From: a virus
Taxonomy: Duplodnaviria > Heunggongvirae > Uroviricota > Caudoviricetes
DNA length: 64,000 bases
IMG/VR virus record: IMGVR_UViG_3300037067_008064
Span: 64,001 to 128,000 of that record
Reading direction: 5' to 3' (one strand)
Shown: positions 1 to 64,000 of the stretch, in pieces
Numbering within the stretch: the stretch's first letter is position 1
Layout of the letters: every line of letters starts with the position of its first letter
Notes under the pieces: model-generated
Database searches by the model: none
Told to the model about the DNA's origin: nothing
What the model saw: only the letters and a program-made list of their open reading frames with translations
Made by a program: the position numbers and the translations under genes

Positions 1-1
1 C

Positions 2-1270
2 TCTATATAAACCAACTTGTACTAATCTAATCATATTTTGAATTTGATATTGGTCTTTTCTAAGTTTTCTTAAGGCTGCTAAACTTTTTAATTTTAATTT
101 AAAAATATTAATAACATTAAAGTCATTATCTTTCTTTTCTTCTTCATCCTTTCCTTCACCTGTATCTATTGTTAATATAAATTTATCAGTGGATGGATTA
201 AAATATTGATTAGGATCAAAAAGCGGATGCCATTTTAAATTTCTGTAAAGTTCTTCTGTTAAACTCGTTCTTTCTAAATCATTAAAAATATATTCCTTTT
301 GTATTTTACTCATAAATCCGAGTGATTTTGCACCCATTAATAATCTTGAACTTATATTAAATTGTAATTCAAATTCTTGTGCAAATTCTTCCTCTCCATA
401 ATCTTTTTTCATTTGTTCTACCCACGCATCATCATGATCTGGAACTTCCCAATAATCTACTCTAATTGGAACAAATGAATTTTCTCCCCTATTTGCTTTA
501 TCCCATATATCGTAAAATTTATTAGTTGTTCCTTCTGGAGTGGATGAAATTATACATTGTGATATTAAAGAAGATGAAAGTGTAGGATATACAGATTTCC
601 AAAATTTATTAACAATATTATGTTGAATGTGTGCAAATTCATCTGCATATAAAACATGTAATGTAAAACCAATTTGTGCTGTCATTGTAGTCGCTTGTGA
701 AAATAATTGGCAGCCATTATCTAAACGCATTCCCAAAGCACCAATATTTAAAATTCCTGGTTTTAAAAAGAATGGTAATCCTTTAAAAACTTCAATAACT
801 TTTGATACAATTTCAATAGTAGTCGTTTGTTTATTAGCAAGAATAGCTAAATTACGATCAATGTGGAAACATAAATACCAAGCAAAAAATGCGGCAACAG
901 TTGTGGTTTTTCCTGTTTGCCTACTTGCCATTAAAATAACATTTCTATTTTTAGCACCATAATCATCTAATTTAGATATGAAATGTTGTTCTGCAAGTGT
1001 CTTTAAAATTTTAATTTGTTTAGGTCTTAGTTTAACTATTATTCTTCCCCAATCTGTTAAAAACTTACAATAATTTTCTACAAAATATATTATATCATTT
1101 GAACATTTATCAAATTCTTCTACTTCTGCTTGGGTTAATTTAAAAAAAATATTGCCGGCTTTTAATTCTATATCTCTTTCATAGAAGCACGACATATCTC
1201 CTTGCATATTAAATCGCAATTTATCCAATACTTCATTTATGGTTTGCGTTGACCAAACTTTGCCGTCCAT
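2..1270 (-). CDS. terL: Terminase large subunit, T4 gp17-like (runs off left edge; missed by ORF track)
   Basis: Manual translation from ATG at 1270: Walker A ASRQTGKT, Walker B LYADEFAH, coupling motif SSTPEG, nuclease motif IDTGEG; frame stays open to the window edge. Confidence 0.95.
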   Translation of the reverse strand, partial: MDGKVWSTQTINEVLDKLRFNMQGDMSCFYERDIELKAGNIFFKLTQAEVEEFDKCSNDIIYFVENYCKFLTDWGRIIVKLRPKQIKILKTLAEQHFISKLDDYGAKNRNVILMASRQTGKTTTVAAFFAWYLCFHIDRNLAILANKQTTTIEIVSKVIEVFKGLPFFLKPGILNIGALGMRLDNGCQLFSQATTMTAQIGFTLHVLYADEFAHIQHNIVNKFWKSVYPTLSSSLISQCIISSTPEGTTNKFYDIWDKANRGENSFVPIRVDYWEVPDHDDAWVEQMKKDYGEEEFAQEFELQFNISSRLLMGAKSLGFMSKIQKEYIFNDLERTSLTEELYRNLKWHPLFDPNQYFNPSTDKFILTIDTGEGKDEEEKKDNDFNVINIFKLKLKSLAALRKLRKDQYQIQNMIRLVQVGLYR

Positions 1271-1283
1271 GATTTTATTCTTT

Positions 1284-1925
1284 TTATTCTATGATTGTTT
1301 GACTTTCATCTATGATTTCATTAGATGATGAATCTTGCATTCTTTTTTTAACATTTCTTATTAATTCTTTTGAACCATAAGAAATAATATCACCATTACC
1401 ATTGGTTAAAAGATTATTATTACCACTATTAACTGGTCCTAATGTTTCTGTTTCTTTTTCTTTAATATCAGATTTAATATCTTTATATCCATTTTTAATT
1501 ACTTCAACAGTTTGTAATAATTGTTTATTTAAATTTGCAATTGTTGCTGAAAGGCCATAAAAAACTTCAAACATTCTTGGGTGTAATGCTCCTCTTTTAA
1601 CTTCTTCCATTAAAGCTTTTTGCATTGATTCATTGCACTTTATTTGATATAACATTCCAGATAAAGAAAAAATATCCACATTCATTTTAGATTGAATGAT
1701 ATTATTATTATTTATCATATCATCACTCAAAGAAAATCCTATTGAATTCAATATTATTTGTTTTGCTTCAATGTCACAGCTTTTTCTAACTTCATCAAAA
1801 TCAACATCCATTGTTGATTCTAATTGTAATTCTGGAGAATTATCTGTAGGAATATTATGTTCTATATTTTCTTGTGAACCATTTAGTAATTTTTCTAGTT
1901 CATCTCTTTCATCTCTTACTTTCAT
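1284..1925 (-). CDS. terS: Terminase small subunit, T4 gp16-like
   Basis: HPRMFEVFYGL and SYGSKELI resemble gp16 motifs (HPRxxEV, xVGSTxEL); directly upstream of terL. Confidence 0.7.
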   Translation of the reverse strand: MKVRDERDELEKLLNGSQENIEHNIPTDNSPELQLESTMDVDFDEVRKSCDIEAKQIILNSIGFSLSDDMINNNNIIQSKMNVDIFSLSGMLYQIKCNESMQKALMEEVKRGALHPRMFEVFYGLSATIANLNKQLLQTVEVIKNGYKDIKSDIKEKETETLGPVNSGNNNLLTNGNGDIISYGSKELIRNVKKRMQDSSSNEIIDESQTIIE

Positions 1926-1926
1926 A

Positions 1927-3537
1927 TTATTTATGTTTGCTTATATATGGTGCTAAAAACTTAGGATCTGCGTTGTCCATTAAAATTGCATAATCTGCAT
2001 CTGACGTAAAATACATTAATAAATTATTTACTTGTTTTTCATCTTCAATTGTTACATTAAAAATTCTTAAATGTGTGAAATATGCTTGTGATTTATTTAA
2101 ATGATATAAACCAATATTGAAATTTTCTGGAACTAATGATTGTGTTTCATTATGAATAGACACTAATTTATTTGAATAATCTTGAGTATCATTTATTTTC
2201 CAAATATTAGTATTAAATTGTTTCCATGTACTTCCTATATTAGCTGTAAATCCATACCAAATATTATCTTCTAATTTTTCTGATAAAATTGAGATATAAA
2301 TTTGTTGATTAAATTTCATTTTAATATATTGGTTAGCGTATAATTCTATTTTGAAATTTTCATTACTTGAATCAATTAAACATAATGGAGCTTTTACTTG
2401 CATTTTATAATTTAATAATGTAGTCCAATCTGATTTAATATCACTTAAATATGTAATTATTTTTTCATCTATTTTACAATAATAAATTTTTTCACTAACT
2501 ACAATAACTGTTGCATAAAAATTCATTGCACCCGGTTTTGATATAATAAATGTATCACCTACATTAAAAATTTTAGATGTTTTAAAAGCTATTTTATAAT
2601 TAGCAGAAGGGTCATATGTTGTATCTTCTATAATATAATTTACATCATAAATATCAGTATCAAATGTTTTTAAAGAAAACCAAGCTGTTAAAGATTTATC
2701 TGTATCGGTTGTAAAAATATCATCAATATTATATTGTATCACATGACTACTATCTTTAGTAAAGTACATATCATAATATGATTCAGCAACTACAGTTCCA
2801 TATACATTTATATCATTTCTTATTGCATTAATTGATGGGTCTAAAGATTTATATAAATCTCTTGAAGTGGAATTAAATTGGCTAAATTGTTGTTTATCTG
2901 TCAATTTATTAACATTTTTTTGAATTGCATCACCAAAAATTTCAGCTTCTGAAACTGTATATTGATCAATAGTATCTTTAAGTGCAGCACCTTCTCTTCT
3001 TTCTGCTTTTGGTACATGTTTTTTTAATCTTACTTTCCATGTAGTTATTTGTTCCATAAATCCTCTATGTAAAAATGAAGATTCTATGTCATATAATAAA
3101 TTTGGAATAACTAAATACACAATATCATCTTTTTGTGGTGCAGTTCCAGCACCAACTTTATCTTCCCAATATAACTTATCTATTTCTACTTCTAATGGAA
3201 TTTCATATTGTAACCCCATTAAATCATAATTGTATTTATCTGGAAATTTACTATCTTTTGGAAATACAACTTTAACATCATGCGGGCATTCTTCTACATC
3301 TGATAAAGTATATTCTTGAAAAATTACATCTTTGCTTCTTTGACTTGGCACTGCTCTAAACCATTTAGTATCAGCACCTATCATTTGATTTATAGCATAA
3401 TTTATGGATTTATAAGTAGTAATTGCTGATAAAATTTTGTTCATATCAAACATGTTTGATGAACCGGCACAATTTTGATTAATTAATAAATTGTTTTTTG
3501 GATATGCACCAGATATATTTTGTGAATCATCAGCCAT
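1927..3537 (-). CDS. Neck/head-closure protein, T4 gp14-like N-terminus with beta-rich (ConA/LamG-like) C-terminal extension
   Basis: N-terminal IGADTKWFR...DVIFQEY...MGLQYEIPLEVEI...PQKDDIVYL pattern; position next to terminase. Confidence 0.65.
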   Translation of the reverse strand: MADDSQNISGAYPKNNLLINQNCAGSSNMFDMNKILSAITTYKSINYAINQMIGADTKWFRAVPSQRSKDVIFQEYTLSDVEECPHDVKVVFPKDSKFPDKYNYDLMGLQYEIPLEVEIDKLYWEDKVGAGTAPQKDDIVYLVIPNLLYDIESSFLHRGFMEQITTWKVRLKKHVPKAERREGAALKDTIDQYTVSEAEIFGDAIQKNVNKLTDKQQFSQFNSTSRDLYKSLDPSINAIRNDINVYGTVVAESYYDMYFTKDSSHVIQYNIDDIFTTDTDKSLTAWFSLKTFDTDIYDVNYIIEDTTYDPSANYKIAFKTSKIFNVGDTFIISKPGAMNFYATVIVVSEKIYYCKIDEKIITYLSDIKSDWTTLLNYKMQVKAPLCLIDSSNENFKIELYANQYIKMKFNQQIYISILSEKLEDNIWYGFTANIGSTWKQFNTNIWKINDTQDYSNKLVSIHNETQSLVPENFNIGLYHLNKSQAYFTHLRIFNVTIEDEKQVNNLLMYFTSDADYAILMDNADPKFLAPYISKHK

Positions 3538-3565
3538 TATTACTATTTTATTTTATATATTCTTA

Positions 3566-3826
3566 TTACCAGTATTTTTTAGGACACCCATCAATACTTT
3601 TTTTATTTTCATCTAATTCATAATTTACTTTAGTTTTGGCTTTTAATATACAGCCACATATAGAACACTGTAATTTATTTTCAGTAATATATGAGCATGA
3701 ATAACATATATTTAATCTTGTTTCATATATTTTTCTATTTTTAAGTTTTATAAATAATGATAAAAATAAATTTAAAAATCCATTAAAAATTGGTTTTATA
3801 TTCATAAATTTAAATTTTAAATCCAT
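3566..3826 (-). CDS. Small Cys-rich, probably Zn-binding phage protein
   Basis: RLNICYSC...CSICGC...KTK...CPKKYW. Confidence 0.6.
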   Translation of the reverse strand: MDLKFKFMNIKPIFNGFLNLFLSLFIKLKNRKIYETRLNICYSCSYITENKLQCSICGCILKAKTKVNYELDENKKSIDGCPKKYW

Positions 3827-4170
3827 TCACTATATGGCCTACCCATATTATTATTCCATAAAGCATTAATTTGATCTTGATCTAAAGTAATATTCCAAAT
3901 TGCAACTTGGTCTATTAAACCATTGAATAATTGGTCTGGTGTATATGTGCTATTATGTAATGCAGCAAAATAATCTCTAACTGTAGTGGTTGTTTGTTGC
4001 ATAAACCCATTTCCTCCGGGTGTAGTTTTAACTAAATTTCCATTTAAATATAATTTCATTACACTTATATCTCTTGTATATACAATATGATTCCAATTAT
4101 TAGTCCATATATCAGAACCAGGACTATATGTAACAGCCGCAGCCGTATCTGTGCTATCATAATAAGTCAT
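3817..4170 (-). CDS. LamG/ConA-like domain protein (C-terminal half only)
   Basis: WNHIVYT, KLYLNG, FNGLIDQVAIWN motifs; N-terminal strands absent. Confidence 0.7.
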   Translation of the reverse strand: MTYYDSTDTAAAVTYSPGSDIWTNNWNHIVYTRDISVMKLYLNGNLVKTTPGGNGFMQQTTTTVRDYFAALHNSTYTPDQLFNGLIDQVAIWNITLDQDQINALWNNNMGRPYSEWI

Positions 4171-4215
4171 AAAGACATTGTTTAATATTTTTTTATAAAG
4201 ACAACTTATTAAACA

Positions 4216-4995
4216 TTATACTCGTTTATTTATTTTAGTAATATCATACTTAGATATACCATTGATTTTTCCAATCATTGCATTAGTCACATTATTTAAT
4301 TTATTCGGCCAACCGGTTGGATAAGGATAAGTTCTACCAATTCCTTTATTATACACAGCTTCTATTTCATTATCTGTAAGTAATCTATTCCAAATTGAAA
4401 ATTCGTCCATTTTACCATCAAAATATAATCTGTTACCACCAAGAATAGAATAACCCATATTCCAAGCGGCAGTATTACTTGTATCACCCGTCACAGCACT
4501 TACATCTTTACTATCTACATTTATTCCATTTTTATATAATGTTACAATTCTATTTGTTGCATTATGTGAAACTGCTAAATGTGTCCATTCACCTGTAGAA
4601 ATAGATGTATCAGATACTTTTGAACCATTAACTGTAGAACTACGCATTCCAAATTGAATTCTACAAGTTGGTACTTGAATTGCTATTCCGTGTCTAAAAT
4701 AAGAACCCGCTATTCCTATAAATTTTCCAGTTATTCCTGTTATTGTGTCTGCATTAACCCATATTGATACTGTATAACTATCTGTTATTGCGAAGTTTAA
4801 GTTTGCTGGGGACGCAGCAGATCCTATTGTTATAGTATTGTTTACACCATCAAAATCGTAACAATTACCTATTATTCCACCAGCTGAAAATGTAGCCCCA
4901 TTTACTGTTGCATTAGTTCCACCTGCTACGCTATCATTTGCGTTTGCTGTGAAAGCGTAATAATGTATTAAATTATTTGCTAATTCGTTTGCCAT
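4216..4995 (-). CDS. LamG/ConA-like lectin-fold virion protein
   Basis: FDGVNN, TVSIWVN, WTHLAVS, LYKNG, FDGKMDEFSIWNR motifs. Confidence 0.85.
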   Translation of the reverse strand: MANELANNLIHYYAFTANANDSVAGGTNATVNGATFSAGGIIGNCYDFDGVNNTITIGSAASPANLNFAITDSYTVSIWVNADTITGITGKFIGIAGSYFRHGIAIQVPTCRIQFGMRSSTVNGSKVSDTSISTGEWTHLAVSHNATNRIVTLYKNGINVDSKDVSAVTGDTSNTAAWNMGYSILGGNRLYFDGKMDEFSIWNRLLTDNEIEAVYNKGIGRTYPYPTGWPNKLNNVTNAMIGKINGISKYDITKINKRV

Positions 4996-4999
4996 ATTA

Positions 5000-5674
5000 T
5001 TATACTATTTCTATTATTGTTGTATCTGGATTAAATAAAATTCTATTAGGATGTGTAATCGTACCAATAACTTGAACAGTATTACCAGATATATAATTAC
5101 TTACATCTTCAACTAATTTTCCGGCCGGTGTTCTATTTAAATAAACTTGTTGTCCTATTTTCGTGAAGTTCCAAGTATCATATCTTATAGACCCCTGTAA
5201 TAAAACACTAACATCATTAGTGGCAGTTTTATGTTCTAAGGACATTCCTATAACTGGTACTTTAGTAGATATACTTGCATCTGCTTTATAAACAGCACCA
5301 TTAGTATTTAAATATAAAACATCACCAAATGATACATCTTCTCCTAAATAGAAAGTTGATTGAATACCATTTGAAAGTAAAGATGTTCCTAATGAAGCAT
5401 TTATTGTGAAAATTGATGTAATTCCACTTGTTCCTGAAGAACCAGTTTCACCTACTCCACCCGAAGTTCCTGATGTTGAACTTGTTCCTGAAGAACCAGT
5501 TCCACCTACACTACCTGATGTACCTGATGTACCTATTCCACTAGTTCCTGATGAACCAGTTCCACCTACACTACCTGATGTACCAGATGTACCGGTCCCA
5601 GATGTCCCAGATGTGCCGGTCCCAGATGTACCACCACCGCCCTGCCCTAAATAATCAGATAATCTTATATCCAT
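5000..5674 (-). CDS. Gly/Ser/Thr-repeat (GTSG)n virion fibre/decoration-like protein
   Basis: About 70 residues of GTSG repeats followed by GDVLYL...YKADAS...VIG decoration-like domain. Confidence 0.6.
   Translation of the reverse strand: MDIRLSDYLGQGGGGTSGTGTSGTSGTGTSGTSGSVGGTGSSGTSGIGTSGTSGSVGGTGSSGTSSTSGTSGGVGETGSSGTSGITSIFTINASLGTSLLSNGIQSTFYLGEDVSFGDVLYLNTNGAVYKADASISTKVPVIGMSLEHKTATNDVSVLLQGSIRYDTWNFTKIGQQVYLNRTPAGKLVEDVSNYISGNTVQVIGTITHPNRILFNPDTTIIEIV
5420..5640 (-). repeat. Coding low-complexity repeat (GTSG/GSSG units); boundaries approximate
   Basis: Repeated accagttccacctacactacctgatgtac-type units on + strand. Confidence 0.85.
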
Positions 5675-5679
5675 AGATT

Positions 5680-5976
5680 TTAATTTGTGTTTACAATAAA
5701 GAATTTAACATCTCCAGAATTAATAGATACTAAAGTATATTTAATTTCTAGATATAAATATTTATTATTTTGAATATTAACAAAATTGCCTTGATTTAAA
5801 GTTTGCCATGAAGACCAATATTCATAATTATATGACCAACGAAATTCCTTTTTAAGAAAAGAACCATTACTATTATCATTATAGTTAATTAATAAATTAA
5901 TATCTTTCATGGGAATAGTATTTTTAAAAACTATAATATTTTCATTTTTAGTTCTTTCAAAAGAATTAAATTGCAT
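5680..5976 (-). CDS. Hypothetical structural-region protein
   Basis: ORF in structural cluster behind AATAAATATAAA motif. Confidence 0.55.
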   Translation of the reverse strand: MQFNSFERTKNENIIVFKNTIPMKDINLLINYNDNSNGSFLKKEFRWSYNYEYWSSWQTLNQGNFVNIQNNKYLYLEIKYTLVSINSGDVKFFIVNTN

Positions 5977-6025
5977 GTGTTAAATCTTATTTTTATATTT
6001 ATTCATCAAAAAAAATGGCACATAA

Positions 6026-6051
6026 AAAAAGCTGCCAATTGGCAGCTTTTT
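6026..6051. terminator. Intrinsic terminator (perfect 26-bp palindrome)
   Basis: aaaaagctgccaattggcagcttttt at the 3' end of the 6050..6844 gene. Confidence 0.85.
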
Positions 6052-6844
6052 AATTTAATTTTTTAATAATTTTGAAAACATTATGAAGTCCCTCTAATCC
6101 AATTCCATTTTTATTATCAAAATAATCTGATAAAATTATTTTTGGTTTATGTGATATAAACATTTTGTTTTGTTCTTTAAATATTATATCAGGGTAAATA
6201 GATTCAATAAATTTTCTTTTATTTCTTTTATCTCCAATTCCAATTAAAATTTTATTATCTAAATTTTTAAATAATTTCTGTAAAATTTCTGTTCTAGTGA
6301 ATCCTAAGTGATTCACTAAGGTACTTTTTTGGTCACAGTGAATCCTAAGTGATTCACTGAGACCATTTTTAAGAAGAAAATTATAAGTTTTAATATAATC
6401 CTTTTGTGAAATGTTATCGTATGGCCAGACGCGCTCAGTACTTCTTGGCAATGGTCTAAGATTAATTATACATTCATCTTCTCTATTTAATCTTTTTTCA
6501 ATATAATAATTTAAAATTAATTTATCTTCAATACTTAATTTATTAAACCATTTATCATTATTAGATTCTAATGCTAATATTAATCTTGAAATAAATTGAA
6601 TAAAAATACTTTTAACTGGTGCACAATCAGCTTCTGTTAACATAAAACCATTTTCCCATTTATCATTAAGAACATAAATATTATTTTTTAATATATATGA
6701 TTTTATTCTAGTTAAATAAGTTAATATGGTTGCAGATTCACTTAATCCAAATTCATTGCCAAAGAAAACATAATGAGCAGAAGTAAAATTACCCTGCCCA
6801 ATATATGCATTTAATAGTTCATATTGTTCTTTACTTAATTTCAT
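6050..6844 (-). CDS. Hypothetical protein; N-terminal GNxxxxYxFxGxExG motif reminiscent of UDG-like folds
   Basis: GQGNFTSAHYVFFGNEFG; function not established. Confidence 0.5.
   Translation of the reverse strand: MKLSKEQYELLNAYIGQGNFTSAHYVFFGNEFGLSESATILTYLTRIKSYILKNNIYVLNDKWENGFMLTEADCAPVKSIFIQFISRLILALESNNDKWFNKLSIEDKLILNYYIEKRLNREDECIINLRPLPRSTERVWPYDNISQKDYIKTYNFLLKNGLSESLRIHCDQKSTLVNHLGFTRTEILQKLFKNLDNKILIGIGDKRNKRKFIESIYPDIIFKEQNKMFISHKPKIILSDYFDNKNGIGLEGLHNVFKIIKKLN
6296..6358. repeat. Two exact 22-nt palindromic direct repeats (period 41) inside a CDS
   Basis: agtgaatc-ctaagt-gattcact at 6296-6317 and 6337-6358. Confidence 0.95.
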
Positions 6845-7344
6845 TATCTATTAAGTATTTCAATTGCTTTTTCCACATCATTATCTGTAATACCAGTATA
6901 TCTATCAACTAAAATAAAATTATCTTTTTGCCAAAGTAACATATCTGAATCATCATCTAGTATTACATAATTTTTATAATCCCAATATTTACCAACTAAA
7001 TCCTGATTATCTTTAATCCATTTTAAAATTTCATTTCCTCTAACTATATGGTCACCGTGTAATATAGGTGTTGCATCTATAATTTCTCCAGTAAATCCAA
7101 AAAATTCTAGTATTTTTTGTAATTCTTCTATTGTTCTACCATATCTCCATGTTGAAGAAATAATAATTTTGGCATTAGTTTTTTCACATATTAAAGAAAT
7201 TTTTTGAACACTAATGGGGTCAATTTCAGATAAAGGATATTCTAATTCTTTATATGTTCCATTTTTCATTTCATCAAATCTTTTATTATAAAAAATTTCA
7301 TGATTTAAAACTCCATCAATATCTAAAATTAAAAGTTTAATCAC
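6844..7344 (-). CDS. HAD-superfamily phosphatase (RNA-repair-associated HAD_SAK-like)
   Basis: LILDIDGVLN, ISSTWR, RGNEI, VILDDDSD motifs. Confidence 0.85.
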   Translation of the reverse strand: MIKLLILDIDGVLNHEIFYNKRFDEMKNGTYKELEYPLSEIDPISVQKISLICEKTNAKIIISSTWRYGRTIEELQKILEFFGFTGEIIDATPILHGDHIVRGNEILKWIKDNQDLVGKYWDYKNYVILDDDSDMLLWQKDNFILVDRYTGITDNDVEKAIEILNR

Positions 7345-7981
7345 TTGTATCTCTTAATTCTCTTATTTCTCTATTATATAAATCAATGTTTTTATTTCTT
7401 AGTCTATCAAACCAATCATTGGTTTTAATTTTACAATAATATAAATTATTTTCTTTTTTATTAGGAATTAAACCTTTATCAACAACCCCCTCTTTTAATT
7501 TGAATTTGTTGGTTTTAACATTATTAACAAATTCACGATTTAAATTTCCTTCATAAATAATTTCAGGAATTCCTACTTTAGAAAAATCTTTTATAAATTG
7601 TTTTGGATGTACAAATCCTTTTTTATATTGATCTACATCAAATAAAGTTATATTAAAAATTCCATTTTTAAAATCGTGCTGACCAAATTCAGATGTATCT
7701 GAGTAAAGCTCAGCAAAACAAACTAATGATAATATATTTCTATATGTTTTGCTTTTAAATATTGATGACAGCGGTTCATTATACTTATTTAAAAATAAAT
7801 CAATAGCAAACCCAAATTGATCATGCTGCCTATTAAATAAAACATTCCGGGTTCCAAATTTATAAAATCCTCTTTTTTGAGAAAATTCAAATCTTAGATT
7901 TGAACCATCTAATTTATTGAAAGCTATTATTGGAAGACCCCAATAATCACCATAATAATAAATTTCTGGATATGCTTGCAT
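7337..7981 (-). CDS. RNA ligase-like nucleotidyltransferase (Rnl2-like)
   Basis: Motif I KLDGSN, motif IV EGVV, motif V KIKT. Confidence 0.75.
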   Translation of the reverse strand: MQAYPEIYYYGDYWGLPIIAFNKLDGSNLRFEFSQKRGFYKFGTRNVLFNRQHDQFGFAIDLFLNKYNEPLSSIFKSKTYRNILSLVCFAELYSDTSEFGQHDFKNGIFNITLFDVDQYKKGFVHPKQFIKDFSKVGIPEIIYEGNLNREFVNNVKTNKFKLKEGVVDKGLIPNKKENNLYYCKIKTNDWFDRLRNKNIDLYNREIRELRDTSD

Positions 7982-8460
7982 TATCCTCTCCCTTCATGAT
8001 CTAATACACCAAATTCTTTTAGCTTTTTAAAATCAGGATGACTCATCATTGCTTGTTGTTTTGGTTTTCTCATTTGTGGAAATACATGAAGCCTCATATG
8101 ATTTAATACAATATAATAAATTAATTCAGGGTCTGCACCCATATCTTTAATCCATTGTTCATATTTTTTTACATATTTAGCAGAAACAAATTCATGACCA
8201 TAAGATATTGGAAATCCTTTTGGACCTATTTTAGTTGTTGCAGCTTTTCCTAAATCATGAAATAATGCAGCAATGATTAAATTAATATCATTAGTTTTTA
8301 GTGCTTCATAAAACACTAATTTAATATGTTCATAAGCACTACCTTCCTTATGATAATCTTCTCTTTGAGGAGTATCTTTAAGTTTATCAAATACTTCTTT
8401 TAATTCTTGTGGAAGTAAAGAAATATATTCATTAAATTTATCTATAAATTGTGCTTTCAT
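7981..8460 (-). CDS. HD-domain phosphohydrolase
   Basis: YHKEGSAYEH...LFHDLGK...GHE...NHM. Confidence 0.85.
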   Translation of the reverse strand: MKAQFIDKFNEYISLLPQELKEVFDKLKDTPQREDYHKEGSAYEHIKLVFYEALKTNDINLIIAALFHDLGKAATTKIGPKGFPISYGHEFVSAKYVKKYEQWIKDMGADPELIYYIVLNHMRLHVFPQMRKPKQQAMMSHPDFKKLKEFGVLDHEGRG

Positions 8461-8684
8461 TAATTGGGACTAATATTTCTAAATTTTTTATTATCTAATA
8501 CCATGGGCATAATAACTTCTCTTAGATACTTTTGAATATGAGTAGCTAATAAATAATCAGTACCAGTACCAATTGAACCTAATAAAGCATTAACCATAAT
8601 AAATACATTATTATCTTGTTCAACTTCTGCTATTTTAGCTATATTTTCTAAAGCTTTAACTATTTCTGGATTATGCTCTTTCAT
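8460..8684 (-). CDS. Hypothetical protein
   Basis: Abutting ORF in operon. Confidence 0.55.
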   Translation of the reverse strand: MKEHNPEIVKALENIAKIAEVEQDNNVFIMVNALLGSIGTGTDYLLATHIQKYLREVIMPMVLDNKKFRNISPN

Positions 8685-9048
8685 ATAAAAATTTTAATAA
8701 TTGTTTTTTAGTGATATTAACGTTATCATTGTAGGTGATTCCGCCATTTTGTAATTCAACCACAAGATGAAGATGATACAAATTATCATGTTCTTTAATT
8801 GATACAATTGTCCAATCTGTAAAACCCGGGATTTTATATCTTTGATAAAATGAACCCGTTTCACTATTATCAAACCCATTTGGTATTCTTAATGTTTTAT
8901 TAATTAACAAAGATATATCTAATGGTTTTAATAAATCTTTTGATGTAATTCTTTTTAGTTTAAGTATTTCCATTGCTTTTATTTTTTGAATAAAATATGG
9001 TTCAATATTTTTATTTTCTTTCATCATTTTTATATTTATACAAAACAA
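8671..9048 (-). CDS. Hypothetical protein (true start probably downstream)
   Basis: ORF in operon. Confidence 0.5.
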   Translation of the reverse strand: MFCINIKMMKENKNIEPYFIQKIKAMEILKLKRITSKDLLKPLDISLLINKTLRIPNGFDNSETGSFYQRYKIPGFTDWTIVSIKEHDNLYHLHLVVELQNGGITYNDNVNITKKQLLKFLYERA

Positions 9049-9317
9049 GCAAAATATTCACCTTCATAAGCCATCCAATTAAGTTTTGCGAGTTCAATGC
9101 AATCCTCATCTGTTATACCTTTTTCAATAGCATCTTCAATAGCAATTGAATAAATAATATCATGTTCTGCACATTGAATAACACGATTTGTGTATTTTGA
9201 TAATATTTGAAGTCCTACTAAAGCATGATCACATTTCATTTTATGAATCTCAGATTCATATTCTTCAAATATTTTAAGAATTTCTTCTTTACGTTTTTCA
9301 ATTTCTTTCCAATCCAT
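9036..9317 (-). CDS. Hypothetical protein
   Basis: ORF in operon. Confidence 0.55.
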   Translation of the reverse strand: MDWKEIEKRKEEILKIFEEYESEIHKMKCDHALVGLQILSKYTNRVIQCAEHDIIYSIAIEDAIEKGITDEDCIELAKLNWMAYEGEYFACFV

Positions 9318-9407
9318 TATTTTTTATTTTTAACATTTTAATATAATTCTTGACAATTCTATTAAAAGCAGCAATGGCTTCTAAATCTTGTTTTGTTATT
9401 TTAGTTT

Positions 9408-10574
9408 TCATATTTTATAATTTTTGTATTTTTCAACAACTAGTTTCGCTTCAGATAATTTGTATATTCTTTTTAATATATAATCAACCTTAGCTTTATT
9501 GTAATGTTCTGGCCCACTGATTTTAATTTTAGATAAGGAAAATAAATAGTTCTTGTAATTTTTAATTGCATATTCTTTCCAGTCACCTGTAAATTGTGCA
9601 ATCAATTTATCAACTTCTTTATCAATAAATATAGAATAATTATTAACAGCTTTAATAACCATAGCAATAAAAGCTAATGCATCAGCATCATAAACAGGAT
9701 CTAATTGACAAATAACATCATCAATAGTTTCTTTAAAATAATTTTCTATAATGTAATCTTCTCTAAATACAGATTCAGTACGTAACCCATGAAGATTAAA
9801 ATACCATTTGGTTTTAACTTTCACTAATTGACCATCAGTAAACTCAATAACCCATCCTTCAATGTTTTCTCTTGTTTCTGCTTCTTTCATTATTTCTTCT
9901 AATGAATTATATTTAAGTGTTTTAGTTATGCTAAAAGGAATAGAAACATGTTGTCCAAATTCATTTGCATTAACATATACACCAGTAGTATTATTTCTAA
10001 CACCTATAAATATTAAATCAGGTTTTGAATATAACAATACAATTCTATTATCAAATGCAACATATTCAAACATAGGTGTTAAATCATTTTTTAAACAATT
10101 TAAAACAAAGTTTTTATATTCTTCATTTGCATTTAATATCTTTAAAGCTTTTTCTGATTGGTCATTAAAAATATCTCCATTTGTTTTAGCAAACACATGT
10201 CCATTAGGTAATAACATAAATGCTATTAATGAACCATCTTCTTTATAGGAAACATTTTTGATTTCTTTATCTTTAATTAAATCATATTGTGTTGATTCAT
10301 TTTGATTTACATTAAAGAATTTAGGAAACATTAAATACTTTTTAAACAAAGTACCATCTGTATTAAACACAAAAGTTAATCCGCGCATATCAAATGCGTT
10401 AACTGGATTATCTTTTCCTAATGGATGAACAAAATAATCATATTCACAAAGGAAATATTTAAACACAGCAACCTTATAACCTTCTACTCTATATAAATTT
10501 TCATAGAAATTGAAGTTTTTATATTTCTTTGCTATAAGCACAGCATCATTATATGTAATTGAGTACTTGTTCAT
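9408..10574 (-). CDS. rnlA: RNA ligase 1, T4 RnlA family
   Basis: KFFNVN, YKEDGSLI, TPMFEYV, EGWV, VKVKTKWY motifs. Confidence 0.9.
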   Translation of the reverse strand: MNKYSITYNDAVLIAKKYKNFNFYENLYRVEGYKVAVFKYFLCEYDYFVHPLGKDNPVNAFDMRGLTFVFNTDGTLFKKYLMFPKFFNVNQNESTQYDLIKDKEIKNVSYKEDGSLIAFMLLPNGHVFAKTNGDIFNDQSEKALKILNANEEYKNFVLNCLKNDLTPMFEYVAFDNRIVLLYSKPDLIFIGVRNNTTGVYVNANEFGQHVSIPFSITKTLKYNSLEEIMKEAETRENIEGWVIEFTDGQLVKVKTKWYFNLHGLRTESVFREDYIIENYFKETIDDVICQLDPVYDADALAFIAMVIKAVNNYSIFIDKEVDKLIAQFTGDWKEYAIKNYKNYLFSLSKIKISGPEHYNKAKVDYILKRIYKLSEAKLVVEKYKNYKI

Positions 10575-10617
10575 AATACAATATTAACCAATATAAATGG
10601 GTTACAAAAATAATATT

Positions 10618-10634
10618 TGTTAAAAAATGTTAAA
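10618..10634 (-). promoter_or_regulatory. Tandem TTTAACA box
   Basis: tttaacattttttaaca on - strand upstream of rnlA. Confidence 0.75.
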
Positions 10635-10652
10635 TATTATATTCTATCATTA

Positions 10653-11360
10653 TTAGTCATATAGTTTGCAACTTTCTGTTAGTGGAGGTATTATTAAATC
10701 TTTATCTATAAAAGCCCAGAATGGAGCTCTGCTTAATATTCTGCCATTTGTTTCTCCTTTAAATTGGTGGTCACAAAACGGAATTTCAATATATTTTAAA
10801 GAATGTATATTTTCTGAATCTTCTGCATAGAACTTAAAGCTTCTTCCACTGCCTACACCAACTACATCATCTTTTTCTCCTATTATAATAGCAACATCTC
10901 CAGTGAATTTCATTAATTCTTGTAATGCATTTCCATAGTTTCTAACATTTCCAGCAGCTGGTGCAACTAAAAGAATCTTTTTAATTTGAGCATATTTATA
11001 TGCTACCAAAGCAGTTGCACCCGCACCCGCACTAGTTCCAATAATATAAATGTTTGGATTTTTCCTAGTACAAATATATTCAGAGTATTTTAAGATAAAA
11101 TCAATGACTGTTTCTAATTGATTAACAATACTTTGTCCATATTCTTCATTGGGAAATATTATATTTCCCATGCGAACAACCGCACCTAATTGGTTTTCAA
11201 CTAAATATTCAGCTAGTTTATTATATTTATTACTATATCCATTGATATCTCCACCAAATCCAGGTAAGTTAATAATAACATTATCAGAATTTAAACTATG
11301 AATATTAATTTCAATGGCAGTTTCAGGTTTATTTTTAAGAGGGATAAATTTTGTTTCCAT
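10653..11360 (-). CDS. Alpha/beta hydrolase
   Basis: Nucleophile elbow GTSAG, GEKDDVV acid, CDH histidine. Confidence 0.85.
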   Translation of the reverse strand: METKFIPLKNKPETAIEINIHSLNSDNVIINLPGFGGDINGYSNKYNKLAEYLVENQLGAVVRMGNIIFPNEEYGQSIVNQLETVIDFILKYSEYICTRKNPNIYIIGTSAGAGATALVAYKYAQIKKILLVAPAAGNVRNYGNALQELMKFTGDVAIIIGEKDDVVGVGSGRSFKFYAEDSENIHSLKYIEIPFCDHQFKGETNGRILSRAPFWAFIDKDLIIPPLTESCKLYD

Positions 11361-11365
11361 TTATT

Positions 11366-11869
11366 TTAAAATGTTACGTGATATGAATTAATTCTTGTCC
11401 AACAACATTTTTTATATTTAAGGCCAGAGCCACATAAACAAGTGTCGTTTCTATTTAATTGTCTATATTTAATATATTCTGCTTTACGTGCTTCCCTTTC
11501 CTGTCTTTCTTTTTCACGTTTTGCTTCATAAATTTTTCTTTTCTTTGCATTAATTTGCCTTTGTCCTGCATCATCTTCATGAATTTCGGTTTCCCAACCG
11601 GGTTCTTTAAACATATCAACTATTTCCTGTAAAGGATTTGGGAATAAATAACTACCCGAAAGTATTTTTTGTATAGCTTCTTTTTCTTTTTGGTTATACC
11701 TTTCTCTTTGTTCGGTTATTTTATCAACAGGAATTTCAGAAAGAGGGGTGTTAACAAATTCTGTTTGACACTCTGTGCAAATTTTTCCATCTTTTCCAAA
11801 TGGATGTTCATGTAGTGTATAATCATTGCATGTTTTGCACCATAATCTATAATAATCTCTGATTGGCAT
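11366..11869 (-). CDS. SEC-C motif protein with N-terminal Zn ribbon
   Basis: RNDTCLCGSGLKYKKCC; CxxC...CxxC at N-terminus. Confidence 0.85.
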   Translation of the reverse strand: MPIRDYYRLWCKTCNDYTLHEHPFGKDGKICTECQTEFVNTPLSEIPVDKITEQRERYNQKEKEAIQKILSGSYLFPNPLQEIVDMFKEPGWETEIHEDDAGQRQINAKKRKIYEAKREKERQEREARKAEYIKYRQLNRNDTCLCGSGLKYKKCCWTRINSYHVTF

Positions 11870-11880
11870 TTTAATAATTT

Positions 11881-12198
11881 TTAAAAATATTCACCATCTT
11901 TTCTATTAAGCATATACTCAATATTATGTTTATCAAATTCTGGGTCTGATTTAATATCTAATGAAGTTGATTCACCAAAACAAGTTACAACAAATTTATT
12001 ATCAATAACTTCAATAGTACAAAATCCAGCAGATGTTATTCCACCTATATTAACATCCTTATGGTTTAAACCCATTGATATTAATATAGGCATGGAATAG
12101 TTATAAATAACGTATTTAATTCTTTTAGAATACATATTATTATTCTTTTGCATATTTATCTGCACTGTGTGAAGATGCCCAAGCATAAGGTTTACCAA
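11881..12198 (-). CDS. Hypothetical protein (true start probably at MYSKR)
   Basis: ORF; listed N-terminus overlaps upstream gene. Confidence 0.5.
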   Translation of the reverse strand: MVNLMLGHLHTVQINMQKNNNMYSKRIKYVIYNYSMPILISMGLNHKDVNIGGITSAGFCTIEVIDNKFVVTCFGESTSLDIKSDPEFDKHNIEYMLNRKDGEYF

Positions 12199-12628
12199 AT
12201 GCTTGAAAACCAGATGCTGTTACCATACCAAGACCGGCATTATATAAAACATTTGAATATTCGGTTTCTTTAGAGTTATAATCCAAATGAATAGCAATTG
12301 ATTTGCCACATTCTTTAATCATTTCACCAGCAGTAATAGTTAATTCTGCTTCAGCCCAAAGCTTAGTATATAAGTCTTTCTTAAGAGCCGGTGACATGTT
12401 TTGATAAATAGCAACAATGACATGTGCTCCATGACCACCACCGTATTTATCTACATCATGCATGCAAATGGTAATAGCATATTTAATACGCCGGCCATGT
12501 GGCTGTGAATCGCAACCAATTGTGATAGTACCATAAGGGTGTTTTGATATCCATTCCTTTACATATTCTAATGCATCTGGAATTGGTGTACCATCTACTC
12601 TTTGAAAATTTAATTTAATATCTTTCAT
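12140..12628 (-). CDS. RNase H-like protein, YkuK family
   Basis: ITIGCDSQ, GAHV, EAELT, IHLDYN, ADK motifs. Confidence 0.8.
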   Translation of the reverse strand: MKDIKLNFQRVDGTPIPDALEYVKEWISKHPYGTITIGCDSQPHGRRIKYAITICMHDVDKYGGGHGAHVIVAIYQNMSPALKKDLYTKLWAEAELTITAGEMIKECGKSIAIHLDYNSKETEYSNVLYNAGLGMVTASGFQAFGKPYAWASSHSADKYAKE

Positions 12629-12799
12629 TATTAATTATTATTGTTTTTTGTTTTCTTAATTGACGGTGTTGTATCTTTTTTTTATCGGGCACAACCTTAG
12701 ATTTAAATCTACCATCATAGAAACCTTGTTTTTTAGCTTCTTCACGATTAGCAGCTGATGCCATTTTATAAATTCGATTCAACATTTAATATTATTTTA

Positions 12800-13006
12800 T
12801 TATATATCGTTGTATATTTCCCAATCAATGTTCCATTCAGGGCCTTTTCTATCAAACCAAAATAATTGAGGAGAACAAATACATTCATCTTCAAATTCAT
12901 ACATTTTAGTACCAGATCTAATAGTCATCCATTCATTTGTACTAAAAAATCTATGGGTAACTCTATACCCTTTTTTCATTGCCTCTATGGCTTCTTCTTT
13001 AGTCAT
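12800..13006 (-). CDS. Hypothetical protein
   Basis: EAIEAMKKGYRV...W small phage-type ORF. Confidence 0.55.
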   Translation of the reverse strand: MTKEEAIEAMKKGYRVTHRFFSTNEWMTIRSGTKMYEFEDECICSPQLFWFDRKGPEWNIDWEIYNDI

Positions 13007-13011
13007 ATTTA

Positions 13012-13317
13012 TTATTTATCTATATTTACAGAAAAACTATAATCTTGATTTCCTGGATATTGAATACTGACATTCTTTATATTCAGTAATTGTGCATGAA
13101 AATAGTTCCCCATATATAAAGCCATTGATTGATAAAAGAAAAAGACAATGCTTTTTTCTTCTTCTCTTATATAATGTAAGGCGTATCTAGGATTTGTATA
13201 TAATACATCTTCCAAAATATATTTCATATGTGGATATTTTTCAACCAGTTTGCAATACAATTCATAATTTACAAAAATATCTTCTTTAATACCTTTTATT
13301 AATTCATTAGTTTCCAT
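13012..13317 (-). CDS. Hypothetical protein
   Basis: ORF in operon. Confidence 0.5.
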   Translation of the reverse strand: METNELIKGIKEDIFVNYELYCKLVEKYPHMKYILEDVLYTNPRYALHYIREEEKSIVFFFYQSMALYMGNYFHAQLLNIKNVSIQYPGNQDYSFSVNIDK

Positions 13318-13492
13318 AGTTTTTTATTTTAAAATAAAGTAACAAATAAAAACCCAATATACTTATTACACTTGTAATTAGTTGATATTTCGAAAACCTA
13401 TTCCAATAAGTCATCCAATCCTTTCCATCATAATTAGCAGCAATTGCTCCAATAATAGGAATTAGATATAAGTATATCCAATATTTTTTCAT
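13307..13492 (-). CDS. Small membrane protein
   Basis: Two hydrophobic stretches; first gene after promoter box. Confidence 0.55.
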   Translation of the reverse strand: MKKYWIYLYLIPIIGAIAANYDGKDWMTYWNRFSKYQLITSVISILGFYLLLYFKIKNYGN

Positions 13493-13550
13493 CGTTTTTT
13501 GTTAAAGTTAAAGCAATATAATACAATATTCTAAACTGATACAATAAATA

Positions 13551-13641
13551 ATGTTAAAAAATGTTAAAATTTTTATCCTTATTTCTCTACGCGGGTGTCA
13601 TGCATATAAATAAGGATATAAATTTTAACATTTTTTAACAT
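13551..13641. repeat. 34-bp inverted repeat (33/34 identical) at the divergent strand switch, each arm carrying a tandem TTTAACA box
   Basis: Arms 13551-13584 and 13608-13641; 23-nt GC-richer spacer ctctacgcgggtgtcatgcatat. Confidence 0.9.
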
Positions 13642-13773
13642 TTTATATTTTTTTATGTTAAATAGTTTGTTTAGATTTGAGTATCAATTTATTAAATAAA
13701 AATAAGTTATTTAGAACTAAAATCCTCAAAAAAAGTAAGAGATTATATTTGTGAACAACTTAATATTAAGGGT

Positions 13774-13968
13774 ATGAAATACTTACCTGAAAATATTGAA
13801 TGTGTCCAAGTATCTAATGGAGATATAAAGGTTTTCTATACATGTCTTATTGGTACTAATCTAAACAAGATACACATTATACGTATTGAAACACCAACTC
13901 TTTATTGTATTAAGGATGAAGACATTGATAAAGTAGTTACAGAAATAATAAACACAAATTTAATATAA
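13774..13968 (+). CDS. Hypothetical protein
   Basis: First ORF of + strand block. Confidence 0.5.
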   Translation: MKYLPENIECVQVSNGDIKVFYTCLIGTNLNKIHIIRIETPTLYCIKDEDIDKVVTEIINTNLI

Positions 13969-14366
13969 TGACAAAATCATTAATTTTAGTAAGAGGAATT
14001 CCTGGTAGTGGTAAGACTACCTTTGCTGAGTTTTTAGCAGATGATGGTAGTTGGCCTGTTTTATCAGCCGACCAATTTTTTGAAAAAAATGGAAAGTATG
14101 AATGGAAGCCAGAATTGTTACCAAGAGCTCATGAATGGTGTCAGACTGTTGTTATGAAACACATGAGAATGGATTTTGGCAAGATTTTTGTAGCTAATAC
14201 ATTTACTACAGATTCTGAAATGGCTCCATATATTAGCTTAGCTAATAAGTTTGGGTATAGAGTTTTTACAATTATTGTAGAAAATAGGCATGGGAATATT
14301 AATGTTCATGATGTACCTGAATTAACAATATCCAAAATGAAAGACAGATTTTCTATAAAACTTTAA
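13968..14366 (+). CDS. P-loop kinase (AAA_33 / polynucleotide-kinase-like)
   Basis: VRGIPGSGKTT, SADQFF, VANTFT, HGNINVHDVP. Confidence 0.85.
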   Translation: MTKSLILVRGIPGSGKTTFAEFLADDGSWPVLSADQFFEKNGKYEWKPELLPRAHEWCQTVVMKHMRMDFGKIFVANTFTTDSEMAPYISLANKFGYRVFTIIVENRHGNINVHDVPELTISKMKDRFSIKL

Positions 14367-14393
14367 TATATTAAAATCTAATGTGTTAGGAAA

Positions 14394-14467
14394 TTTAACA
14401 TTTTTTAACACATTAGATTTTTTTATGTCTAAGTTATTAGTTAATTTGGTATTATTGAATTTGAAAA
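14394..14467 (+). promoter_or_regulatory. Early-type promoter cassette (tandem TTTAACA box plus 36-nt segment duplicated at 19395-19430)
   Basis: tttaacattttttaaca at 14394-14410; agttattagttaatttggtattattgaatttgaaaa at 14432-14467. Confidence 0.75.
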
Positions 14468-14475
14468 ATATAAAA

Positions 14476-15414
14476 ATGAAAGAAGAAAATAAAATGACCT
14501 TACCTGCAATCAGAGTAAATGAATTTGAATTTAGTTTAGACCGCGATAGTAAAGGTCAATATATTACAGATGATGCAGATATGACTGTTTCTCTTAAAGT
14601 TGGGAATTTAGTTGAATCATGTAGATTAGAGATTCCTACTTATGGTGATGATAAAGGCAAAGTTTCTTTTACAAGAGGAATTTCTCCATTTCAGTCTTTA
14701 ATTGAGGCTGGTATTGCAATAGACTTTTCAAATATTTTTAATGAATATTTTGAATTGGCTACCAAAAAGTTGGAAGAACGAATTCAAAAAATTCATGATA
14801 ATAAGGTAGATGAATATAAGAAATCATGGGTTCATGATTTTCGTTCTTATTTGTCTAAAAAGACTTTAAAGGATGCGAATTTTAAATTTGTTATTCCTAC
14901 CTTAGAACAGTGGTTAGATGGGACTAGAAAAGTTGAAGTATCCTATACTGGTATTACTAATACTACTAGTATTTCAACAGAAACCACCCGGAATGGTCGT
15001 AAATATTGTTATCATCCATTTTTTCTATATCGCGTAAGGGAAAGAAATTCAAACGATCTTAGTAAACTTATTGACCACTATATCAGAGATTGTCAGGAAG
15101 CCATTGAAGCAAAGAAACGTGAGGAAGAAAGTAAGAATAATAAGGAAAATGCTAAGCTTGCACATGTGGCTAAATTAAACCAATTATTTGGTTGTTTGGT
15201 TGTTGTTAAAGAAGAATGGGTTAGTAATCATTATGCTAGAGGTGCTGAACCTAGAGGATATACCGAAACACGTTATTATTTATCTATAACAAATGGTAAT
15301 AAGGAAACTCGTGAATTAAGGATTGCAGAATATTCAAGTTCATGGTCTTTAAGTGGATTGGGAAGCTTATCTGTTGAACAAGTAAAGGAAATTATAAATA
15401 TACTTATAAAGTAA
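14476..15414 (+). CDS. Hypothetical protein (start moved to ATG 14476, downstream of promoter)
   Basis: ORF 14383..15414 contains the promoter in its first 93 nt. Confidence 0.65.
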   Translation: MKEENKMTLPAIRVNEFEFSLDRDSKGQYITDDADMTVSLKVGNLVESCRLEIPTYGDDKGKVSFTRGISPFQSLIEAGIAIDFSNIFNEYFELATKKLEERIQKIHDNKVDEYKKSWVHDFRSYLSKKTLKDANFKFVIPTLEQWLDGTRKVEVSYTGITNTTSISTETTRNGRKYCYHPFFLYRVRERNSNDLSKLIDHYIRDCQEAIEAKKREEESKNNKENAKLAHVAKLNQLFGCLVVVKEEWVSNHYARGAEPRGYTETRYYLSITNGNKETRELRIAEYSSSWSLSGLGSLSVEQVKEIINILIK

Positions 15415-15591
15415 ATATGTCAGAACAAATTGAACTCCAAATAGGTAAGACCTATGAAAATAACAGAGGTGAATTAATTAAGATTAAAGCAATACTGTCC
15501 AATCAAATATGTGTTTATAATATTTCAGAAGCCTCAAATATGTGGTTATCAAAGGAAAGAGTTATTGTTAAACGTTTAATCCGTTAATACT

Positions 15592-15882
15592 ATGGAAGAT
15601 ACATTCAATTATCCTAATGATAAAAGGGAATATAGTCAGGAATATAGTATAGAACTTGACAGTCCACCTATGAGTACCAGACCTGGTGACCTATTGTCTT
15701 CAGTTTTGAAGGGTACAGAACTCACTTGTGGTGATTTTGTTAATACCGGAAGGTTATTTGGTAACTGGACCTTTAATGTTATTAAAGAAAAAGAAGAAAT
15801 TTATAAAAAAAATGTTGAGCATTTTAAGAACCAAATTACTAAGTTATATAATAGTGGTGCTATTAGATATGGTAGTTGGTAA
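15592..15882 (+). CDS. Hypothetical protein
   Basis: ORF ending GAIRYGSW. Confidence 0.55.
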   Translation: MEDTFNYPNDKREYSQEYSIELDSPPMSTRPGDLLSSVLKGTELTCGDFVNTGRLFGNWTFNVIKEKEEIYKKNVEHFKNQITKLYNSGAIRYGSW

Positions 15883-15898
15883 TCAATAACTTAAATAA

Positions 15899-15915
15899 TT
15901 TAACATTTTTTAACA
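15899..15915 (+). promoter_or_regulatory. Tandem TTTAACA box
   Basis: Exact tttaacattttttaaca upstream of 15999. Confidence 0.75.
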
Positions 15916-15998
15916 TAAAAAATTTTAACATGTCTTAACTTCATTGTATATTAGTCTTCTACATTTAACAACAAGTTAAAAATTAATTAAACAAAAGA

Positions 15999-17006
15999 AT
16001 GAAAAGCACAAAGAAAGCTGCAAAACCCACTAAAAAGGTTGTAAAAGAAGCTAAGCCGGTAAAGAAAACCGCCACTGTTAAGAAGGCAAAGCCGGTAAAA
16101 AAGGTAAAGAAAGTTGACCCTAAAAAGGCAACACCGGTAAAGAAAACTGCCACTGTTAAGAAGGCAAAGCCGGTAAAAAAGGTAAAGAAAGTTGACCCTA
16201 AAAAGGCAACACCGGTAAAGAAAACTACCCTTAAAAAGGTAAAGCCAATAAAAAAGGTAAAGAAAGTTGCAAAGCCTGCCAAGGTTGTAAAGGAAAAAGC
16301 TCCTAAAGCTCCTAAGGCTCCTAAGCTTGCCAAGGTTGTAAAGGAAAAAGCTCCTAAAGCTCCTAAAGCTCCTAAGGCTCCTAAGCTTGCCAAGCTTGTA
16401 AAGGAAAAAGCTCCTAAAGCTCTTAAGGCTCCTAAGCTTGCCAAGCTTGTAAAGGAAAAAGCTCCTAAGACTGAAAAGCCAGAATCAGATACTGAAGAAA
16501 AATCAGAGAATTCCGGCGACTCTAAATTAGTAAAGAAAGAAAAATCTCTTAAAAAGGAAAAACCGATTGTTACCATTAAAATTGAAAAAGATACAAAGCC
16601 TGTAAAGGTTGGTCGTAAATCAATGGAGTCCTTTTTGTTTAGGGTCGCCGGGGTTACCAAAAACACATTTGCTATTACACCTGATGGTGTTGAAACTGAA
16701 ATTGGTAGTTATGATTTTACCAATTGTTTTGCCAAAAATTATACATCAGTTGGTGCTGCTATAATTGGTAAATTTACTGAATTACCAATTAATTGTATGT
16801 CAATTACCCCCGACGGTTCATTGCATTGTGAAGTTTTACAAAATGATACAGGTGGGGTTGTTAGCCCTGGAAGTAAATTATACAATGAATGGAAAGAAGA
16901 TAAAGCTAAACTTTGGAAAGCTAAATATGATATTAATATAAGAGTTCCAGGTAAAGCTAAAGCTAGTGTTGAAGATTTAAAATCCTTATTTAGTATTGTA
17001 CAGTAA
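15999..17006 (+). CDS. Histone H1/Hc2-like Lys/Ala/Pro-rich protein with globular C-terminal domain
   Basis: About 155 residues of KKAKPVKK and KAPKAPK repeats, then a non-repetitive domain. Confidence 0.75.
   Translation: MKSTKKAAKPTKKVVKEAKPVKKTATVKKAKPVKKVKKVDPKKATPVKKTATVKKAKPVKKVKKVDPKKATPVKKTTLKKVKPIKKVKKVAKPAKVVKEKAPKAPKAPKLAKVVKEKAPKAPKAPKAPKLAKLVKEKAPKALKAPKLAKLVKEKAPKTEKPESDTEEKSENSGDSKLVKKEKSLKKEKPIVTIKIEKDTKPVKVGRKSMESFLFRVAGVTKNTFAITPDGVETEIGSYDFTNCFAKNYTSVGAAIIGKFTELPINCMSITPDGSLHCEVLQNDTGGVVSPGSKLYNEWKEDKAKLWKAKYDINIRVPGKAKASVEDLKSLFSIVQ
16040..16470 (+). repeat. Coding tandem repeats (75-nt duplication and aaagctcctaag units); boundaries approximate
   Basis: Near-identical duplicated PVKKTATVKKAKPVKKVKKVDPKKAT unit and repeated KLAKVVKEKAPKAPK units. 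Confidence 0.85.
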
Positions 17007-17195
17007 TGGTTTATCAAGAAAAAGAAAATTGTTGGAGAGCAACAAGTAAATTAATTGCAAATACTACATTTGCAACATACCAAGAAGCTACGTTGGGAGA
17101 GTGTATAGCAAATATTTACCCAAGTGATTTTAACAAATGGTATGAAAAATATGCCGCGGCTAAATTTTTATTATTTGGCTATTAAAATATAAAAT

Positions 17196-17891
17196 ATGAA
17201 AATACTTATACATAGTAATGATTTTGATATTATTAATAGAGTTATTCAAATTGCAAAAGATGAAAATTCTAATGTTGAAATCATTAATGGAAAGGTTGAA
17301 TCAACCTTTTTAGAACACGTAAATAATAATGATGTTGATGGTTATATCATTCAAGATAATATAAACATTAATAAACAGGTATCTTTTATTAGAAAATCTA
17401 ATATGTATATACCTATAATGATTATTAACGATTATAAAATGACATTTGATTTTAGTGAAGAAGCTATTAAATCTAATGTTGATTTTTATTATCCATATCA
17501 TAGCAATTATGTTGGTATAACAGTTATATTCAATATGTTTCTTTTATATAAAAAGAACTTTGATGTACTGCTTAAATTGACTGAAAAAACTGAAGACCCT
17601 ATTATATTTAATACATTTAGGTATGAACCTAATCAAAGGGTTATTTATATTGCTGATAAAGAAATTAAGAAATTATCTGCCAAGGAAGGTGGTGTATTTG
17701 AAGTACTTTTAAGAAATTATGGTAAGATAGTATCTAAAGATATTATACTTGAAAAAGTCTGGCATAAGTCAGATTATTTTGCTGGTAGGTCAATGGATGT
17801 TTATGTTACCCATTTACGTAAGTTATGTAAGGATTTACATCTTGTTATGAAAATAAAAAATATATCTGGTAAAGGATTAATCATAGAATAA
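17196..17891 (+). CDS. OmpR/PhoB-family response regulator (Bacteroidota RprY-like) with degenerate receiver domain
   Basis: Winged-helix LSAKE...LLRNYGKIVSKDIILEKVW...YFAGRSMDVYVTHLRK; receiver lacks a clear DD/D/K signature. Confidence 0.85.
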   Translation: MKILIHSNDFDIINRVIQIAKDENSNVEIINGKVESTFLEHVNNNDVDGYIIQDNININKQVSFIRKSNMYIPIMIINDYKMTFDFSEEAIKSNVDFYYPYHSNYVGITVIFNMFLLYKKNFDVLLKLTEKTEDPIIFNTFRYEPNQRVIYIADKEIKKLSAKEGGVFEVLLRNYGKIVSKDIILEKVWHKSDYFAGRSMDVYVTHLRKLCKDLHLVMKIKNISGKGLIIE

Positions 17892-17892
17892 T

Positions 17893-18087
17893 ATGAAATT
17901 AAAACAAAAATATTATAAATATATTCTGAAAGGTTTGCCAGTATCAAAAGAAGAAGAAATAGTATTCTCTATTTTAAATAACTTAACCGATAGAAGTGGT
18001 ATAGGTGATGAATGGGATGGAATTGATGATGAAATTCAGGAAGAAATTATAGCAGAATGGATTGATATTGTTAAAACTAAAATTTAA
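17893..18087 (+). CDS. Hypothetical protein
   Basis: LTDRSGIGDEWDGID small ORF. Confidence 0.55.
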   Translation: MKLKQKYYKYILKGLPVSKEEEIVFSILNNLTDRSGIGDEWDGIDDEIQEEIIAEWIDIVKTKI

Positions 18088-18099
18088 CAATTATTAACA
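18083..18099 (+). promoter_or_regulatory. Tandem TTTAACA box (variant)
   Basis: tttaacaattattaaca upstream of 18155. Confidence 0.65.
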
Positions 18100-18154
18100 T
18101 TAATTATTTTTATAAGTCAGATATAAATTATACCTTTATTTTATAATTTAAAAT

Positions 18155-19027
18155 ATGAAAAATATTGAACTAATTCCTTTTAAATCCAAGACAATTAAGT
18201 CTTTGGATGAATTTAAAAACATAATACAAAATAGTATTATGTTCCTTTATACAGACAGAGAACATATCCATGAAATGGATGGAAGGAAAAGACCTACATT
18301 TGGATGGTCCCGGATTGCTTTTTTTTATGGTTTTAATAAAGATGGTAAATGCAATATTGATTATGTAACCCCCGATCCTATTTTCAAACAATCTAATATG
18401 GATTTTTTGATGAATAAATTATATATACAGCCACCATATCCTAAAAATGATGTGACAGAAGCCTATAAATTATTTTGTTTTGCACAAAAAAGGCAATTCA
18501 AAATGTATATAATTGATTCAAGATATGATATTTTAACACCAGAAATTAGGACACTTGTACAGGAAAAACTTGACAGAGTTAAAATTATTGATGTTGAAGT
18601 TAATAATATCCTTAAAAATAAAAGTAATATACACTTTGGATATGGCATGAATAGAAGAAAAAGAGGTGCAAGACCTAATTATAGTAGTCCTTCTTATTTT
18701 CTAACTAATCATGCAAGATATGATGGCAGTCGCTTTACCTTCTCTTATAAAGAAAAAAGATATTATTATAATAATCATACCCATCGTTTGGAATCTGAAA
18801 AGGCTGATTCTTATTTTAATGCTTATGGTTTTTTAGAGAATACTAATTATTTTAATACAACAAGTGATAGTTCCTATATCTATAAGGTTACTCAAAAAGA
18901 AAAGAAAGAAATTCTTATTAGATACATGGAAATTGATAAAATTTATAGGGAAGCTATTGCTATAGTAAATGAAGAGGTTAATGAAATTTATAATCTTTTA
19001 AAAATTAATGTTGTAAGGGCTATTTAA
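18155..19027 (+). CDS. Hypothetical protein
   Basis: 290-aa ORF behind promoter box. Confidence 0.65.
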   Translation: MKNIELIPFKSKTIKSLDEFKNIIQNSIMFLYTDREHIHEMDGRKRPTFGWSRIAFFYGFNKDGKCNIDYVTPDPIFKQSNMDFLMNKLYIQPPYPKNDVTEAYKLFCFAQKRQFKMYIIDSRYDILTPEIRTLVQEKLDRVKIIDVEVNNILKNKSNIHFGYGMNRRKRGARPNYSSPSYFLTNHARYDGSRFTFSYKEKRYYYNNHTHRLESEKADSYFNAYGFLENTNYFNTTSDSSYIYKVTQKEKKEILIRYMEIDKIYREAIAIVNEEVNEIYNLLKINVVRAI

Positions 19028-19356
19028 TAAATTATTAATATAATGAAATCACAGAAAGATATTGAGTTGATGTTAACTATAGAAGAAAATAGACTTCAAT
19101 ATGCTAAGAATCAAGGAGCCAATGAACAAGGACAGATTGAAAACATGTTAGTTGTGAATGAGTTAGAATCTAGAATTTCCATTTTAAAGTGGGTTTTAGG
19201 AATGGCAGATTCAAAATAATATAAATCCTTTACTTTTAGTATAAAATTAATCAGAACGCGCAGAACTTATCTAGAAATATACCAGAAATCCTTTTGGAAT
19301 ATAATATAGAAAGTCATTAAAAATCATAAATAATTGGTTTATAATGACTTTTTCTT

Positions 19357-19430
19357 TTTAACAATTTTTAACATAATAAATTTTTTTCTGTCCGAGTTAT
19401 TAGTTAATTTGGTATTATTGAATTTGAAAA
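19357..19430 (+). promoter_or_regulatory. Early-type promoter cassette (second copy)
   Basis: tttaacaatttttaaca at 19357-19373; 36-nt identity to 14432-14467 at 19395-19430. Confidence 0.75.
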
Positions 19431-19434
19431 TTAT

Positions 19435-19890
19435 ATGAAAGATAAATATCCATTGGAAGGTCTTAACACTATAAAAGATAACCTTTTAGGTGGTAATGCT
19501 ACTCTTACTTTGGAAAGCGAAGATACTGGTAAATGGTTTACCTATAAAATTCGTACACCAAAGGATGGAGATTCTAAAGGAAAAGTATTTTGGGTATCTG
19601 TTTTAAATGGCCCTGATAATGTTCATTCATATTCATATATTGGTTCTTTAATTAATGCCAATAATGGTATAAGATTTCAAATAACTAATGGTTCAAAATG
19701 TGGTTCAGATGCTTTATCCTTTAAAGCTTTTAATTTCTTAACCAATCAGATTGCCAAAAGTAAATTGAATTCTAAATTACACGTATATCATATGGGACAC
19801 TGTGCAAGGTGTGGCAGGCCTTTAACTACTCCTGAATCAATTCAGATAGGAATAGGTCCAGTTTGCTTAAGTATTTCAAAGAAAAAATAA
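19435..19890 (+). CDS. Zn-ribbon protein (DUF6011-like C-terminus)
   Basis: CARCGRPLTTPESIQIGIGPVC. Confidence 0.75.
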   Translation: MKDKYPLEGLNTIKDNLLGGNATLTLESEDTGKWFTYKIRTPKDGDSKGKVFWVSVLNGPDNVHSYSYIGSLINANNGIRFQITNGSKCGSDALSFKAFNFLTNQIAKSKLNSKLHVYHMGHCARCGRPLTTPESIQIGIGPVCLSISKKK

Positions 19891-19931
19891 AAATATTGGT
19901 GGGAGGATTAACATCCGCTATTACCACCATA

Positions 19932-20007
19932 GATTGGATAGCATAATAGGAAGTGCATCAGACCTCTATGGCAACTGAGAATGAAAGTTCGAACCCTTCT
20001 CCAATCA
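19932..20007 (+). tRNA. Atypical/pseudo tRNA with enlarged anticodon loop; no encoded CCA
   Basis: Acceptor GATTGGA/TCCAATC+A, D arm GCAT/GTGC, T arm GAAAG-TTCGAAC-CCTTC; anticodon stem TCAG/CTGA encloses 13 nt. Confidence 0.7.
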
Positions 20008-20021
20008 CAAATAAAATACAT

Positions 20022-20102
20022 GGCTTTGCTCCTGAGGATGATAGCCCACAGAGAAACATGGAACATAGAACAATGTTAATAGTTCGAATCTATTCAAAGC
20101 CA
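20022..20102 (+). tRNA. Atypical/pseudo class II-like tRNA (long variable arm), anticodon arm degenerate
   Basis: Acceptor GGCTTTG/CAAAGCC+A, T arm AATAG-TTCGAAT-CTATT, variable arm AACAT/ATGTT; anticodon arm only CCA/TGG and no U33. Confidence 0.6.
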
Positions 20103-20151
20103 CTCTCGTAATATTTTGTACTCCTTTGTGAATATATAGAATAAAATCTAT

Positions 20152-20814
20152 ATGCCAAGGAAACAAAAAACTTATCACTATATTTATAAAACCACATGTA
20201 CTAGTACAAACAAATACTACATTGGAATGCATTCAACAGATAATTTGGATGATGGTTATTTAGGTAGTGGAAAATATTTAAGACGTTCTTTAAATAAACA
20301 CGGTATTGAAAATCATAATAAAGAAATTATTGAATTTTTAACAAACAGAAATTCTCTAAAAGAAAGAGAAAGACAAATAGTTAATGAAGAACTAGTTCAT
20401 GATAAATTATGTATGAATTTAAAATTAGGTGGAGAAGGTGGTTGGCCTATTTTAAATATTAAAATTCGTAAAAAAATATCAAGTTTAGGTGGTAAAGCAA
20501 AAATAAAACTATATGGAGATATGTTTCATAATCATCATGAAAAACTTAAAAATGATTTAATTTATCGTTTAAAATATTTAGAGTGTATGAAGGATGTTAA
20601 TCAAGGAAAAGAACATCCTTTTTATAATAAACACCATACAGAAGAAACAAAATTAAAAATGAGTTTATCTCAACAAGGAAAACAAAAAGGAGAAAGAAAT
20701 TCTCAATATGGAACTTGTTGGATAACTAATAATAAAGAAAATAAAAAAATTAAAAAAGAAGACATTAATATTTACACAAAATGTGGGTGGGTATTAGGTC
20801 GTAAAGTAAAATAA
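20152..20814 (+). mobile_element. Free-standing GIY-YIG homing endonuclease (Seg-like, NUMOD3)
   Basis: YIYKTT...YYIGMHST...GYLGSG; HPFYNKHHTEETKLKMS. Confidence 0.9.
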
Positions 20815-20991
20815 TAAAAATGAAAAGATTATCATTTAATCAGGCTCATAAATTAGCTATATCTAAATTCGGAAAAGATTTAGGTATGTTCGGAAGATTG
20901 CTTACAAACGGTGGCAACGTAATTTCTGGAAAATATGTTAGTTATGGATTGAATAGAATAATAACTAAAAAAGAATTATTAAATAATTAAA

Positions 20992-21540
20992 ATGAAAACA
21001 AGACCTTATTTATTACAACGTTTGAATAAACCATATCCTAATGATTCCAGATTTAAAAGTAATCCTTTTGCTTTTGGTGGTGGATATAAAAACGGTGGTT
21101 TATCTGATGAGGCTATGGAAATTTTTAGTTCCATTTGGTCTTATGATTATATGGGCTCTGCAGAATTTGAATGGGGTGCACTACCTAAGTCCTGGGAAAG
21201 GATTGGAAATAACCTTAAGGAATATACAGTTCATGTATTTAATGTAACAGCTAAGTTCATGGATTGGAGAACCAAAGAAAGAACCATTAAAACTGCTCCT
21301 GTTTATATTTTCTGTAAAAATGAAGATATTAAAGAAATTGAAGAATGGCTTGTAAAGTTTGCTGATGAGGAAAAACATGATTATCAAACTAAAGAATGGA
21401 TAAATTTGGGCCATTCTATTTGTACTCCAGATAACAAAACTTTGGGTTGGCATGATATTGATAATGATTATCTTTTCTTTATTAATAAAGAAATGATTGA
21501 TAAACTTATTTCGGCTTTGGGACTTAACATTAAATATTAA
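20992..21540 (+). CDS. Hypothetical protein
   Basis: YDYMGSAEFEWGALP motif. Confidence 0.6.
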   Translation: MKTRPYLLQRLNKPYPNDSRFKSNPFAFGGGYKNGGLSDEAMEIFSSIWSYDYMGSAEFEWGALPKSWERIGNNLKEYTVHVFNVTAKFMDWRTKERTIKTAPVYIFCKNEDIKEIEEWLVKFADEEKHDYQTKEWINLGHSICTPDNKTLGWHDIDNDYLFFINKEMIDKLISALGLNIKY

Positions 21541-21544
21541 TAAA

Positions 21545-22054
21545 ATGGGTTGGTGGTCAAAAGATATTATGGGTGGAGATATACCTTTGGATTTTGAAGA
21601 TCTTTTATATGGTCTTGCAAAGGTAGAAAAATTTCCGGAAGATGTCGATGGTAATACAATTGGCATGGCTGATATACCAGTTAAAAGTTTAACTCATGAA
21701 GTTATTAATGCTTATATTGCTTATATTGAAAAAGATAAGTATGAAAAAGAAATTGGATATCAGGTTCTTGGTGTCATGATGATGAAAATTGGAGCGCCGA
21801 TATCTAAAGAATTAAAAGCCAAAATTATAGAAGCAGCACAACTTGATGAATGGGCTATGGCTGATACTGATAGGGCATTTATAATGGGACAATTTATTGG
21901 AATATTAAGTGCATATGAAGGTACACCTATTGAAATAAAGTCAAAGGGTTTATTTGAAACAATGGCAGAAAAACTTAATGAAGGAATCGTTCTTTTTGAT
22001 GATTCTGATTTAACCAAACAAATGAAAAAATTATCAAATAAAAAAATTAAATAA
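21545..22054 (+). CDS. Hypothetical protein (start moved to MGWWS)
   Basis: Track start 21497 overlaps upstream gene. Confidence 0.6.
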   Translation: MGWWSKDIMGGDIPLDFEDLLYGLAKVEKFPEDVDGNTIGMADIPVKSLTHEVINAYIAYIEKDKYEKEIGYQVLGVMMMKIGAPISKELKAKIIEAAQLDEWAMADTDRAFIMGQFIGILSAYEGTPIEIKSKGLFETMAEKLNEGIVLFDDSDLTKQMKKLSNKKIK

Positions 22055-22055
22055 T

Positions 22056-22262
22056 ATGAAACCATTAAAAAATATTATAGTAACAGTTCTTGTTTTAATA
22101 GGAATAGCTTATATAGTTATAGGATTAATTATTAATAATATGCAATATCAAGATCATGGAATATTGATTGTATTATTATCTTATTTAACATCTAGTATAC
22201 ATGTTATAAACTATAATCAACGTTTATATAAACAATCTAAATATACTAAAATAATTAAATAA
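22056..22262 (+). CDS. Small membrane protein
   Basis: Two hydrophobic segments. Confidence 0.5.
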   Translation: MKPLKNIIVTVLVLIGIAYIVIGLIINNMQYQDHGILIVLLSYLTSSIHVINYNQRLYKQSKYTKIIK

Positions 22263-22263
22263 C

Positions 22264-22509
22264 ATGAAAATAACATCAACGCAAGTTAATTTTAATGACC
22301 AATGTATTGTTGAATTAACAGAAAGAGGAAAAGAAATTCTTGAAAAACCTCAATTTAAATGTTATATGGATTATAATTATAACAAAGATACCAATTTTTT
22401 AAAGGTTTCTTTATGGGAATTATTTGAAATATTTGGAAACGATGTGTGGCATGGTTGTCAAATTCCTTTTGCACACAATATTATAACAATTTTAAATGAA
22501 CAAGAATAA
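22264..22509 (+). CDS. Hypothetical protein
   Basis: VELTERG...LWELFEIFG small phage ORF. Confidence 0.55.
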   Translation: MKITSTQVNFNDQCIVELTERGKEILEKPQFKCYMDYNYNKDTNFLKVSLWELFEIFGNDVWHGCQIPFAHNIITILNEQE

Positions 22510-22511
22510 AA

Positions 22512-22528
22512 TTTAACATTTTTTAACA
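22512..22528 (+). promoter_or_regulatory. Tandem TTTAACA box
   Basis: Exact tttaacattttttaaca upstream of 22591. Confidence 0.75.
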
Positions 22529-22590
22529 TTTAAAATTTTTAAGTGTCAAATAAATTGTATACTTTTATTGTAACATTTAATTCATAAACA

Positions 22591-22797
22591 ATGTCTAACA
22601 ATAAACTTTTTAAAAAACTGGCAAAATTAGAGACAGCAATATCTCTAAACCACAAAGAAATGGAAAACCAGTTTAATACGTTAGATGCCGATAAAGAAAA
22701 GTTACTCCGTAACTTTGTTAAAGGTAAAATGACTGCTTATGAAGAAATTTTTGAAATGGTCAATGCTATGAAGATTGTTGCAAAGAATGATCTTTAA
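22591..22797 (+). CDS. Hypothetical protein
   Basis: ORF behind promoter. Confidence 0.55.
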   Translation: MSNNKLFKKLAKLETAISLNHKEMENQFNTLDADKEKLLRNFVKGKMTAYEEIFEMVNAMKIVAKNDL

Positions 22798-22800
22798 TAT

Positions 22801-22998
22801 ATGAAAGCTATTAATAAAAATAAAATCCGTAATTTTCTCTATCATTCTAATGGGTATATCATTATATCTAATGATAGAGGATTTACTATTAAACATGCTC
22901 ATTCTATTTTAGGAAGAACCTTAAATATATGCGTGGCCCATCTTAGTGATGAGGGTCAATTAGATGCATGGAAAAAATATTTACACATAACACAATAA
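22801..22998 (+). CDS. Hypothetical protein
   Basis: ORF in operon. Confidence 0.45.
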   Translation: MKAINKNKIRNFLYHSNGYIIISNDRGFTIKHAHSILGRTLNICVAHLSDEGQLDAWKKYLHITQ

Positions 22999-23010
22999 TT
23001 AAACAGTAAT

Positions 23011-23850
23011 ATGGAAAACATGTTAACAACGGTTGGTTTTAAAGTTAAGTCACTTGACGAACTTAAAGGAAATGTTCCTGCGGCATTTTCACCCAAACAA
23101 GACCCTAATCGCAGTGATAAGTATTCTTTTGTGCCAACCCATGAGCTCCTCGCTCTTTTTGCAAAGTTAGGTTGGGCTCCTTACTCCGGAAAACAAAATG
23201 GTAAAAGCCCATTTGCCCGTCATATTGTAAGGTTGGAAAATCCAGAATTTCCTTTCATGGATTTAAAAAATGACAAAGTAAAACCTCAGATTATCCTTGA
23301 TAATTCACATAATGGTTCATCCAGTGCTAAAGTTCACATGGGCCTTTTCAGGTTAGTATGTACTAATGGACTGGTTGTTGCTATGCCTGGACTTTATAGT
23401 GGTGTTAAATTTCGCCATATTGGTTTATCATTTGAAGAAGTGAAAGACCTTGTTGAAGAAACAATGACTCATTATAATGTTGTTGGTGAACATATTGGTG
23501 ACATGGCCGCTCGTATTCTTACACCTGATGAACAACTTGGATTTGCTGTTTCAGCATATGCACATCGTGTAGGTGCTCGTTTATTTGATGAAGATGGTGA
23601 AGTCCTTATTGAAAAGGTTCTTAAGGAAATGAATCCTGATAATGTTATTATGCCTCTTCGTGATGCTGATAATGGTGATGACCTTTGGACAAAGTTCAAT
23701 GTTATTCAGGAACGTATGGTAAAAGGTGAATTTGATAAATTTGCTACTTCCGGCCGTAAATCTCATCCAAGACAACTCCTTAATGGTGTTCGTAATATTG
23801 AATATAACAAAGTTCTTTGGGAAGTTGCTGAAGATTATTTGGACAATTAA
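23011..23850 (+). CDS. DUF932/DUF945-family protein
   Basis: ILDNSHNGSSS, GLFRLVCTNGL, DLWTKFNVIQE motifs. Confidence 0.85.
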   Translation: MENMLTTVGFKVKSLDELKGNVPAAFSPKQDPNRSDKYSFVPTHELLALFAKLGWAPYSGKQNGKSPFARHIVRLENPEFPFMDLKNDKVKPQIILDNSHNGSSSAKVHMGLFRLVCTNGLVVAMPGLYSGVKFRHIGLSFEEVKDLVEETMTHYNVVGEHIGDMAARILTPDEQLGFAVSAYAHRVGARLFDEDGEVLIEKVLKEMNPDNVIMPLRDADNGDDLWTKFNVIQERMVKGEFDKFATSGRKSHPRQLLNGVRNIEYNKVLWEVAEDYLDN

Positions 23851-23861
23851 AAATATGGTTT

Positions 23862-23892
23862 AGAAGTGCTGAGGTGAGTCCTTAGCACTTCT
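23862..23892 (+). terminator. 13-bp hairpin, possible terminator or processing site
   Basis: agaagtgctgagg-tgagt-ccttagcacttct; weak U-tract. Confidence 0.55.
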
Positions 23893-24073
23893 TAAATTAA
23901 AATAATAAGTAGTTATGTTTTGGAAAAAAAGTTGGAGAGATTGGGTGTTTGATAGTTCTATTGAAGTAGGAACAGAAAAAACCGGTCCTAAGAAGATACT
24001 TCAAATTTACAAAAGAACTCGTATTCGTGATAATAAACCACAATATAAAACAATAACTATTAAATTACGTTAA

Positions 24074-24747
24074 ATGAAAGCAAAAAAAGTAAATGATTTC
24101 ACAATGGGTATTTCTCCCAAAGATTGGGAACGAATGCTGGACTTAGTTATGAAAGGTAATGATGGTGATACAGTAGCCAAACTAATAAAAGATAAAAATA
24201 AGGCAATTGCTAGATTTGTTGCCGGTCTAAAACTTGCAAATAGTTCATTAAAATATAATGATAGTTGGAAAAGTTATTCAGGTTCATTTTCTTCTTTGGG
24301 TGATAAAGCTCTGGAATTAGGAGCAACTCCAGAAGAAATTCAGAACCTTTATGATATACTAATACACCAACTATTTATACAGAAAAAATGGCCAAATTGA
24401 GTGGAAAGAAATTAAAAGATAGGTTTGTTGGTGATATTTCAAGAGCAATTTTAGATGCTGGTTTTGATATTAATTATTTACCTTATAATGGTTATGCAAT
24501 GACTGGTGAAGGTAAAGATGCTATGGCCAGAAATGGAATAAAATGGACTATTGGCTATAAGTCAGAAATTATATTAAATGATAAAAAAATTAATTTTAAT
24601 TTTGATGCAATTACAAATGAAAGTTGTGATCCTAAACCAACTTATTATGTTGTAGATCAAAGTTCTGATAGTATATTTAGTCCCTTAAAATGGAAAATAA
24701 TGGGAAAAATGGAATTTATTTCTGGGATAAAATCATTATTAAAATAA
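24074..24747 (+). pseudogene. Probably one gene split by a frameshift near 24355 (ORFs 24074..24400 and 24388..24747)
   Basis: Second frame is open from 24355 (YTNTPTIYTEKMAKL), overlapping the first ORF. Confidence 0.45.
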
Positions 24748-25043
24748 AATAAAATGAGAGTAGATTTTAATACAGTAACAGAACTGGAAAAAGCTGTAAG
24801 AGAACAAATTGATTTTTTAGAAAATCATATATCATCTACTAAAAATGGTGGATGGTCAACACAAGGTATTGATGCAATGCAAAAACAATGTGATAAATTA
24901 AAAGTATTGCTCTTTAATTTAAACAGATAATAAAATGAAAGGAAATACTTACAATATTCAGGTTTTTGTTTTATTGGATATTATAAATGGTATTTCAAAG
25001 ATGAATTTTTTAATGTATTTGAACTTAAAGAAATTCCATTAAA

Positions 25044-25271
25044 ATGAAAAAGAAAAATCAAAATAAAATATTTAGTAAAATTAAATTAAGTCATGTAATT
25101 GATTTAATTCCTGAATTTATATTACTTTTATTTGTAATTTTTTTAATATTAAAGTTAAATGATAATATAGATTGGAACTGGGTATGGATTTTAAGCCCTA
25201 TTTGGGTACCAATAGTTTTATTTGGTGGTTTATACCTTTTATGTTTTGTAACACGAAAAACGCACTATTAA
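25044..25271 (+). CDS. Small membrane protein
   Basis: IDWNWVWILSPIW motif, two TM segments. Confidence 0.6.
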   Translation: MKKKNQNKIFSKIKLSHVIDLIPEFILLLFVIFLILKLNDNIDWNWVWILSPIWVPIVLFGGLYLLCFVTRKTHY

Positions 25272-25290
25272 TATATAAATAAAAACTAAA

Positions 25291-26538
25291 ATGGATTTAC
25301 CTGCTCAATTAACAGATTTGTTAAACCTTTTAAGAAAGGAAATTTCAATAAGATTATTATTGAAAAAATCTAATGTTTATTTAATTGGGGGGTGTGTGCG
25401 TGATGCTTATTTAAATAAATCAATTAAAGATGTTGATATTGTTGTTGAAGATTTAACTCTAGAAGAAATTAAACATTTATTAAGACCTTATGGCTCAATT
25501 AAAATTGTTGGAGAATCATTTGCAGTTATTAAATTTAAACCAAAAGGTTGGGATGAAGATATAGATATTGCAGTTCCAAGAGAAGATATTAAAACTGGTG
25601 AAGGTCACAAAGGATTTGAAGTTAACACAGAAGGTGTTGATATTATACAAGATTTAAGAAGAAGAGATATTACTATTAATAGTATTGCTGTTAATATTAA
25701 AACCGGAAAAATAATAGACCCATTTGATGGATTGGGCGATATTAGAAAGCATTTAATTATTGCTACTAATCCTGAAGCTTTTATAGATGACCCATTGAGA
25801 ATAATGCGTGTGATTCAATTTGCATCTAGATTTAATTTTCAAATTGATAATGGGACATTTGGTTTAATGAAACATTATGCTCATTTAATTACTAAAATAC
25901 CCGGTGAACGAATTTTAGATGAATTAAATAAAATTATTAATAAAAAAGGTAATACTGAATTAGCAATAAACTTATTAAATAAAACAGGATTAGATAAATA
26001 TATTTTTGGAAATACAATAGAAGGTATTGATCAGCAAGATTTAAATAATTTAGATATGATATCTTTTTATTATCTATTAGGATTATTATCAAATCAAAAT
26101 CCTGCTAAACTTTATAAAGGAAAATTAAGAGGAGAATTTGATATAGCAAAGGCTATAGAAAATTTAGGAAAGTTATTATCAACATTCACACATTATGATT
26201 ATTATATACAAAACGAAAATAAAAACGAAGCAAATTTAAAATATAATGTATTAATTTCTATAAATGAATCTCCTTTAATTAAGCATTCTGTAATTTTACC
26301 AGATAAAATAAAGAATATTTTAAAGGAAATGAATAAAAAAGAAATTCCTTCATCATTAAAAGATTTAAGTATTAATGGTGATGATATAATGGATTTTCTT
26401 GAAATTAAAACTCCAAACATAGTTGTAGGTAAAATAATAAAGAGATTAGCAACTGATGCTTTAATGAAAAAATATAATTGGAAAAATAAAATTAAATCAC
26501 TAGAATATTTAGAATCAATAATTAAAGAAATAATATAA
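25291..26538 (+). CDS. cca: CCA-adding tRNA nucleotidyltransferase (class II / poly(A) polymerase family)
   Basis: YLIGGCVRD, DVD, DLRRRDITINSIA, DDPLRIMR. Confidence 0.9.
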   Translation: MDLPAQLTDLLNLLRKEISIRLLLKKSNVYLIGGCVRDAYLNKSIKDVDIVVEDLTLEEIKHLLRPYGSIKIVGESFAVIKFKPKGWDEDIDIAVPREDIKTGEGHKGFEVNTEGVDIIQDLRRRDITINSIAVNIKTGKIIDPFDGLGDIRKHLIIATNPEAFIDDPLRIMRVIQFASRFNFQIDNGTFGLMKHYAHLITKIPGERILDELNKIINKKGNTELAINLLNKTGLDKYIFGNTIEGIDQQDLNNLDMISFYYLLGLLSNQNPAKLYKGKLRGEFDIAKAIENLGKLLSTFTHYDYYIQNENKNEANLKYNVLISINESPLIKHSVILPDKIKNILKEMNKKEIPSSLKDLSINGDDIMDFLEIKTPNIVVGKIIKRLATDALMKKYNWKNKIKSLEYLESIIKEII

Positions 26539-26673
26539 TGAGTACTAGTAAAAAGAAAAACCTTATTCCTAATAAGGGCAAAACACACAAGAACCAAGTT
26601 AAAGTTAAAAAAGTTATTAAAGAAAATCATAGAGTTTTTAATAACATTAAATATCCGGGACTTTATAAAAAAG

Positions 26674-26859
26674 ATGAAACTTTATAAGTATAATTGGAAA
26701 AATAACGAAAAAAGAAAAACCTTATATGGTAGAACTTGTTTATTATTAAAGGTTGGAAAAAAGAATTCGATTTTAATAGAATTCACAGATAATAATCAAA
26801 AAGAAATTGTAAGTCGCAATTCAATTGTATTAGTCAAAGAATCAAATAATTTATTTTAA
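26674..26859 (+). CDS. Hypothetical protein
   Basis: Small ORF. Confidence 0.5.
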   Translation: MKLYKYNWKNNEKRKTLYGRTCLLLKVGKKNSILIEFTDNNQKEIVSRNSIVLVKESNNLF

Positions 26860-26861
26860 AT

Positions 26862-27107
26862 ATGATACCTCTTAAATATAGAATACCAAAACAAGGAAGA
26901 CCAAATAAAAGTGTTAGTGATTGTGAAGAATGTGATTTTTCCGCATTGCATAATTTAGTTGAATATATTATTGGTTTTTTTGAATATAACGGAATGGATT
27001 TTGTTGTTTGGGAATGCCCTGAATGCGGAAGTAAATGGTATTTTCACTCAAGAAGTAATGCATGGTTAAGATGGTATGAAGACTATCATGAAAATGATTA
27101 TTATTAA
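26862..27107 (+). CDS. Zn-ribbon protein
   Basis: CEEC...ECPECG. Confidence 0.6.
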   Translation: MIPLKYRIPKQGRPNKSVSDCEECDFSALHNLVEYIIGFFEYNGMDFVVWECPECGSKWYFHSRSNAWLRWYEDYHENDYY

Positions 27108-27110
27108 AAT

Positions 27111-27317
27111 ATGAAAAGAGATTATCCAAATAAAGATAAAAAGAAAAACAAAAGTTACCATCCAGTTGTTCCAAGAGATACTAGAAGATTTTATTGGAAA
27201 GAAGATAGATTAAAAGAAAAAGAAGCATTAAGAAAAATAGTTGAAGAAGGAAAAGATGAAGGTGATGTAAATTTACCTGGACAACATCGTCATTCAGCTA
27301 AATGGGATTGTGCATAA
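27111..27317 (+). CDS. Hypothetical protein
   Basis: Small basic ORF. Confidence 0.5.
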   Translation: MKRDYPNKDKKKNKSYHPVVPRDTRRFYWKEDRLKEKEALRKIVEEGKDEGDVNLPGQHRHSAKWDCA

Positions 27318-27811
27318 AAATAAAATTTAAATATATGAATGGTTGGGTTATAAATGGTGTTTGGTTTCCATACGGAATAGCTAAATTTTTAGATACAGTT
27401 AGAATTGTTGAAGAAGCTAATGTTCCAAAGACAATTATTGAAAACACATTAAATAAAATTGAAAAAGAATTTTCCAAAAATCTTATTATAAAGACATCTT
27501 ATGTGTGGTCATATTCTACTTGGTTTAAACAATATGTTCCTTCTTATATGTTTCAATTTCCTTTAAAATTTAAAGAAAATGAAAGATATAAAGTAGAATT
27601 AGTTGCTCTTAAAATATTAGAAAGTATTGATGCACACTTAGGATTTAAAGGTATGATATCTATAGCTTATGGTTATGGAGAAATGATACCTAATAAAACA
27701 ATGCCACAATCATCTAATGGAGAAGCTTATTTTAAAACTGGAAGATATATAGATAATTTTCAAAAATGTATTGAAAATATTAAAAAAGATAGAATTAAAT
27801 TTGTTGTGTAA
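27302..27811 (+). CDS. Hypothetical protein (start probably MNGWV)
   Basis: ORF in operon. Confidence 0.5.
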   Translation: MGLCIKIKFKYMNGWVINGVWFPYGIAKFLDTVRIVEEANVPKTIIENTLNKIEKEFSKNLIIKTSYVWSYSTWFKQYVPSYMFQFPLKFKENERYKVELVALKILESIDAHLGFKGMISIAYGYGEMIPNKTMPQSSNGEAYFKTGRYIDNFQKCIENIKKDRIKFVV

Positions 27812-28379
27812 TACATTAAACATTATGGAAATAAATAAAGAAAAGTTAATTGAAATTTGTGCTCAACGTGATATACGAGGTGCTTCACTTTATCAAACAA
27901 TTGAAAACGTAAGATATTTTAGTTCATCTCTTAAAAAAGAAGAAGAATTATCTATAGGTCAAATTGTAGATTATTTATTATCTTTATCAACTAAAGATCT
28001 TAATGAATTTTATAATGATGTTCTTTTAAGAGCAAATATTATAAGGCATAAAAGACAAATAGAAAGTGATAAAAAATATAAAGATGAAAAAGAAAGAAAA
28101 GAAAAACGTGGTGAAGAATTTAAAAAAATTCTTAAAGTTGGTGATGTAATTAAAGTTGAGGGAACACGTGATGGTAATGGTTATAGAGAAGTATTAAATA
28201 CAAATGATTATCAAGTTAGTTGTAGAAAATTAGTAAAGAAATTAAGAACTAAATCAGAACGTATGTTAGGTGTTCCAGAAACATATATAACTTTTAAGAG
28301 AGATAATTATATTACCACACATTTATTTGATAAAATTCAAAAAATATATTTTAAAGATCAATATCAAATAATAGATTAA
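27771..28379 (+). CDS. Hypothetical protein (start probably MEINK)
   Basis: ORF in operon. Confidence 0.55.
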   Translation: MKILKKIELNLLCNTLNIMEINKEKLIEICAQRDIRGASLYQTIENVRYFSSSLKKEEELSIGQIVDYLLSLSTKDLNEFYNDVLLRANIIRHKRQIESDKKYKDEKERKEKRGEEFKKILKVGDVIKVEGTRDGNGYREVLNTNDYQVSCRKLVKKLRTKSERMLGVPETYITFKRDNYITTHLFDKIQKIYFKDQYQIID

Positions 28380-28430
28380 AATATTTAAGGAACCCTTTAG
28401 AAAGAAGGAGTTTATTTATTAAACTACTTA

Positions 28431-28458
28431 AAAAGCCCGGATTTTTCCGGGCTTTTTT
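28431..28458 (+). terminator. Intrinsic terminator ending the accessory block
   Basis: aaaagcccgga-tttt-tccgggctttttt. Confidence 0.9.
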
Positions 28459-28477
28459 ATTTTCTGTATTTTAGTTT

Positions 28478-28489
28478 GAATATATAAAT
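28478..28489 (+). promoter_or_regulatory. Late-type promoter motif GAATATATAAAT
   Basis: Same motif at 32516(+), 33511(-) and 44953(-), with near copies at 3551(-), 25269(+), 56851(-) and 57009(+), each shortly upstream of a start. Confidence 0.7.
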
Positions 28490-28502
28490 AAAAACCTGTA
28501 AA

Positions 28503-29525
28503 ATGGCAGATTTATTTAATAATAGTATTACCAATGATTATATAAACCCTAATTTGCAACCATGTGCGGATCAAAATGATTCTTATTATTTTGAATTTTT
28601 ATCAAAAAAACAAGTTGGAATTATTAGTGGTTCGAACACAATAATGTCATTTAATCTTTCTGACATTAAAATTCCTGTTGTATCATGGACTCAAAAATTA
28701 GAAACAATAGCACAAGGTGAAGTTATTTTTATAGAAGGATTAACAAAAGGATTATTGCAACGAACAGAATATTTTAATTTGCCATTTCAGCCTTATGATG
28801 AAGCTTTAGATAAGTATTATATGCAAATTGATTGTTCTGTTTATTATAATAAAAATTTTAAATATGTTGGAATTAATATAAATGCATCTGCTAATTATGA
28901 TACTAGTTTACCAATTGATACGGCAGTTAATTTAATATTACAAAATAATAATGTTGGAATAACTTTATTATACGACCCATCTAAATTTACTTTTACTGGT
29001 TCTAATTTAGGATTTGATTATGATGTATCTAATTTTGTTTTAACATTATATGATGCCTCAACTATATCTGGTTCACCAATAACTCATGGAGACCCTAGTA
29101 TTTTTAATTTAGATATTAGTGAAAAAATTCCTTATGCAATGTACCCTAATAGTGCAATGAGAGGAATATTTATGAAAGTACATTATCCTACCACAACAAG
29201 TGGATATGAAGATTATGTTTGCATAAATCATGTTCCGGGGTATTTTACTTTTTATGAATTAGATGGTTCATCATATTCTAAAGTTACTAAGCAAGTTGAT
29301 GTTGGCATGAGCGGAGATAGTACAACAGAAAAAATGAGCGCAGTTGATTATTTAGCTTATATTAATGATTCTAGTTTATGGACTAAAGTAGGTGCTTTAT
29401 ATTCAATAACAACTGCCCCAGATTCATCTATGTCTGGTTTAGCGTTGTATAATTTAATTCCCGGTCTTTATATATTTAATCCTCATACTTTTTCAGTACA
29501 AGTTGAGTATATGGAATTCTTATAA
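28503..29525 (+). CDS. Probable virion structural protein
   Basis: 340 aa, beta-rich composition, late-type motif upstream. Confidence 0.55.
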   Translation: MADLFNNSITNDYINPNLQPCADQNDSYYFEFLSKKQVGIISGSNTIMSFNLSDIKIPVVSWTQKLETIAQGEVIFIEGLTKGLLQRTEYFNLPFQPYDEALDKYYMQIDCSVYYNKNFKYVGININASANYDTSLPIDTAVNLILQNNNVGITLLYDPSKFTFTGSNLGFDYDVSNFVLTLYDASTISGSPITHGDPSIFNLDISEKIPYAMYPNSAMRGIFMKVHYPTTTSGYEDYVCINHVPGYFTFYELDGSSYSKVTKQVDVGMSGDSTTEKMSAVDYLAYINDSSLWTKVGALYSITTAPDSSMSGLALYNLIPGLYIFNPHTFSVQVEYMEFL

Positions 29526-29543
29526 AAATATTTTAATTTAATA

Positions 29544-31799
29544 ATGATTAAAAGAAAAAGAAAAATAAATGAATTTGGAAGTGCTGGATTTAGTCTTCAA
29601 CCAAAATACTATGGCAGAGGAATGTCTGGATTTAATAGTTTTGGTGGAAGTTCTGGTAGTGGTGGCCCAACTACAATGTATACATATAATATTGTTGCAT
29701 TAAATCATAATCTTGAACAAAGACCAAGCGAAAATGAATTTGTAGATACTATTAATATTGGTGATATTATTACTGGAAAAGAAATTAATAAAGGAAAAAA
29801 ATATTCTGGAACGGTAGTAAGATTAGTTAAATCCCCAAATAATAATACACTTTTATATTATTTAATTGTAGATAAAAATACATCTACTAAAATTAAAATA
29901 GACCCAACAACTGCAACTTTAAATGTTGTTGTTGGAGAATCATTAATTTATGAAAGAAATGAAGAAGAAAAGCTTCAAAAAATTAATGAATATTGGGATG
30001 AAGTTATTAATAGAACAAAAATGAATATTAATAAAATCATTGATAATTTAAAAAATAAAAAAAATTATTTTATAAAAGTTAATGATACACTAGGTGTAGA
30101 ATTTACAAGTCAATTATTTAATGGTGGGCGTACTATTGCTAAATATCGTGAAAAAGACAATAATTATATTGTAAATTATATTCAAATTAGTATTGAAAGT
30201 ATTTTTGAAAAAATTTTAAACCAAGAATTAGATGATGATAAAACTAAATATACTTATTTTAGAGATGCTATAATTGATTATGAATCATCAATTCAAGCTA
30301 CTAAATTATATAAATTATTAAAATTTAGTTTTGAACATGAATTAACTCATCATTATGATGAATTAAAATACGGTGAAAAATATTCAGAACAATCATTTAT
30401 AAAATCAAAAAATCTTAGTGATATTAAAGATATTGAAAAAAAATCAACTCTTTATGCAAATTTATCTCATGAAATTAATGCATTTTTTATTTCATCTATT
30501 AAATCTTTAACAGATAACGAAGGCACTGTTTATAATTGGGATGAATTTTGGGAAATCTTTGTAACCTATTTTAAAATTTATAATAAATTATCAGAACTAA
30601 ATAAAAGAAGAATACAAAGTAGAGCTTATCAATATTTTATTTATCAAAAAAGTAATTCATATCATCAAAGAAAGAATGAATATGTTTTTGAAGATGAAAA
30701 AAGAAATATTCTTAAAGTAAAAGTTTTTGTTAATAACAATAATTATTTAATATGGAAAAAAGGTACTCCAACTTATAAAAATTTATTAAGTAGATTTAAA
30801 CACATTGCCCCAAATGAATGGACTGAAATTGAATCTGTAAATCATTATCTTTATTCTGATTTAAAAAGATGGTTTAATACGGTTGAAATTATAAAAGAAA
30901 GTATAGAAGAACCAATAGAAAATCAAATAACAGAAAAACAAATTAAAGATACAATGCATGAAAAAAATATTTCTAGGGCAAATGCTATTAGACAATTATA
31001 TGATTTAGAAGAATGGATACGAGACCAAGAAGAAGACCAAAAATCTAAAAAAATTGTATCTGAAAGTTTAAATGAATTTTTAAACGAAAGTCCTTTGCTT
31101 TTACATAGTGAAGATGAATTAAAGCGTGCTGGATTATTTAATAAAGATGCGGATTATGAGGGAATGATAGCATATGCTGTAATGGATTTAATGAAAACTT
31201 TTACAAATCAAGGTCATTCAGGATTTAGTGCTGGAATGGTAAGAGAAATTTTTAATAAATTATCTAATTGGGAAACATTAACTCCTATTACTTCTGACCC
31301 TAATGAATGGAATGATGTATCTGAAATGTCTGATCAACCATTTTGGCAAAATAAAAGAAACCCATGTTTCTTTTCTCAAGATGGTGGGAAAACATGGTGG
31401 GATGTAAATGATAAACAAACAATGAATGAAGCATATAAATTAGCTTTATTAAATTTTGATTTTTTATATGCTTCATTAAATGAAAAATATGAGTCTTTAA
31501 CAATACCACAAATTAAAGAAAAAATTCAAAATCTAAAAAATTTAACAAAAGAATATAAAGATATTGCTGTTAATTTTGTTAAACAATATACGCATGCAGA
31601 AAAAGGAAAAGTAAGTGGACTAAATCAACACCCCGATTTAAAAAAGAAAATTCGTGAAAAAAGTTTACCTAATGGATTTGATATGGGTATTGATAAAAAT
31701 GGATTTTATATTCATACACATAGAGCAAGATCAAAATCACATCCAAAACCAGATGGTATTACTGAAAGGGAAATAAAATTTATTGATTCTACTGGTTAG
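29544..31799 (+). CDS. Multi-module protein with HExxH motif and repeated [IL]-x-E motifs (candidate head-packaged polyprotein)
   Basis: KINEF, FEHELTHHYDE...HEINAF, KIVSESLNEFLNES, SLNEK. Confidence 0.6.
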   Translation: MIKRKRKINEFGSAGFSLQPKYYGRGMSGFNSFGGSSGSGGPTTMYTYNIVALNHNLEQRPSENEFVDTINIGDIITGKEINKGKKYSGTVVRLVKSPNNNTLLYYLIVDKNTSTKIKIDPTTATLNVVVGESLIYERNEEEKLQKINEYWDEVINRTKMNINKIIDNLKNKKNYFIKVNDTLGVEFTSQLFNGGRTIAKYREKDNNYIVNYIQISIESIFEKILNQELDDDKTKYTYFRDAIIDYESSIQATKLYKLLKFSFEHELTHHYDELKYGEKYSEQSFIKSKNLSDIKDIEKKSTLYANLSHEINAFFISSIKSLTDNEGTVYNWDEFWEIFVTYFKIYNKLSELNKRRIQSRAYQYFIYQKSNSYHQRKNEYVFEDEKRNILKVKVFVNNNNYLIWKKGTPTYKNLLSRFKHIAPNEWTEIESVNHYLYSDLKRWFNTVEIIKESIEEPIENQITEKQIKDTMHEKNISRANAIRQLYDLEEWIRDQEEDQKSKKIVSESLNEFLNESPLLLHSEDELKRAGLFNKDADYEGMIAYAVMDLMKTFTNQGHSGFSAGMVREIFNKLSNWETLTPITSDPNEWNDVSEMSDQPFWQNKRNPCFFSQDGGKTWWDVNDKQTMNEAYKLALLNFDFLYASLNEKYESLTIPQIKEKIQNLKNLTKEYKDIAVNFVKQYTHAEKGKVSGLNQHPDLKKKIREKSLPNGFDMGIDKNGFYIHTHRARSKSHPKPDGITEREIKFIDSTG

Positions 31800-32463
31800 G
31801 ATCTTTTTCAATTGGTTTTACATCTATAACATTTACATCATTTTTTATATCCCCATCATAAGAACTTTTAGATATAGTTTCTGGTGATTCTAGTGATGTC
31901 TGTTCACTTCTATCTGGTTCAATATAATTACCTTCATCTTGAAGTTCTGGTTCACTGACAGAACTAGATTTCATTTCCGGTAAATTTTGTATTTCTTCTT
32001 CTCTTAATTTAATATTTTGTGCAACTAATGCTGTCATACCAAGAGCTACCACTGGTAATAAAGCACCGCTTATCCAAGATATAATTACTTTATACAATTC
32101 AGGACTATCTGCTTCTACACCAATTAAAATAGATTTTTGCCAATACATCCAATCATTAGAATTACTAGATTCTATAAACTTAAAAGAACCATAAACATTT
32201 GCTGTAATTTGTAATGCTGTTAATAAAATCATCATTGCCCAAGGTAATACTTTGTTTTTATTTTTAGTCATTAATATAGAAAACAACACAGAAGATTGGC
32301 CGATTTCATATGATAAACCTAAAAGTATTGCTAACCAAGTTACATTAGTTAAATGAAAGAATGAAATAGAGTGTAATGTAGATACAAAACCTACAAACAA
32401 ATAAAGAATACTAAATGTTATAATTAAACCAAGGTATAATTTATTATGATATTTTTTAAACAT
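31789..32463 (-). CDS. Multi-pass membrane protein
   Basis: Four hydrophobic segments then acidic tail. Confidence 0.7.
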   Translation of the reverse strand: MFKKYHNKLYLGLIITFSILYLFVGFVSTLHSISFFHLTNVTWLAILLGLSYEIGQSSVLFSILMTKNKNKVLPWAMMILLTALQITANVYGSFKFIESSNSNDWMYWQKSILIGVEADSPELYKVIISWISGALLPVVALGMTALVAQNIKLREEEIQNLPEMKSSSVSEPELQDEGNYIEPDRSEQTSLESPETISKSSYDGDIKNDVNVIDVKPIEKDPNQ

Positions 32464-32627
32464 ATTAATTTGATTTATTTTCTGTTTATATATTTTAAAA
32501 ATTAAAAGTTTTTGTGAATATATAAATATAAGGTGTTAGTTTTATATTGGCTTATAAAACAACATTAGGATAGAAAATGCTGTCCACCTTATAAATTATA
32601 TATCTTTAAAATAATGGATAGAAATCT

Positions 32628-33194
32628 ATGAATTATCAAAAAACATATGAAAGCATTATTCAAAATGCTAAAGCTTTAAATAGAATTAAAGTATTTAAAG
32701 ATAATCCTAATTATGTCTATTATGAAAGACATCATATCATTCCTAAATGTTTAAATGGAACTAATAAAAAAGAAAATTTAGTTTTATTAACTGCTAAAGA
32801 ACATTTTGTTTGTCATAAATTATTAACCCATATTTATCAAAATAATAGAGGGATTGCCTTAGGGTATTATAGAATGACATTTAGTAAAAGATATGATAAT
32901 ATTATTTCTGGAAAAGATTATCAACACGCTAAAGAATTATTTAATTCAATTCCTATTTCAAAAGAAACCAGATTAAAATCAAGTATATCACATAAAGATC
33001 AAATTCCTTGGAATAAAGGTCAAACATATATAGAAATTTTTGGAGAAGAAAAAGGTATTAAATTAAAAGAGAAAATGTGCAAACCAAAATCTTTAGAAAC
33101 TAAATTAAAAATGAAAAAGCCTAAGTCTCAAGAGCATAAAAGAAAATTAAGTGAATCACATAAAGGTAAAATTCCTTGGAATAAAAAATTTTAA
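32628..33194 (+). mobile_element. Free-standing HNH homing endonuclease (NUMOD3 repeats)
   Basis: ERHHIIPKCLNGTNKKENLVLLTAKEHFVCHKLL; PWNKG and SQEHKRKLSESHKG. Confidence 0.9.
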
Positions 33195-33198
33195 AAAA

Positions 33199-33498
33199 TT
33201 ATTTTTCTTTTGGAGTATTAATAGTTATAGTGGTATTTGTTTTAATTTTTTCTGTTATGTTTTTAATTTCATCTGCTCTTTTATTGGCTTCATTTTCTTT
33301 AGTTTCTGCTAATTTTAATTGATAAGTATTTTCTTGAATTTGTTTATCTTTAACTCCTATAATACTATCTTTTTGTATTATTTGTTTTTCTAACTTATGT
33401 ATTTTTAATCCGGAATTACATTTACTAACACCTAAAATTATAATAAGAAATATTAAAATTCCAACTATTATTTGATATGGTTTGGTTTTATCTTTCAT
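33199..33498 (-). CDS. N-anchored coiled-coil protein (spanin-like candidate)
   Basis: N-terminal TM, then Cys and coiled coil. Confidence 0.45.
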   Translation of the reverse strand: MKDKTKPYQIIVGILIFLIIILGVSKCNSGLKIHKLEKQIIQKDSIIGVKDKQIQENTYQLKLAETKENEANKRADEIKNITEKIKTNTTITINTPKEK

Positions 33499-33613
33499 AT
33501 TTAATTTTTAATTTATATATTCACAAAATTAAAATGTTTAAAAAATCAAAAGGCCTACTTAAAGGCCTTTATGATTTCCATTTTAATGGATTCCCATGTG
33601 GGAGGGATTGTTG

Positions 33614-34216
33614 TTATTCAGTAATTTCTTGACCACTCATTTCTTTTATTTCTTCATTAGATAATTCATATTCTTCTTCAGGTTCTTTTACTAAAAAAAA
33701 TCCTTGAGATGCTGCAGACCATTTATCTTGTAACCATTGAATATCTTTTATAGCATTTCTTGCTTCTTCTGTTTTATTTGAAACATCTGTATAAAATGGT
33801 GCAAAAAATGGTTGTTCTTTTTCAAAAATTTTAGCATCGTCTATTCCAACCCCAGATGGATTATCTAAAACAAATAATATAAATTCCAAAGCTTGATATG
33901 GAACTTCTAATACTTTAATTTCACCTTTTTTTAATTTTGGAATAATTGTATTTAATTCATCATTAAGTTTTATTACACCCATCCATGCTGTTTTAGCCCA
34001 CATTAATCTATTGTTTACAAAATCCAATAAATAATTTGCTCTATCTAAAGCATCTTCTTCACTTGAAATTGCCCAAGTTGATACATTAAATTTAGTAACT
34101 GCATCTTCAAATTCTTTTTTTGCAGCTTCAATATCTTCTGGCGTTGGTTTATTTTCAATTGGTTTTTCTTTAATTTCTTCTACAGGTTCACTTATTTGTA
34201 CTGTTGATTCTTCCAT
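33614..34216 (-). CDS. Hypothetical acidic helical protein
   Basis: 200-aa ORF. Confidence 0.6.
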   Translation of the reverse strand: MEESTVQISEPVEEIKEKPIENKPTPEDIEAAKKEFEDAVTKFNVSTWAISSEEDALDRANYLLDFVNNRLMWAKTAWMGVIKLNDELNTIIPKLKKGEIKVLEVPYQALEFILFVLDNPSGVGIDDAKIFEKEQPFFAPFYTDVSNKTEEARNAIKDIQWLQDKWSAASQGFFLVKEPEEEYELSNEEIKEMSGQEITE

Positions 34217-34223
34217 TGTATTT

Positions 34224-34985
34224 TTATTTTATTAAATATTCTTGATTATTTTTAATATGCCATTGTTTAACTAAAGTTTCAAATTCGCTTTTGTATTTAT
34301 CAAGTTCTTCCCCCTGTAATATTATTTCTTGTATTTGATCAGATTTTGTATGTACTAATAATATTGATGCAGCATCTAGTTTATATTGATTATTTTCATT
34401 ATTCAACATTTCTTCTAAAGCAATTACATAACCACTTAATTGTAATTTATGTTTATGTTCTTTAATAGAACCAGTTTCAACAAAACTACTTGCAGTTTTA
34501 AAATCGGTTATAATACCACCATAATTTATATGATTATACCATAAATCTAAAATACCTCTATAATATAATCTTTTAGAATAAATATTTAATTCACTACTAT
34601 AAAATTTACTAAATGAATTAATATGACCATAGTTAAACCATTTATAAAAAAGTTCCCAACCAATTTTTACTTTATCTTTTGGTATATCATCAAATGTTAT
34701 ATTAGAAATACTTTTAAGACTCTCATTTATATCTTTTGTATTTGATATAAAATAATTTTTAATAAAAGTCTCAATATATTTATGCATAACGGTTCCGCGA
34801 TATGCAGCTTGTTTTAAGATTTCATTTACTTTATCAATACCAACTTCTGCTATCCATGCATCCATTTCTGGGTCTGGTACCATATCTTTTAATATAGTAC
34901 TAACAGATGGAACACTTAATTTAATATATGCTTCAGCTAATCCTTTATATCCTGCTATCCATTTAATATCATTCATTAAAGCCAA
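34224..34985 (-). CDS. PD-(D/E)XK exonuclease (Cas4/RecB-like fold)
   Basis: SVSTIL, GTVMHKYIE, RGILDL, ITDFKT, QLSGY. Confidence 0.85.
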   Translation of the reverse strand: MALMNDIKWIAGYKGLAEAYIKLSVPSVSTILKDMVPDPEMDAWIAEVGIDKVNEILKQAAYRGTVMHKYIETFIKNYFISNTKDINESLKSISNITFDDIPKDKVKIGWELFYKWFNYGHINSFSKFYSSELNIYSKRLYYRGILDLWYNHINYGGIITDFKTASSFVETGSIKEHKHKLQLSGYVIALEEMLNNENNQYKLDAASILLVHTKSDQIQEIILQGEELDKYKSEFETLVKQWHIKNNQEYLIK

Positions 34986-35443
34986 TTTAAAATGGTCTGA
35001 CCATATCTTAAAATTACAAATAAAGTTAATCCTATAAATACTAAATATTTTAAAATATATCTTAAAGATAATTGTTTAAAAGCAAAAATGTACATTACAC
35101 CATAAGTTAATGTTGGTTTTCCTTCTACATAAAATTGATTAAATTCTGGAACAATATATTCAGCAAAACCAAGATCTTCATCTAAGTATCTATGAATAGG
35201 TGCTAAATATTCTATTAATTTAGCTTTTTGCATTTCAATTGGTAATTGTTCATCACCATCTTCTAACGATGTTTGAATGTATAAAGTATAAAATGTACTG
35301 TGATTTAGTTTAAAAAAATTATACTTTGATTTAGGGTCTTTTTCTTCTTTTTTAATTATTTTTATCCAATCAAGATAATTTTGTATATCTCTATAAGCAA
35401 TGAAAGGCCTCCATTCATACCATTTTTTAAATTTAAATTTCAT
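34976..35443 (-). CDS. Hypothetical protein with C-terminal TM
   Basis: ORF in operon. Confidence 0.6.
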   Translation of the reverse strand: MKFKFKKWYEWRPFIAYRDIQNYLDWIKIIKKEEKDPKSKYNFFKLNHSTFYTLYIQTSLEDGDEQLPIEMQKAKLIEYLAPIHRYLDEDLGFAEYIVPEFNQFYVEGKPTLTYGVMYIFAFKQLSLRYILKYLVFIGLTLFVILRYGQTILNWL

Positions 35444-36053
35444 AATATGATTCTATTAATTCAGGATATTTTCTTTTAATATTTATTTCAATATCTTTTC
35501 TGGCTTTACGTATCCTAGTTTTTACAGTTGAAAGTTTCCAATCTAACTTATTAGCTATTTCTTGTAATTGTAAATTTTGAATTTCACGATGTTCCATTAC
35601 TGTTTTATATGGTTCCTTTAATTTATAAATTTCATCTAAAACATAATCATATAATACGGTTGATAAATCAGTACCTTCTGGTAATGTACATTCTATATCC
35701 ATATTATAAACTGGTGAATGAAGAGATAATAATTTTGAATGATTTTCGGTCATTAAATCATGTGAATAAATTTTCTTTTGTACTCTAATATAACCAAGGG
35801 CTTCATTTCTTGCAATGGCATAAGCCCATGTTGAAAAATTATATTTATCATTATATTGATCTATTTTTTCCCAAATAGAAATAAAAGTTTGAGATACAAT
35901 TTCATTACAAATATCTCTATCTTTAATATATTTTCTTATATAGGATAATAAACCGGGTTTTAATCTTTTAACTAATGTTGTAAATGTAGTGTTGTTTTTT
36001 GTCTTAATAAAAGTTACAGCGATTGCTTGAATTGAATTGTCATTCATTTTCAT
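35433..36053 (-). CDS. Sigma-70 family (ECF-type) RNA polymerase sigma factor
   Basis: Region 2 FSTWAYAIARN; region 4 LQEIANKLDWKLSTVKTRIRKAR. Confidence 0.9.
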   Translation of the reverse strand: MKMNDNSIQAIAVTFIKTKNNTTFTTLVKRLKPGLLSYIRKYIKDRDICNEIVSQTFISIWEKIDQYNDKYNFSTWAYAIARNEALGYIRVQKKIYSHDLMTENHSKLLSLHSPVYNMDIECTLPEGTDLSTVLYDYVLDEIYKLKEPYKTVMEHREIQNLQLQEIANKLDWKLSTVKTRIRKARKDIEINIKRKYPELIESYYEI

Positions 36054-36112
36054 ATAATAATTTTAATTAAATTTGTTTTTTGTGATTAGTGTTAAAAAAT
36101 TATAGAAAATAA

Positions 36113-36394
36113 TTATTCTTCTACAACTTGTTCTACTAATTCGGAAATACGAGCCATAACTGGTTGAACCCTAATAAATGGAAACTGACCCAATACATTT
36201 AAAATTTGTGTAAGTGTTGGGTGATCCATAACTTCAACATCAATTGCATTCATAATCCCGGCTATTTCATTAAATGGTCTATCACCAATTGCATTTAAAA
36301 TAGCTTGCTTAAATTCTGGTTTAATTTTGTATGTAGGAACATACGCGTTTGTTTCAACTGTTTGATTCTTGTTAACTACTGGTGTGTCAGGCAT
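36113..36394 (-). CDS. Hypothetical protein
   Basis: Internal PFNEIA/PFIRVQ duplication. Confidence 0.6.
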   Translation of the reverse strand: MPDTPVVNKNQTVETNAYVPTYKIKPEFKQAILNAIGDRPFNEIAGIMNAIDVEVMDHPTLTQILNVLGQFPFIRVQPVMARISELVEQVVEE

Positions 36395-36476
36395 AAATTA
36401 TTATTTTTAATTTTAAGTTTTATTTATAATATAATATGTAAATTTTATAAAAGGTTTTCTAATTATATAAAAAATG

Positions 36477-36704
36477 TTAAATTTGTTCATAACCATGTCC
36501 TTTATAAAAATTTACGGTTTGTTCAAGTGTAGATTGTACAATTGTTGATGTGTTCTTTATATCACCGGTTTTATTACTATATTCTACTATATCTATAAAC
36601 CAGTTATCTTCTTTATCATAATAAAAACTAACCAAATTTTTAGATTTGGGCTTTTGTAATGTATATATTAATTTGTTTGTTTTATAATGTTTAATGTTTT
36701 GCAT
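36477..36704 (-). CDS. Hypothetical protein
   Basis: ORF in operon. Confidence 0.5.
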   Translation of the reverse strand: MQNIKHYKTNKLIYTLQKPKSKNLVSFYYDKEDNWFIDIVEYSNKTGDIKNTSTIVQSTLEQTVNFYKGHGYEQI

Positions 36705-36705
36705 G

Positions 36706-37236
36706 TTAATTAGTTATTAATAAATTTAAAAGATCTTCAAATATAAAATTTTCTTTGCATACCTCAATATCATATTCATTAAAATTTTCAAAATCTTTTC
36801 TATCTGTATCTAATCTTCTTTCAACAATATCAGCATCATTTCTAGAACCTAATCTTGATTTTCTAATGTGTTCGGGTATATTAAAATAAATTATTAAACA
36901 ATCTTTTCTATCTTCCGGTAAAATCTGTTTAATATCTCCTGGAGCCATAATAATTAATCTAACGGATTCATCATAAAAATCTTTTTTAAGTCTTCCGTAA
37001 TACCATTCTCCATCTTTAAAAGCCATCCAAGTATAGAATTCATTATTATTTAATCGTGTTAAAAACTCTTCTTTACTTATGAAATAATAATCTTTTCCTT
37101 CTATTTCATAGTTTCTTTTTGGCCTTGTGGTACAAGTACACCCAAATTTTAAATACCCTTTGTTAACTAATAACTCTCGAGCATAATCTTTCCCAGAGGC
37201 GCCTGGCCCAACAAGAATAATCTTCTTATAATTCAT
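36706..37236 (-). CDS. gmk: Guanylate kinase
   Basis: GPGASGKD, TTRPKR.YEIEGKDYYF, YYG. Confidence 0.9.
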   Translation of the reverse strand: MNYKKIILVGPGASGKDYARELLVNKGYLKFGCTCTTRPKRNYEIEGKDYYFISKEEFLTRLNNNEFYTWMAFKDGEWYYGRLKKDFYDESVRLIIMAPGDIKQILPEDRKDCLIIYFNIPEHIRKSRLGSRNDADIVERRLDTDRKDFENFNEYDIEVCKENFIFEDLLNLLITN

Positions 37237-37575
37237 TTATTTTTTTAAAGTTAATTTAATTTCATCTAATATGTAGTATGTTGCAAATCCGATGCAATAT
37301 ATTGGAATAAATTTCCAATGTTTATTTAGTATTGTGTTCCACGCTAAACCAAGAATTAATGGTATAACTATGTATATTAATCCATAGGTTAATAAAGTAA
37401 ACATAGAATTCCAAAAAGATTTTGTATATGGAAATGGTTCTTCTGTAACACCATTTTTATCCATTAATTCTATTTGTTCATCTGTTTGTGTTATAAATTC
37501 TGTTTTATTATCTTCTATAGGAATGCCTTTTTTTCTTGCATTTAATCTATTAGATAATCCATCGTCTTTAATCAT
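37237..37575 (-). CDS. Membrane protein
   Basis: Two C-terminal TM segments. Confidence 0.6.
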   Translation of the reverse strand: MIKDDGLSNRLNARKKGIPIEDNKTEFITQTDEQIELMDKNGVTEEPFPYTKSFWNSMFTLLTYGLIYIVIPLILGLAWNTILNKHWKFIPIYCIGFATYYILDEIKLTLKK

Positions 37576-37585
37576 GTTTTATTTA

Positions 37586-37924
37586 TTAATCTATATCACC
37601 TGGTTCTGAATCTTCTGCAAATTTAGCAAATCCATCTGTATGTGGTAATTCTTCATCTTCTGCATCATACATTTGTGCGCGCATATTAATATCTTCAAAA
37701 TCAATTGGTGGATTCATTTCATTTAATTCATCTAATGCTTTTGTAATTAAAAAATTAACAAACACTTGAATATCTTCTAGTTCACCACCATCATCTAAAA
37801 TATCTGTTCCTATTTGTATAACTGACTCTACTAAATCATCTTGTGCCTTTGTAGTTACTATGCCTTCAAATCTTTTAATATTTTGATTATTAAGATGTGA
37901 TTCATTTATTGTTTTTGCTCTCAT
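37586..37924 (-). CDS. MRAKTINE-tagged small protein 3
   Basis: Shared 24-nt 5' cassette; unrelated body. Confidence 0.75.
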   Translation of the reverse strand: MRAKTINESHLNNQNIKRFEGIVTTKAQDDLVESVIQIGTDILDDGGELEDIQVFVNFLITKALDELNEMNPPIDFEDINMRAQMYDAEDEELPHTDGFAKFAEDSEPGDID

Positions 37925-37937
37925 AATTTATTATTAT

Positions 37938-38198
37938 TTAAAATTTTCTAATATGTTCAACATCCTTACTTACATAATTATCATAATCTGGATTTGTTTC
38001 TTGATCTTCAAGTTTTTGACCACAAATTAAAGCAGCTTTTTTTCTTGCATCTTGTTCATTTATTGCAATTACTGCTATATACGGGCAATATACATCACCA
38101 CTCTCAGTATGAATAACAAATGCATCTAATCCACTGTAAACATGAAATATATCATCACCTTCTGGTAAATTATTTTCATTTATTGTTTTTGCTCTCAT
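37938..38198 (-). CDS. MRAKTINE-tagged small protein 2
   Basis: Shared 24-nt 5' cassette; unrelated body. Confidence 0.75.
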   Translation of the reverse strand: MRAKTINENNLPEGDDIFHVYSGLDAFVIHTESGDVYCPYIAVIAINEQDARKKAALICGQKLEDQETNPDYDNYVSKDVEHIRKF

Positions 38199-38206
38199 GT
38201 TATTAA

Positions 38207-38455
38207 TTATTTTTTAAGTATTCCAAAAATGCATACTCTTGTTGGTACCCATGCAAATTTTCTTGTCCCAACTTCATGCCCTTTAAAGTCTGTTATTTCC
38301 CACCATTTACCAGTTGGGTCAAATGTTTGTTTATATCTTTCATCAATAATTTTAAAATGTGTTGGAAATGAATTTACTATTTCAAATCTATCATCAGTAT
38401 ATGGAGAATATGGTTTTCTACCTTCTGTTTCTTCGTTTATTGTTTTTGCTCTCAT
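38207..38455 (-). CDS. MRAKTINE-tagged small protein 1
   Basis: 23/24-nt match to the cassette. Confidence 0.75.
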   Translation of the reverse strand: MRAKTINEETEGRKPYSPYTDDRFEIVNSFPTHFKIIDERYKQTFDPTGKWWEITDFKGHEVGTRKFAWVPTRVCIFGILKK

Positions 38456-38469
38456 ATTATTTTATTATT

Positions 38470-39075
38470 TTAACCAAATGTTAATTCTCCTAATACCACT
38501 AATTGAAGCCAAATATCAGCATCTTCTACATCATATTCTTCTAATTTAAGATTAGAATAGTTATTTGGATATTGTTCTTTAAATAAACGTGTTCCTTTTT
38601 TAATTGATGCTGTATTAATATATCCTAAAATTTCATTTTCATCTTCAGCATCTCTAATAGGAATAGATTCACCCGCTTGTACTGCTAAAAATATTCTATC
38701 AACCGTTGGTGTACCGCGTGTTCCATATTTTCTATATATTTCACCGGCGTCATGACCAAGGTAATACCAATAATTAGAACCACCTTCAAATGCTGTTACT
38801 AAAAGATCATTTATATCTTCATCACTTATAGACCAAAATGATGATTTAGTTTCATTTATTTTTTTTGCTTTCATTTCTTCTTTATCTTTTTTTGTTGGTT
38901 TATAGTATCTAAAAGTTAATGCTTTTTTTCCATTAATAGTTGGTACTCCGTGTTCATCTTTTCCAAATCTTTTAATTTTAATTTTCTTATTTTTCCATTT
39001 TCCCATTAAAACAGTATCACCAACTTTAATTGGTAATACTAATTTTTCATCTAATGATTCAGAAACAAGTTTCAT
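38470..39075 (-). CDS. Two-module protein, each module starting with a tag (MKLVSESLDE; internal MKAKKINE)
   Basis: Internal copy of the N-terminal motif near residue 68. Confidence 0.7.
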   Translation of the reverse strand: MKLVSESLDEKLVLPIKVGDTVLMGKWKNKKIKIKRFGKDEHGVPTINGKKALTFRYYKPTKKDKEEMKAKKINETKSSFWSISDEDINDLLVTAFEGGSNYWYYLGHDAGEIYRKYGTRGTPTVDRIFLAVQAGESIPIRDAEDENEILGYINTASIKKGTRLFKEQYPNNYSNLKLEEYDVEDADIWLQLVVLGELTFG

Positions 39076-39929
39076 TACATACCAATTAAATTTAAAAGTT
39101 CATTATATAAATAATCTGGGTCGTCATCATATCTTCCATCTTGCCAATCCATTACCAACTTTGCAAATTCATGATGGTTATCTTCATTAATACCGGATTT
39201 TTTAGCTGCTTGTAAAGCAACTTGTGGAACACTAAACCATGTGCCCATTTCTTGAAGCATATCGTATAATGTAGTTCCTTGATTAAATCCTTCATTTAAT
39301 TTACCAAAATCAATTTGTTTAAATGCTTCAATTTTACAAGCTGTATATTTTTGATCTTTTTTTAAATGTTTCTTTCCATATTCTCTAGCTTCGCCAGCTT
39401 TTTCAAATCCTCCAACTACATTTGTTAAATCCCACCCACCAGCATTAGGTAATTTCTTTTCAAAATAAACTACATAAGGACCTTTAAGTTTTTTAACTTT
39501 AGCTTTTAAAGATTCTTCTACCTTAGTTTTTTCTTCCTTTGGTTCTTCTTCTTTTTCTTTAATAGCTTTCTTTGGTTCTTTTTTAATAGCTTTTGCTTCT
39601 ACTTTAGGCAGTGTTTCTTTAACCTTTGGTGTGGTTTTAGCTTCTACTTTAATGCTTCCAGATTTTGATTTAATTTCTGGTTTAAAATCAGATGCACCTT
39701 TAGTTGAATATCCTGGTTCAAATTTAGCTGTACCAAGTCTCATTTCAACTTTAACTTCTACTTTTCCTTTTTGATATTCTGATTTTAACCATTTATAAGT
39801 TTTTTGATTTGTATCTGGTATAATCATTCCTTCATCTGGAACTTTAGCTGTTGGATTATCTTTCATTTCAGCTTCTTCATTTAGTTTTTCTAAATAATCA
39901 CTCATTTTAAAATCACCGGATGTTTTCAT
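39075..39929 (-). CDS. Lys/Glu-rich multi-module protein with LNE motifs
   Basis: EKLNEE, VEESL, KLNEGF. Confidence 0.6.
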   Translation of the reverse strand: MKTSGDFKMSDYLEKLNEEAEMKDNPTAKVPDEGMIIPDTNQKTYKWLKSEYQKGKVEVKVEMRLGTAKFEPGYSTKGASDFKPEIKSKSGSIKVEAKTTPKVKETLPKVEAKAIKKEPKKAIKEKEEEPKEEKTKVEESLKAKVKKLKGPYVVYFEKKLPNAGGWDLTNVVGGFEKAGEAREYGKKHLKKDQKYTACKIEAFKQIDFGKLNEGFNQGTTLYDMLQEMGTWFSVPQVALQAAKKSGINEDNHHEFAKLVMDWQDGRYDDDPDYLYNELLNLIGM

Positions 39930-39954
39930 AGTATAAATTTATTTTAATATATAT

Positions 39955-40566
39955 TTAAGTAAAAAAAATTCTTTTTGCATTTTGATTACCTTTTAAAGAA
40001 ATACGTAATTTTCTAATATGTTCTTCTGAAAACTTTTTTCCTTTATGAGATTCACTATTTTTTCTTTTACTTTCTTCAGAAAAACAATTCTTTAATCCTT
40101 TATTCCAGGGAATATTATTTTTTAAAGTATTGCTTATCTTTTCTCTTGTTTCTTTTGATATTTTTTTACCTTCATTTCCTTTTTTAATTTTTAATTTAGT
40201 TTCTTCAGAATGAGGTTCACGTTTAACTCCTTTATGAGAATTACTCATTTTTCTTTTACTTTCTTCAGATACACTTCCTTTAAATTTATTACCACCTTTG
40301 GGACTTATATTATAACCATTAGGATATAAAGTATTAAACTGATTTATATATTTTTCTTGAGCTAAAAATGCTTCTTCTCTATTATTAAAATGTTCTAAAA
40401 TTTCTCTTTTAAAATTTGATTTACCATATTTCTTAATAGCATGTTGAAAATAAGGTCTGCCGCTCCCTAAATACCCATCATTTAAATTATTTGTTGAATG
40501 ATCACCAATATATTGGTTTCCATTAATTAAATTTGTTGTTATATAAACATAGTGAAATTGTTTCAT
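39955..40566 (-). mobile_element. Free-standing GIY-YIG homing endonuclease (NUMOD3 repeats)
   Basis: [21 protein letters not shown]...GYLGSG; [14 protein letters not shown] repeats. Confidence 0.9.
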
Positions 40567-40580
40567 TATTTATTATTTTT

Positions 40581-40605
40581 AAAAACACCCACTATCGTAG
40601 GGTGT
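40581..40605 (-). terminator. Hairpin plus U-tract closing the tmRNA coding piece
   Basis: acaccc-tacgatagt-gggtgttttt on - strand. Confidence 0.7.
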
Positions 40606-40810
40606 GCACGTGAAACTGAGTGCTTCTTAAGCAGCCATTTTCATTTCATAACTATTTTCGCCAGTTATTGCGTTATTAGGATATTCTCTATTACTTAATC
40701 AATGCTGTCAAAATCCTGTCAGCCCCTAAATTTTAATAGTAGTGGAGCTGGGGAGATTCGAACTCCCGTCCAAACATCTATACCTCATAAATAGACTTAC
40801 ATTGTAAGTC
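40581..40810 (-). ncRNA. ssrA: tmRNA, circularly permuted (two-piece) arrangement, tag GENSYEMKMAA
   Basis: - strand order: T arm GGGAG-TTCGAAT-CTCCC and 3' acceptor CAGCTCC-A (ends 40743), 16-nt spacer, 5' end GGGGCTGACAGGATTTTGAC (starts 40726), AATAACT-GGC resume site, tag ORF 40662-40627; G3.U70 pair present. Confidence 0.9.
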
Positions 40811-40814
40811 ACTC

Positions 40815-41102
40815 CTAATCTCTTTTTGGAAAATAATAACTATTTCCATATTTTTCTTTCATAAAATTATCAATTGCATGAGACCATTTTAAATACTGAT
40901 TGGCTTTTTCAATAATAATTTCATAAGCTATTTTAATATTATCATCTGGAAATAAATTTAAATGATATGTATATTTACTATTATGTATATTCTCATATAT
41001 TTTAATTAAATCCAAGTATCTATATCTATATTTTTTAACTAAAGAAATTAATCTTTTTTTACTTTTTTTATCTAAACATTTAAAATCCGGTTTAGTTTTC
41101 AT
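40815..41102 (-). CDS. Hypothetical protein
   Basis: ORF behind variant TTTAACA box. Confidence 0.5.
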   Translation of the reverse strand: MKTKPDFKCLDKKSKKRLISLVKKYRYRYLDLIKIYENIHNSKYTYHLNLFPDDNIKIAYEIIIEKANQYLKWSHAIDNFMKEKYGNSYYFPKRD

Positions 41103-41145
41103 ATTTATAATATAATATTCTAGAGTGCAAAATAACTAAAAATTT

Positions 41146-41162
41146 TGTTAACTAATGTTAAA
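41146..41162 (-). promoter_or_regulatory. Tandem TTTAACA box (variant)
   Basis: tttaacattagttaaca on - strand upstream of 41102 and ssrA. Confidence 0.6.
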
Positions 41163-42933
41163 AGATTGCTTCTTCACCTCCAGCCTCTGGAGTTGCTGCT
41201 TCGCCGCCTCCTTCTCCGCCCCCAAGTTCTGGACCACTTAATCCGCCACCAAATTCACTGCCAAATTCGCTTCCCATTCCAGGGCCTTCACCTCCTTCTC
41301 CTTCTTTTGTTGATTTTGAATAAGCACGTTGTAATTTTCTTATTAATTCTCTTCTTTGTTGTTTGTATTTTTCATTCAATTTAAAATCACTATCTGTCCA
41401 ATCCATATACTTTTCAGCTGCAAATTTAGGGTCAACATAATTACTGTCAACAACAGTACCTGTTCCATCTACAATTTGTTCTTTTATATTGCTTAAATTA
41501 CCTATTAATTCAGCACCTTTATTTGCAATTTCTCTTTCTTTTGCTAAGGTAAATAAATTTTCTTCAACATATTTCATACCCAAAGAACCTTTTAAAATTT
41601 TATCTTTAGCAAATTCTGGGTGTTTTAAACAAAACTGGTTCCATGTTGGTTTAAGAAGTAATTCTTGATACATAGATCTAATTCTTTTAATAAAGTAAGA
41701 AAATCTCATTTCTTCTCTTATTAGGCCTTCTGACCCCGCCTGCCATGTTGCTGGTGATGCTCCTTCTGCGCCACCACCCATACTAATTCTACTTGATGGA
41801 ACCTTTGAGTCAGTTATAAATTTTAACCAAAAATATCTTAATTGTTCAGTACTATTCATATCATAGCCTTCTGGTTTTACAGAAGATATATCAACTGATT
41901 GACCTTGTTCTCTTACAGGTATCATCCAAGTTTTAGCAAATGAGAAATTTGGTTGACCATTAATGGTTACTTCACCACTTTCATAATTAACTAATAAATC
42001 TTCTTTATAAAAAGCTCTTAATTCAGATAAACGTGTTCTTGCTTTAGATTCATTTTGAGTTCCAATAGGTACTTTAATAACCATTCTTTGTTGTGAATTC
42101 CATACATTCCAAATTAATCTTGAATTTTCAAGTGTACGCAACATGTTAAAAGACCTTACTAATCTTTCAACATAAGATAATCTTGAAATAAAATTACTCT
42201 TTGCCCATGAAATATAAATAACATTTGCATCTAATAATTCTCTATGTAATTTAGCATCACCTTCATGTTGAATCCATACTCTAATATCATTTCCGTCTTC
42301 TGTTTTTCTAATTTCAGTTTTAAGAGTAATTGGGTCCATTTCTTTAAACTCAATTATTTCAGTGGCTTCTCCATTTTCATTTTCATCATATATTATTTCA
42401 AATGCTATAAACCCATCAATTAAAAATTTCTTTAAATAACTCCATGCATCATCACCACTGTTAAATCCAAATGTAAAATATATTTTTTTAAAAGCAGCAT
42501 TTAAATCATCTACAATTTCTTTTGCTTTTTCTTCCTTTATTATAGATTTAAGATTTTTAGTATTTGGATATACAAAATAATTATTGTCATCATATACGAT
42601 TGTTTCATCTGCTATTATATCAAGAACATATTCAATTTCTCCGTTCATTGCAAACCTACGAAGAAAATCTCTTCTTGTTGCATATTCAGAATCGTAATAA
42701 GCAATAAATTCTTTTTGTGTTGGGTCATATTGGTTTGGTGACCCCATTAAAGAATATGGTGTTAATCCAACTGAATCTTCTTCTGCTAAACCAATAGAAC
42801 GAGATTGTTTTATAACCTTGTCATCCCATTTCATTCCTAAGGAACTTAGGAATTGAATATTTCTTGGAATAGTAGTAAAAGTACTTTTATTTTTTGAGCC
42901 CGTTTCTAAGCTTCTTAATTCAAAACCTGCCAT
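41158..42933 (-). CDS. Portal protein, T4 gp20-like
   Basis: EIEYVLDIIADETIVYD, FLIDG, NMLRTLENSRLIW; Gly/Glu-rich C-terminal tail. Confidence 0.9.
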   Translation of the reverse strand: MAGFELRSLETGSKNKSTFTTIPRNIQFLSSLGMKWDDKVIKQSRSIGLAEEDSVGLTPYSLMGSPNQYDPTQKEFIAYYDSEYATRRDFLRRFAMNGEIEYVLDIIADETIVYDDNNYFVYPNTKNLKSIIKEEKAKEIVDDLNAAFKKIYFTFGFNSGDDAWSYLKKFLIDGFIAFEIIYDENENGEATEIIEFKEMDPITLKTEIRKTEDGNDIRVWIQHEGDAKLHRELLDANVIYISWAKSNFISRLSYVERLVRSFNMLRTLENSRLIWNVWNSQQRMVIKVPIGTQNESKARTRLSELRAFYKEDLLVNYESGEVTINGQPNFSFAKTWMIPVREQGQSVDISSVKPEGYDMNSTEQLRYFWLKFITDSKVPSSRISMGGGAEGASPATWQAGSEGLIREEMRFSYFIKRIRSMYQELLLKPTWNQFCLKHPEFAKDKILKGSLGMKYVEENLFTLAKEREIANKGAELIGNLSNIKEQIVDGTGTVVDSNYVDPKFAAEKYMDWTDSDFKLNEKYKQQRRELIRKLQRAYSKSTKEGEGGEGPGMGSEFGSEFGGGLSGPELGGGEGGGEAATPEAGGEEAIF

Positions 42934-42957
42934 CTTTTAGTATTTTATTATATATAT

Positions 42958-43635
42958 TTATGCATTAATATTCTTAAAGACATAATATAAATCCTGTATT
43001 GCTTTTTCATTTAATAATTTAAATGCTTCATTGGGTTTAAAAAATGGAATATATTTCCACTCCTCATATTCAATTAATCTAAGTTGAATTATTTTTTTAA
43101 AATTGTATTTTCGAAAAGCATAATCAAAACTTGCATTAAATTTTTTATTGAAAATTTTCATGAAAATAGAAGTATTGTTTCCGGATTTAATATATCGTAT
43201 AAAGTTTTCGTTGATTCTTAATTTATCGTTTTGTGTATAATTTTCAACATCAGAAAAAAATTCTTTATAAATATCATAATAATAATCTAAAAATTTTAAT
43301 CTTTCTTCTTCTGGAAGCATATTAAAATTAATCCCATTAAAATAATCTTTTCCATTATTAATGCAAAATACAATAGGTATGTAATCTATATAATTTTTTT
43401 TACTGTTTTGAAAAAGATTTTGTATTCCTTCTTTATAAATAAATGTGTAAATCATACCGGGTAATGGTATAATTCCTTTTAATAAACTTTCTTGATCTGT
43501 TGAATCTATTTCAGTTCTTTTTGCAAATCCTTTAATATTATGTTTGATATATTTTTCAAAAAGTACTTCTCTTGCTGTACCTTCAGGATTTGTAATTTTT
43601 TTACATTCCTCATATTGTTCTGAAAATTTAATCAT
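42958..43635 (-). CDS. DNA end protector, T4 gp2-like (start moved to MIKFSE)
   Basis: PGMIYTFIY...YIDYIPIVF...GINFNMLP..R. Confidence 0.65.
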   Translation of the reverse strand: MIKFSEQYEECKKITNPEGTAREVLFEKYIKHNIKGFAKRTEIDSTDQESLLKGIIPLPGMIYTFIYKEGIQNLFQNSKKNYIDYIPIVFCINNGKDYFNGINFNMLPEEERLKFLDYYYDIYKEFFSDVENYTQNDKLRINENFIRYIKSGNNTSIFMKIFNKKFNASFDYAFRKYNFKKIIQLRLIEYEEWKYIPFFKPNEAFKLLNEKAIQDLYYVFKNINA

Positions 43636-43645
43636 TTCGTATCTA

Positions 43646-44245
43646 TTATGTTTTATTAAAACGCATAAGAATATTCTTAAGTGTTTCTTCTGTAAAAATA
43701 TAAAATTTACAATTATTTTTCTGAGCCCAAGCATTAATAGCAGCAAATTTAGCTTCATTTGATAAATATTCTTTTGCTTTATTAACAAATTGTCTTTGTT
43801 CTCTTAATGGTGCATCTTTAACTGGAGGAACTGGTTTTTTTAATTTATGACTTGGTTTTATTTCTATAAATATTTTTTCTAATACACCATTATTATTTTC
43901 TTGTTCAATCCAAAAATCAACATTATAATATTTTATTTTCCAATTTACTGGGTTATTTGGGTTTAACCCTAATTTTTGATTTTCTTCCAACTTAGCTGTT
44001 CTATCATAGTATGGAACCCTAATTGGTTCCGCACTCCATCTTTTAATAGATGTACTGTAATCACAATATTTACAAAATGCAAATTCCCAACTTGACCTAT
44101 AAATAATAAGGTCTATTGGTCCAACATATTTACTTGGATTTTCTGGTTTATAATATCCTTGTTTAGACCACGATGTTCCACCTTCAGCTTTTGTTCCAGT
44201 TAAATTAGGTTTATGCCATTTTTTATATGCAGAATTATAATCCAT
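43646..44245 (-). CDS. Head completion nuclease, T4 gp4-like (TnsA fold)
   Basis: YRSSWE, WSAEPIRVPY, YNVDFWI, IEIKP. Confidence 0.9.
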   Translation of the reverse strand: MDYNSAYKKWHKPNLTGTKAEGGTSWSKQGYYKPENPSKYVGPIDLIIYRSSWEFAFCKYCDYSTSIKRWSAEPIRVPYYDRTAKLEENQKLGLNPNNPVNWKIKYYNVDFWIEQENNNGVLEKIFIEIKPSHKLKKPVPPVKDAPLREQRQFVNKAKEYLSNEAKFAAINAWAQKNNCKFYIFTEETLKNILMRFNKT

Positions 44246-44948
44246 TTATTTTATTATTTTTACAATTATTTCCATGACACCTGTTATATATATTTAAAGG
44301 AATTACTTTATTACAATAAATACATTTAATTCTTGAATTTATTGAACCTATACTTATTTTATTTTTAACTTCTTCAGTTTTTTTAATTCCTTTTTTACCA
44401 TTACTTATTTTAATTTTAGTTTGAATTGATTGTATTCTACCTAAATTTTTATTTGTATTTCCATTTATATAATTTTTTCTTGATTCTTCTGTACATATTT
44501 TTCCTTTGTTACTTATAGATATTTTTTCGCGTGTTTCTTTAGTGACAATATGATTTTTTAAAGTTTTAGATATTTTTTCATTCCATTCTTTAGTATGTTT
44601 TATATTTTTTAATTTAGTTCTAGTTTCATCAGAAATTGGAGTATGTTTAATTATTTTAATTACATAATCATAATCTTTTGCTGAAATTTCATATTTACGT
44701 TTATTCATAAAAGACATTAAATGAAACGCATGATTTATTTTTTTATTTCCTTTATAAATTTTTGTTAATAATTTATGTGCTATAAAATGTTCTTTTGCTG
44801 TCAATAAAACTAAATTTTCTTTTTCATTAGTACCATTTAAACATTTAGGAATAATATGATGTTTTTCATAATAATATTTTTTACTCTTTTTTCTTGATTG
44901 TATTTTAGCATTATTTATTAATTTTTCATATGTTTTTTGATAATCCAT
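44235..44948 (-). mobile_element. Free-standing HNH homing endonuclease
   Basis: EKHHIIPKCLNGTNEKENLVLLTAKEHFIAHKLL; paralog of 32628..33194. Confidence 0.9.
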
Positions 44949-45006
44949 TTTAATTTATATATTCATAAAAAATACTAATATTTATATGATTCATTATATG
45001 GCATAT

Positions 45007-45528
45007 TTAAATAACTATTTTATTACCTAACCCATCTGAATAAACAAATTGCTTTGATTTTAATTTAATTTTGATATTCTTTTTCTTAGTATATTCTTTT
45101 CCTTTTCCCGGTTGAACATATGCAATAGTCATATGAGGGTGATAATCTGGGTAGTCTGAAGTAATTTTAAAATTATCTTTAAAGATATTATTTAATTTTT
45201 TTAGTTGTTCAGATATTATGTCAAACTTCACTACATCATAATTTTTATAATCATCTTTTGGAAAAATTGATATTTTTTTAGTATAAACATCTTCTGGTAA
45301 TTTATTTGAAAGGTGTTTTTTAATATCATCTATTATACCATCATAATTGTTAAATCCATATATTACAGTACAGTGTGCTTCAAACTCTAATCCAAAATCA
45401 TGATTTTCATCATCATAAACATCTTCTTCTTTAATATAGTTTTTAATGAAATAATCCCAATTTTCGATATCAAAAAATAACATTAAACAACCAAAACTGG
45501 CTCCAGATCTTTCATTTATGCTTATCAT
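45007..45528 (-). CDS. 2H phosphoesterase, T4 gp57B/Acb1-like
   Basis: Two HxT motifs: AHCTVIYG and SDYPDYHPHMTIAY. Confidence 0.75.
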   Translation of the reverse strand: MISINERSGASFGCLMLFFDIENWDYFIKNYIKEEDVYDDENHDFGLEFEAHCTVIYGFNNYDGIIDDIKKHLSNKLPEDVYTKKISIFPKDDYKNYDVVKFDIISEQLKKLNNIFKDNFKITSDYPDYHPHMTIAYVQPGKGKEYTKKKNIKIKLKSKQFVYSDGLGNKIVI

Positions 45529-45878
45529 ATACTATATATTGAATTATTGTTAATGCTTATTTTATTTTTCTTTGGAAAATTTCCATAAAGCTTTCTCCAA
45601 CTTTTACTAAATCCATTATGTATCACTTGCGAAAAATAAGCAAAAGCATTCTGTGAAACACTTGGGTCATACCCTCTCCAATACATATAGCAATCTATTA
45701 CTGCAAAAGATATACAATCTTCTCTATCTTGTTCATATTGATATGAATATCTTCTTGAATATTTATTAGCCATTAATTGAAACATTTTAATTGCATCGTC
45801 AGATATTTTATCTTTTTCTTTGCATTTAATTATTTCTTCTCTTAGAATTGCATTTTTAACATGATGAACTGTTGCCAT
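45525..45878 (-). CDS. Late transcription sigma factor, T4 gp55-like (short)
   Basis: REDCISFAVIDCYMYWRGYDPSVSQNAFAYFSQVIHNGF matches gp55 core pattern. Confidence 0.75.
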   Translation of the reverse strand: MATVHHVKNAILREEIIKCKEKDKISDDAIKMFQLMANKYSRRYSYQYEQDREDCISFAVIDCYMYWRGYDPSVSQNAFAYFSQVIHNGFSKSWRKLYGNFPKKNKISINNNSIYSI

Positions 45879-45922
45879 AATTTCATATTTTTATATTATA
45901 TGAGGATCAAAGGGAATAAGTT

Positions 45923-46681
45923 TTATTCTTGCTTTTGATTATCTAATGGGTGGGTTGAAACATATTTATATCTTTCTTGAATAACATAGCTAAATGTGTG
46001 TTGTAATAATAAAGTCGAGGTTATTTTAATTCTAAGATTTTTATCATTAATAACATCATCATGAATAGAATATAAATCTTCTTGATATTTTTCTATAAGT
46101 TCTACTAATTTTGGTCTTATTGTAATTAAAAAATCATTTTCAAATTGATTATAATATTCTCTTATTTCATATCTAGCATAATCAACTTTAGCTTTTAATT
46201 CTGCTTTTGTCATATTTGATATGCCAGTTTTAATAATTTCTGTAATCATTTGTTTTACAAGTGCAGCTGATAATTCAAAAAAAGCAGTTATTTTATAATC
46301 ATTATTAATAAATCCTTCTGCATTAATTAAAACATTATCAATTGCTTTATCTATATCTGCTTTTTCTATTAAATCTGATACTACTTTAGTTGTTGTTCTA
46401 ATATTATCAAATAATTTATTATGATCTGTGGTATTAGAAGTATCTAATTTAACTACTGATTTTTTAATTTCTTCTAAATCATTTTTTGTAGATGTAAAAT
46501 TAATTTCAATATTAGCAACATTTTCTGCAATTTTTTTAATAGTTTCTTTCATTTCTTTAGTACCTCTGCTTTTAAATGTATAAATAGCAGCTGCTATTGC
46601 TGCGCCTATAGCACCGGCAGCAGTAATAATATTAAATATATCATTTACACTATTAATTCCAAATATAAGTAATAACCCCAT
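45923..46681 (-). CDS. N-terminally membrane-anchored coiled-coil protein
   Basis: Hydrophobic IITAAGAIGAAIAAAIY then helical domain. Confidence 0.6.
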   Translation of the reverse strand: MGLLLIFGINSVNDIFNIITAAGAIGAAIAAAIYTFKSRGTKEMKETIKKIAENVANIEINFTSTKNDLEEIKKSVVKLDTSNTTDHNKLFDNIRTTTKVVSDLIEKADIDKAIDNVLINAEGFINNDYKITAFFELSAALVKQMITEIIKTGISNMTKAELKAKVDYARYEIREYYNQFENDFLITIRPKLVELIEKYQEDLYSIHDDVINDKNLRIKITSTLLLQHTFSYVIQERYKYVSTHPLDNQKQE

Positions 46682-46700
46682 TATTAGTAATTTATTTTAG

Positions 46701-49610
46701 TTAAACTGCTAAAGTTTTTAGCGCGCCTTTGGGATATGTAGTTAATTCATTTGTTTCTGTGTTTAAAACTCTTATCATGTCAGCTTCACCAACACTTTGA
46801 GTATAATCAATTGCATTAATTAAAACATTTTGTAATGCAGTTCCGTTTGTATCTATAACAACTCCTTGTATATAATTTGAAGGATTTGCAAAATCATTTG
46901 GGTCTTCCAAAACATTTATTTGTTCTTTTGGTAACATACTTAATTCACCTTCAACAAGTACATTTAATAACTTATCAGTTGGGGTATTTGCCCATTCAGA
47001 ATATTTTACATAACAATTATCTAATTTAACTGGGACTTTTCCCATATAAATACCACATTTTACATATTGTTCAAATAAAAGTTTTTGTGTTTTTTCATCA
47101 AATTTAAACGGTGGTTTCATAGTTTCTACTTTGACACCAACTAACTTAACTTCACTTGGCTTAGCATATTCTGTTGAACCATCACTATATTTTTGTATAA
47201 TAAAATCACCATTAGCTAATTGACCAGTGATACTAGCTTTTTGATTTTTATACATTACAGTATCAGTAATATTTGGAAAAGATTCATTTAATGATTCAGT
47301 AATTCTAAGATTAACAGTTCCTTCTAATGAACCATCAAATCTGGAATAAAATTTAATTGTTGTTGCATGGTTTAACTGAACTAATAATCCTTTTAAAAAT
47401 TCAATTAAATCTTCTTTGTCATAAAGAGTTATAGGGTGATCACCAATAGGATAATTTTCTATAAGATTATCTCCTTCATATGCAGCCCAATAAACAGCTT
47501 CTAATGGAAGTTGTAATTTTGAGTTATAAACTGCTTTAGTAATATCTATGTCCTTTAGAGGTTCATTAAAGTCCATTCCAATTGAAGTTTCAGTTAACTT
47601 TTTTTTTAAAAAAACTTTTTTACTTTTTTTAACTTCTGATTTAGTATCTTCTTTTTCAGCTTCTTCTTTCACGAAACTTTCTTTTTTAAGAGGTTTTTTT
47701 TCTTTTTTAACTGGATTACCATTTTCATCTTTTTCTTCTTCATCGCCTTCTTTATTTTCTTCTTCATCTGATGTTACTTCGGTTCCAGCCTTTCCTTCTT
47801 CCTCTTCCGGATTTTCAGGATTTATTTCTGGGTTTTCTTCTGTTTCTTGTTCTTTTTCTTTTTCAATAGAATCAATTTCATCTTCTATTCTATCTTGGTC
47901 CAAATCTACCTCATCTTCTTGTCTTGATGGTGAATCACCCAATAATTCAGATTCTTGATCATCAAAAGTTACTTGTGAAGCAGGTTCATCATTTGTATAA
48001 TTAGCAGTTAATGAATCTTCATCTCCTGCACTTCCAACTTCATCTTCTTCTTTAGGAATTGGAACAATATATTTTTTACCATCAACATTAACAGTTACTG
48101 TAACTTCTTCATTTAATGGTCTAATATATTTTTCAACTTCATTTAAGTAATCTTGATATTCAATTTTAATTTCTGATAATTCTTCTGTAAGAATTTTAAC
48201 GAGTTCATCTTTAATTTTATTATTTGGTTGTGATAGAACTACATTTAATTTAGTTTCAATTAAATTAATATAATTAGCATATTCAGCTTTAGTTTCTTCA
48301 ACTTCTGCCAATATTTTTTCTTCTTTTGGAAGTATATCTTCAAATACTTTTGAAACATCATAACGTAAATGTTCCATCATAATTTCTTTTGCTTGAATAG
48401 GATTTACATTTCTATAAAATGTATCTTTATTATTAATAGGGTCATATGTAGAAATGAAAATATTATCTCTTAATTTAAAAATATCTGCTGCATAATCAGT
48501 ATTTTCTTTAAGTGAAACTCTTTTAACAAAATCAATTTCTGCAAATTCATCAAAATTTTCATATAAAGTTTTTATTAATGAATAGAATTCAGTTTTTCCA
48601 GTCATTGGAGCTATTTCTAAACTTTCATTTAATTGTTCAACAGATAAAAATGATTCATTTACTGTTACACCGTTTTTATTAATAACAGCAATATCTTTAT
48701 CAGAATATAATTCAATATTATTATTATTTTTAATAGTAATTATAGGATTATTAATAGTTTCACATAATGAAATAAATTCTGGATTTAAATTAGATACATA
48801 TTCTTTTGATAATTTAGAAACATTATTTCCTTTTTTAACAAAGTATCTTCCTTTGATATTAAAAATAACTTCATTTTCTCCTAAATAAAATAATGGTGAA
48901 TAAATTTTTTCAATGTCACAAAAAGCATTAGCATATTCTAATTGTAAATTAGTAGCATCTGCATTAACTAAATTAATAATACTTCTTACAAAATCGTCAT
49001 AGCTAAATTTAATTAATGTTTCTTTTAAATAGTGTTTGCTTTGTTCTGTTTTATTAGTTAAATAAGTTTCTACAACATCTTCAATTAAAGGTAATAAATA
49101 ATTACTTTTAGAAGTTTTCATTGCTTCGATAATCTTACTAATTTCAATATCAATATTATATTTTTTAACAATATCTTCAACATAATCTATTTGTTGTTGA
49201 ACCGTTGGTAAATAACCAAAAGGTTCAAGTGCTGGTAAAAAGCTTTCATATAATAAAACTTCAGGTGTATCTAATAACATTTCTTTATATTGTATTAGAA
49301 TTTCCTTTAGTGTTGGATTAAATTTAGCTTCTGATTGTTCTAATATATTGATAGCTTTTCTAACTCCAATGTTCTTAATAGCATAAATTCTATTTGTATT
49401 ATTAAGCCATTCTTTAACAACAATATCATTCTTGAAATTTTGTAAATTTTCAAAAAGATTTTCTAATGCCGTTCTTTCTATTTCATACTTAGCTTCTGGC
49501 GTTACATTATTATATACAACTGAACTTAGTATTCCAATAGCAGATTCACAAATAGCTTTAATTTTGTTGGAATTAGTTTGATTCTTAAGTTGATTGATTC
49601 TTGATATCAT
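46701..49610 (-). CDS. Large head-associated (scaffold/core-like) protein with acidic linker and [LI]-x-E motifs
   Basis: 969 aa; helical N-half, E/D-rich linker, LNEE/LTET/ESLNES motifs. Confidence 0.5.
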   Translation of the reverse strand: MISRINQLKNQTNSNKIKAICESAIGILSSVVYNNVTPEAKYEIERTALENLFENLQNFKNDIVVKEWLNNTNRIYAIKNIGVRKAINILEQSEAKFNPTLKEILIQYKEMLLDTPEVLLYESFLPALEPFGYLPTVQQQIDYVEDIVKKYNIDIEISKIIEAMKTSKSNYLLPLIEDVVETYLTNKTEQSKHYLKETLIKFSYDDFVRSIINLVNADATNLQLEYANAFCDIEKIYSPLFYLGENEVIFNIKGRYFVKKGNNVSKLSKEYVSNLNPEFISLCETINNPIITIKNNNNIELYSDKDIAVINKNGVTVNESFLSVEQLNESLEIAPMTGKTEFYSLIKTLYENFDEFAEIDFVKRVSLKENTDYAADIFKLRDNIFISTYDPINNKDTFYRNVNPIQAKEIMMEHLRYDVSKVFEDILPKEEKILAEVEETKAEYANYINLIETKLNVVLSQPNNKIKDELVKILTEELSEIKIEYQDYLNEVEKYIRPLNEEVTVTVNVDGKKYIVPIPKEEDEVGSAGDEDSLTANYTNDEPASQVTFDDQESELLGDSPSRQEDEVDLDQDRIEDEIDSIEKEKEQETEENPEINPENPEEEEGKAGTEVTSDEEENKEGDEEEKDENGNPVKKEKKPLKKESFVKEEAEKEDTKSEVKKSKKVFLKKKLTETSIGMDFNEPLKDIDITKAVYNSKLQLPLEAVYWAAYEGDNLIENYPIGDHPITLYDKEDLIEFLKGLLVQLNHATTIKFYSRFDGSLEGTVNLRITESLNESFPNITDTVMYKNQKASITGQLANGDFIIQKYSDGSTEYAKPSEVKLVGVKVETMKPPFKFDEKTQKLLFEQYVKCGIYMGKVPVKLDNCYVKYSEWANTPTDKLLNVLVEGELSMLPKEQINVLEDPNDFANPSNYIQGVVIDTNGTALQNVLINAIDYTQSVGEADMIRVLNTETNELTTYPKGALKTLAV

Positions 49611-49676
49611 AAGCTTTTTATTTTTATTTAAAAATAGTGATTATTTTTTTTATATATTTAATTTTTTTTTAATATT

Positions 49677-50996
49677 TTAGACAATTTTAACGTTATTTAT
49701 TATTCCGTAATGTTCTGGATTAACACTATTAGCCACGATAATATTGATATCTTTATAATCTATATTACCAGTAAAATAAATTGAAGGTTCTATATACACT
49801 GGATTTGTTAGATCTATTTTATTTCCAATCAAATTTATTTTAATAGCACCTTCATTTGTGTATGTAATTTTATTATGAGTGTTTTTCATTTCTAATACTA
49901 TACCTATAGAAGTATCGATATTACCAGTATTAAAATATCCAGTATCTAATATTATAAATGAACTTACATCAATTAATTTTGTTACTAAATCAGGAATAAT
50001 TTTTATTAATGGTGGTCTAATTAAATTTAATGATTGTGTTTCATCAAATATTATAGTTGGTTCTTTATATTCTGTAAATGATTGGGGTACATTCCATAAA
50101 TAATATTCATGATTAGGTATAAATTTTTCTATAGTATACCATTGTGTGTTAGTTGAACTATTATATTGCCAATATAAATCTACTCTATTAATAATAGCAC
50201 CTTCTCTATCATAATTCCATTCAATTAAAATATTAGCATTTTTATAAAGTGTTGAATTATTAATTGGAGAAACTACTGTAATTCTTCCATCATCTTTTTC
50301 TGGAGGGGAATAAAGTCTAATACCAAATCCTTTAATTCTTGAATTTGAATTTACTTCTGTTGTTTGATCAAACACTGGAAGATATGTTTCAATTCCTAAT
50401 TCAAATGTTTGTTTTATTTGTTTTGGATTATCATAGCTATAAGCTACAATATTTTCTGTAGATATGGTTTCTGGAAATCCTACAGTACAACCTATTCTCA
50501 TTCCTTTAAAATATACATAATATGTTAATGTTCTAAAAAAAGTTTCATATATTACTTGTTCTATTTTAAGGGCAGGAACCATTCCATTTGGCTGAATTTC
50601 ACAAGCAATTTTAACATCAAAAGGAATTGGTCTTAAGTAAGAAGAATATGATTGTAATTGACCATCAACTTGTTTTAAATATTGTCCTTGAACATAACGT
50701 GATGTCATTCTTTGTGTGTTTACAGCTGAACCTGTATATGTTATAATTCCACGAGGTGTAACATCGAAATTTCCGTCAATAGGTACTGGTGCACAACCTG
50801 AGTAATGAGTATAAAAATCTTGCATGAAACGTTCATCACCACTTTGATTATAGAACCAAGGTATTTTAATTGTTTCTATATCATCATTGCTCCAAACTTG
50901 TTCATATTCTAATTGATTATTTAAAACATCTAATAAACCTGCAATTACGGCTCTAATTAAGAGTTTTTCATTATTATATTTATTTTGTAAGGCCAT
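49677..50996 (-). CDS. Tail sheath stabilizer/terminator, T4 gp15-like, with C-terminal extension
   Basis: IKIPWFY...ERFMQ, PRG, PIPFDV...EQ pattern. Confidence 0.7.
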   Translation of the reverse strand: MALQNKYNNEKLLIRAVIAGLLDVLNNQLEYEQVWSNDDIETIKIPWFYNQSGDERFMQDFYTHYSGCAPVPIDGNFDVTPRGIITYTGSAVNTQRMTSRYVQGQYLKQVDGQLQSYSSYLRPIPFDVKIACEIQPNGMVPALKIEQVIYETFFRTLTYYVYFKGMRIGCTVGFPETISTENIVAYSYDNPKQIKQTFELGIETYLPVFDQTTEVNSNSRIKGFGIRLYSPPEKDDGRITVVSPINNSTLYKNANILIEWNYDREGAIINRVDLYWQYNSSTNTQWYTIEKFIPNHEYYLWNVPQSFTEYKEPTIIFDETQSLNLIRPPLIKIIPDLVTKLIDVSSFIILDTGYFNTGNIDTSIGIVLEMKNTHNKITYTNEGAIKINLIGNKIDLTNPVYIEPSIYFTGNIDYKDINIIVANSVNPEHYGIINNVKIV

Positions 50997-51025
50997 TAAA
51001 AATATTCATTTTAATATATATCTGA

Positions 51026-51910
51026 CTAATCTTTTTTAGGTTCAAACAAAATATGCCACCCATAATGTAGAATTTTAAATTCAGAGCCACTTATATAAAT
51101 TTCAAAATCTCTTCCAAAATAAATATTTCCATCTATTTGAATAGGAACATCATCAATATTTTTTTCAATTTTAAATTCAATACCATTAAAAGAACTATCA
51201 TATTTTTTATATCTTTCTTCATTATCCCATTTAATTTCACTAGGTATAACATCAACTCCTATTTTTTTACAAATTAAATAAACAAGATCTTGTGTTAATG
51301 AAAATTCAACTTCTCCTTTATCTAATTTAGTTAATTTTTTTAAGTTACGTTGAGTTTTTTCATTAAATTTTTTTACAAAATCATACCAAAACCAGCGATT
51401 ATTTTTAGAAAATGATTGATATTTTTTTTCATAAATTGTATCTTGATAATTATAATAAGCTTCATGATTTGTTTCTATTAAACCTATTACTTCATTATAA
51501 TCATCATCATATAATTTAATTCTGGTATAATATAAATTAACTTGGTTATTATTATCAACATAGATCATACCATCTAATTGATAGAATGCTAAATCTCCTG
51601 GTGGGTCTAATGATGCCCAACATTCATATTGGAAATGATTTACCGGGTCTTTTTCTCTATTCATCCAATCACCTTGTGATGGGTATAACCCAACTAATTT
51701 TGCTACTTCCCAAATAAAATCAAAAGCAACATTGGCTCTTGTTCTTATTACATCACCTTCATAATCTTTTAAATAAGTCTCCCATTTTTTTCTGGATTTA
51801 ATATTAAAAGAATGAACAAAAGATTGATTTATTAATGTAATTCTTTTTAAAACTCTATTAAGTAATTTAGTTTTTGGGTCTATTGCTTCATTTACAAATT
51901 TAGCTTGCAT
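51026..51910 (-). CDS. Hypothetical protein with MQAKFVNE tag and internal duplication
   Basis: Tag motif; two similar FDFIWEVAKLVG / LVYLICKKIG halves. Confidence 0.65.
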   Translation of the reverse strand: MQAKFVNEAIDPKTKLLNRVLKRITLINQSFVHSFNIKSRKKWETYLKDYEGDVIRTRANVAFDFIWEVAKLVGLYPSQGDWMNREKDPVNHFQYECWASLDPPGDLAFYQLDGMIYVDNNNQVNLYYTRIKLYDDDYNEVIGLIETNHEAYYNYQDTIYEKKYQSFSKNNRWFWYDFVKKFNEKTQRNLKKLTKLDKGEVEFSLTQDLVYLICKKIGVDVIPSEIKWDNEERYKKYDSSFNGIEFKIEKNIDDVPIQIDGNIYFGRDFEIYISGSEFKILHYGWHILFEPKKD

Positions 51911-51926
51911 GAATAGTTTTTAATAT

Positions 51927-53642
51927 TTATTCATCTACTATTTTAAGTCTTTGAATAAATTCAATTGGAAAGGCTTTTCTATTATAATGAATTAAATCGC
52001 CTAAATTACCATCGAGTATATATGTAATAGCCCAATCTGTTTCATTTCTTATTGGTCTACCTGTACCTTGTAATATATTTACTATTGCTTTCCATTTATA
52101 CCAATTAGGATCAATTTTTAATTTAGTTGAAACATATTTATCAGTTAAACTTAAATATGGAACCTTAGCAAATATAGCAAATCTACACCAATCATTTTTT
52201 AAATCCAATCCTTCTAATAATGATGGGCCCATTAAAATTTTGTTATTGTTAACTTTAAGTTGTTCCAACACATCTCGTTTTTCACCAGTTCCATTATAAA
52301 TTAAAATTCTTTTTCTACTTTCTTCTGAAACATTTTTATAAATTTTTAAAGCTAAATCATATGAAGCAGAGTGTATAATTCCATTTTCATTTGGATGTTT
52401 ATTAATTATTGTATCTATTGTATTATATAACCACGGAAGATTAGCTTCCATTTGATTATAAGACATTCTTCTTTTGTTATAAAAATAAATAGGTGATTTG
52501 TCAAAATTAAAACTATTATCTATTTTAATATATTTAGCATTATTAAGAAATATAGTTTGAATATACATTGCTGGATCTGAAAATGTTGCACTCATTAATA
52601 CAGTAAATCCAGCCCATTTATGAAAATATTTATGAATTAAATAATTTTCACTTAAACAATTGAAAGTTAATTCTTCAAAGGATGGGTTTTTAATTAAATT
52701 TCTTGAAGTAGTTGAAGATATTATATTTACATAATCTTCTATTTTACAGTGCATATCTTTTAACCAATCACAAAGAGTTGCAATGTGCCTCCATTCATAA
52801 GGTACTTTCTTTTTGTACTTTTGATTAATTGCCTTTTTAAATATTTCAACTGAACCTTTATAAGTTTCAAAATGTTCTTCAATAATTTTTAATAATGCTA
52901 AAAGTTTGTCTTGGTTTTCTTCATCATATAATTTTTTTATAGATTCTTTGATTATTTTATAATCAACATCATGTTCATTTATTTTATGAACATTAAAAAA
53001 TTCTGTTATTTTTTGTAATTTTTCTAATGTATGTCCATTAAATTTTGGTGAATAGTGATTTTGAACTAAATCTAATATTTTGTGTGCTTCATCTGCTATT
53101 AAAAAATCGCGGGGTGGAAATATTTGTTGTGTTTTATCCAAGAATAAATTTACATAATTCATCATGATAAACCAGTAAGCATAGTTCAGAAGTGATGTGG
53201 GTGACTCAGATGCTTTATCACGAGCATTGTAATATGGACAATCATTATAACAAGGAAATGTCTTCGGTATTTTGCCTCTTATATGGCATGTGCCTAATGA
53301 ATGTTTTTCATCATTATCAATACATAGATAATTATCAACGCCTTTAACTGAACCCCAGTTTAAATTAAATTGGTTAAAATCTTTTTCATATTGTTCTTGT
53401 AAAGATATATCTGAGGCAAGTATATATCCTCTTTTATTTAATTGATTTAAAATCCATGAAACACACATTGCAATGATTGATTTGCCACTGCCTGTTGGTG
53501 CATCTAAAATAACTACTTTATATTTATTATCTATGTATGTTTGAACTATTTGTTCAATGGCTTCACACTGTCCTTTACGCCATTTAAAATTTTCACGAAG
53601 AAAAGTAGTACGAAATTCTTCTATTTTTTGTAATATATCCAT
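51927..53642 (-). CDS. DinG/XPD-family ATP-dependent helicase
   Basis: DAPTGSGKS, Fe-S-type Cys cluster, ADEAH, SATF, EGLDL, KVPY, QGTGRPIR. Confidence 0.9.
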   Translation of the reverse strand: MDILQKIEEFRTTFLRENFKWRKGQCEAIEQIVQTYIDNKYKVVILDAPTGSGKSIIAMCVSWILNQLNKRGYILASDISLQEQYEKDFNQFNLNWGSVKGVDNYLCIDNDEKHSLGTCHIRGKIPKTFPCYNDCPYYNARDKASESPTSLLNYAYWFIMMNYVNLFLDKTQQIFPPRDFLIADEAHKILDLVQNHYSPKFNGHTLEKLQKITEFFNVHKINEHDVDYKIIKESIKKLYDEENQDKLLALLKIIEEHFETYKGSVEIFKKAINQKYKKKVPYEWRHIATLCDWLKDMHCKIEDYVNIISSTTSRNLIKNPSFEELTFNCLSENYLIHKYFHKWAGFTVLMSATFSDPAMYIQTIFLNNAKYIKIDNSFNFDKSPIYFYNKRRMSYNQMEANLPWLYNTIDTIINKHPNENGIIHSASYDLALKIYKNVSEESRKRILIYNGTGEKRDVLEQLKVNNNKILMGPSLLEGLDLKNDWCRFAIFAKVPYLSLTDKYVSTKLKIDPNWYKWKAIVNILQGTGRPIRNETDWAITYILDGNLGDLIHYNRKAFPIEFIQRLKIVDE

Positions 53643-53700
53643 AATGATTTATTATAGGAAAATAAATCACAAATGATTTATTAATAAGAAAAATATTATT

Positions 53701-53943
53701 TTATCCTTCAACCTTTAGCCATTTACCATTTCCTTGTTTTCTATATCTTTGACCATATCCGGTGCCTAATTTACCAACACCATAAACATCAAAAGTGGTT
53801 GGAGTCATTATAGCCCAAGGACCTTTATTTGTTTTTCCATCTATGAATTCATTGAATATCATATCTCCAAAATCATCAAAATCACCTATAACACCTGTCC
53901 AATATATAGGTGCCTTAGCTTCATTTACTTTTATTGCTTTCAT
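53701..53943 (-). CDS. Hypothetical protein with MKAIKVNE tag
   Basis: Tag motif. Confidence 0.65.
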   Translation of the reverse strand: MKAIKVNEAKAPIYWTGVIGDFDDFGDMIFNEFIDGKTNKGPWAIMTPTTFDVYGVGKLGTGYGQRYRKQGNGKWLKVEG

Positions 53944-53956
53944 TTTACGTATTATT

Positions 53957-54346
53957 TTATATGTCTACAGTTTCTGGTGGTATGCCCAGTTTTTCACAAA
54001 CCATTTTTTCTATTTCATAGAATTTATCCCATAATAAATTATATGCGTCAATACTTTCATTATCATTTCCCCAACTTTGAGCTTTATTATCAAATTCTGA
54101 TAAAATATCAGGTGACCAACCAGGTTCAACAATTTTATTCCAAAATACTCCTTGTATATCTTCTTCTAAATCTAATCTATTTTCTCCGGCCCAATCTACA
54201 TTTAAAAAATCTTTAAAAATAGTTTTAAATTTATACATTGTTTCTCTATAAAGAAAACCATAATTTTGATTATAAAAATCTAATACTTGCATTTCTTTAT
54301 TTCCAGGAATCTTTTCATCCCATTGAGTTATGTTTCTTGCTCTCAT
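53957..54346 (-). CDS. Hypothetical protein with MRARNI tag variant
   Basis: atgagagcaagaaac resembles the MRAK cassette. Confidence 0.6.
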   Translation of the reverse strand: MRARNITQWDEKIPGNKEMQVLDFYNQNYGFLYRETMYKFKTIFKDFLNVDWAGENRLDLEEDIQGVFWNKIVEPGWSPDILSEFDNKAQSWGNDNESIDAYNLLWDKFYEIEKMVCEKLGIPPETVDI

Positions 54347-54762
54347 AATAATATAATTTTGCTAGTTGTAAATTTCTTAAGGCCAGAAATAATTTTAAAT
54401 AAAATAGCATCTCCATTTGATAATATTGCCATAGGAATACCTTTTACATATTCATTTTCATATTTAAATTTAATATTATTTCTACTAATTTCTGGTTTAG
54501 CCAATTCTTTTTTAATATATTTTAAAGTATCAACTTCATAAATTTCAATTTCATCATCTTCAGGTATAATAACTTCATCTGGAGAAATAACATCTTCATC
54601 TGATAATTCCATATCTTCATCTGGTATGAGATCTTCATCATCTTCCGGCCATTTATCTGTTGAATCTATTTTCGGTTTACGTATCATGGTTTTTTTATTT
54701 TTGCTTCTACTTTTAGCAAATTCATTTAAATTTTCATGTACTGATATATAATTATGTTTCAT
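54343..54762 (-). CDS. Acidic hypothetical protein with ENLNE motif
   Basis: SVHENLNEF, D/E-rich linker. Confidence 0.6.
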   Translation of the reverse strand: MKHNYISVHENLNEFAKSRSKNKKTMIRKPKIDSTDKWPEDDEDLIPDEDMELSDEDVISPDEVIIPEDDEIEIYEVDTLKYIKKELAKPEISRNNIKFKYENEYVKGIPMAILSNGDAILFKIISGLKKFTTSKIILL

Positions 54763-54779
54763 AAAATTTTATTATTTTA

Positions 54780-54938
54780 TTATCTGCATCCGTGGCATCC
54801 ACTGCATTGAATACAAAATCTTCCGCCATTAAATTGTTCCCAAATTTCTTTTGGAAATGCTAAGCTATTTCTTTCAACAAATTTAGGTTTTTCATAAACA
54901 GCTTTTTTAGTTTCTTTTTTAATTTTTATAGTTTCCAT
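54780..54938 (-). CDS. Cys-rich RiPP-like precursor peptide A (52 aa; start moved to METIK)
   Basis: VYEKP...LAFP...CIQCSGCHGCR. Confidence 0.7.
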   Translation of the reverse strand: METIKIKKETKKAVYEKPKFVERNSLAFPKEIWEQFNGGRFCIQCSGCHGCR

Positions 54939-54951
54939 TTTATTTATTATT

Positions 54952-55143
54952 TTATCTACAACCATGACATGAAGAACATTGTCTACATCCCAGAGCTGCA
55001 AAATGAATACATTCTCTATAACATAATTCTGTTTTACAATCTTGACATTGTTTATTAATAAAATGTTTTATTCCATCAAATGGAAATGTCATTTTATCTA
55101 CTCGATATATATCTGGTTTAATATAAACTTCTTTTGTTTCCAT
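54952..55143 (-). CDS. Cys-rich RiPP-like precursor peptide B (63 aa)
   Basis: VYIKP...MTFP...CRQCSSCHGCR plus four extra Cys. Confidence 0.7.
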   Translation of the reverse strand: METKEVYIKPDIYRVDKMTFPFDGIKHFINKQCQDCKTELCYRECIHFAALGCRQCSSCHGCR

Positions 55144-55884
55144 TTAAAATTCTTTTAGGGCATCACAAAATCCTAATTTTTTTCTTTGAATAACCCATTC
55201 TGGTACTCCAATCATTCTTGCAATATCTTTCCATAAAATTTTTCCCGTATCACAACTTACTCTATCTTCATAAGGAATATGAGAAACATATTCTATAAAT
55301 TTATCATCTGTAAAAACCGTAATAATATTAACTCCTGCTTTTATTCCAGAAGAATTAAGAGGCTTTAAATGAAAAGGTTCTAATTGATCCCAAAATTTAT
55401 TAAAAGCATAACCAATTGGTTGTTTTCTTATTTTATAATTCCAATGTTCCCAATATCCACCCATTAATTCATCTATACCATCTGTACATAATACATCAGT
55501 AGCATATTTAGATGCCTTTAGTAATATTAATAATACGGCTTCATCACCATCAGAATATTCTGATGTAAACAATTTCCTTGCTTCTTCTCTAGTTTTTTGA
55601 GATGGAATATAAACATCTAATTTAAAATTCATTTCTTTAGCAAACCTGGTGGCAGAAACTACATCAGGATGATTATAATTTGGCCCAATAGTAAAATAAC
55701 GAGTATCGGGATTAAATTGATGTGCTAAAATAGCTAATATAGCACTGTCAACTCCACCTGATAATAATACACCAGGGCGATTACCTTTCATTTTTTTAAA
55801 CCCATCTAATACTGCTTGTTTTGTGACTTGAAGAAAATCTTCTTTTGTGTAATTTAATTGTTTTGATAATTCAATTGTTTTCAT
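55144..55884 (-). CDS. Asparagine-synthase C-domain-like PP-loop enzyme without glutaminase domain (start moved to MKTIE)
   Basis: LLSGGVDS, TDGIDELMGGY, GKILW, RKKLGF. Confidence 0.85.
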   Translation of the reverse strand: MKTIELSKQLNYTKEDFLQVTKQAVLDGFKKMKGNRPGVLLSGGVDSAILAILAHQFNPDTRYFTIGPNYNHPDVVSATRFAKEMNFKLDVYIPSQKTREEARKLFTSEYSDGDEAVLLILLKASKYATDVLCTDGIDELMGGYWEHWNYKIRKQPIGYAFNKFWDQLEPFHLKPLNSSGIKAGVNIITVFTDDKFIEYVSHIPYEDRVSCDTGKILWKDIARMIGVPEWVIQRKKLGFCDALKEF

Positions 55885-55885
55885 A

Positions 55886-56218
55886 TTAATTCTTTTTAAG
55901 TTGTCTATCGGCGCATGGTATTTTTTGACCATCTTCTATTGCTTCGTTTTCACTCCAATATACTTTTTGATCTTCCATTAAACCAGTTATACAATGATAC
56001 ATTTTTCCATCCTTTCCCATAACATGGTCCATTTGATATTTATTTCCTAAATGATCTAACATAGGACAGTGGTGTAATTCTTCATCTTTATTTTTTTTAT
56101 CTGCAGCGTGAACATGGTGTATTAGATATAGCCAGTTTTCTAAAGCAGGCCCTGTTTCATTTAAATATTGATATTCATTAATATTTTCCGGAACTAGTTT
56201 TGTATTTTTTTCTTTCAT
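55886..56218 (-). CDS. His/Cys-rich hypothetical protein with ENINE/LNE motif
   Basis: HHVH, HHCP, DH, YHC. Confidence 0.6.
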   Translation of the reverse strand: MKEKNTKLVPENINEYQYLNETGPALENWLYLIHHVHAADKKNKDEELHHCPMLDHLGNKYQMDHVMGKDGKMYHCITGLMEDQKVYWSENEAIEDGQKIPCADRQLKKN

Positions 56219-56233
56219 TGTATTAATTAATTT

Positions 56234-56830
56234 TTACCAAGTTTGTCTTGAAATATATTTATAAGTTTTACCATCTTCTCCTAATTTAAATAATTTTGCA
56301 ATCATATAAATTTGATATTTGCGTAATTCTGGCAAATAAAATATGTTAACTTGGTAATGTTCAGCATCTATCAAATTAGAAAAATATTTATCATATCCTT
56401 CAATAGGTATAAATTTTCTTTCATCTAACCATCCAACTTTTACAAGAAAATCTTTTGTTTCATACTTATTAACATAGGGTTCTGTTTCTTGTTTAATTTT
56501 ATCAGACCACTTACTAATATTATCATTTAAACCTTCTCTTACTAATTTTTTAATTTTTGATTTTTTATTTTCAGTTAAAAGTAAATTTTGTTTCACTTCA
56601 TCCCAATTAATATCTTTTGATTGTAAAAATAATATTTGACTAAAACTCGCATCCCAATTGTCAACCAGCCACTTACCTATATGTTTTTTAAAATCAGCTG
56701 GTGATTTAATTATTCCAATGTTTAAATATTTAACAAGATAATTTACTAAATCTGGATTACCATCTAAAACTTGCATAACATCTGCAGTTGATGAATTAGA
56801 ATAATCTTGAGGATTAAATTTATTTTTCAT
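56234..56830 (-). CDS. Two-module hypothetical protein
   Basis: Internal KLVREGLND motif. Confidence 0.6.
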   Translation of the reverse strand: MKNKFNPQDYSNSSTADVMQVLDGNPDLVNYLVKYLNIGIIKSPADFKKHIGKWLVDNWDASFSQILFLQSKDINWDEVKQNLLLTENKKSKIKKLVREGLNDNISKWSDKIKQETEPYVNKYETKDFLVKVGWLDERKFIPIEGYDKYFSNLIDAEHYQVNIFYLPELRKYQIYMIAKLFKLGEDGKTYKYISRQTW

Positions 56831-56900
56831 GGGTTATATAATTTTATTTTATTTATATATACAATTTAACTTTTTTTGTATTAAACTATTCTTGTTATAT

Positions 56901-56917
56901 TGTTAATATTTGTTAAA
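56901..56917 (-). promoter_or_regulatory. Tandem TTTAACA box (variant)
   Basis: tttaacaaatattaaca on - strand upstream of 56830. Confidence 0.55.
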
Positions 56918-57003
56918 TTAGGTAAGTCTTAATTTATGTTCACTTAAATAAAGATTCATATAAATTCCCTGTATACTGAAAACAAAGATTTTATTTTATA
57001 TAT

Positions 57004-57315
57004 TTGAGGATATATAAATTAAAAATTAAAAATATGGAAAATCAAATTAATGATAAAAAAATTATAGTTATGTTTAAAGTAGAAGGCCAGGGAATTATTG
57101 AAGTTGGTTGTCAAAGTAATAATTTATGGAATAAAAATATTGTTAACAATACTTTTATTTGGCTTTTTGAATCTTTTGTTGGTGATAAAATAATGTTATG
57201 TGCTTATTCAAATAATAATGTGGTTAAATTAAGTATTATTATTAATGATGAAGTAAAAGAACAAACCAACATAATGCCTCATGATTATAAATGTATTAAT
57301 TATGAAGTAATATAA
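57004..57315 (+). CDS. Hypothetical protein (start probably MENQ)
   Basis: ORF after late-type motif. Confidence 0.45.
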   Translation: MRIYKLKIKNMENQINDKKIIVMFKVEGQGIIEVGCQSNNLWNKNIVNNTFIWLFESFVGDKIMLCAYSNNNVVKLSIIINDEVKEQTNIMPHDYKCINYEVI

Positions 57316-59010
57316 TTATTCTTCCGGAATTATTTCTTCACCGTTTTCTAATTTTTCAATTGTCATATCTGAAAATCCTGAATTTTTAGTGATTTCGACT
57401 CTATATGAAAAATATTCAATTGGTAATGGGGCAAAATTAATAATAAAAATATTCATACAAAGTTCTTTTGCGGTCCTTTGTAATAATCCAATAATATCAT
57501 AGATTCCATCACCATCAATTGAAGAAAGAATTTCATCAAGTAAGAATATATTTAAATTTGGATATTTCCTTTTTAACATTCTTATAATACTAATAAGAAC
57601 TGCTAAATCAACCCTTTTCTTTTCACCTGTGCTTAGTGTTTCTACATTAATTTCCATTCCTAAATAACTTAATTCGGGTTCAAAATCTGAATTAAATATT
57701 AATGAATATGGAAAATGTAATTCTGTTAGTGTATATTCAACTTCTCTATTAAGTGTTGGTAAATAATTTTCTAATATTCTTTTTTTAATTCCATTATCAG
57801 AATAAAGTTCTTCTAAAATAGATAAATATTTATTACTATCATCTAATTGAATTTTATTTTCTTCTATTTGTTTGAGTTTAATATTTCCATCAGATATAAT
57901 ATTTTTAATACTATCAAATTCTTTAGGTTTATCTTGTTTTAAATTATTATATTCTTTTTCAATTGTAGTTAAATATCTTTGGGCATTTCCTATGTATAAA
58001 TTAATTTGAGCAATACCGTCATTAGTATTTTTTAATAATGTTATATATTTAGATTCTGATGTATTTAAAGTATTTAATTGAATTTCTTTTGAGTGAATGT
58101 TCGTTTCTAATTCACCCTTTAATAAAACAAATCTATTATCATTAAATGGGGTTTCACAAGTTGGGCATTTATCTTGATTAAATAAATTAATTTTCTTTTG
58201 AAATTCTGCTATTTCATGTTGAATTTTAGTTTTTTGTCTTGTAAATTCAGTATAAGCACCATCAATTTTATTTTTGTTATTTTGATAAAGTTGAAGTTTA
58301 TTATATGCTTCTTTTAATTTTGGTTTTAAAGCTGTTAATTGATTTTCAAGTGTTTTTAATTTTGCAGTATTATCTTCTTGTACTTTATTTTGTAAGTCAG
58401 ATAATTCTTTTGATGCATTATTAACATAATTTTCTAGAGTTTTAATTTCTCTATTATAAATTTCTATGTTAGTTTTAATATCTCTTAAATCCTTTTTAAC
58501 AAGTTCATTCATTTTATTAATGATTTCCATTGCAAAAAGTTTATCAATAATAATTCTTTTATCATTAGGTGTCATTGAAATAAAAGATTTAAAATCATTA
58601 ATTGATAAAGATACTATGTTAGAAAAAACATGATAAGGTAAACCAGTTACTTCAGCATCAATAAAATCTTGATAATTATTAATACCAGATTTTCCAATAT
58701 CCTCTCCATTTTTTTCTACATAAAGTTCAGATGGTGATAATTTTCTTTCAATTACTACAAAATTTTCAGGGCTAACTTGTATTTCTCCTCTTACCCAACC
58801 GTGTTTATTAATACGATTAGCTATTTCATCCTTATTAAATTTATTTAGTTTTCCATAATATAAAATTTTTGGAAGATTTATAAGAGTTGATTTTCCAGCA
58901 CCATTACGTCCTAGAACCATCCATAAACCGCCATCTTCTGGAAATTCAAGAGTTTGAATCTTATTACCATAAGGCCCAATATTTCTCCATTCTATTTTTT
59001 TTAATTTCAT
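57316..59010 (-). CDS. Recombination exonuclease ATPase subunit, T4 gp46/SbcC/Rad50-like
   Basis: GRNGAGKST, coiled coil with CPTC hook, LSTGEKKR, LLDE. Confidence 0.95.
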   Translation of the reverse strand: MKLKKIEWRNIGPYGNKIQTLEFPEDGGLWMVLGRNGAGKSTLINLPKILYYGKLNKFNKDEIANRINKHGWVRGEIQVSPENFVVIERKLSPSELYVEKNGEDIGKSGINNYQDFIDAEVTGLPYHVFSNIVSLSINDFKSFISMTPNDKRIIIDKLFAMEIINKMNELVKKDLRDIKTNIEIYNREIKTLENYVNNASKELSDLQNKVQEDNTAKLKTLENQLTALKPKLKEAYNKLQLYQNNKNKIDGAYTEFTRQKTKIQHEIAEFQKKINLFNQDKCPTCETPFNDNRFVLLKGELETNIHSKEIQLNTLNTSESKYITLLKNTNDGIAQINLYIGNAQRYLTTIEKEYNNLKQDKPKEFDSIKNIISDGNIKLKQIEENKIQLDDSNKYLSILEELYSDNGIKKRILENYLPTLNREVEYTLTELHFPYSLIFNSDFEPELSYLGMEINVETLSTGEKKRVDLAVLISIIRMLKRKYPNLNIFLLDEILSSIDGDGIYDIIGLLQRTAKELCMNIFIINFAPLPIEYFSYRVEITKNSGFSDMTIEKLENGEEIIPEE

Positions 59011-59011
59011 T

Positions 59012-60130
59012 TTAATTTGGTATTTGTGTTTCTTCTTTAGTGCTCTTTTCGTAATATTGCTTATTTAAAGTTCTTAACTTAGCAATAGTATCTGGGTTAA
59101 ATTTAAATTCAATTATTACATTATCTAAGAGCGTTGGTATGTCTCTAATATCAATATCTTCAACAACTTCACTAATATTTTCTTCATATTTTCTTTTTTC
59201 ACCAACTGTTTCTATTTTTTTAAATTTACAATCATCTAAAATATCAATAAATTTGGTTAAATTAAAAAGATGAATCCATTTATTTGGAACAATTATATCA
59301 GTATAATTATTATTTAATATTTTTGAAACATCATTTTTAGTTAATTCTAAAATGGATTCCAAATATACTCTTTGAAATTTTGGTGAAAAATCATTTTCTT
59401 TAAAAAATATTTTATTATTATTTGGAGCAAAAACATATACACCCTTTGTATTTCCAATATCTGATCTTTTAGTATGATATGGAGAACCTAAGTAAATAAA
59501 ATTTTCAGATTCTTGTCTTTTATGAATATGACCAGATATTATTCGTTTAAAAGAAAAAGTATTTAAATCAATTCCTTTATTTATTTCAGTACCATTATCT
59601 CTTTTAAATCCACTAAAATCTCCGTGTGCAAAAATATAATCTGTTGGATTATATTTAATAAAATTTTCTTCTTTTTCTTTATTACCAAACCATGTTAAAA
59701 TTAAAATGGATGATTTTTTATTTGAAATTACAATTGGGTTTTCATATATTTTAATGTTTGGAATAGATTTAAATACTTTAAGAGAATTAATATTAGTATC
59801 ATATTTTTTATATATGTCATGATTACCTGCCATTATATGAACTGGTAATATATTAGATAATTCAATAAATAAATCAATTACAATATTCATAACAAAAATA
59901 TCTATCATTTGTCTGTTATCAAACACATCCCCTAGTATAAAAAGAATATCTCCCTTCTTAACATTTTCTTTTAAAAAAGGAATATAAAAATCGGTAAAAA
60001 ATCCTCGTTGATTTTCTACCCATTCAAGTGAATTTGCCCTAACTCCGAAATGTAAATCTGATAATAAGAATATTTTGTTATAATTGATCTCTTCTGTGTT
60101 TAATTTATACTGAACCATATCAATGTCCAT
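59012..60130 (-). CDS. Recombination nuclease subunit, T4 gp47/SbcD/Mre11-like
   Basis: SDLHFG, GDVFDNR, GNHD, SGHIH. Confidence 0.95.
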   Translation of the reverse strand: MDIDMVQYKLNTEEINYNKIFLLSDLHFGVRANSLEWVENQRGFFTDFYIPFLKENVKKGDILFILGDVFDNRQMIDIFVMNIVIDLFIELSNILPVHIMAGNHDIYKKYDTNINSLKVFKSIPNIKIYENPIVISNKKSSILILTWFGNKEKEENFIKYNPTDYIFAHGDFSGFKRDNGTEINKGIDLNTFSFKRIISGHIHKRQESENFIYLGSPYHTKRSDIGNTKGVYVFAPNNNKIFFKENDFSPKFQRVYLESILELTKNDVSKILNNNYTDIIVPNKWIHLFNLTKFIDILDDCKFKKIETVGEKRKYEENISEVVEDIDIRDIPTLLDNVIIEFKFNPDTIAKLRTLNKQYYEKSTKEETQIPN

Positions 60131-60217
60131 AAGTTATACATAGTCTTTTTAGTTATTTATAAATAAAAAAACCTTAAGAGTTTCATGATTCTTAAGATTT
60201 TATATACTATATATTAG

Positions 60218-60685
60218 TTAGAATAATCTTTGTGACTTAAATCTATGTGATATTTGATGTATCTTGTTAAAATCTTTTAATACATCTTCTTGATTAGAAA
60301 TGGAAATTTCATTGTATAAAAGTTCATAATTAATTTGAAAAAATTCAGCAAAGCATCTAAAAATATCATAAGCAGAAAAAATTTGTTTTTCTAATATTTT
60401 ATCTTTAAAATAATAAAACATTTTATTTACATCACTTTTTTCTATTCTTTTTGGATTTTTGTATTTATTATAAAAAGATGATTGAAGAAATATTTCATAC
60501 ATGAATTCTTCTAACATTTTATTAGACCTATATACAATTAAATCATCAGCTATTAAATCTTCATATAAGTGAGTAACACTATCATTAATTTTCATTGGTC
60601 CGGTAAAGGGTTCATAAGTACATTCTTCACCGCTAAAAGATTTATTATTTTTTTCTTCCATATCTTCTTCATTTTCAAAATACAT
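60218..60685 (-). CDS. Hypothetical protein
   Basis: ORF upstream of gp47. Confidence 0.6.
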   Translation of the reverse strand: MYFENEEDMEEKNNKSFSGEECTYEPFTGPMKINDSVTHLYEDLIADDLIVYRSNKMLEEFMYEIFLQSSFYNKYKNPKRIEKSDVNKMFYYFKDKILEKQIFSAYDIFRCFAEFFQINYELLYNEISISNQEDVLKDFNKIHQISHRFKSQRLF

Positions 60686-60746
60686 ATATTTTATGAATTT
60701 ATTTTATTATAGTTTTGTGATATATATTTAAAATAGAATATTAAAA

Positions 60747-61601
60747 ATGAATATTGTTTTCGAATCTTTAGATGATTTTTTATTTGAGCGTAGAGTTCAA
60801 TCTATAACTAATAAAATTATAGAAAAAAAGATATGGGAATTCTATTCTTCATTATTTACAAGAAAAGAATTTGAAAAATATAAAGAAAATTGGGCTAATA
60901 ATTTTAAATATTGGATTGATTATTGGGTAAAATCAAACATTGATATTAAATCTACTAATGATTTTATAAAAATTGTTTTAAATGATCATAAAGATGAAAG
61001 AATGATAAAAACCATAAAATTTATTATAGATAAAGTAGATGGTTGGGGTTGGTATGTAAGTGATTTAGCGCTGAATGGACATTCAATTATTGAGCATAAA
61101 CAAAGAGCCAATCTTAAAAAAGAAGATTTCATTAAATTTCTTAATGATGAAGATTATTATTATTTAGATATAAGAGGAGTTAATACCATATTAATTGAAA
61201 TAGAACCTAATTACACACAAAGAGTAATAGAAGTTCCAAAATATATTTATCATGTAACACCTTTTTATAATTTAGAAAATATTAGAAAAAAAGGATTAAT
61301 TAAACGTGAGGGTTCAGATAGAAAATATTTTGAAAGAATTTATTTTACGACAGATAAAAAATCTGCATTTGAAATTATGTTAGCATTAAAACTTAGAGAT
61401 ACAGATGAAATGGATATTTATACCCAAGAAAATGTATTAAATGGCACAGAATCATTTTCAGTAATTAAAATAGATACTTCCAAATTAATCAAAGGCACTA
61501 AATTTTATATTGACCAACATTTTGGAAAAGGAAATAAAGGAATTTGGACTAATTCAAATATTCCAAAAGAAGCAATTACTATTGAAGATAAAATTTATTA
61601 A
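60747..61601 (+). CDS. ADP-ribosyltransferase-fold candidate (Tpt1/KptA-like C-terminal domain) with N-terminal tag
   Basis: YIYHVT...NIRKKGL...RIYFT...VIKID...FYID...WT..NIP; N-terminal FESLDDFLFE. Confidence 0.55.
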   Translation: MNIVFESLDDFLFERRVQSITNKIIEKKIWEFYSSLFTRKEFEKYKENWANNFKYWIDYWVKSNIDIKSTNDFIKIVLNDHKDERMIKTIKFIIDKVDGWGWYVSDLALNGHSIIEHKQRANLKKEDFIKFLNDEDYYYLDIRGVNTILIEIEPNYTQRVIEVPKYIYHVTPFYNLENIRKKGLIKREGSDRKYFERIYFTTDKKSAFEIMLALKLRDTDEMDIYTQENVLNGTESFSVIKIDTSKLIKGTKFYIDQHFGKGNKGIWTNSNIPKEAITIEDKIY

Positions 61602-63065
61602 TTATTTAATATTATCATTAAATAATTCAGCACTTCTAACATCATCATCTATACGTGTTTCATAACCATGTGTTGCTGCAACAGCGATTTGTGATTGACT
61701 TACTCTTAATCCTCTTGGTTGTTGTTGTCCAGCAACTACATGATTAACTATAAAATCCATATCTTGTATAGGTGAATGAATATCTTCTTCTATTCTCATA
61801 TGATGCCAATCTATTCCATATCTTTTTCTCGTATTTTCATATTGTGCCACCCTATTTAATAAACATTTTAAGAAATATTCTCCCCTTGCTTTCATTTCAG
61901 CATTAGTTATAATACCAAATAAAACATCGACTGTATGTGTTAAACCCGCAGATTCAGAAATATTTAATATGCTTAAATCAGAACTTTCCCACCCTGTTCT
62001 ATTAGTTTGGGTACAACTAATAACACACCAATTATTCCTCATGGCCATTGCTCTAAGGTCTTCAGAAATTTGTTTTATTTTAATATAAAGATTTTCAGAA
62101 TTTGGATTTCTCCAATTCTTCATAATATTAAGATAATCAACAAAAATATTTTTAAATTTCTTTCCAGATAATTCTTGAACTTTTAGTAAGTGAGCTTCTA
62201 TATCATTTGCACTGGTTGATGATGATGGAAATTCTTTAACATATAAGGTACCTAATGGAGATAAACTATTTGTTATTAAATCATTAATTTTGGTTTTAAT
62301 TAAATCACTATCTTCTGCTAATGTTTCATAATCATCAATTGGTAAATTTAACATGTTAGCACCAATACGCATGTTTACTATTTCTTCTTGTAATTCAAGA
62401 GTAATATATGCAGTATTTTGACCGGTAGATACACTTTTAGCGGCTAAATTACAAAGCCACGTTGATTTACCAGCTTTAGGGCCAGAAAGAAATACAATTA
62501 ATGAGCCATCCCAATATCCACCCTTTAAACATAAATCAATATAATCATAACCTGAAGATGTTCTTTTTAAACGGGATTGTTTATGTGATTCTGGATTAAA
62601 AAAATCTGAACCCATATCAAAACCAAAGTCAATTGAAGTTTCATTGGTTAACATTCCACGAACTGTTTCAACTACATCACCTGCATTTTCTGAATTCATT
62701 GAAGTTGTTTTCATATAAGCAATTGCCTTTCTCATTGTGTGATCAAGGTTTCTTACTCTAATCCAAGAACCTATATTTTTATCTAACCAATCAACACTAT
62801 ATTGTGATAATAATTCTCTTACATTATATAATGATTCAACAATATCTGGAGTTAAAGTTTCTTGTAATCCTTTAATATGAATTAAAGAAGATATTTGTTC
62901 TTTTGAGGGTGCACTTTTATATTTATCTGCATATTCTTTAGCAATAACAAATATATCTTTTACAAACTGATTTGTAAAAAATTCTGGTTTAGTTGTGTTT
63001 AAGAATATTGGGTTGGATAGAATATAATGATAAAATACACTTTCTTGATGTGCGGGTATATTCAT
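61602..63065 (-). CDS. Replicative DNA helicase, T4 gp41/DnaB-like
   Basis: GPKAGKST, YITLEL, FVDYLNI, QTNR, SESAG. Confidence 0.95.
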   Translation of the reverse strand: MNIPAHQESVFYHYILSNPIFLNTTKPEFFTNQFVKDIFVIAKEYADKYKSAPSKEQISSLIHIKGLQETLTPDIVESLYNVRELLSQYSVDWLDKNIGSWIRVRNLDHTMRKAIAYMKTTSMNSENAGDVVETVRGMLTNETSIDFGFDMGSDFFNPESHKQSRLKRTSSGYDYIDLCLKGGYWDGSLIVFLSGPKAGKSTWLCNLAAKSVSTGQNTAYITLELQEEIVNMRIGANMLNLPIDDYETLAEDSDLIKTKINDLITNSLSPLGTLYVKEFPSSSTSANDIEAHLLKVQELSGKKFKNIFVDYLNIMKNWRNPNSENLYIKIKQISEDLRAMAMRNNWCVISCTQTNRTGWESSDLSILNISESAGLTHTVDVLFGIITNAEMKARGEYFLKCLLNRVAQYENTRKRYGIDWHHMRIEEDIHSPIQDMDFIVNHVVAGQQQPRGLRVSQSQIAVAATHGYETRIDDDVRSAELFNDNIK

Positions 63066-63119
63066 TTTTATTTTTTATCTTTATTATAAAGAAATTCAAT
63101 TAAGTTTTAAAAGAATTTG

Positions 63120-63665
63120 TTAAAGAGATAGATTAATATACATATCATGTGGTGCTCTTGATTTACCACCAAAATACGGCCATAAATGATATCCTATTTT
63201 AGGTGTTGCCAATCCTATTGGCTGTGTAAAACTATCGTGATACATTCCTTGTGAAATTTCCCAACTCATATGATCTTGTCTTTCAAATACAGTAATATTC
63301 ATTGGTTTATTAAAATTATACCCGTGATTAGTGTTAATTGGTATTCTAAATTCTTCTCCTCTATAATCATAATATGAATAAAATAAAAGCTTATATTCTT
63401 TATTGAAAAGAGAGCATTTCCAACCTATTAACCAAGAATTACAGAAATTTTTAAATACTGGTATTTTTTCTTGGTGATGTATTCTCGTAAATCCTAATAG
63501 TTTATTAATCCCCGGAGAAGGTAATTCTGTTTCATTATATATGCAATCATTTGAAAATAAAGCCATAATTTTTTTATCAATTCTTCCAGTATTAATAATT
63601 GGCTTAAATACATCACAATTAGAATAATGATGATCTTTTTTTATTTTGAAATGATATTCTTTCAT
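63120..63665 (-). CDS. Hypothetical protein
   Basis: INKLLGF..IHH...NSWLIGW motif. Confidence 0.6.
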   Translation of the reverse strand: MKEYHFKIKKDHHYSNCDVFKPIINTGRIDKKIMALFSNDCIYNETELPSPGINKLLGFTRIHHQEKIPVFKNFCNSWLIGWKCSLFNKEYKLLFYSYYDYRGEEFRIPINTNHGYNFNKPMNITVFERQDHMSWEISQGMYHDSFTQPIGLATPKIGYHLWPYFGGKSRAPHDMYINLSL

Positions 63666-64000
63666 ATAGGATCTAGACTTATAATTTCAGTTTCATGTGC
63701 ATACCCAGATGCATCAACATAACCAAGTTGCCTAAGACTATAATTATCTATTTCACAAAATGCGTCTTCTTCTTTTGGTATAATATCAAATGATAATAAT
63801 TCATCTAAATGTACATAACCTGATGAATCAACGGTTCCAACACCTCTTGGACGAATAGAAAATTGTAAGTTTTCTTTTAATAATTTTAATACTAAATCAC
63901 CTGCCGGGGTATTTAAAATTTTAATTTTTCCAGTAATTCCATTTTCATTTAAACTTACATCTATAATTTCATGTGATACATTACTGGAATTTAAAAAATC
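63662..64000 (-). CDS. Prohead protease gp21-like protein (5'-partial), catalytic Ser region substituted
   Basis: Manual translation NVSHEI...GKIKILNTPAG...FSIRPRGVG...FDII; TGA overlaps next ATG. Confidence 0.7.
   Translation of the reverse strand, partial: DFLNSSNVSHEIIDVSLNENGITGKIKILNTPAGDLVLKLLKENLQFSIRPRGVGTVDSSGYVHLDELLSFDIIPKEEDAFCEIDNYSLRQLGYVDASGYAHETEIISLDPI

Follow-up and report, generated by a model that had tools for sequence, protein, structure and literature searches.

The 64,000-nt stretch of giant-phage DNA analyzed here (the window) carries on its − strand a genuine tmRNA gene in compact, circularly permuted form. ARAGORN called a permuted tmRNA with the tag GENSYEMKMAA, and the Rfam model tmRNA_permuted (RF04321) was matched in full (model positions 1–213) with 63.4 bits (E = 6.6e-10) against a gathering score of 47 bits. 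The original prediction had proposed a tmRNA with its 3′ half placed before its 5′ half and had named ARAGORN and Rfam as checks; both call the permuted form. On the − strand, the tRNA-like 3′ half (40778–40743) is followed by a spacer (40742–40727) and then by the 5′ half, which starts at 40726. The halves close a 7-bp acceptor stem (GGGGCUG/CAGCUCC) containing the G3·U70 alanine determinant, and AGCAUU (40706–40701) pairs with GAUGUU (40778–40773), both as predicted. The claimed absence of a downstream 3′ end was borne out, as no second T-loop with an acceptor 3′ strand was found within 3.7 kb downstream or elsewhere in the window; no one-piece tmRNA at or above the cut-off was present across the 316-kb contig. 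We put at roughly three in four the probability that this is a functional permuted ssrA of a compact class with Bacteroidota-type signatures, carried by a giant phage with a Lak-like portal that probably infects Bacteroidota. The data below show the anatomy and permutation of the gene, its conservation and covariation, and its placement in a family, in part through two related giant-phage contigs, L034 and L126. The parts of the gene, in − strand order, are as follows.

40813–40819, − strand: 3′-side strand of helix P2d (AUUAGGA), making 7 of 7 Watson–Crick pairs with 40675–40681; 5′ end of the acceptor piece.
40794–40810, − strand: hairpin Hp (GACUUAC-AAU-GUAAGUC), a perfect 7-bp stem that meets P2d and P2c at a three-way junction.
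40790–40795, − strand: 3′-side strand of helix P2c (UCUAUU), making 6 of 6 pairs with 40687–40692.
40773–40778, − strand: 3′-side strand of helix P2a (GAUGUU), from the ARAGORN bracket structure; 6 of 6 pairs, including two G·U.
40743–40767, − strand: T arm (40767–40751), acceptor 3′ strand CAGCUCC (40750–40744) and discriminator A (40743), from ARAGORN and Rfam.
40727–40742, − strand: intervening spacer CUACUAUUAAAAUUUA, 16 nt, between the discriminator and G1; predicted to be removed on maturation.
40701–40726, − strand: 5′ tRNA-like half, with GGGGCUG (G1 = 40726; 40726–40720), a D-loop analog ending UUUGAC and the P2a strand AGCAUU (40706–40701), from ARAGORN and Rfam.
40675–40692, − strand: 5′-side strands of P2c (AAUAGA, 40692–40687) and P2d (UCCUAAU, 40681–40675), whose pairing partners lie upstream.
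40627–40662, − strand: tag frame from GGC to UAA, encoding GENSYEMKMAA-stop, from ARAGORN; the resume codon GGC is at 40662–40660.
40621–40633, − strand: P5-like hairpin UGCUU-AAG-AAGCA, which contains the stop codon and shows a U–A to C–G compensatory change relative to L034 and L126.
40581–40605, − strand: intrinsic terminator ACACCC-loop-GGGUGU with a U-run; likely 3′ end of the coding piece.
25291–26538, + strand: class II nucleotidyltransferase ORF (PF01743 and PF12627), an accessory feature outside the tmRNA gene.

The unit had been placed at 40581–40810. It is indeed compact, but its start lies at ~40819, because a conserved 5′ helix strand occupies 40819–40813. The stop codon of the ORF that lies upstream (40815–40817) falls within this P2d strand. 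P2d was recovered in the unconstrained minimum free energy (MFE) fold and in the cofold, has 5-bp counterparts in L034 and L126 and shows covariation across the compact family (A3 pair 11:135: CG15/UA7/AU6); in a shuffle test of this AT-rich sequence alone, 745 of 5,000 shuffles (15%) reached 7 bp, which is not significant. At the position of Hp, L034 and L126 have hairpins of other sequence (5 and 4 bp, respectively), and the Rfam cyano_tmRNA model aligns Hp to its own 5′ hairpin. P2c is paired as UCUAU–AUAGA in the RF04321 alignment and has homologous 7/8-bp helices in L034 and L126. The P2a 3′ strand immediately precedes UGGAC and the T arm (GGGAG-UUCGAAU-CUCCC); this helix reads UAUAUA/UAUAUA in L034 and AUAUGUA/UGCAUAU in L126, and covaries strongly in the family. 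Compensatory changes among the three phages are found in the acceptor stem (pair 5:68), the T arm (4 of 5 T-stem pairs), P5 and the terminator (three pairs). All nine helices can be drawn here, and eight, all except the resume hairpin, are common to L034 and L126 in identical order.

The coding side likewise agrees with what had been claimed. The frame GENSYEMKMAA-stop opens at the predicted GGC, and AUAACU (40668–40663) is able to pair with AGUUAU (40653–40648), which would set the resume codon in a hairpin loop; this hairpin is kept in the family, with a compensatory change. P5 covaries in the family as well (CG12/UA12). The terminator proposed after the tag is present as a hairpin and U-run, in a scan that found 2 terminators where 0.4 were expected. 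Between P2c and the resume codon there are just 24 nt, 7 of them in P2d, and the 12 nt that follow P2d leave no room for PK1, which is absent. The absence of PK2–4 had been predicted and holds, although that list was incomplete, as PK1 is missing too. The order P2a–P2c–P2d without PK1 also appears in the fold of a 28-sequence family. A pseudoknot after the tag was considered and rejected, as the candidate stem is just 3 bp (CGU/ACG) and unsupported here. The RNA has no PK1 and probably no pseudoknot of any kind. Such reduction is taken as tolerated in engineered and reduced tmRNAs. Thermodynamic folding of this AT-rich RNA was less informative: the sequence folds mildly better than its shuffles (z = −2.16), unconstrained folding misses the acceptor stem, and neither unconstrained nor constrained MFE folds reproduced the comparative structure, which scores −30.3 against −37.7 kcal/mol for the MFE. 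A search for sigma-70-like promoter sites gave 13 against a background of 9.0 ± 2.5, identifying no promoter, and inspection by eye revealed no clear Bacteroidota-type TAnnTTTG box upstream.

The original prediction had regarded the gene as an independent permutation and minimization event in this phage. The synteny comparison that it suggested speaks against this, since L034 and L126, whose portals are 52–70% identical in amino acid sequence to that of this phage, have a permuted tmRNA at the corresponding site behind the portal gene, and since a large class including an isolate, Maribacter phage Panino (PP540027), has the same type of gene. The tag frame is intact in both relatives (GENKTEMAMAA in L034 and GVQTEMAMAA in L126), and comparable compact permuted tmRNAs, with GEQVEMAMAA among their tags, are present in more than 30 further viral contigs. 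A covariance model (R1) built from 28 compact-class viral contigs, with this gene left out, matched it at 86.9 bits (E = 7e-16, model positions 1–189), ranking it 2 of 41 sources; Ala-initiated (A-tag) permuted tmRNAs mostly scored 30–60 bits with the same model, with a top score of 71.9. The R1 family fold shows covariation in P2a, P2c, P2d, P5 and the resume hairpin. In the family tag frame, Ala codons vary synonymously and the stop is TAA, TAG or TGA at a fixed position. The gene has the 16-nt spacer (15–21 nt in the class, beginning CUA or CAA; here CUA), 64 nt from 5′ end to resume codon (56–64 in the class), UUUGAC, GGC and the P2a–P2c–P2d arrangement and, judged by sequence and predicted fold, is a member of this compact phage-borne permuted class.

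The reach of the class was gauged with several searches. A strict sequence pattern for close relatives returned nothing in viral contigs, and a looser one gave at least 118 matches in the same contigs. When genes of the GEQ and L034 types were compared by blastn with ~50,000 phage records, no match was obtained; with this gene and that of Panino as queries, Panino was the sole match, and no other isolate with the compact class was found. More distant portal relatives (43–51% identity) that reach past the portal had no tmRNA in the available flank, and a metagenome scan for relatives yielded a single further hit, L265, which proved to be contig L126 again. Cellulophaga phage phi4:1, entered as "Permuted" in Table S1 of a published survey (PMC9004378), was considered as a cultured example and rejected, as NC_021788 scored just 15.6 bits against RF04321 and was not matched by R1. 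The gene analyzed here is itself detectable with standard annotation tools.

Three traits are common to the class and to one-piece Bacteroidota tmRNAs, namely UUUGAC, a Gly-start tag and an unencoded CCA. The permuted form is nonetheless at odds with Bacteroidota hosts, as had been noted: all 67 Bacteroidota tmRNAs retrieved are one-piece, no permuted match over the cut-off was found in 151 sampled Bacteroidota genomes, and R1 had no match in three Bacteroidota genomes. The 48 permuted hits of "alpha/beta/cyano" type that Table S2 of PMC11915505 gives for Bacteroidota assemblies could belong to this class, on phage-like contigs. The portal is nearest to those of Prevotella Lak phages and of huge phages of the Mahaphage clade, which is predicted to infect Bacteroidetes (PMC7162821), and just 5 of 239 ORFs have a Shine–Dalgarno motif; the phage probably infects Bacteroidota. 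Two features that had been singled out as special proved to be lineage traits. The "divergent" tag was described as altered, but tags of this class normally end in EM(K/R)MAA-type sequences, which also occur in the one-piece tmRNA of the related huge phage LR756500. The missing CCA was correctly predicted: CUA directly follows A40743, where the acceptor piece ends. Its absence is usual in tmRNA genes of Bacteroidota type, as CCA is unencoded in 34 of 36 compact phage genes and in most Bacteroidota tmRNA genes. The product of 25291–26538 could supply it. This ORF had been called a CCA-adding enzyme, and its best NCBIfam matches are indeed CCA tRNA nucleotidyltransferases (136.6 bits), although below the equivalog cut-offs. 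The contig also carries 31 tRNAs alongside this CCA-adding-like enzyme.

How the class arose can be addressed by comparison with the known two-piece lineages. That it is a permutation lineage separate from the alphaproteobacterial, betaproteobacterial and cyanobacterial ones is plausible. Our tentative account, which we hold at somewhat less than an even chance, is that a further phage-borne lineage came from a Bacteroidota-type one-piece tmRNA, possibly in Lak-like phages, which have colinear relatives with the same EM(K/R)MAA ending, and that all pseudoknots were lost and PK1 was replaced by inter-piece helices and a three-way junction. Alternatively, the class could descend from a known bacterial two-piece lineage (alpha, beta or cyano) that phages acquired and that subsequently became adapted to hosts among the Bacteroidota, which we regard as rather unlikely. 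The best lineage-specific Rfam match, cyano_tmRNA (RF01851), aligns end to end including the 5′ hairpin, yet at 45.7 bits it stays under its gathering score (70). The models for alpha and beta (RF01849 and RF01850) score below it, were dropped as lower-scoring clan overlaps and, like it, do not attain their gathering scores (70, 84 or 50). Partial beta_tmRNA matches of 38–49 bits in three GEQ-type members and L034 also favor such descent. Against it stand the Gly-start tag, UUUGAC and unencoded CCA shared with Bacteroidota one-piece genes and the tag ending held in common with LR756500. Other permuted phage genes have a different profile, with Ala-start tags in 52 of 62, UUCGAC in 34 of 62 (UUUGAC in 2) and an encoded CCA in 33 of 62. 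When the tRNA-like domain was tested with profiles (Bacteroidota one-piece against A-tag permuted), true members of the two sets scored about +32 and −25 bits, respectively. The compact class had a median of +4.6 bits and, relative to the Bacteroidota profile, this gene scored +0.2, L034 −10 and L126 −5.7, values that do not separate the two options.

From the sequence, we infer how the RNA would be processed, charged and used in tagging. Transcription on the − strand would start at ~40819 or further upstream, just past the portal gene and a small ORF, and would stop at the terminator. Host RNase P would cleave before G40726, the spacer would be trimmed to A40743 and CCA would be added by the host or the phage nucleotidyltransferase, giving an acceptor piece of ~80 nt and a coding piece of ~145 nt. 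The pieces would be held together by the acceptor stem and by P2a, P2c and P2d, with the three-way junction and its hairpin in the place of PK1. The RNA could then be charged with alanine through G3·U70 and would employ host SmpB, which would be needed because no SmpB (PF01668) was found on the contig (78% complete). It would enter stalled ribosomes, on which translation would resume at GGC and append (A)GENSYEMKMAA, so that truncated proteins would bear the AGENSYEMKMAA tag; ribosomes would be freed during infection and truncated proteins marked. That the tag might retune the protease routing of rescued proteins, as had been suggested, is speculation. A dataset search listed no RNA datasets containing the stretch.

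An improbable alternative to this tagging role is that the RNA is mainly a decoy for SmpB or alanyl-tRNA synthetase, mimicking a tRNA so as to sequester the SmpB of the host and inhibit its trans-translation while the tag frame goes unused. The lack of a phage SmpB on the contig and the loss of the pseudoknots would suit a decoy, and there is a precedent in mycobacteriophage DS6A, whose tmRNA consists of the tRNA-like domain only and is reported to inhibit tmRNA (PMC4131195, PMC11915505). Against a decoy stand a resume context, an in-frame tag ending MAA and a stop retained in all three syntenic phages and the family, synonymous Ala codon variation with interchangeable stops, a conserved resume hairpin and P5. 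It is very improbable that the gene is a decaying relic, that is, a rearranged and functionless tmRNA fragment; the RNA is highly reduced, as a relic might be, but compensatory changes and an intact frame persist in three phages with portals just 52–70% identical, and the gene has its own terminator. Misassembly of a conventional gene, a concern raised by the metagenomic origin of the contig, is effectively refuted: no positive evidence for it was found, the same arrangement recurs in the independent L034 and L126 and in dozens of viral contigs, a 151-nt contig from another sample (run X4) spans 40632–40782, and with it the junction at 40727–40742, with zero mismatches, and landfill metagenomes of other studies contain 65–93% of the sampled words of the stretch.

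Permutation of the tmRNA gene is textbook knowledge for three bacterial lineages and for mitochondria and, to our knowledge, the copies in phages have until now been interpreted as acquired from such host lineages. A compact, nearly pseudoknot-free class of Bacteroidota type, whose likely hosts all have one-piece genes, would add another permutation lineage. It would also provide a natural experiment on which parts of a tmRNA can be lost (PK1, PK2–4 and the covalent link between domains), and the one-piece tmRNAs of related huge phages may form a before-and-after pair for the origin of permutation. The gene fits the picture of giant phages that carry their own translation-maintenance kit and, if active, would represent a minimal natural architecture for tag-encoding trans-translation together with a phage-specific degron.

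Among known systems, the one-piece tmRNAs of Bacteroidota and huge phages have in common with this gene UUUGAC, the unencoded CCA and the tag start GEN.Y, as in the host tag GENNYALAA. In Lak phages the tmRNA gene adjoins the portal gene, as it does here, and the tags end in EMRMAA in LR756500 and FRMAA in Lak-A2, compared with EMKMAA here. However, the genes of Lak-A2, Lak-B4, LR756500 and Bacteroidota are colinear and ~395–411 nt long, whereas this gene is permuted and ~225 nt when mature; Lak-A2, Lak-B4 and LR756500 gave no permuted match. Between P2 and the resume codon, LR756500 retains a long, PK1-sized stretch and motifs of Bacteroidota type, whereas this gene has no room for PK1. Close counterparts are the compact contigs with GEQVE[ML]AMAA or GNTSY... 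tags and Panino, which also have UUUGAC, a Gly-start tag ending (M)AA, an unencoded CCA, P2a–P2c–P2d without PK1, a resume hairpin, P5 and 56–64 nt to the resume codon. Panino is 94.6% identical over 37 nt spanning the T arm, but its spacer is longer than those of the compact contigs. This gene, L034 and L126 differ in two ways: an additional hairpin separates P2d from P2c, and the covarying pseudoknot of the GEQ type is replaced at the end of the gene by a terminator hairpin.

Similarity to the cyanobacterial two-piece tmRNA extends from end to end, including a 5′ hairpin within the acceptor piece and the P2 strand after it, although the model alignment has large deletions and this gene adds a Gly-start tag and the enclosing helix P2d. 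Two-piece tmRNAs of phages are themselves known, for example in OM43 phage Melnitz and pelagimyophages (PMC9004378); for a compact class with Bacteroidota-like features, we found no published description. Like the gene described here, those of Melnitz and the pelagimyophages are permuted ssrA genes on large phages, detected by ARAGORN, with a form that may disagree with that of the host and a presumed role in rescue or tagging. They are of alphaproteobacterial type, with Ala-start tags, 80–110 nt to the resume codon compared with 64 nt here, an often encoded CCA and, in some, a glutamine riboswitch, whereas the present gene is compact, of Bacteroidota type and built without PK1.

The tmRNA gene is real, and the original prediction of a compact permuted gene agreed exactly with the minus strand of window 40581–40834 on re-inspection. 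Across the window, and likewise across the full 316-kb viral contig, ARAGORN called a single tmRNA, which it flagged as permuted and read with the tag GENSYEMKMAA. RF04321 (Rfam 15 tmRNA_permuted) matched 40627–40795 at E = 6.6e-10 and 63.4 bits, above its gathering score of 47, while RF00023, the one-piece tmRNA model, gave nothing above cut-off on the contig. A search for a T loop followed by an acceptor 3′ strand, downstream and across the window, returned only this gene, in keeping with the predicted lack of a second 3′ end. CCA was likewise correctly read as unencoded; the ORF at 25291–26538 is a class II nucleotidyltransferase nearest to CCA-adding enzymes. A separate element at 19932–20007 (plus strand) matches the Rfam tRNA model with 45.4 bits, has 13 nt inserted into its anticodon loop and is not called by ARAGORN. 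The parts of the tmRNA locus are as follows.

40778–40773 and 40706–40701, minus strand: helix 2a (P2a), GAUGUU paired with AGCAUU
40767–40751, minus strand: T arm
40750–40744 and 40726–40720, minus strand: acceptor stem, CAGCUCC paired with GGGGCUG, 7 bp with G3.U70
40743, minus strand: discriminator A
40742–40727, minus strand: spacer, 16 nt
Within the gene, minus strand: P2d, AUUAGGA paired with UCCUAAU, 7 bp
Within the gene, minus strand: P2c, UCUAUU paired with AAUAGA
40648–40668, minus strand: resume hairpin, AUAACU paired with AGUUAU, perfect 6 bp
40662–40627, minus strand: tag frame
40605–40581, minus strand: terminator hairpin and U-run
39955–40566, minus strand: GIY-YIG/NUMOD3 homing endonuclease gene, beginning 15 nt past the U-run

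An assembly artefact can be dismissed, as another sample yielded a 151-nt contig that spans 40632–40782 with zero mismatches and bridges the questioned junction and, as stronger evidence, the same permuted arrangement occurs in independent contigs. The window stretch was found in a groundwater metagenome, its probable source, and landfill metagenomes of other studies contain 65–93% of its sampled words. From this recurrence, the phage is of non-marine origin; its nearest tmRNA relatives come from marine samples.

The secondary structure was derived comparatively. RNAalifold on 28 compact genes gave the acceptor stem and T arm, a helix 2 in three parts (P2a, P2c and P2d), the resume-codon hairpin and P5, the hairpin with the stop codon. 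Of the 37 pairs predicted, 16 have both bases changed in compensation in one or more of the sequences; pseudoknot PK1 is absent from this fold. Our gene accommodates all nine helices, and the permuted tmRNAs of two related viral contigs, L034 and L126, accommodate eight of them, which differ in sequence but keep their order; the exception is the resume hairpin. An extra hairpin between P2d and P2c is confined to the subclass of these three genes; when they were folded together with RNAalifold, the acceptor stem, T arm, P5 and terminator all showed compensatory changes. Minimum-free-energy folding of our AT-rich RNA did not recover the comparative structure, and its 7-bp P2d alone falls short of significance; support for P2d comes from positional conservation in relatives and covariation across the wider family. 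PK1 is impossible here because the interval from P2c to the resume codon is just 24 nt, and in the modeled fold its position appears to be filled by a three-way junction formed with the extended 5′ end of that gene's acceptor piece. The resume hairpin (UAACU with AGUUG, resume codon in the loop) is kept in the compact family (alignment A3, columns 148–166). Members tagged GEQVE[ML]AMAA (GEQ type) have a covarying H-type pseudoknot after the tag, whereas our gene has the terminator hairpin at that position, with a second stem of at most 3 bp. A compensatory change seen in the EHVEMAMAA type links the base immediately preceding the resume codon with codon 3 of the GEQVE tag (Gln to His).

A loose pattern (T loop, acceptor 3′ strand, short spacer, GGGGNUGA) matched at least 118 viral contigs. 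ARAGORN found 103 tmRNAs, nearly all permuted, at loci among the matches listed, which contain two groups. One has Ala-start, alphaproteobacterial-like genes with 80–110 nt from the 5′ end to the resume codon; the other is compact, with Gly-start tags, 56–64 nt to the resume codon and spacers of 15–21 nt. Our gene and that of L034 belong to the latter by spacer, resume distance and tag. Compact-class tags among the matches listed are GEQVE[ML]AMAA (~27 loci), EHVEMAMAA, GNTSYVMDYTGIAA and GTKNVIDYSCVA. Ala codons of the GEQ family vary synonymously and the stop is TAA, TAG or TGA at a fixed position, which would fit a translated frame. A covariance model (R1) built from the RNAalifold alignment of the 28 compact genes, ours excluded, scored our gene at 86.9 bits (E = 7e-16), with just one non-training sequence higher; Ala-start permuted genes mostly scored 30–60 bits (best 71.9). 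At L086 8518–8702 (minus strand), a GEQ-type permuted tmRNA scored 156 bits with R1; ARAGORN reads an atypical tag, AATGCSFFSILISVYYNIRI, and the family tag is not encoded at the usual resume site. This member may have a divergent or lost tag. The compact permuted tmRNA of L018 (tag GNTSYVMDYTGIAA; viral contig of ~99 kb) has two further RNAs <3 kb away, a RAGATH-9 RNA (9102–9263, minus strand, 133.7 bits) and a Hatchet ribozyme (10692–10809, minus strand, 84.3 bits).

The 591-aa ORF neighboring our tmRNA is a T4-type portal protein, whose nearest phage records are Prevotella Lak megaphages (43% identity) and huge phages LR7565xx, members of the Mahaphage clade with predicted Bacteroidetes hosts (PMC7162821). 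The portals of L034 (a 42-kb fragment, CheckV completeness 10%) and L126 are 52–70% identical to ours, and their permuted tmRNAs, tagged GENKTEMAMAA and GVQTEMAMAA, respectively, sit in the equivalent position, flanked by the portal gene and a homologue of window gene 39075–39929. The proposed one-off permutation in this phage is thereby contradicted, as many viral contigs and Maribacter phage Panino (cultured, flavobacterial host; RF04321, 63.9 bits) also carry permuted genes. The homing endonuclease gene is an extra insertion in our phage: L034 and L126 lack it at this site, and L126 has homologues elsewhere, one of which immediately precedes the portal gene. An HNH/NUMOD3 ORF (44235–44948) and a TnsA-like endonuclease ORF (43646–44245) lie close upstream of the portal cluster. 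The portal gene and tmRNA of our phage are separated by a 95-aa ORF that lacks conservation in L034 and L126; TATAAATA, the T4 late-promoter consensus, overlaps the ATG of this ORF (41102–41109, minus strand). In portal relatives at 43–51% identity, no tmRNA was found in the examined flank of contigs running past the portal gene. Lak-A2 (MK250019.1 142603–142997) and Lak-B4 (MK250023.1 416686–417095) have a one-piece tmRNA directly upstream of the portal gene, versus the permuted gene just downstream in ours, L034 and L126; tmRNA–portal linkage thus recurs, with the side differing between the two sets.

The tag GENNYALAA, encoded GGC GAA AAY..., occurs almost exclusively in Bacteroidota genomes, and all 67 ARAGORN tmRNAs in such loci are one-piece. 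No permuted tmRNA exceeded the cut-off in 151 evenly sampled Bacteroidota genomes; two sub-threshold matches proved to be ordinary one-piece genes. In line with one-piece Bacteroidota tmRNAs, 24,380 of 24,454 genes in Table S2 of PMC11915505 are standard.

Characters of compact permuted phage genes, Bacteroidota one-piece genes and other permuted phage genes (/36 and /62, phage genes among the matches listed; /67, ARAGORN tmRNAs in Bacteroidota loci, selected by a Gly-start tag and hence Gly by choice).
UUUGAC instead of UUCGAC: 33/36; 57/67; 2/62
First tag residue: Gly 33/36; Gly; Ala 52/62
CCA encoded past discriminator: 1/36; 3/67; 33/62

These characters link the compact class to Bacteroidota one-piece genes and split it from other permuted phage genes. 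Shine–Dalgarno motifs precede 5 of the 239 ORFs of ≥150 aa on our contig, against 19 in a control window, and leaders are A-rich, a pattern that fits Bacteroidota. On this indirect evidence, a Bacteroidota host is likely. By its sequence, GENSYEMKMAA reads as a host-like start (GEN.Y) joined to the EM(K/R)MAA ending typical of this phage group. The tag had been proposed to be specially altered; it is instead a lineage trait, as the EMRMAA ending also occurs in the one-piece tmRNA of LR756500 (GNNAEMRMAA; Lak-A2 has DDEIDFRMAA by ARAGORN).

No lineage-specific Rfam model reached threshold for our gene; the best, cyano_tmRNA (45.7 bits versus 70), aligned end to end with the 5′ hairpin matched, and L034 and three GEQ-type genes, the further compact members examined, gave partial beta_tmRNA matches. 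A profile test of the tRNA-like domain did not place the compact class with either Bacteroidota one-piece or Ala-start permuted genes. The characters shared by the class could reflect adaptation to host machinery, a reading with somewhat less than even odds. Because of UUUGAC, the Gly start, unencoded CCA and the tag ending, we favor, at roughly 60:40, an origin from a one-piece gene of Bacteroidota type or of phages, which would make the class a separate permutation lineage.

Two-piece phage tmRNAs have been published (by ARAGORN, 53 permuted genes among 133 unique phage tmRNAs, chiefly of aquatic phages; PMC9004378), as have tmRNAs of huge phages (PMC7162821). The Panino tmRNA is annotated in GenBank, and the Panino paper treats it solely as a possible attachment site. 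A 2025 tmRNA database paper includes 79 phage sequences and types permuted genes as alpha, beta or cyano, with no description of the compact class (PMC11915505); our literature search likewise yielded no account of a permuted class that is compact, PK1-less and of Bacteroidota type. Standard tools already annotate our gene; its class merits proper description and an activity test. From its sequence, the gene would almost certainly work as a two-piece tmRNA dependent on host SmpB. Its mature RNA is predicted at ~80 + 145 nt, versus ~397 nt for Bacteroidota one-piece tmRNAs, and it shares with Panino the resume hairpin and a 37-nt stretch across the T arm that is 94.6% identical.

Follow-up and report, generated by a model that had tools for sequence, protein, structure and literature searches.

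The window, a 64,000-nucleotide stretch of the Caudoviricetes record IMGVR_UViG_3300037067_008064, carries four closely packed genes on its minus strand. The most upstream gene (55886 to 56218) encodes a 110-residue His/Cys-rich protein with the motifs YLIHH, ELHHC, DHLGN, WSE, and PCADRQL; we call it HHC, after the motifs YLIHH, E..HHC, DH.GN, and WSD, and it is present in a single copy in the phage genome. It is followed by a gene (55144 to 55932) for an enzyme that consists of the synthetase domain of an Asn synthetase, without a glutaminase domain, and by the genes of two small Cys-rich peptides, the 63-residue peptide A (54952 to 55143) and the 52-residue peptide B (54780 to 54938). The enzyme and peptides A and B are real genes, and the first-pass annotation, made from the sequence of this DNA, had described their positions, motifs, and spacing correctly: the ATG of peptide A comes immediately after the TAA of the enzyme, and a 13-nt spacer precedes peptide B. 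The span given in that annotation (54780 to 55884) leaves out the HHC gene, the conserved neighbor of the enzyme. The annotation read the enzyme gene as 246 residues from the ATG at 55884 (55144 to 55884), but the start probably lies at the ATG at 55932, giving 262 residues, as MVKKYHAPIDNL aligns with the MVKRYPAQIGSW N termini of homologues. With this start, the enzyme gene overlaps the upstream HHC gene by 47 nt.

The phage genome comprises 316,176 bp with 26% GC and ~400 genes, at an estimated completeness of 78% for the record. Peptides A and B are the only reading frames ending in CxxCxxCxxC in these 316 kb. The HHC-enzyme pair of this jumbo phage is located between helicase and SbcCD genes, at a distance of 12 kb from the gene for the portal protein; the helicase-to-SbcCD region contains many small genes without known function. 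Logan contigs from three other sequencing runs (landfill and groundwater) include pieces identical to the window, also across the enzyme/peptide A junction, and thus the gene arrangement is not an assembly artifact. No RNA run was among the runs with matching contigs. A scan of the region for promoters and terminators returned promoters at the level of the shuffled background and no terminators, blastn of the region gave a single weak match confined to the helicase part, and a search of GenBank phages with the peptide and the enzyme yielded no matches.

The enzyme carries the motifs SGGVDS (PP-loop LSGGVDS at residues 41 to 47), DELMGGY, and RKKLGF. Its only Pfam match is Asn_synthase (PF00733; E = 3e-20, 73.6 bits against a cutoff of 21), and NCBIfam AsnB models were matched only in the C-terminal half and far under their cutoffs. 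A PDB sequence search returned weak matches only. In superposition, the AF2 model of the enzyme (pLDDT 92.7, built on 23 homologues) comes closest to the synthetase domains of human ASNS and E. coli AsnB, followed by the carbapenam and beta-lactam synthetases, and Foldseek placed it with 9b6c, 1ct9, and 8sue at a TMq of 0.79 to 0.80 and a probability of 1.00. The predicted fold and these Foldseek matches therefore point to a PP-loop, carboxylate-adenylating, amide-forming type of enzyme that lacks a glutaminase-type domain, and in this respect the earlier description of the enzyme as AsnB-like agrees with both PF00733 and the structural comparison. Members of the AsnB family (1CT9, human ASNS, beta-lactam/carbapenam synthetase, TsnB9, and the lasso cyclases) share with it SGGxDS, DExxGGY, and the synthetase-domain fold (TMq 0.80); whereas the lasso cyclases and beta-lactam synthetase retain an inactive N-terminal domain, the window enzyme has none and is paired with HHC.

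Three more specific assignments were considered and rejected. As a glutamine-hydrolyzing AsnB (TIGR01536), the enzyme scored 63 bits against 267, and at 246 to 262 residues it has no N-terminal Ntn glutaminase domain with Cys1. As a lasso or macrolactam-type cyclase, it scored 12.7 bits against a cutoff of 300 (NF033561) and likewise lacks the N-terminal domain. As a QueC, it had no NCBIfam QueC match (P0001) and matched only phrog_1550, at E = 0.0022 and in the PP-loop region. We collected 90 other homologues of 186 to 330 residues, which are mostly metagenomic; the enzyme is 69% identical to P0004 and 57% identical to P0005, and a metagenome scan for closer relatives with flanking sequence found none.

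The genomic partner of the enzyme is HHC. An HHC gene is found directly upstream of the enzyme gene at 17 of the 19 nearest viral loci, and no Cys-rich peptide gene is present at any of the 19. In the two contexts that were analyzed first (L001 and L002), the enzyme homologue sits in the head module, between portal/MuF and prohead protease/capsid genes, and is preceded by an HHC gene; the window HHC is ~50% identical to these two upstream genes and scores 155 bits with the HHC HMM. HHC homologues also precede ~290-residue relatives of the enzyme in CPR-like contigs, near housekeeping genes. When 1.84 billion representatives were searched with an HHC profile, just 70 HHC proteins were retrieved, in which the domain is usually C-terminal and is found fused to portal plus MuF, portal, S78 prohead protease, D12 DNA methylase, or phosphoribosyltransferase. 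The window shows the same arrangement, with the HHC gene directly upstream of the synthase, on the same strand, and overlapping its start. HHC-AsnS is a separate two-gene module of phage head-gene regions and CPR-type genomes, and HHC is the conserved partner of the enzyme. The AF2 model of HHC is poor (pLDDT 60), every HHC look-alike in the atlas had a TM of <0.5, and the complex prediction for the enzyme and HHC scored 0.00, with the fold of the partner uncertain.

Peptides A and B can be aligned over M-E-T, VYxKP, [LM]xFP, and the last 11 residues, CxQCSxCHGCR, a similarity far beyond chance. The shared motifs had been recognized in the first-pass annotation, but the four additional Cys residues that it assigned to the second peptide are actually in peptide A, the 63-residue peptide beside the enzyme. 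By its VYIKP-x8-MTFP leader and its terminal CRQCSSCHGCR, peptide A fits the family, of which it represents a different subtype from peptide B. The 19-residue insertion that holds the four Cys is unique to it; the family search found no homologue with this insertion, which might give peptide A a different role. Peptide B is typical of the YEKPxF..FPKEIWEKFNGGRFCIQCSGCHGCR subtype, i.e., the standard FNGGRFC[ILV]QC subtype, with 62 to 75% identity to 15 other family members, and its relatives include the operon-borne peptides P0106 (operon L004) and P0104 (operon L207).

A profile built from A and B led to a tight family of 17 close clusters, and profile scans located it in 75 MAG loci and 47 viral contigs. 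The MAG carriers include Bathyarchaeia, Methanoperedens, Thermoplasmatota, Bacteroidota, Desulfobacterota, Actinomycetota, Chloroflexota, Planctomycetota, CPR, and DPANN. The conserved part of ~38 residues consists of Y-E-K-P, x8, M-x-F-P, a variable stretch, and C-x-Q-C-S-x-C-H-G-C-R at the stop. We defined the family by Y-x-[KR]-P, 8 to 10 residues, [ML]-x-F, and then C-x-Q-C-[SA]-x-C-H-G-C-[RK] at the stop codon, a pattern to which both A and B conform. The C-terminal motif is present in 109 of 109 distinct family members, and this invariance of the 11-residue core implies tightly constrained chemistry. No Asp or Glu is invariant in the family, and the sole constant carboxylate is the C terminus. 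The initial view of A and B as precursor-type peptides, in which both the leader and the core are conserved, is borne out by the family as a whole. Pfam and NCBIfam peptide models, including those of SCIFF and of ranthipeptide/sactipeptide precursors, gave no matches for P0002, P0003, and P0106; searches of Pfam, NCBIfam, and PADLOC models and of the literature showed that the peptide family is not covered there, and the motif was not found in print.

The neighborhood analysis proposed with the first reading was carried out at the family level and confirmed a co-occurrence of the peptides with PqqD/RRE, radical SAM/SPASM, and an Asn synthase homologue. In ~50 of the 75 MAG loci, the peptide gene belongs to an operon with the order radical SAM/SPASM, PqqD, peptide, MBL (in part of the loci), toroid protein, Asn synthase, and GT4, and this order is conserved across phyla. 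A DNA methylase is sometimes included, a ~1,000-residue MBL-fold protein or a 589-residue unannotated protein is among the parts, and the toroid is a 280-residue prenyltransferase/terpene-cyclase-like protein. By tblastn, the radical SAM gene was detected in 47, the toroid in 44, the Asn synthase in 42, the MBL in 29, and PqqD in 23 of the 75 MAG loci. The best NCBIfam match of the operon radical SAM enzyme is TIGR04340 (ACGX-system maturase), at 196 bits against a cutoff of 400. The operon Asn synthase is either short (~270 residues) or long (~570 to 620 residues), and nearly all long forms start with MCG..., the nucleophile of an active glutaminase; the operon step is thus most likely a glutamine/ammonia-dependent amidation and not a lasso-type cyclization. 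The lasso analogy originally drawn for this locus fails on the same ground, since the long synthases retain the glutaminase Cys and are amidotransferases, and on the low score of the enzyme with the lasso cyclase model. No B2 transglutaminase-like leader peptidase is included among the Pfam matches of the locus neighbors and the cellular operon proteins.

In the RefSeq annotation of a Desulfovibrio operon, the peptide is left out and the toroid gene is labeled hypothetical, and there is no NCBI record for the peptide. MatE-type exporters flank 3 of the 10 operon loci sampled, which hints that the operon product is exported; the other flanks contain restriction-modification genes (sometimes), DNA ligase, and transporters. 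PADLOC returned generic radical SAM/viperin matches for the operon proteins and a weak candidate for the MBL (PDC-M48B, E = 7e-4), with no matches for the others. With such mixed flanks and only generic or weak PADLOC matches, location of the operon in a defense island was not established. A literature search covering the operon composition, orphan precursors in phages, and Asn synthases in head modules returned nothing specific.

The viral copies of the peptide are orphans. In the 47 viral loci, tblastn detected none of the operon enzymes, except for one ordinary AsnB 5 kb away, and the viral peptide genes are often near terminase and portal genes. About 25 MAG loci, mostly from CPR and DPANN, are orphan as well; a search for the toroid gene in seven CPR/DPANN MAGs with an orphan peptide gave no matches, and the positive controls, genomes with the operon, were detected in three of three cases. 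The leader motifs are retained in the orphans with the same frequency as in the operon copies, and viral and operon peptides share 89 to 100% identity over the 38 conserved residues. Within this conserved part, viral L124 is 100% identical to L059 from Bacteroidales, and L109 and L111 are 95% identical to L055. In the 316-kb phage genome (78% complete), no PqqD/RRE (PF05402) was found at E ≤ 1, and none of the toroid, MBL, and GT4 genes or an orthologous radical SAM gene was found. The phage has a SPASM enzyme of its own (genome positions 289576 to 290655), which was rejected as the operon maturase, being unrelated to the operon radical SAM enzyme. Because the radical SAM/SPASM and PqqD genes that adjoin the peptide in cells are absent from the phage, the window peptides are orphan members of the family.

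We built a synthase tree, a quick search with few outgroups, in which the synthases without a glutaminase domain form one clade (SH-aLRT 94) and the branch of short operon synthases is sister to the HHC-linked branches. The window enzyme itself falls within the HHC-linked phage clade. Since this clade is sister to the short synthases of the operon, the adjacency of enzyme and peptides may be functional. Among the loci examined, the window is the only case of an HHC-type synthase abutting these peptides. The contig of P0005 has the order of a 102-residue gene (presumed HHC), AsnS, and a 291-residue protein with faint matches to the toroid family. By position alone, exact abutment would be expected in ~1 in 100 to 200 genomes, and the adjacency in the window could be chance.

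The closest precedent is viral pqqA: phages of methylotrophs carry orphan PQQ precursor genes, and the PqqD/PqqE pathway is that of the host (Coutinho et al. 2020, Microbiome 8:163, PMC7678222). Here, as there, the phage carries the precursor alone, and the radical SAM/SPASM and PqqD enzymes would be those of the host. The peptide family is nonetheless unrelated to PqqA, and its predicted product is Cys-rich and probably cross-linked and glycosylated, not PQQ; moreover, the window has two diverged copies beside an Asn-synthase-like enzyme, and orphans occur in CPR and DPANN as well. With SCIFF-CteB, PapA-PapB, subtilosin-AlbA, and the ACGX system (TIGR04340), the cellular operon shares a Cys-rich precursor, a radical SAM/SPASM maturase, and a PqqD-type RRE, whereas compared with these sactipeptide and ranthipeptide systems it adds an Asn synthase, the toroid, the ~1,000-residue MBL, and GT4, and has an invariant C-terminal CxQCSxCHGCR core. 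In mycofactocin biosynthesis, the peptide MftA is served by the PqqD-like MftB, the radical SAM/SPASM enzyme MftC, the peptidase MftE, and the glycosyltransferase MftF. Like our operon, this pathway brings together an invariant peptide C terminus, PqqD, radical SAM/SPASM, a hydrolase, and a glycosyltransferase, with no dedicated immunity gene. The operon uses other enzyme families, however (GT4, MBL, Asn synthase, and toroid), and its MatE flanks hint at an exported product, not an internal cofactor. In the HXS antiphage system, a small protein matured by a radical SAM enzyme can be the antiphage effector (Li et al. 2026, Nat Commun 17:3910, PMC13128918). HXS has no sequence relationship to the operon described here, which has restriction-modification flanks only sometimes and generic or weak PADLOC matches.

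The locus is not a lasso cluster and, given that the operon machinery is absent from the phage and that the normal partner of the enzyme is HHC, it is probably not a self-sufficient RiPP operon either. From the sequence comparisons, we consider it somewhat better than an even bet that two conserved gene sets meet here, namely, orphan precursors that would use or block host machinery and a separate HHC-AsnS module. The YxKP...MxFP leader of the phage peptides would be bound by the PqqD/radical SAM machinery presumed to be present in the infected host. Once bound, the peptides would either be matured into product, i.e., the phage would supply precursor as with viral pqqA, or occupy the machinery as decoys; a decoy role is conceivable because proteins matured by radical SAM enzymes can be antiphage effectors, as in HXS. 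The enzyme, judging from its Asn-synthetase fold and PP-loop, would adenylate a carboxylate and transfer it to ammonia or an amine, with HHC as its usual partner or substrate. That in this phage the enzyme also performs the amidation-type step of the operon on both peptides is conceivable, but we lean against it. A broader proposal, which we find rather unlikely, is that phages, CPR, and DPANN exploit or jam host radical SAM maturation through host-matched orphan precursors, that in this jumbo phage the capsid-linked HHC-AsnS pair provides the only tailoring step contributed by the phage itself, and that HHC is a docking or cargo domain on portal, MuF, or protease proteins through which the synthase or other enzymes enter the virion.

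The original proposal for this locus was a self-contained phage RiPP operon, in which the AsnS-like enzyme alone adenylates a peptide carboxylate and thereby produces an amide or a macrolactam, with no radical SAM step. The TAA-ATG abutment and the 13-nt spacer suggest co-translation, the peptide family is tied to Asn synthases in ~40 cellular operons, the sister group of the enzyme is formed by the short synthases of these operons, and a chance adjacency is unlikely among ~400 genes. We nevertheless judge this proposal unlikely, as the phage lacks PqqD, the orthologous radical SAM, toroid, MBL, and GT4, and the clade of the enzyme accompanies HHC and never such peptides (0 of the 17 nearest viral loci with HHC). 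Conversely, 46 of the 47 viral peptide loci are without an Asn synthase; in cells, the peptide adjoins radical SAM/PqqD, and the synthase is found two or three genes off; neither Asp nor Glu is invariant in the peptides, the C-terminal carboxylate alone being constant; and lasso features are missing. Another alternative is that the two sets are mere neighbors, with HHC and AsnS forming a virion-associated or head-maturation module and the peptides being independent accessory genes of the same variable region. HHC occurs as a fusion with portal, MuF, and prohead protease, small phages have the pair between portal and protease/capsid genes, the two gene sets co-occur in no other locus examined, and the helicase-SbcCD region is rich in small unknown genes. 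Coincidence is, however, an improbable explanation in our estimate, in view of the exact abutment of the genes and of the independent ties of both sets to the chemistry of the operon (the sister synthase clade for one and the gene with faint toroid matches in the P0005 contig).

A further alternative is that the peptides are not modified at all but act as small proteins that bind Zn or Fe-S, for example, by supplying a QueC-like Cys4 site in trans, as the first-pass annotation had suggested, or as redox or metal partners. PP-loop enzymes such as QueC and TtuA bear Cys4 metal sites, the core packs four Cys and one His within 10 residues, and orphan copies persist in genomes without a modifying enzyme. 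Against this, the order of radical SAM, PqqD, and peptide is the classic layout of a maturase substrate, conservation of the leader equals that of the Cys core, orphans included, the peptides are widespread without a PP-loop neighbor, and full-domain long synthases are present in the operons. We regard this alternative as highly improbable. The reading as orphan precursors beside a separate HHC-AsnS module is the one that we favor.

Altogether, the locus appears to represent a known kind of system, a radical SAM/PqqD peptide pathway plus an orphan precursor carried by a phage, in a form not described before, and the HHC-AsnS pair adds a phage gene pair that is likewise undescribed. The peptide and operon family is apparently unannotated and is found across many phyla of anaerobes, both bacterial and archaeal. 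The HHC-AsnS pair, for its part, may represent a distinct enzyme system of the head modules of uncultured phages. Near-exact orphan copies in phages and in tiny-genome symbionts suggest a general tapping or blocking of the peptide-modification machinery of their hosts, and such use by dependent organisms would extend the single known example, viral pqqA.

Several variants of the cellular operon, the gene set comprising radical SAM/SPASM, PqqD, peptide, MBL, toroid protein, Asn synthase and GT4 genes, were found in metagenome-assembled genomes (MAGs). Six loci of a single Desulfobacterota-type lineage (L031, L037, L038, L061, L071, and L073) have acquired a gene for an N6/N4 DNA methylase within the operon, between the peptide and MBL genes. 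Restriction-modification genes are located immediately upstream in L004 and L005. Another set of variant operons (L066, L069, L070, L077, L078, and L082) carries a second radical SAM gene, and four of these (L066, L069, L070, and L082) also encode a small P-loop kinase-like protein with AAA_33/nSTAND3 matches. The long Asn synthase is retained in L066, L077, and L078; no Asn synthase gene was detected in the operons of L069, L070, and L082.

Orphan copies of the peptide, those lacking the operon, occur in tiny-genome symbionts, namely, CPR and DPANN MAGs (L045, L060, L064, L068, L075, L079, and L083), where they are adjoined by housekeeping genes. At some loci (L040 and L064), the orphan peptide forms tandem pairs. 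The toroid gene, the sole operon component searched genome-wide, had no match in these seven CPR and DPANN MAGs.

The phage itself encodes a 359-aa radical SAM/SPASM protein outside the window (G000:C1:289576-290655, plus strand), which is unrelated to the operon maturase and whose gene is flanked by small uncharacterized genes. Another of the phage's radical SAM proteins, 274 aa long, is encoded at about 43441-44274, next to NUDIX and SLT genes. Near the peptide genes, an 80-aa ORF (window 53701-53943, minus strand) matches phrog_23287 and phrog_29767 (E about 1e-7), both PHROG families of unknown function; the small ORFs around it were without matches. In all three other runs, the Logan contigs break between the two peptide genes (window 54825-55012), probably because the nearly identical 3' coding repeat common to both genes exceeds the assembler's word length.

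The gene for HHC, the His/Cys-rich protein encoded upstream of the Asn synthase-like enzyme, shares 47 dual-coding nt with the enzyme gene (window 55886-55932, minus strand). The same bases encode, in two frames, the HHC C terminus (..DGQKIPCADRQLKKN) and the enzyme N terminus (MVKKYHAPIDNLKRIN). Homologues keep both overlap-encoded strings, PCANRQLE and RYPAQIGSW; since the overlap is read in both frames, conservation of one may be a mere consequence of conservation of the other. HHC also occurs as a domain of larger proteins (L141:4023-5948 and L147:2746-5886; proteins P0137, P0176, P0146, P0150, and P0169), where its fusion partners are portal, portal plus MuF, S78 prohead protease, a D12 adenine methylase, and a phosphoribosyltransferase. 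This fusion pattern resembles that of a capsid-targeting or cargo domain.
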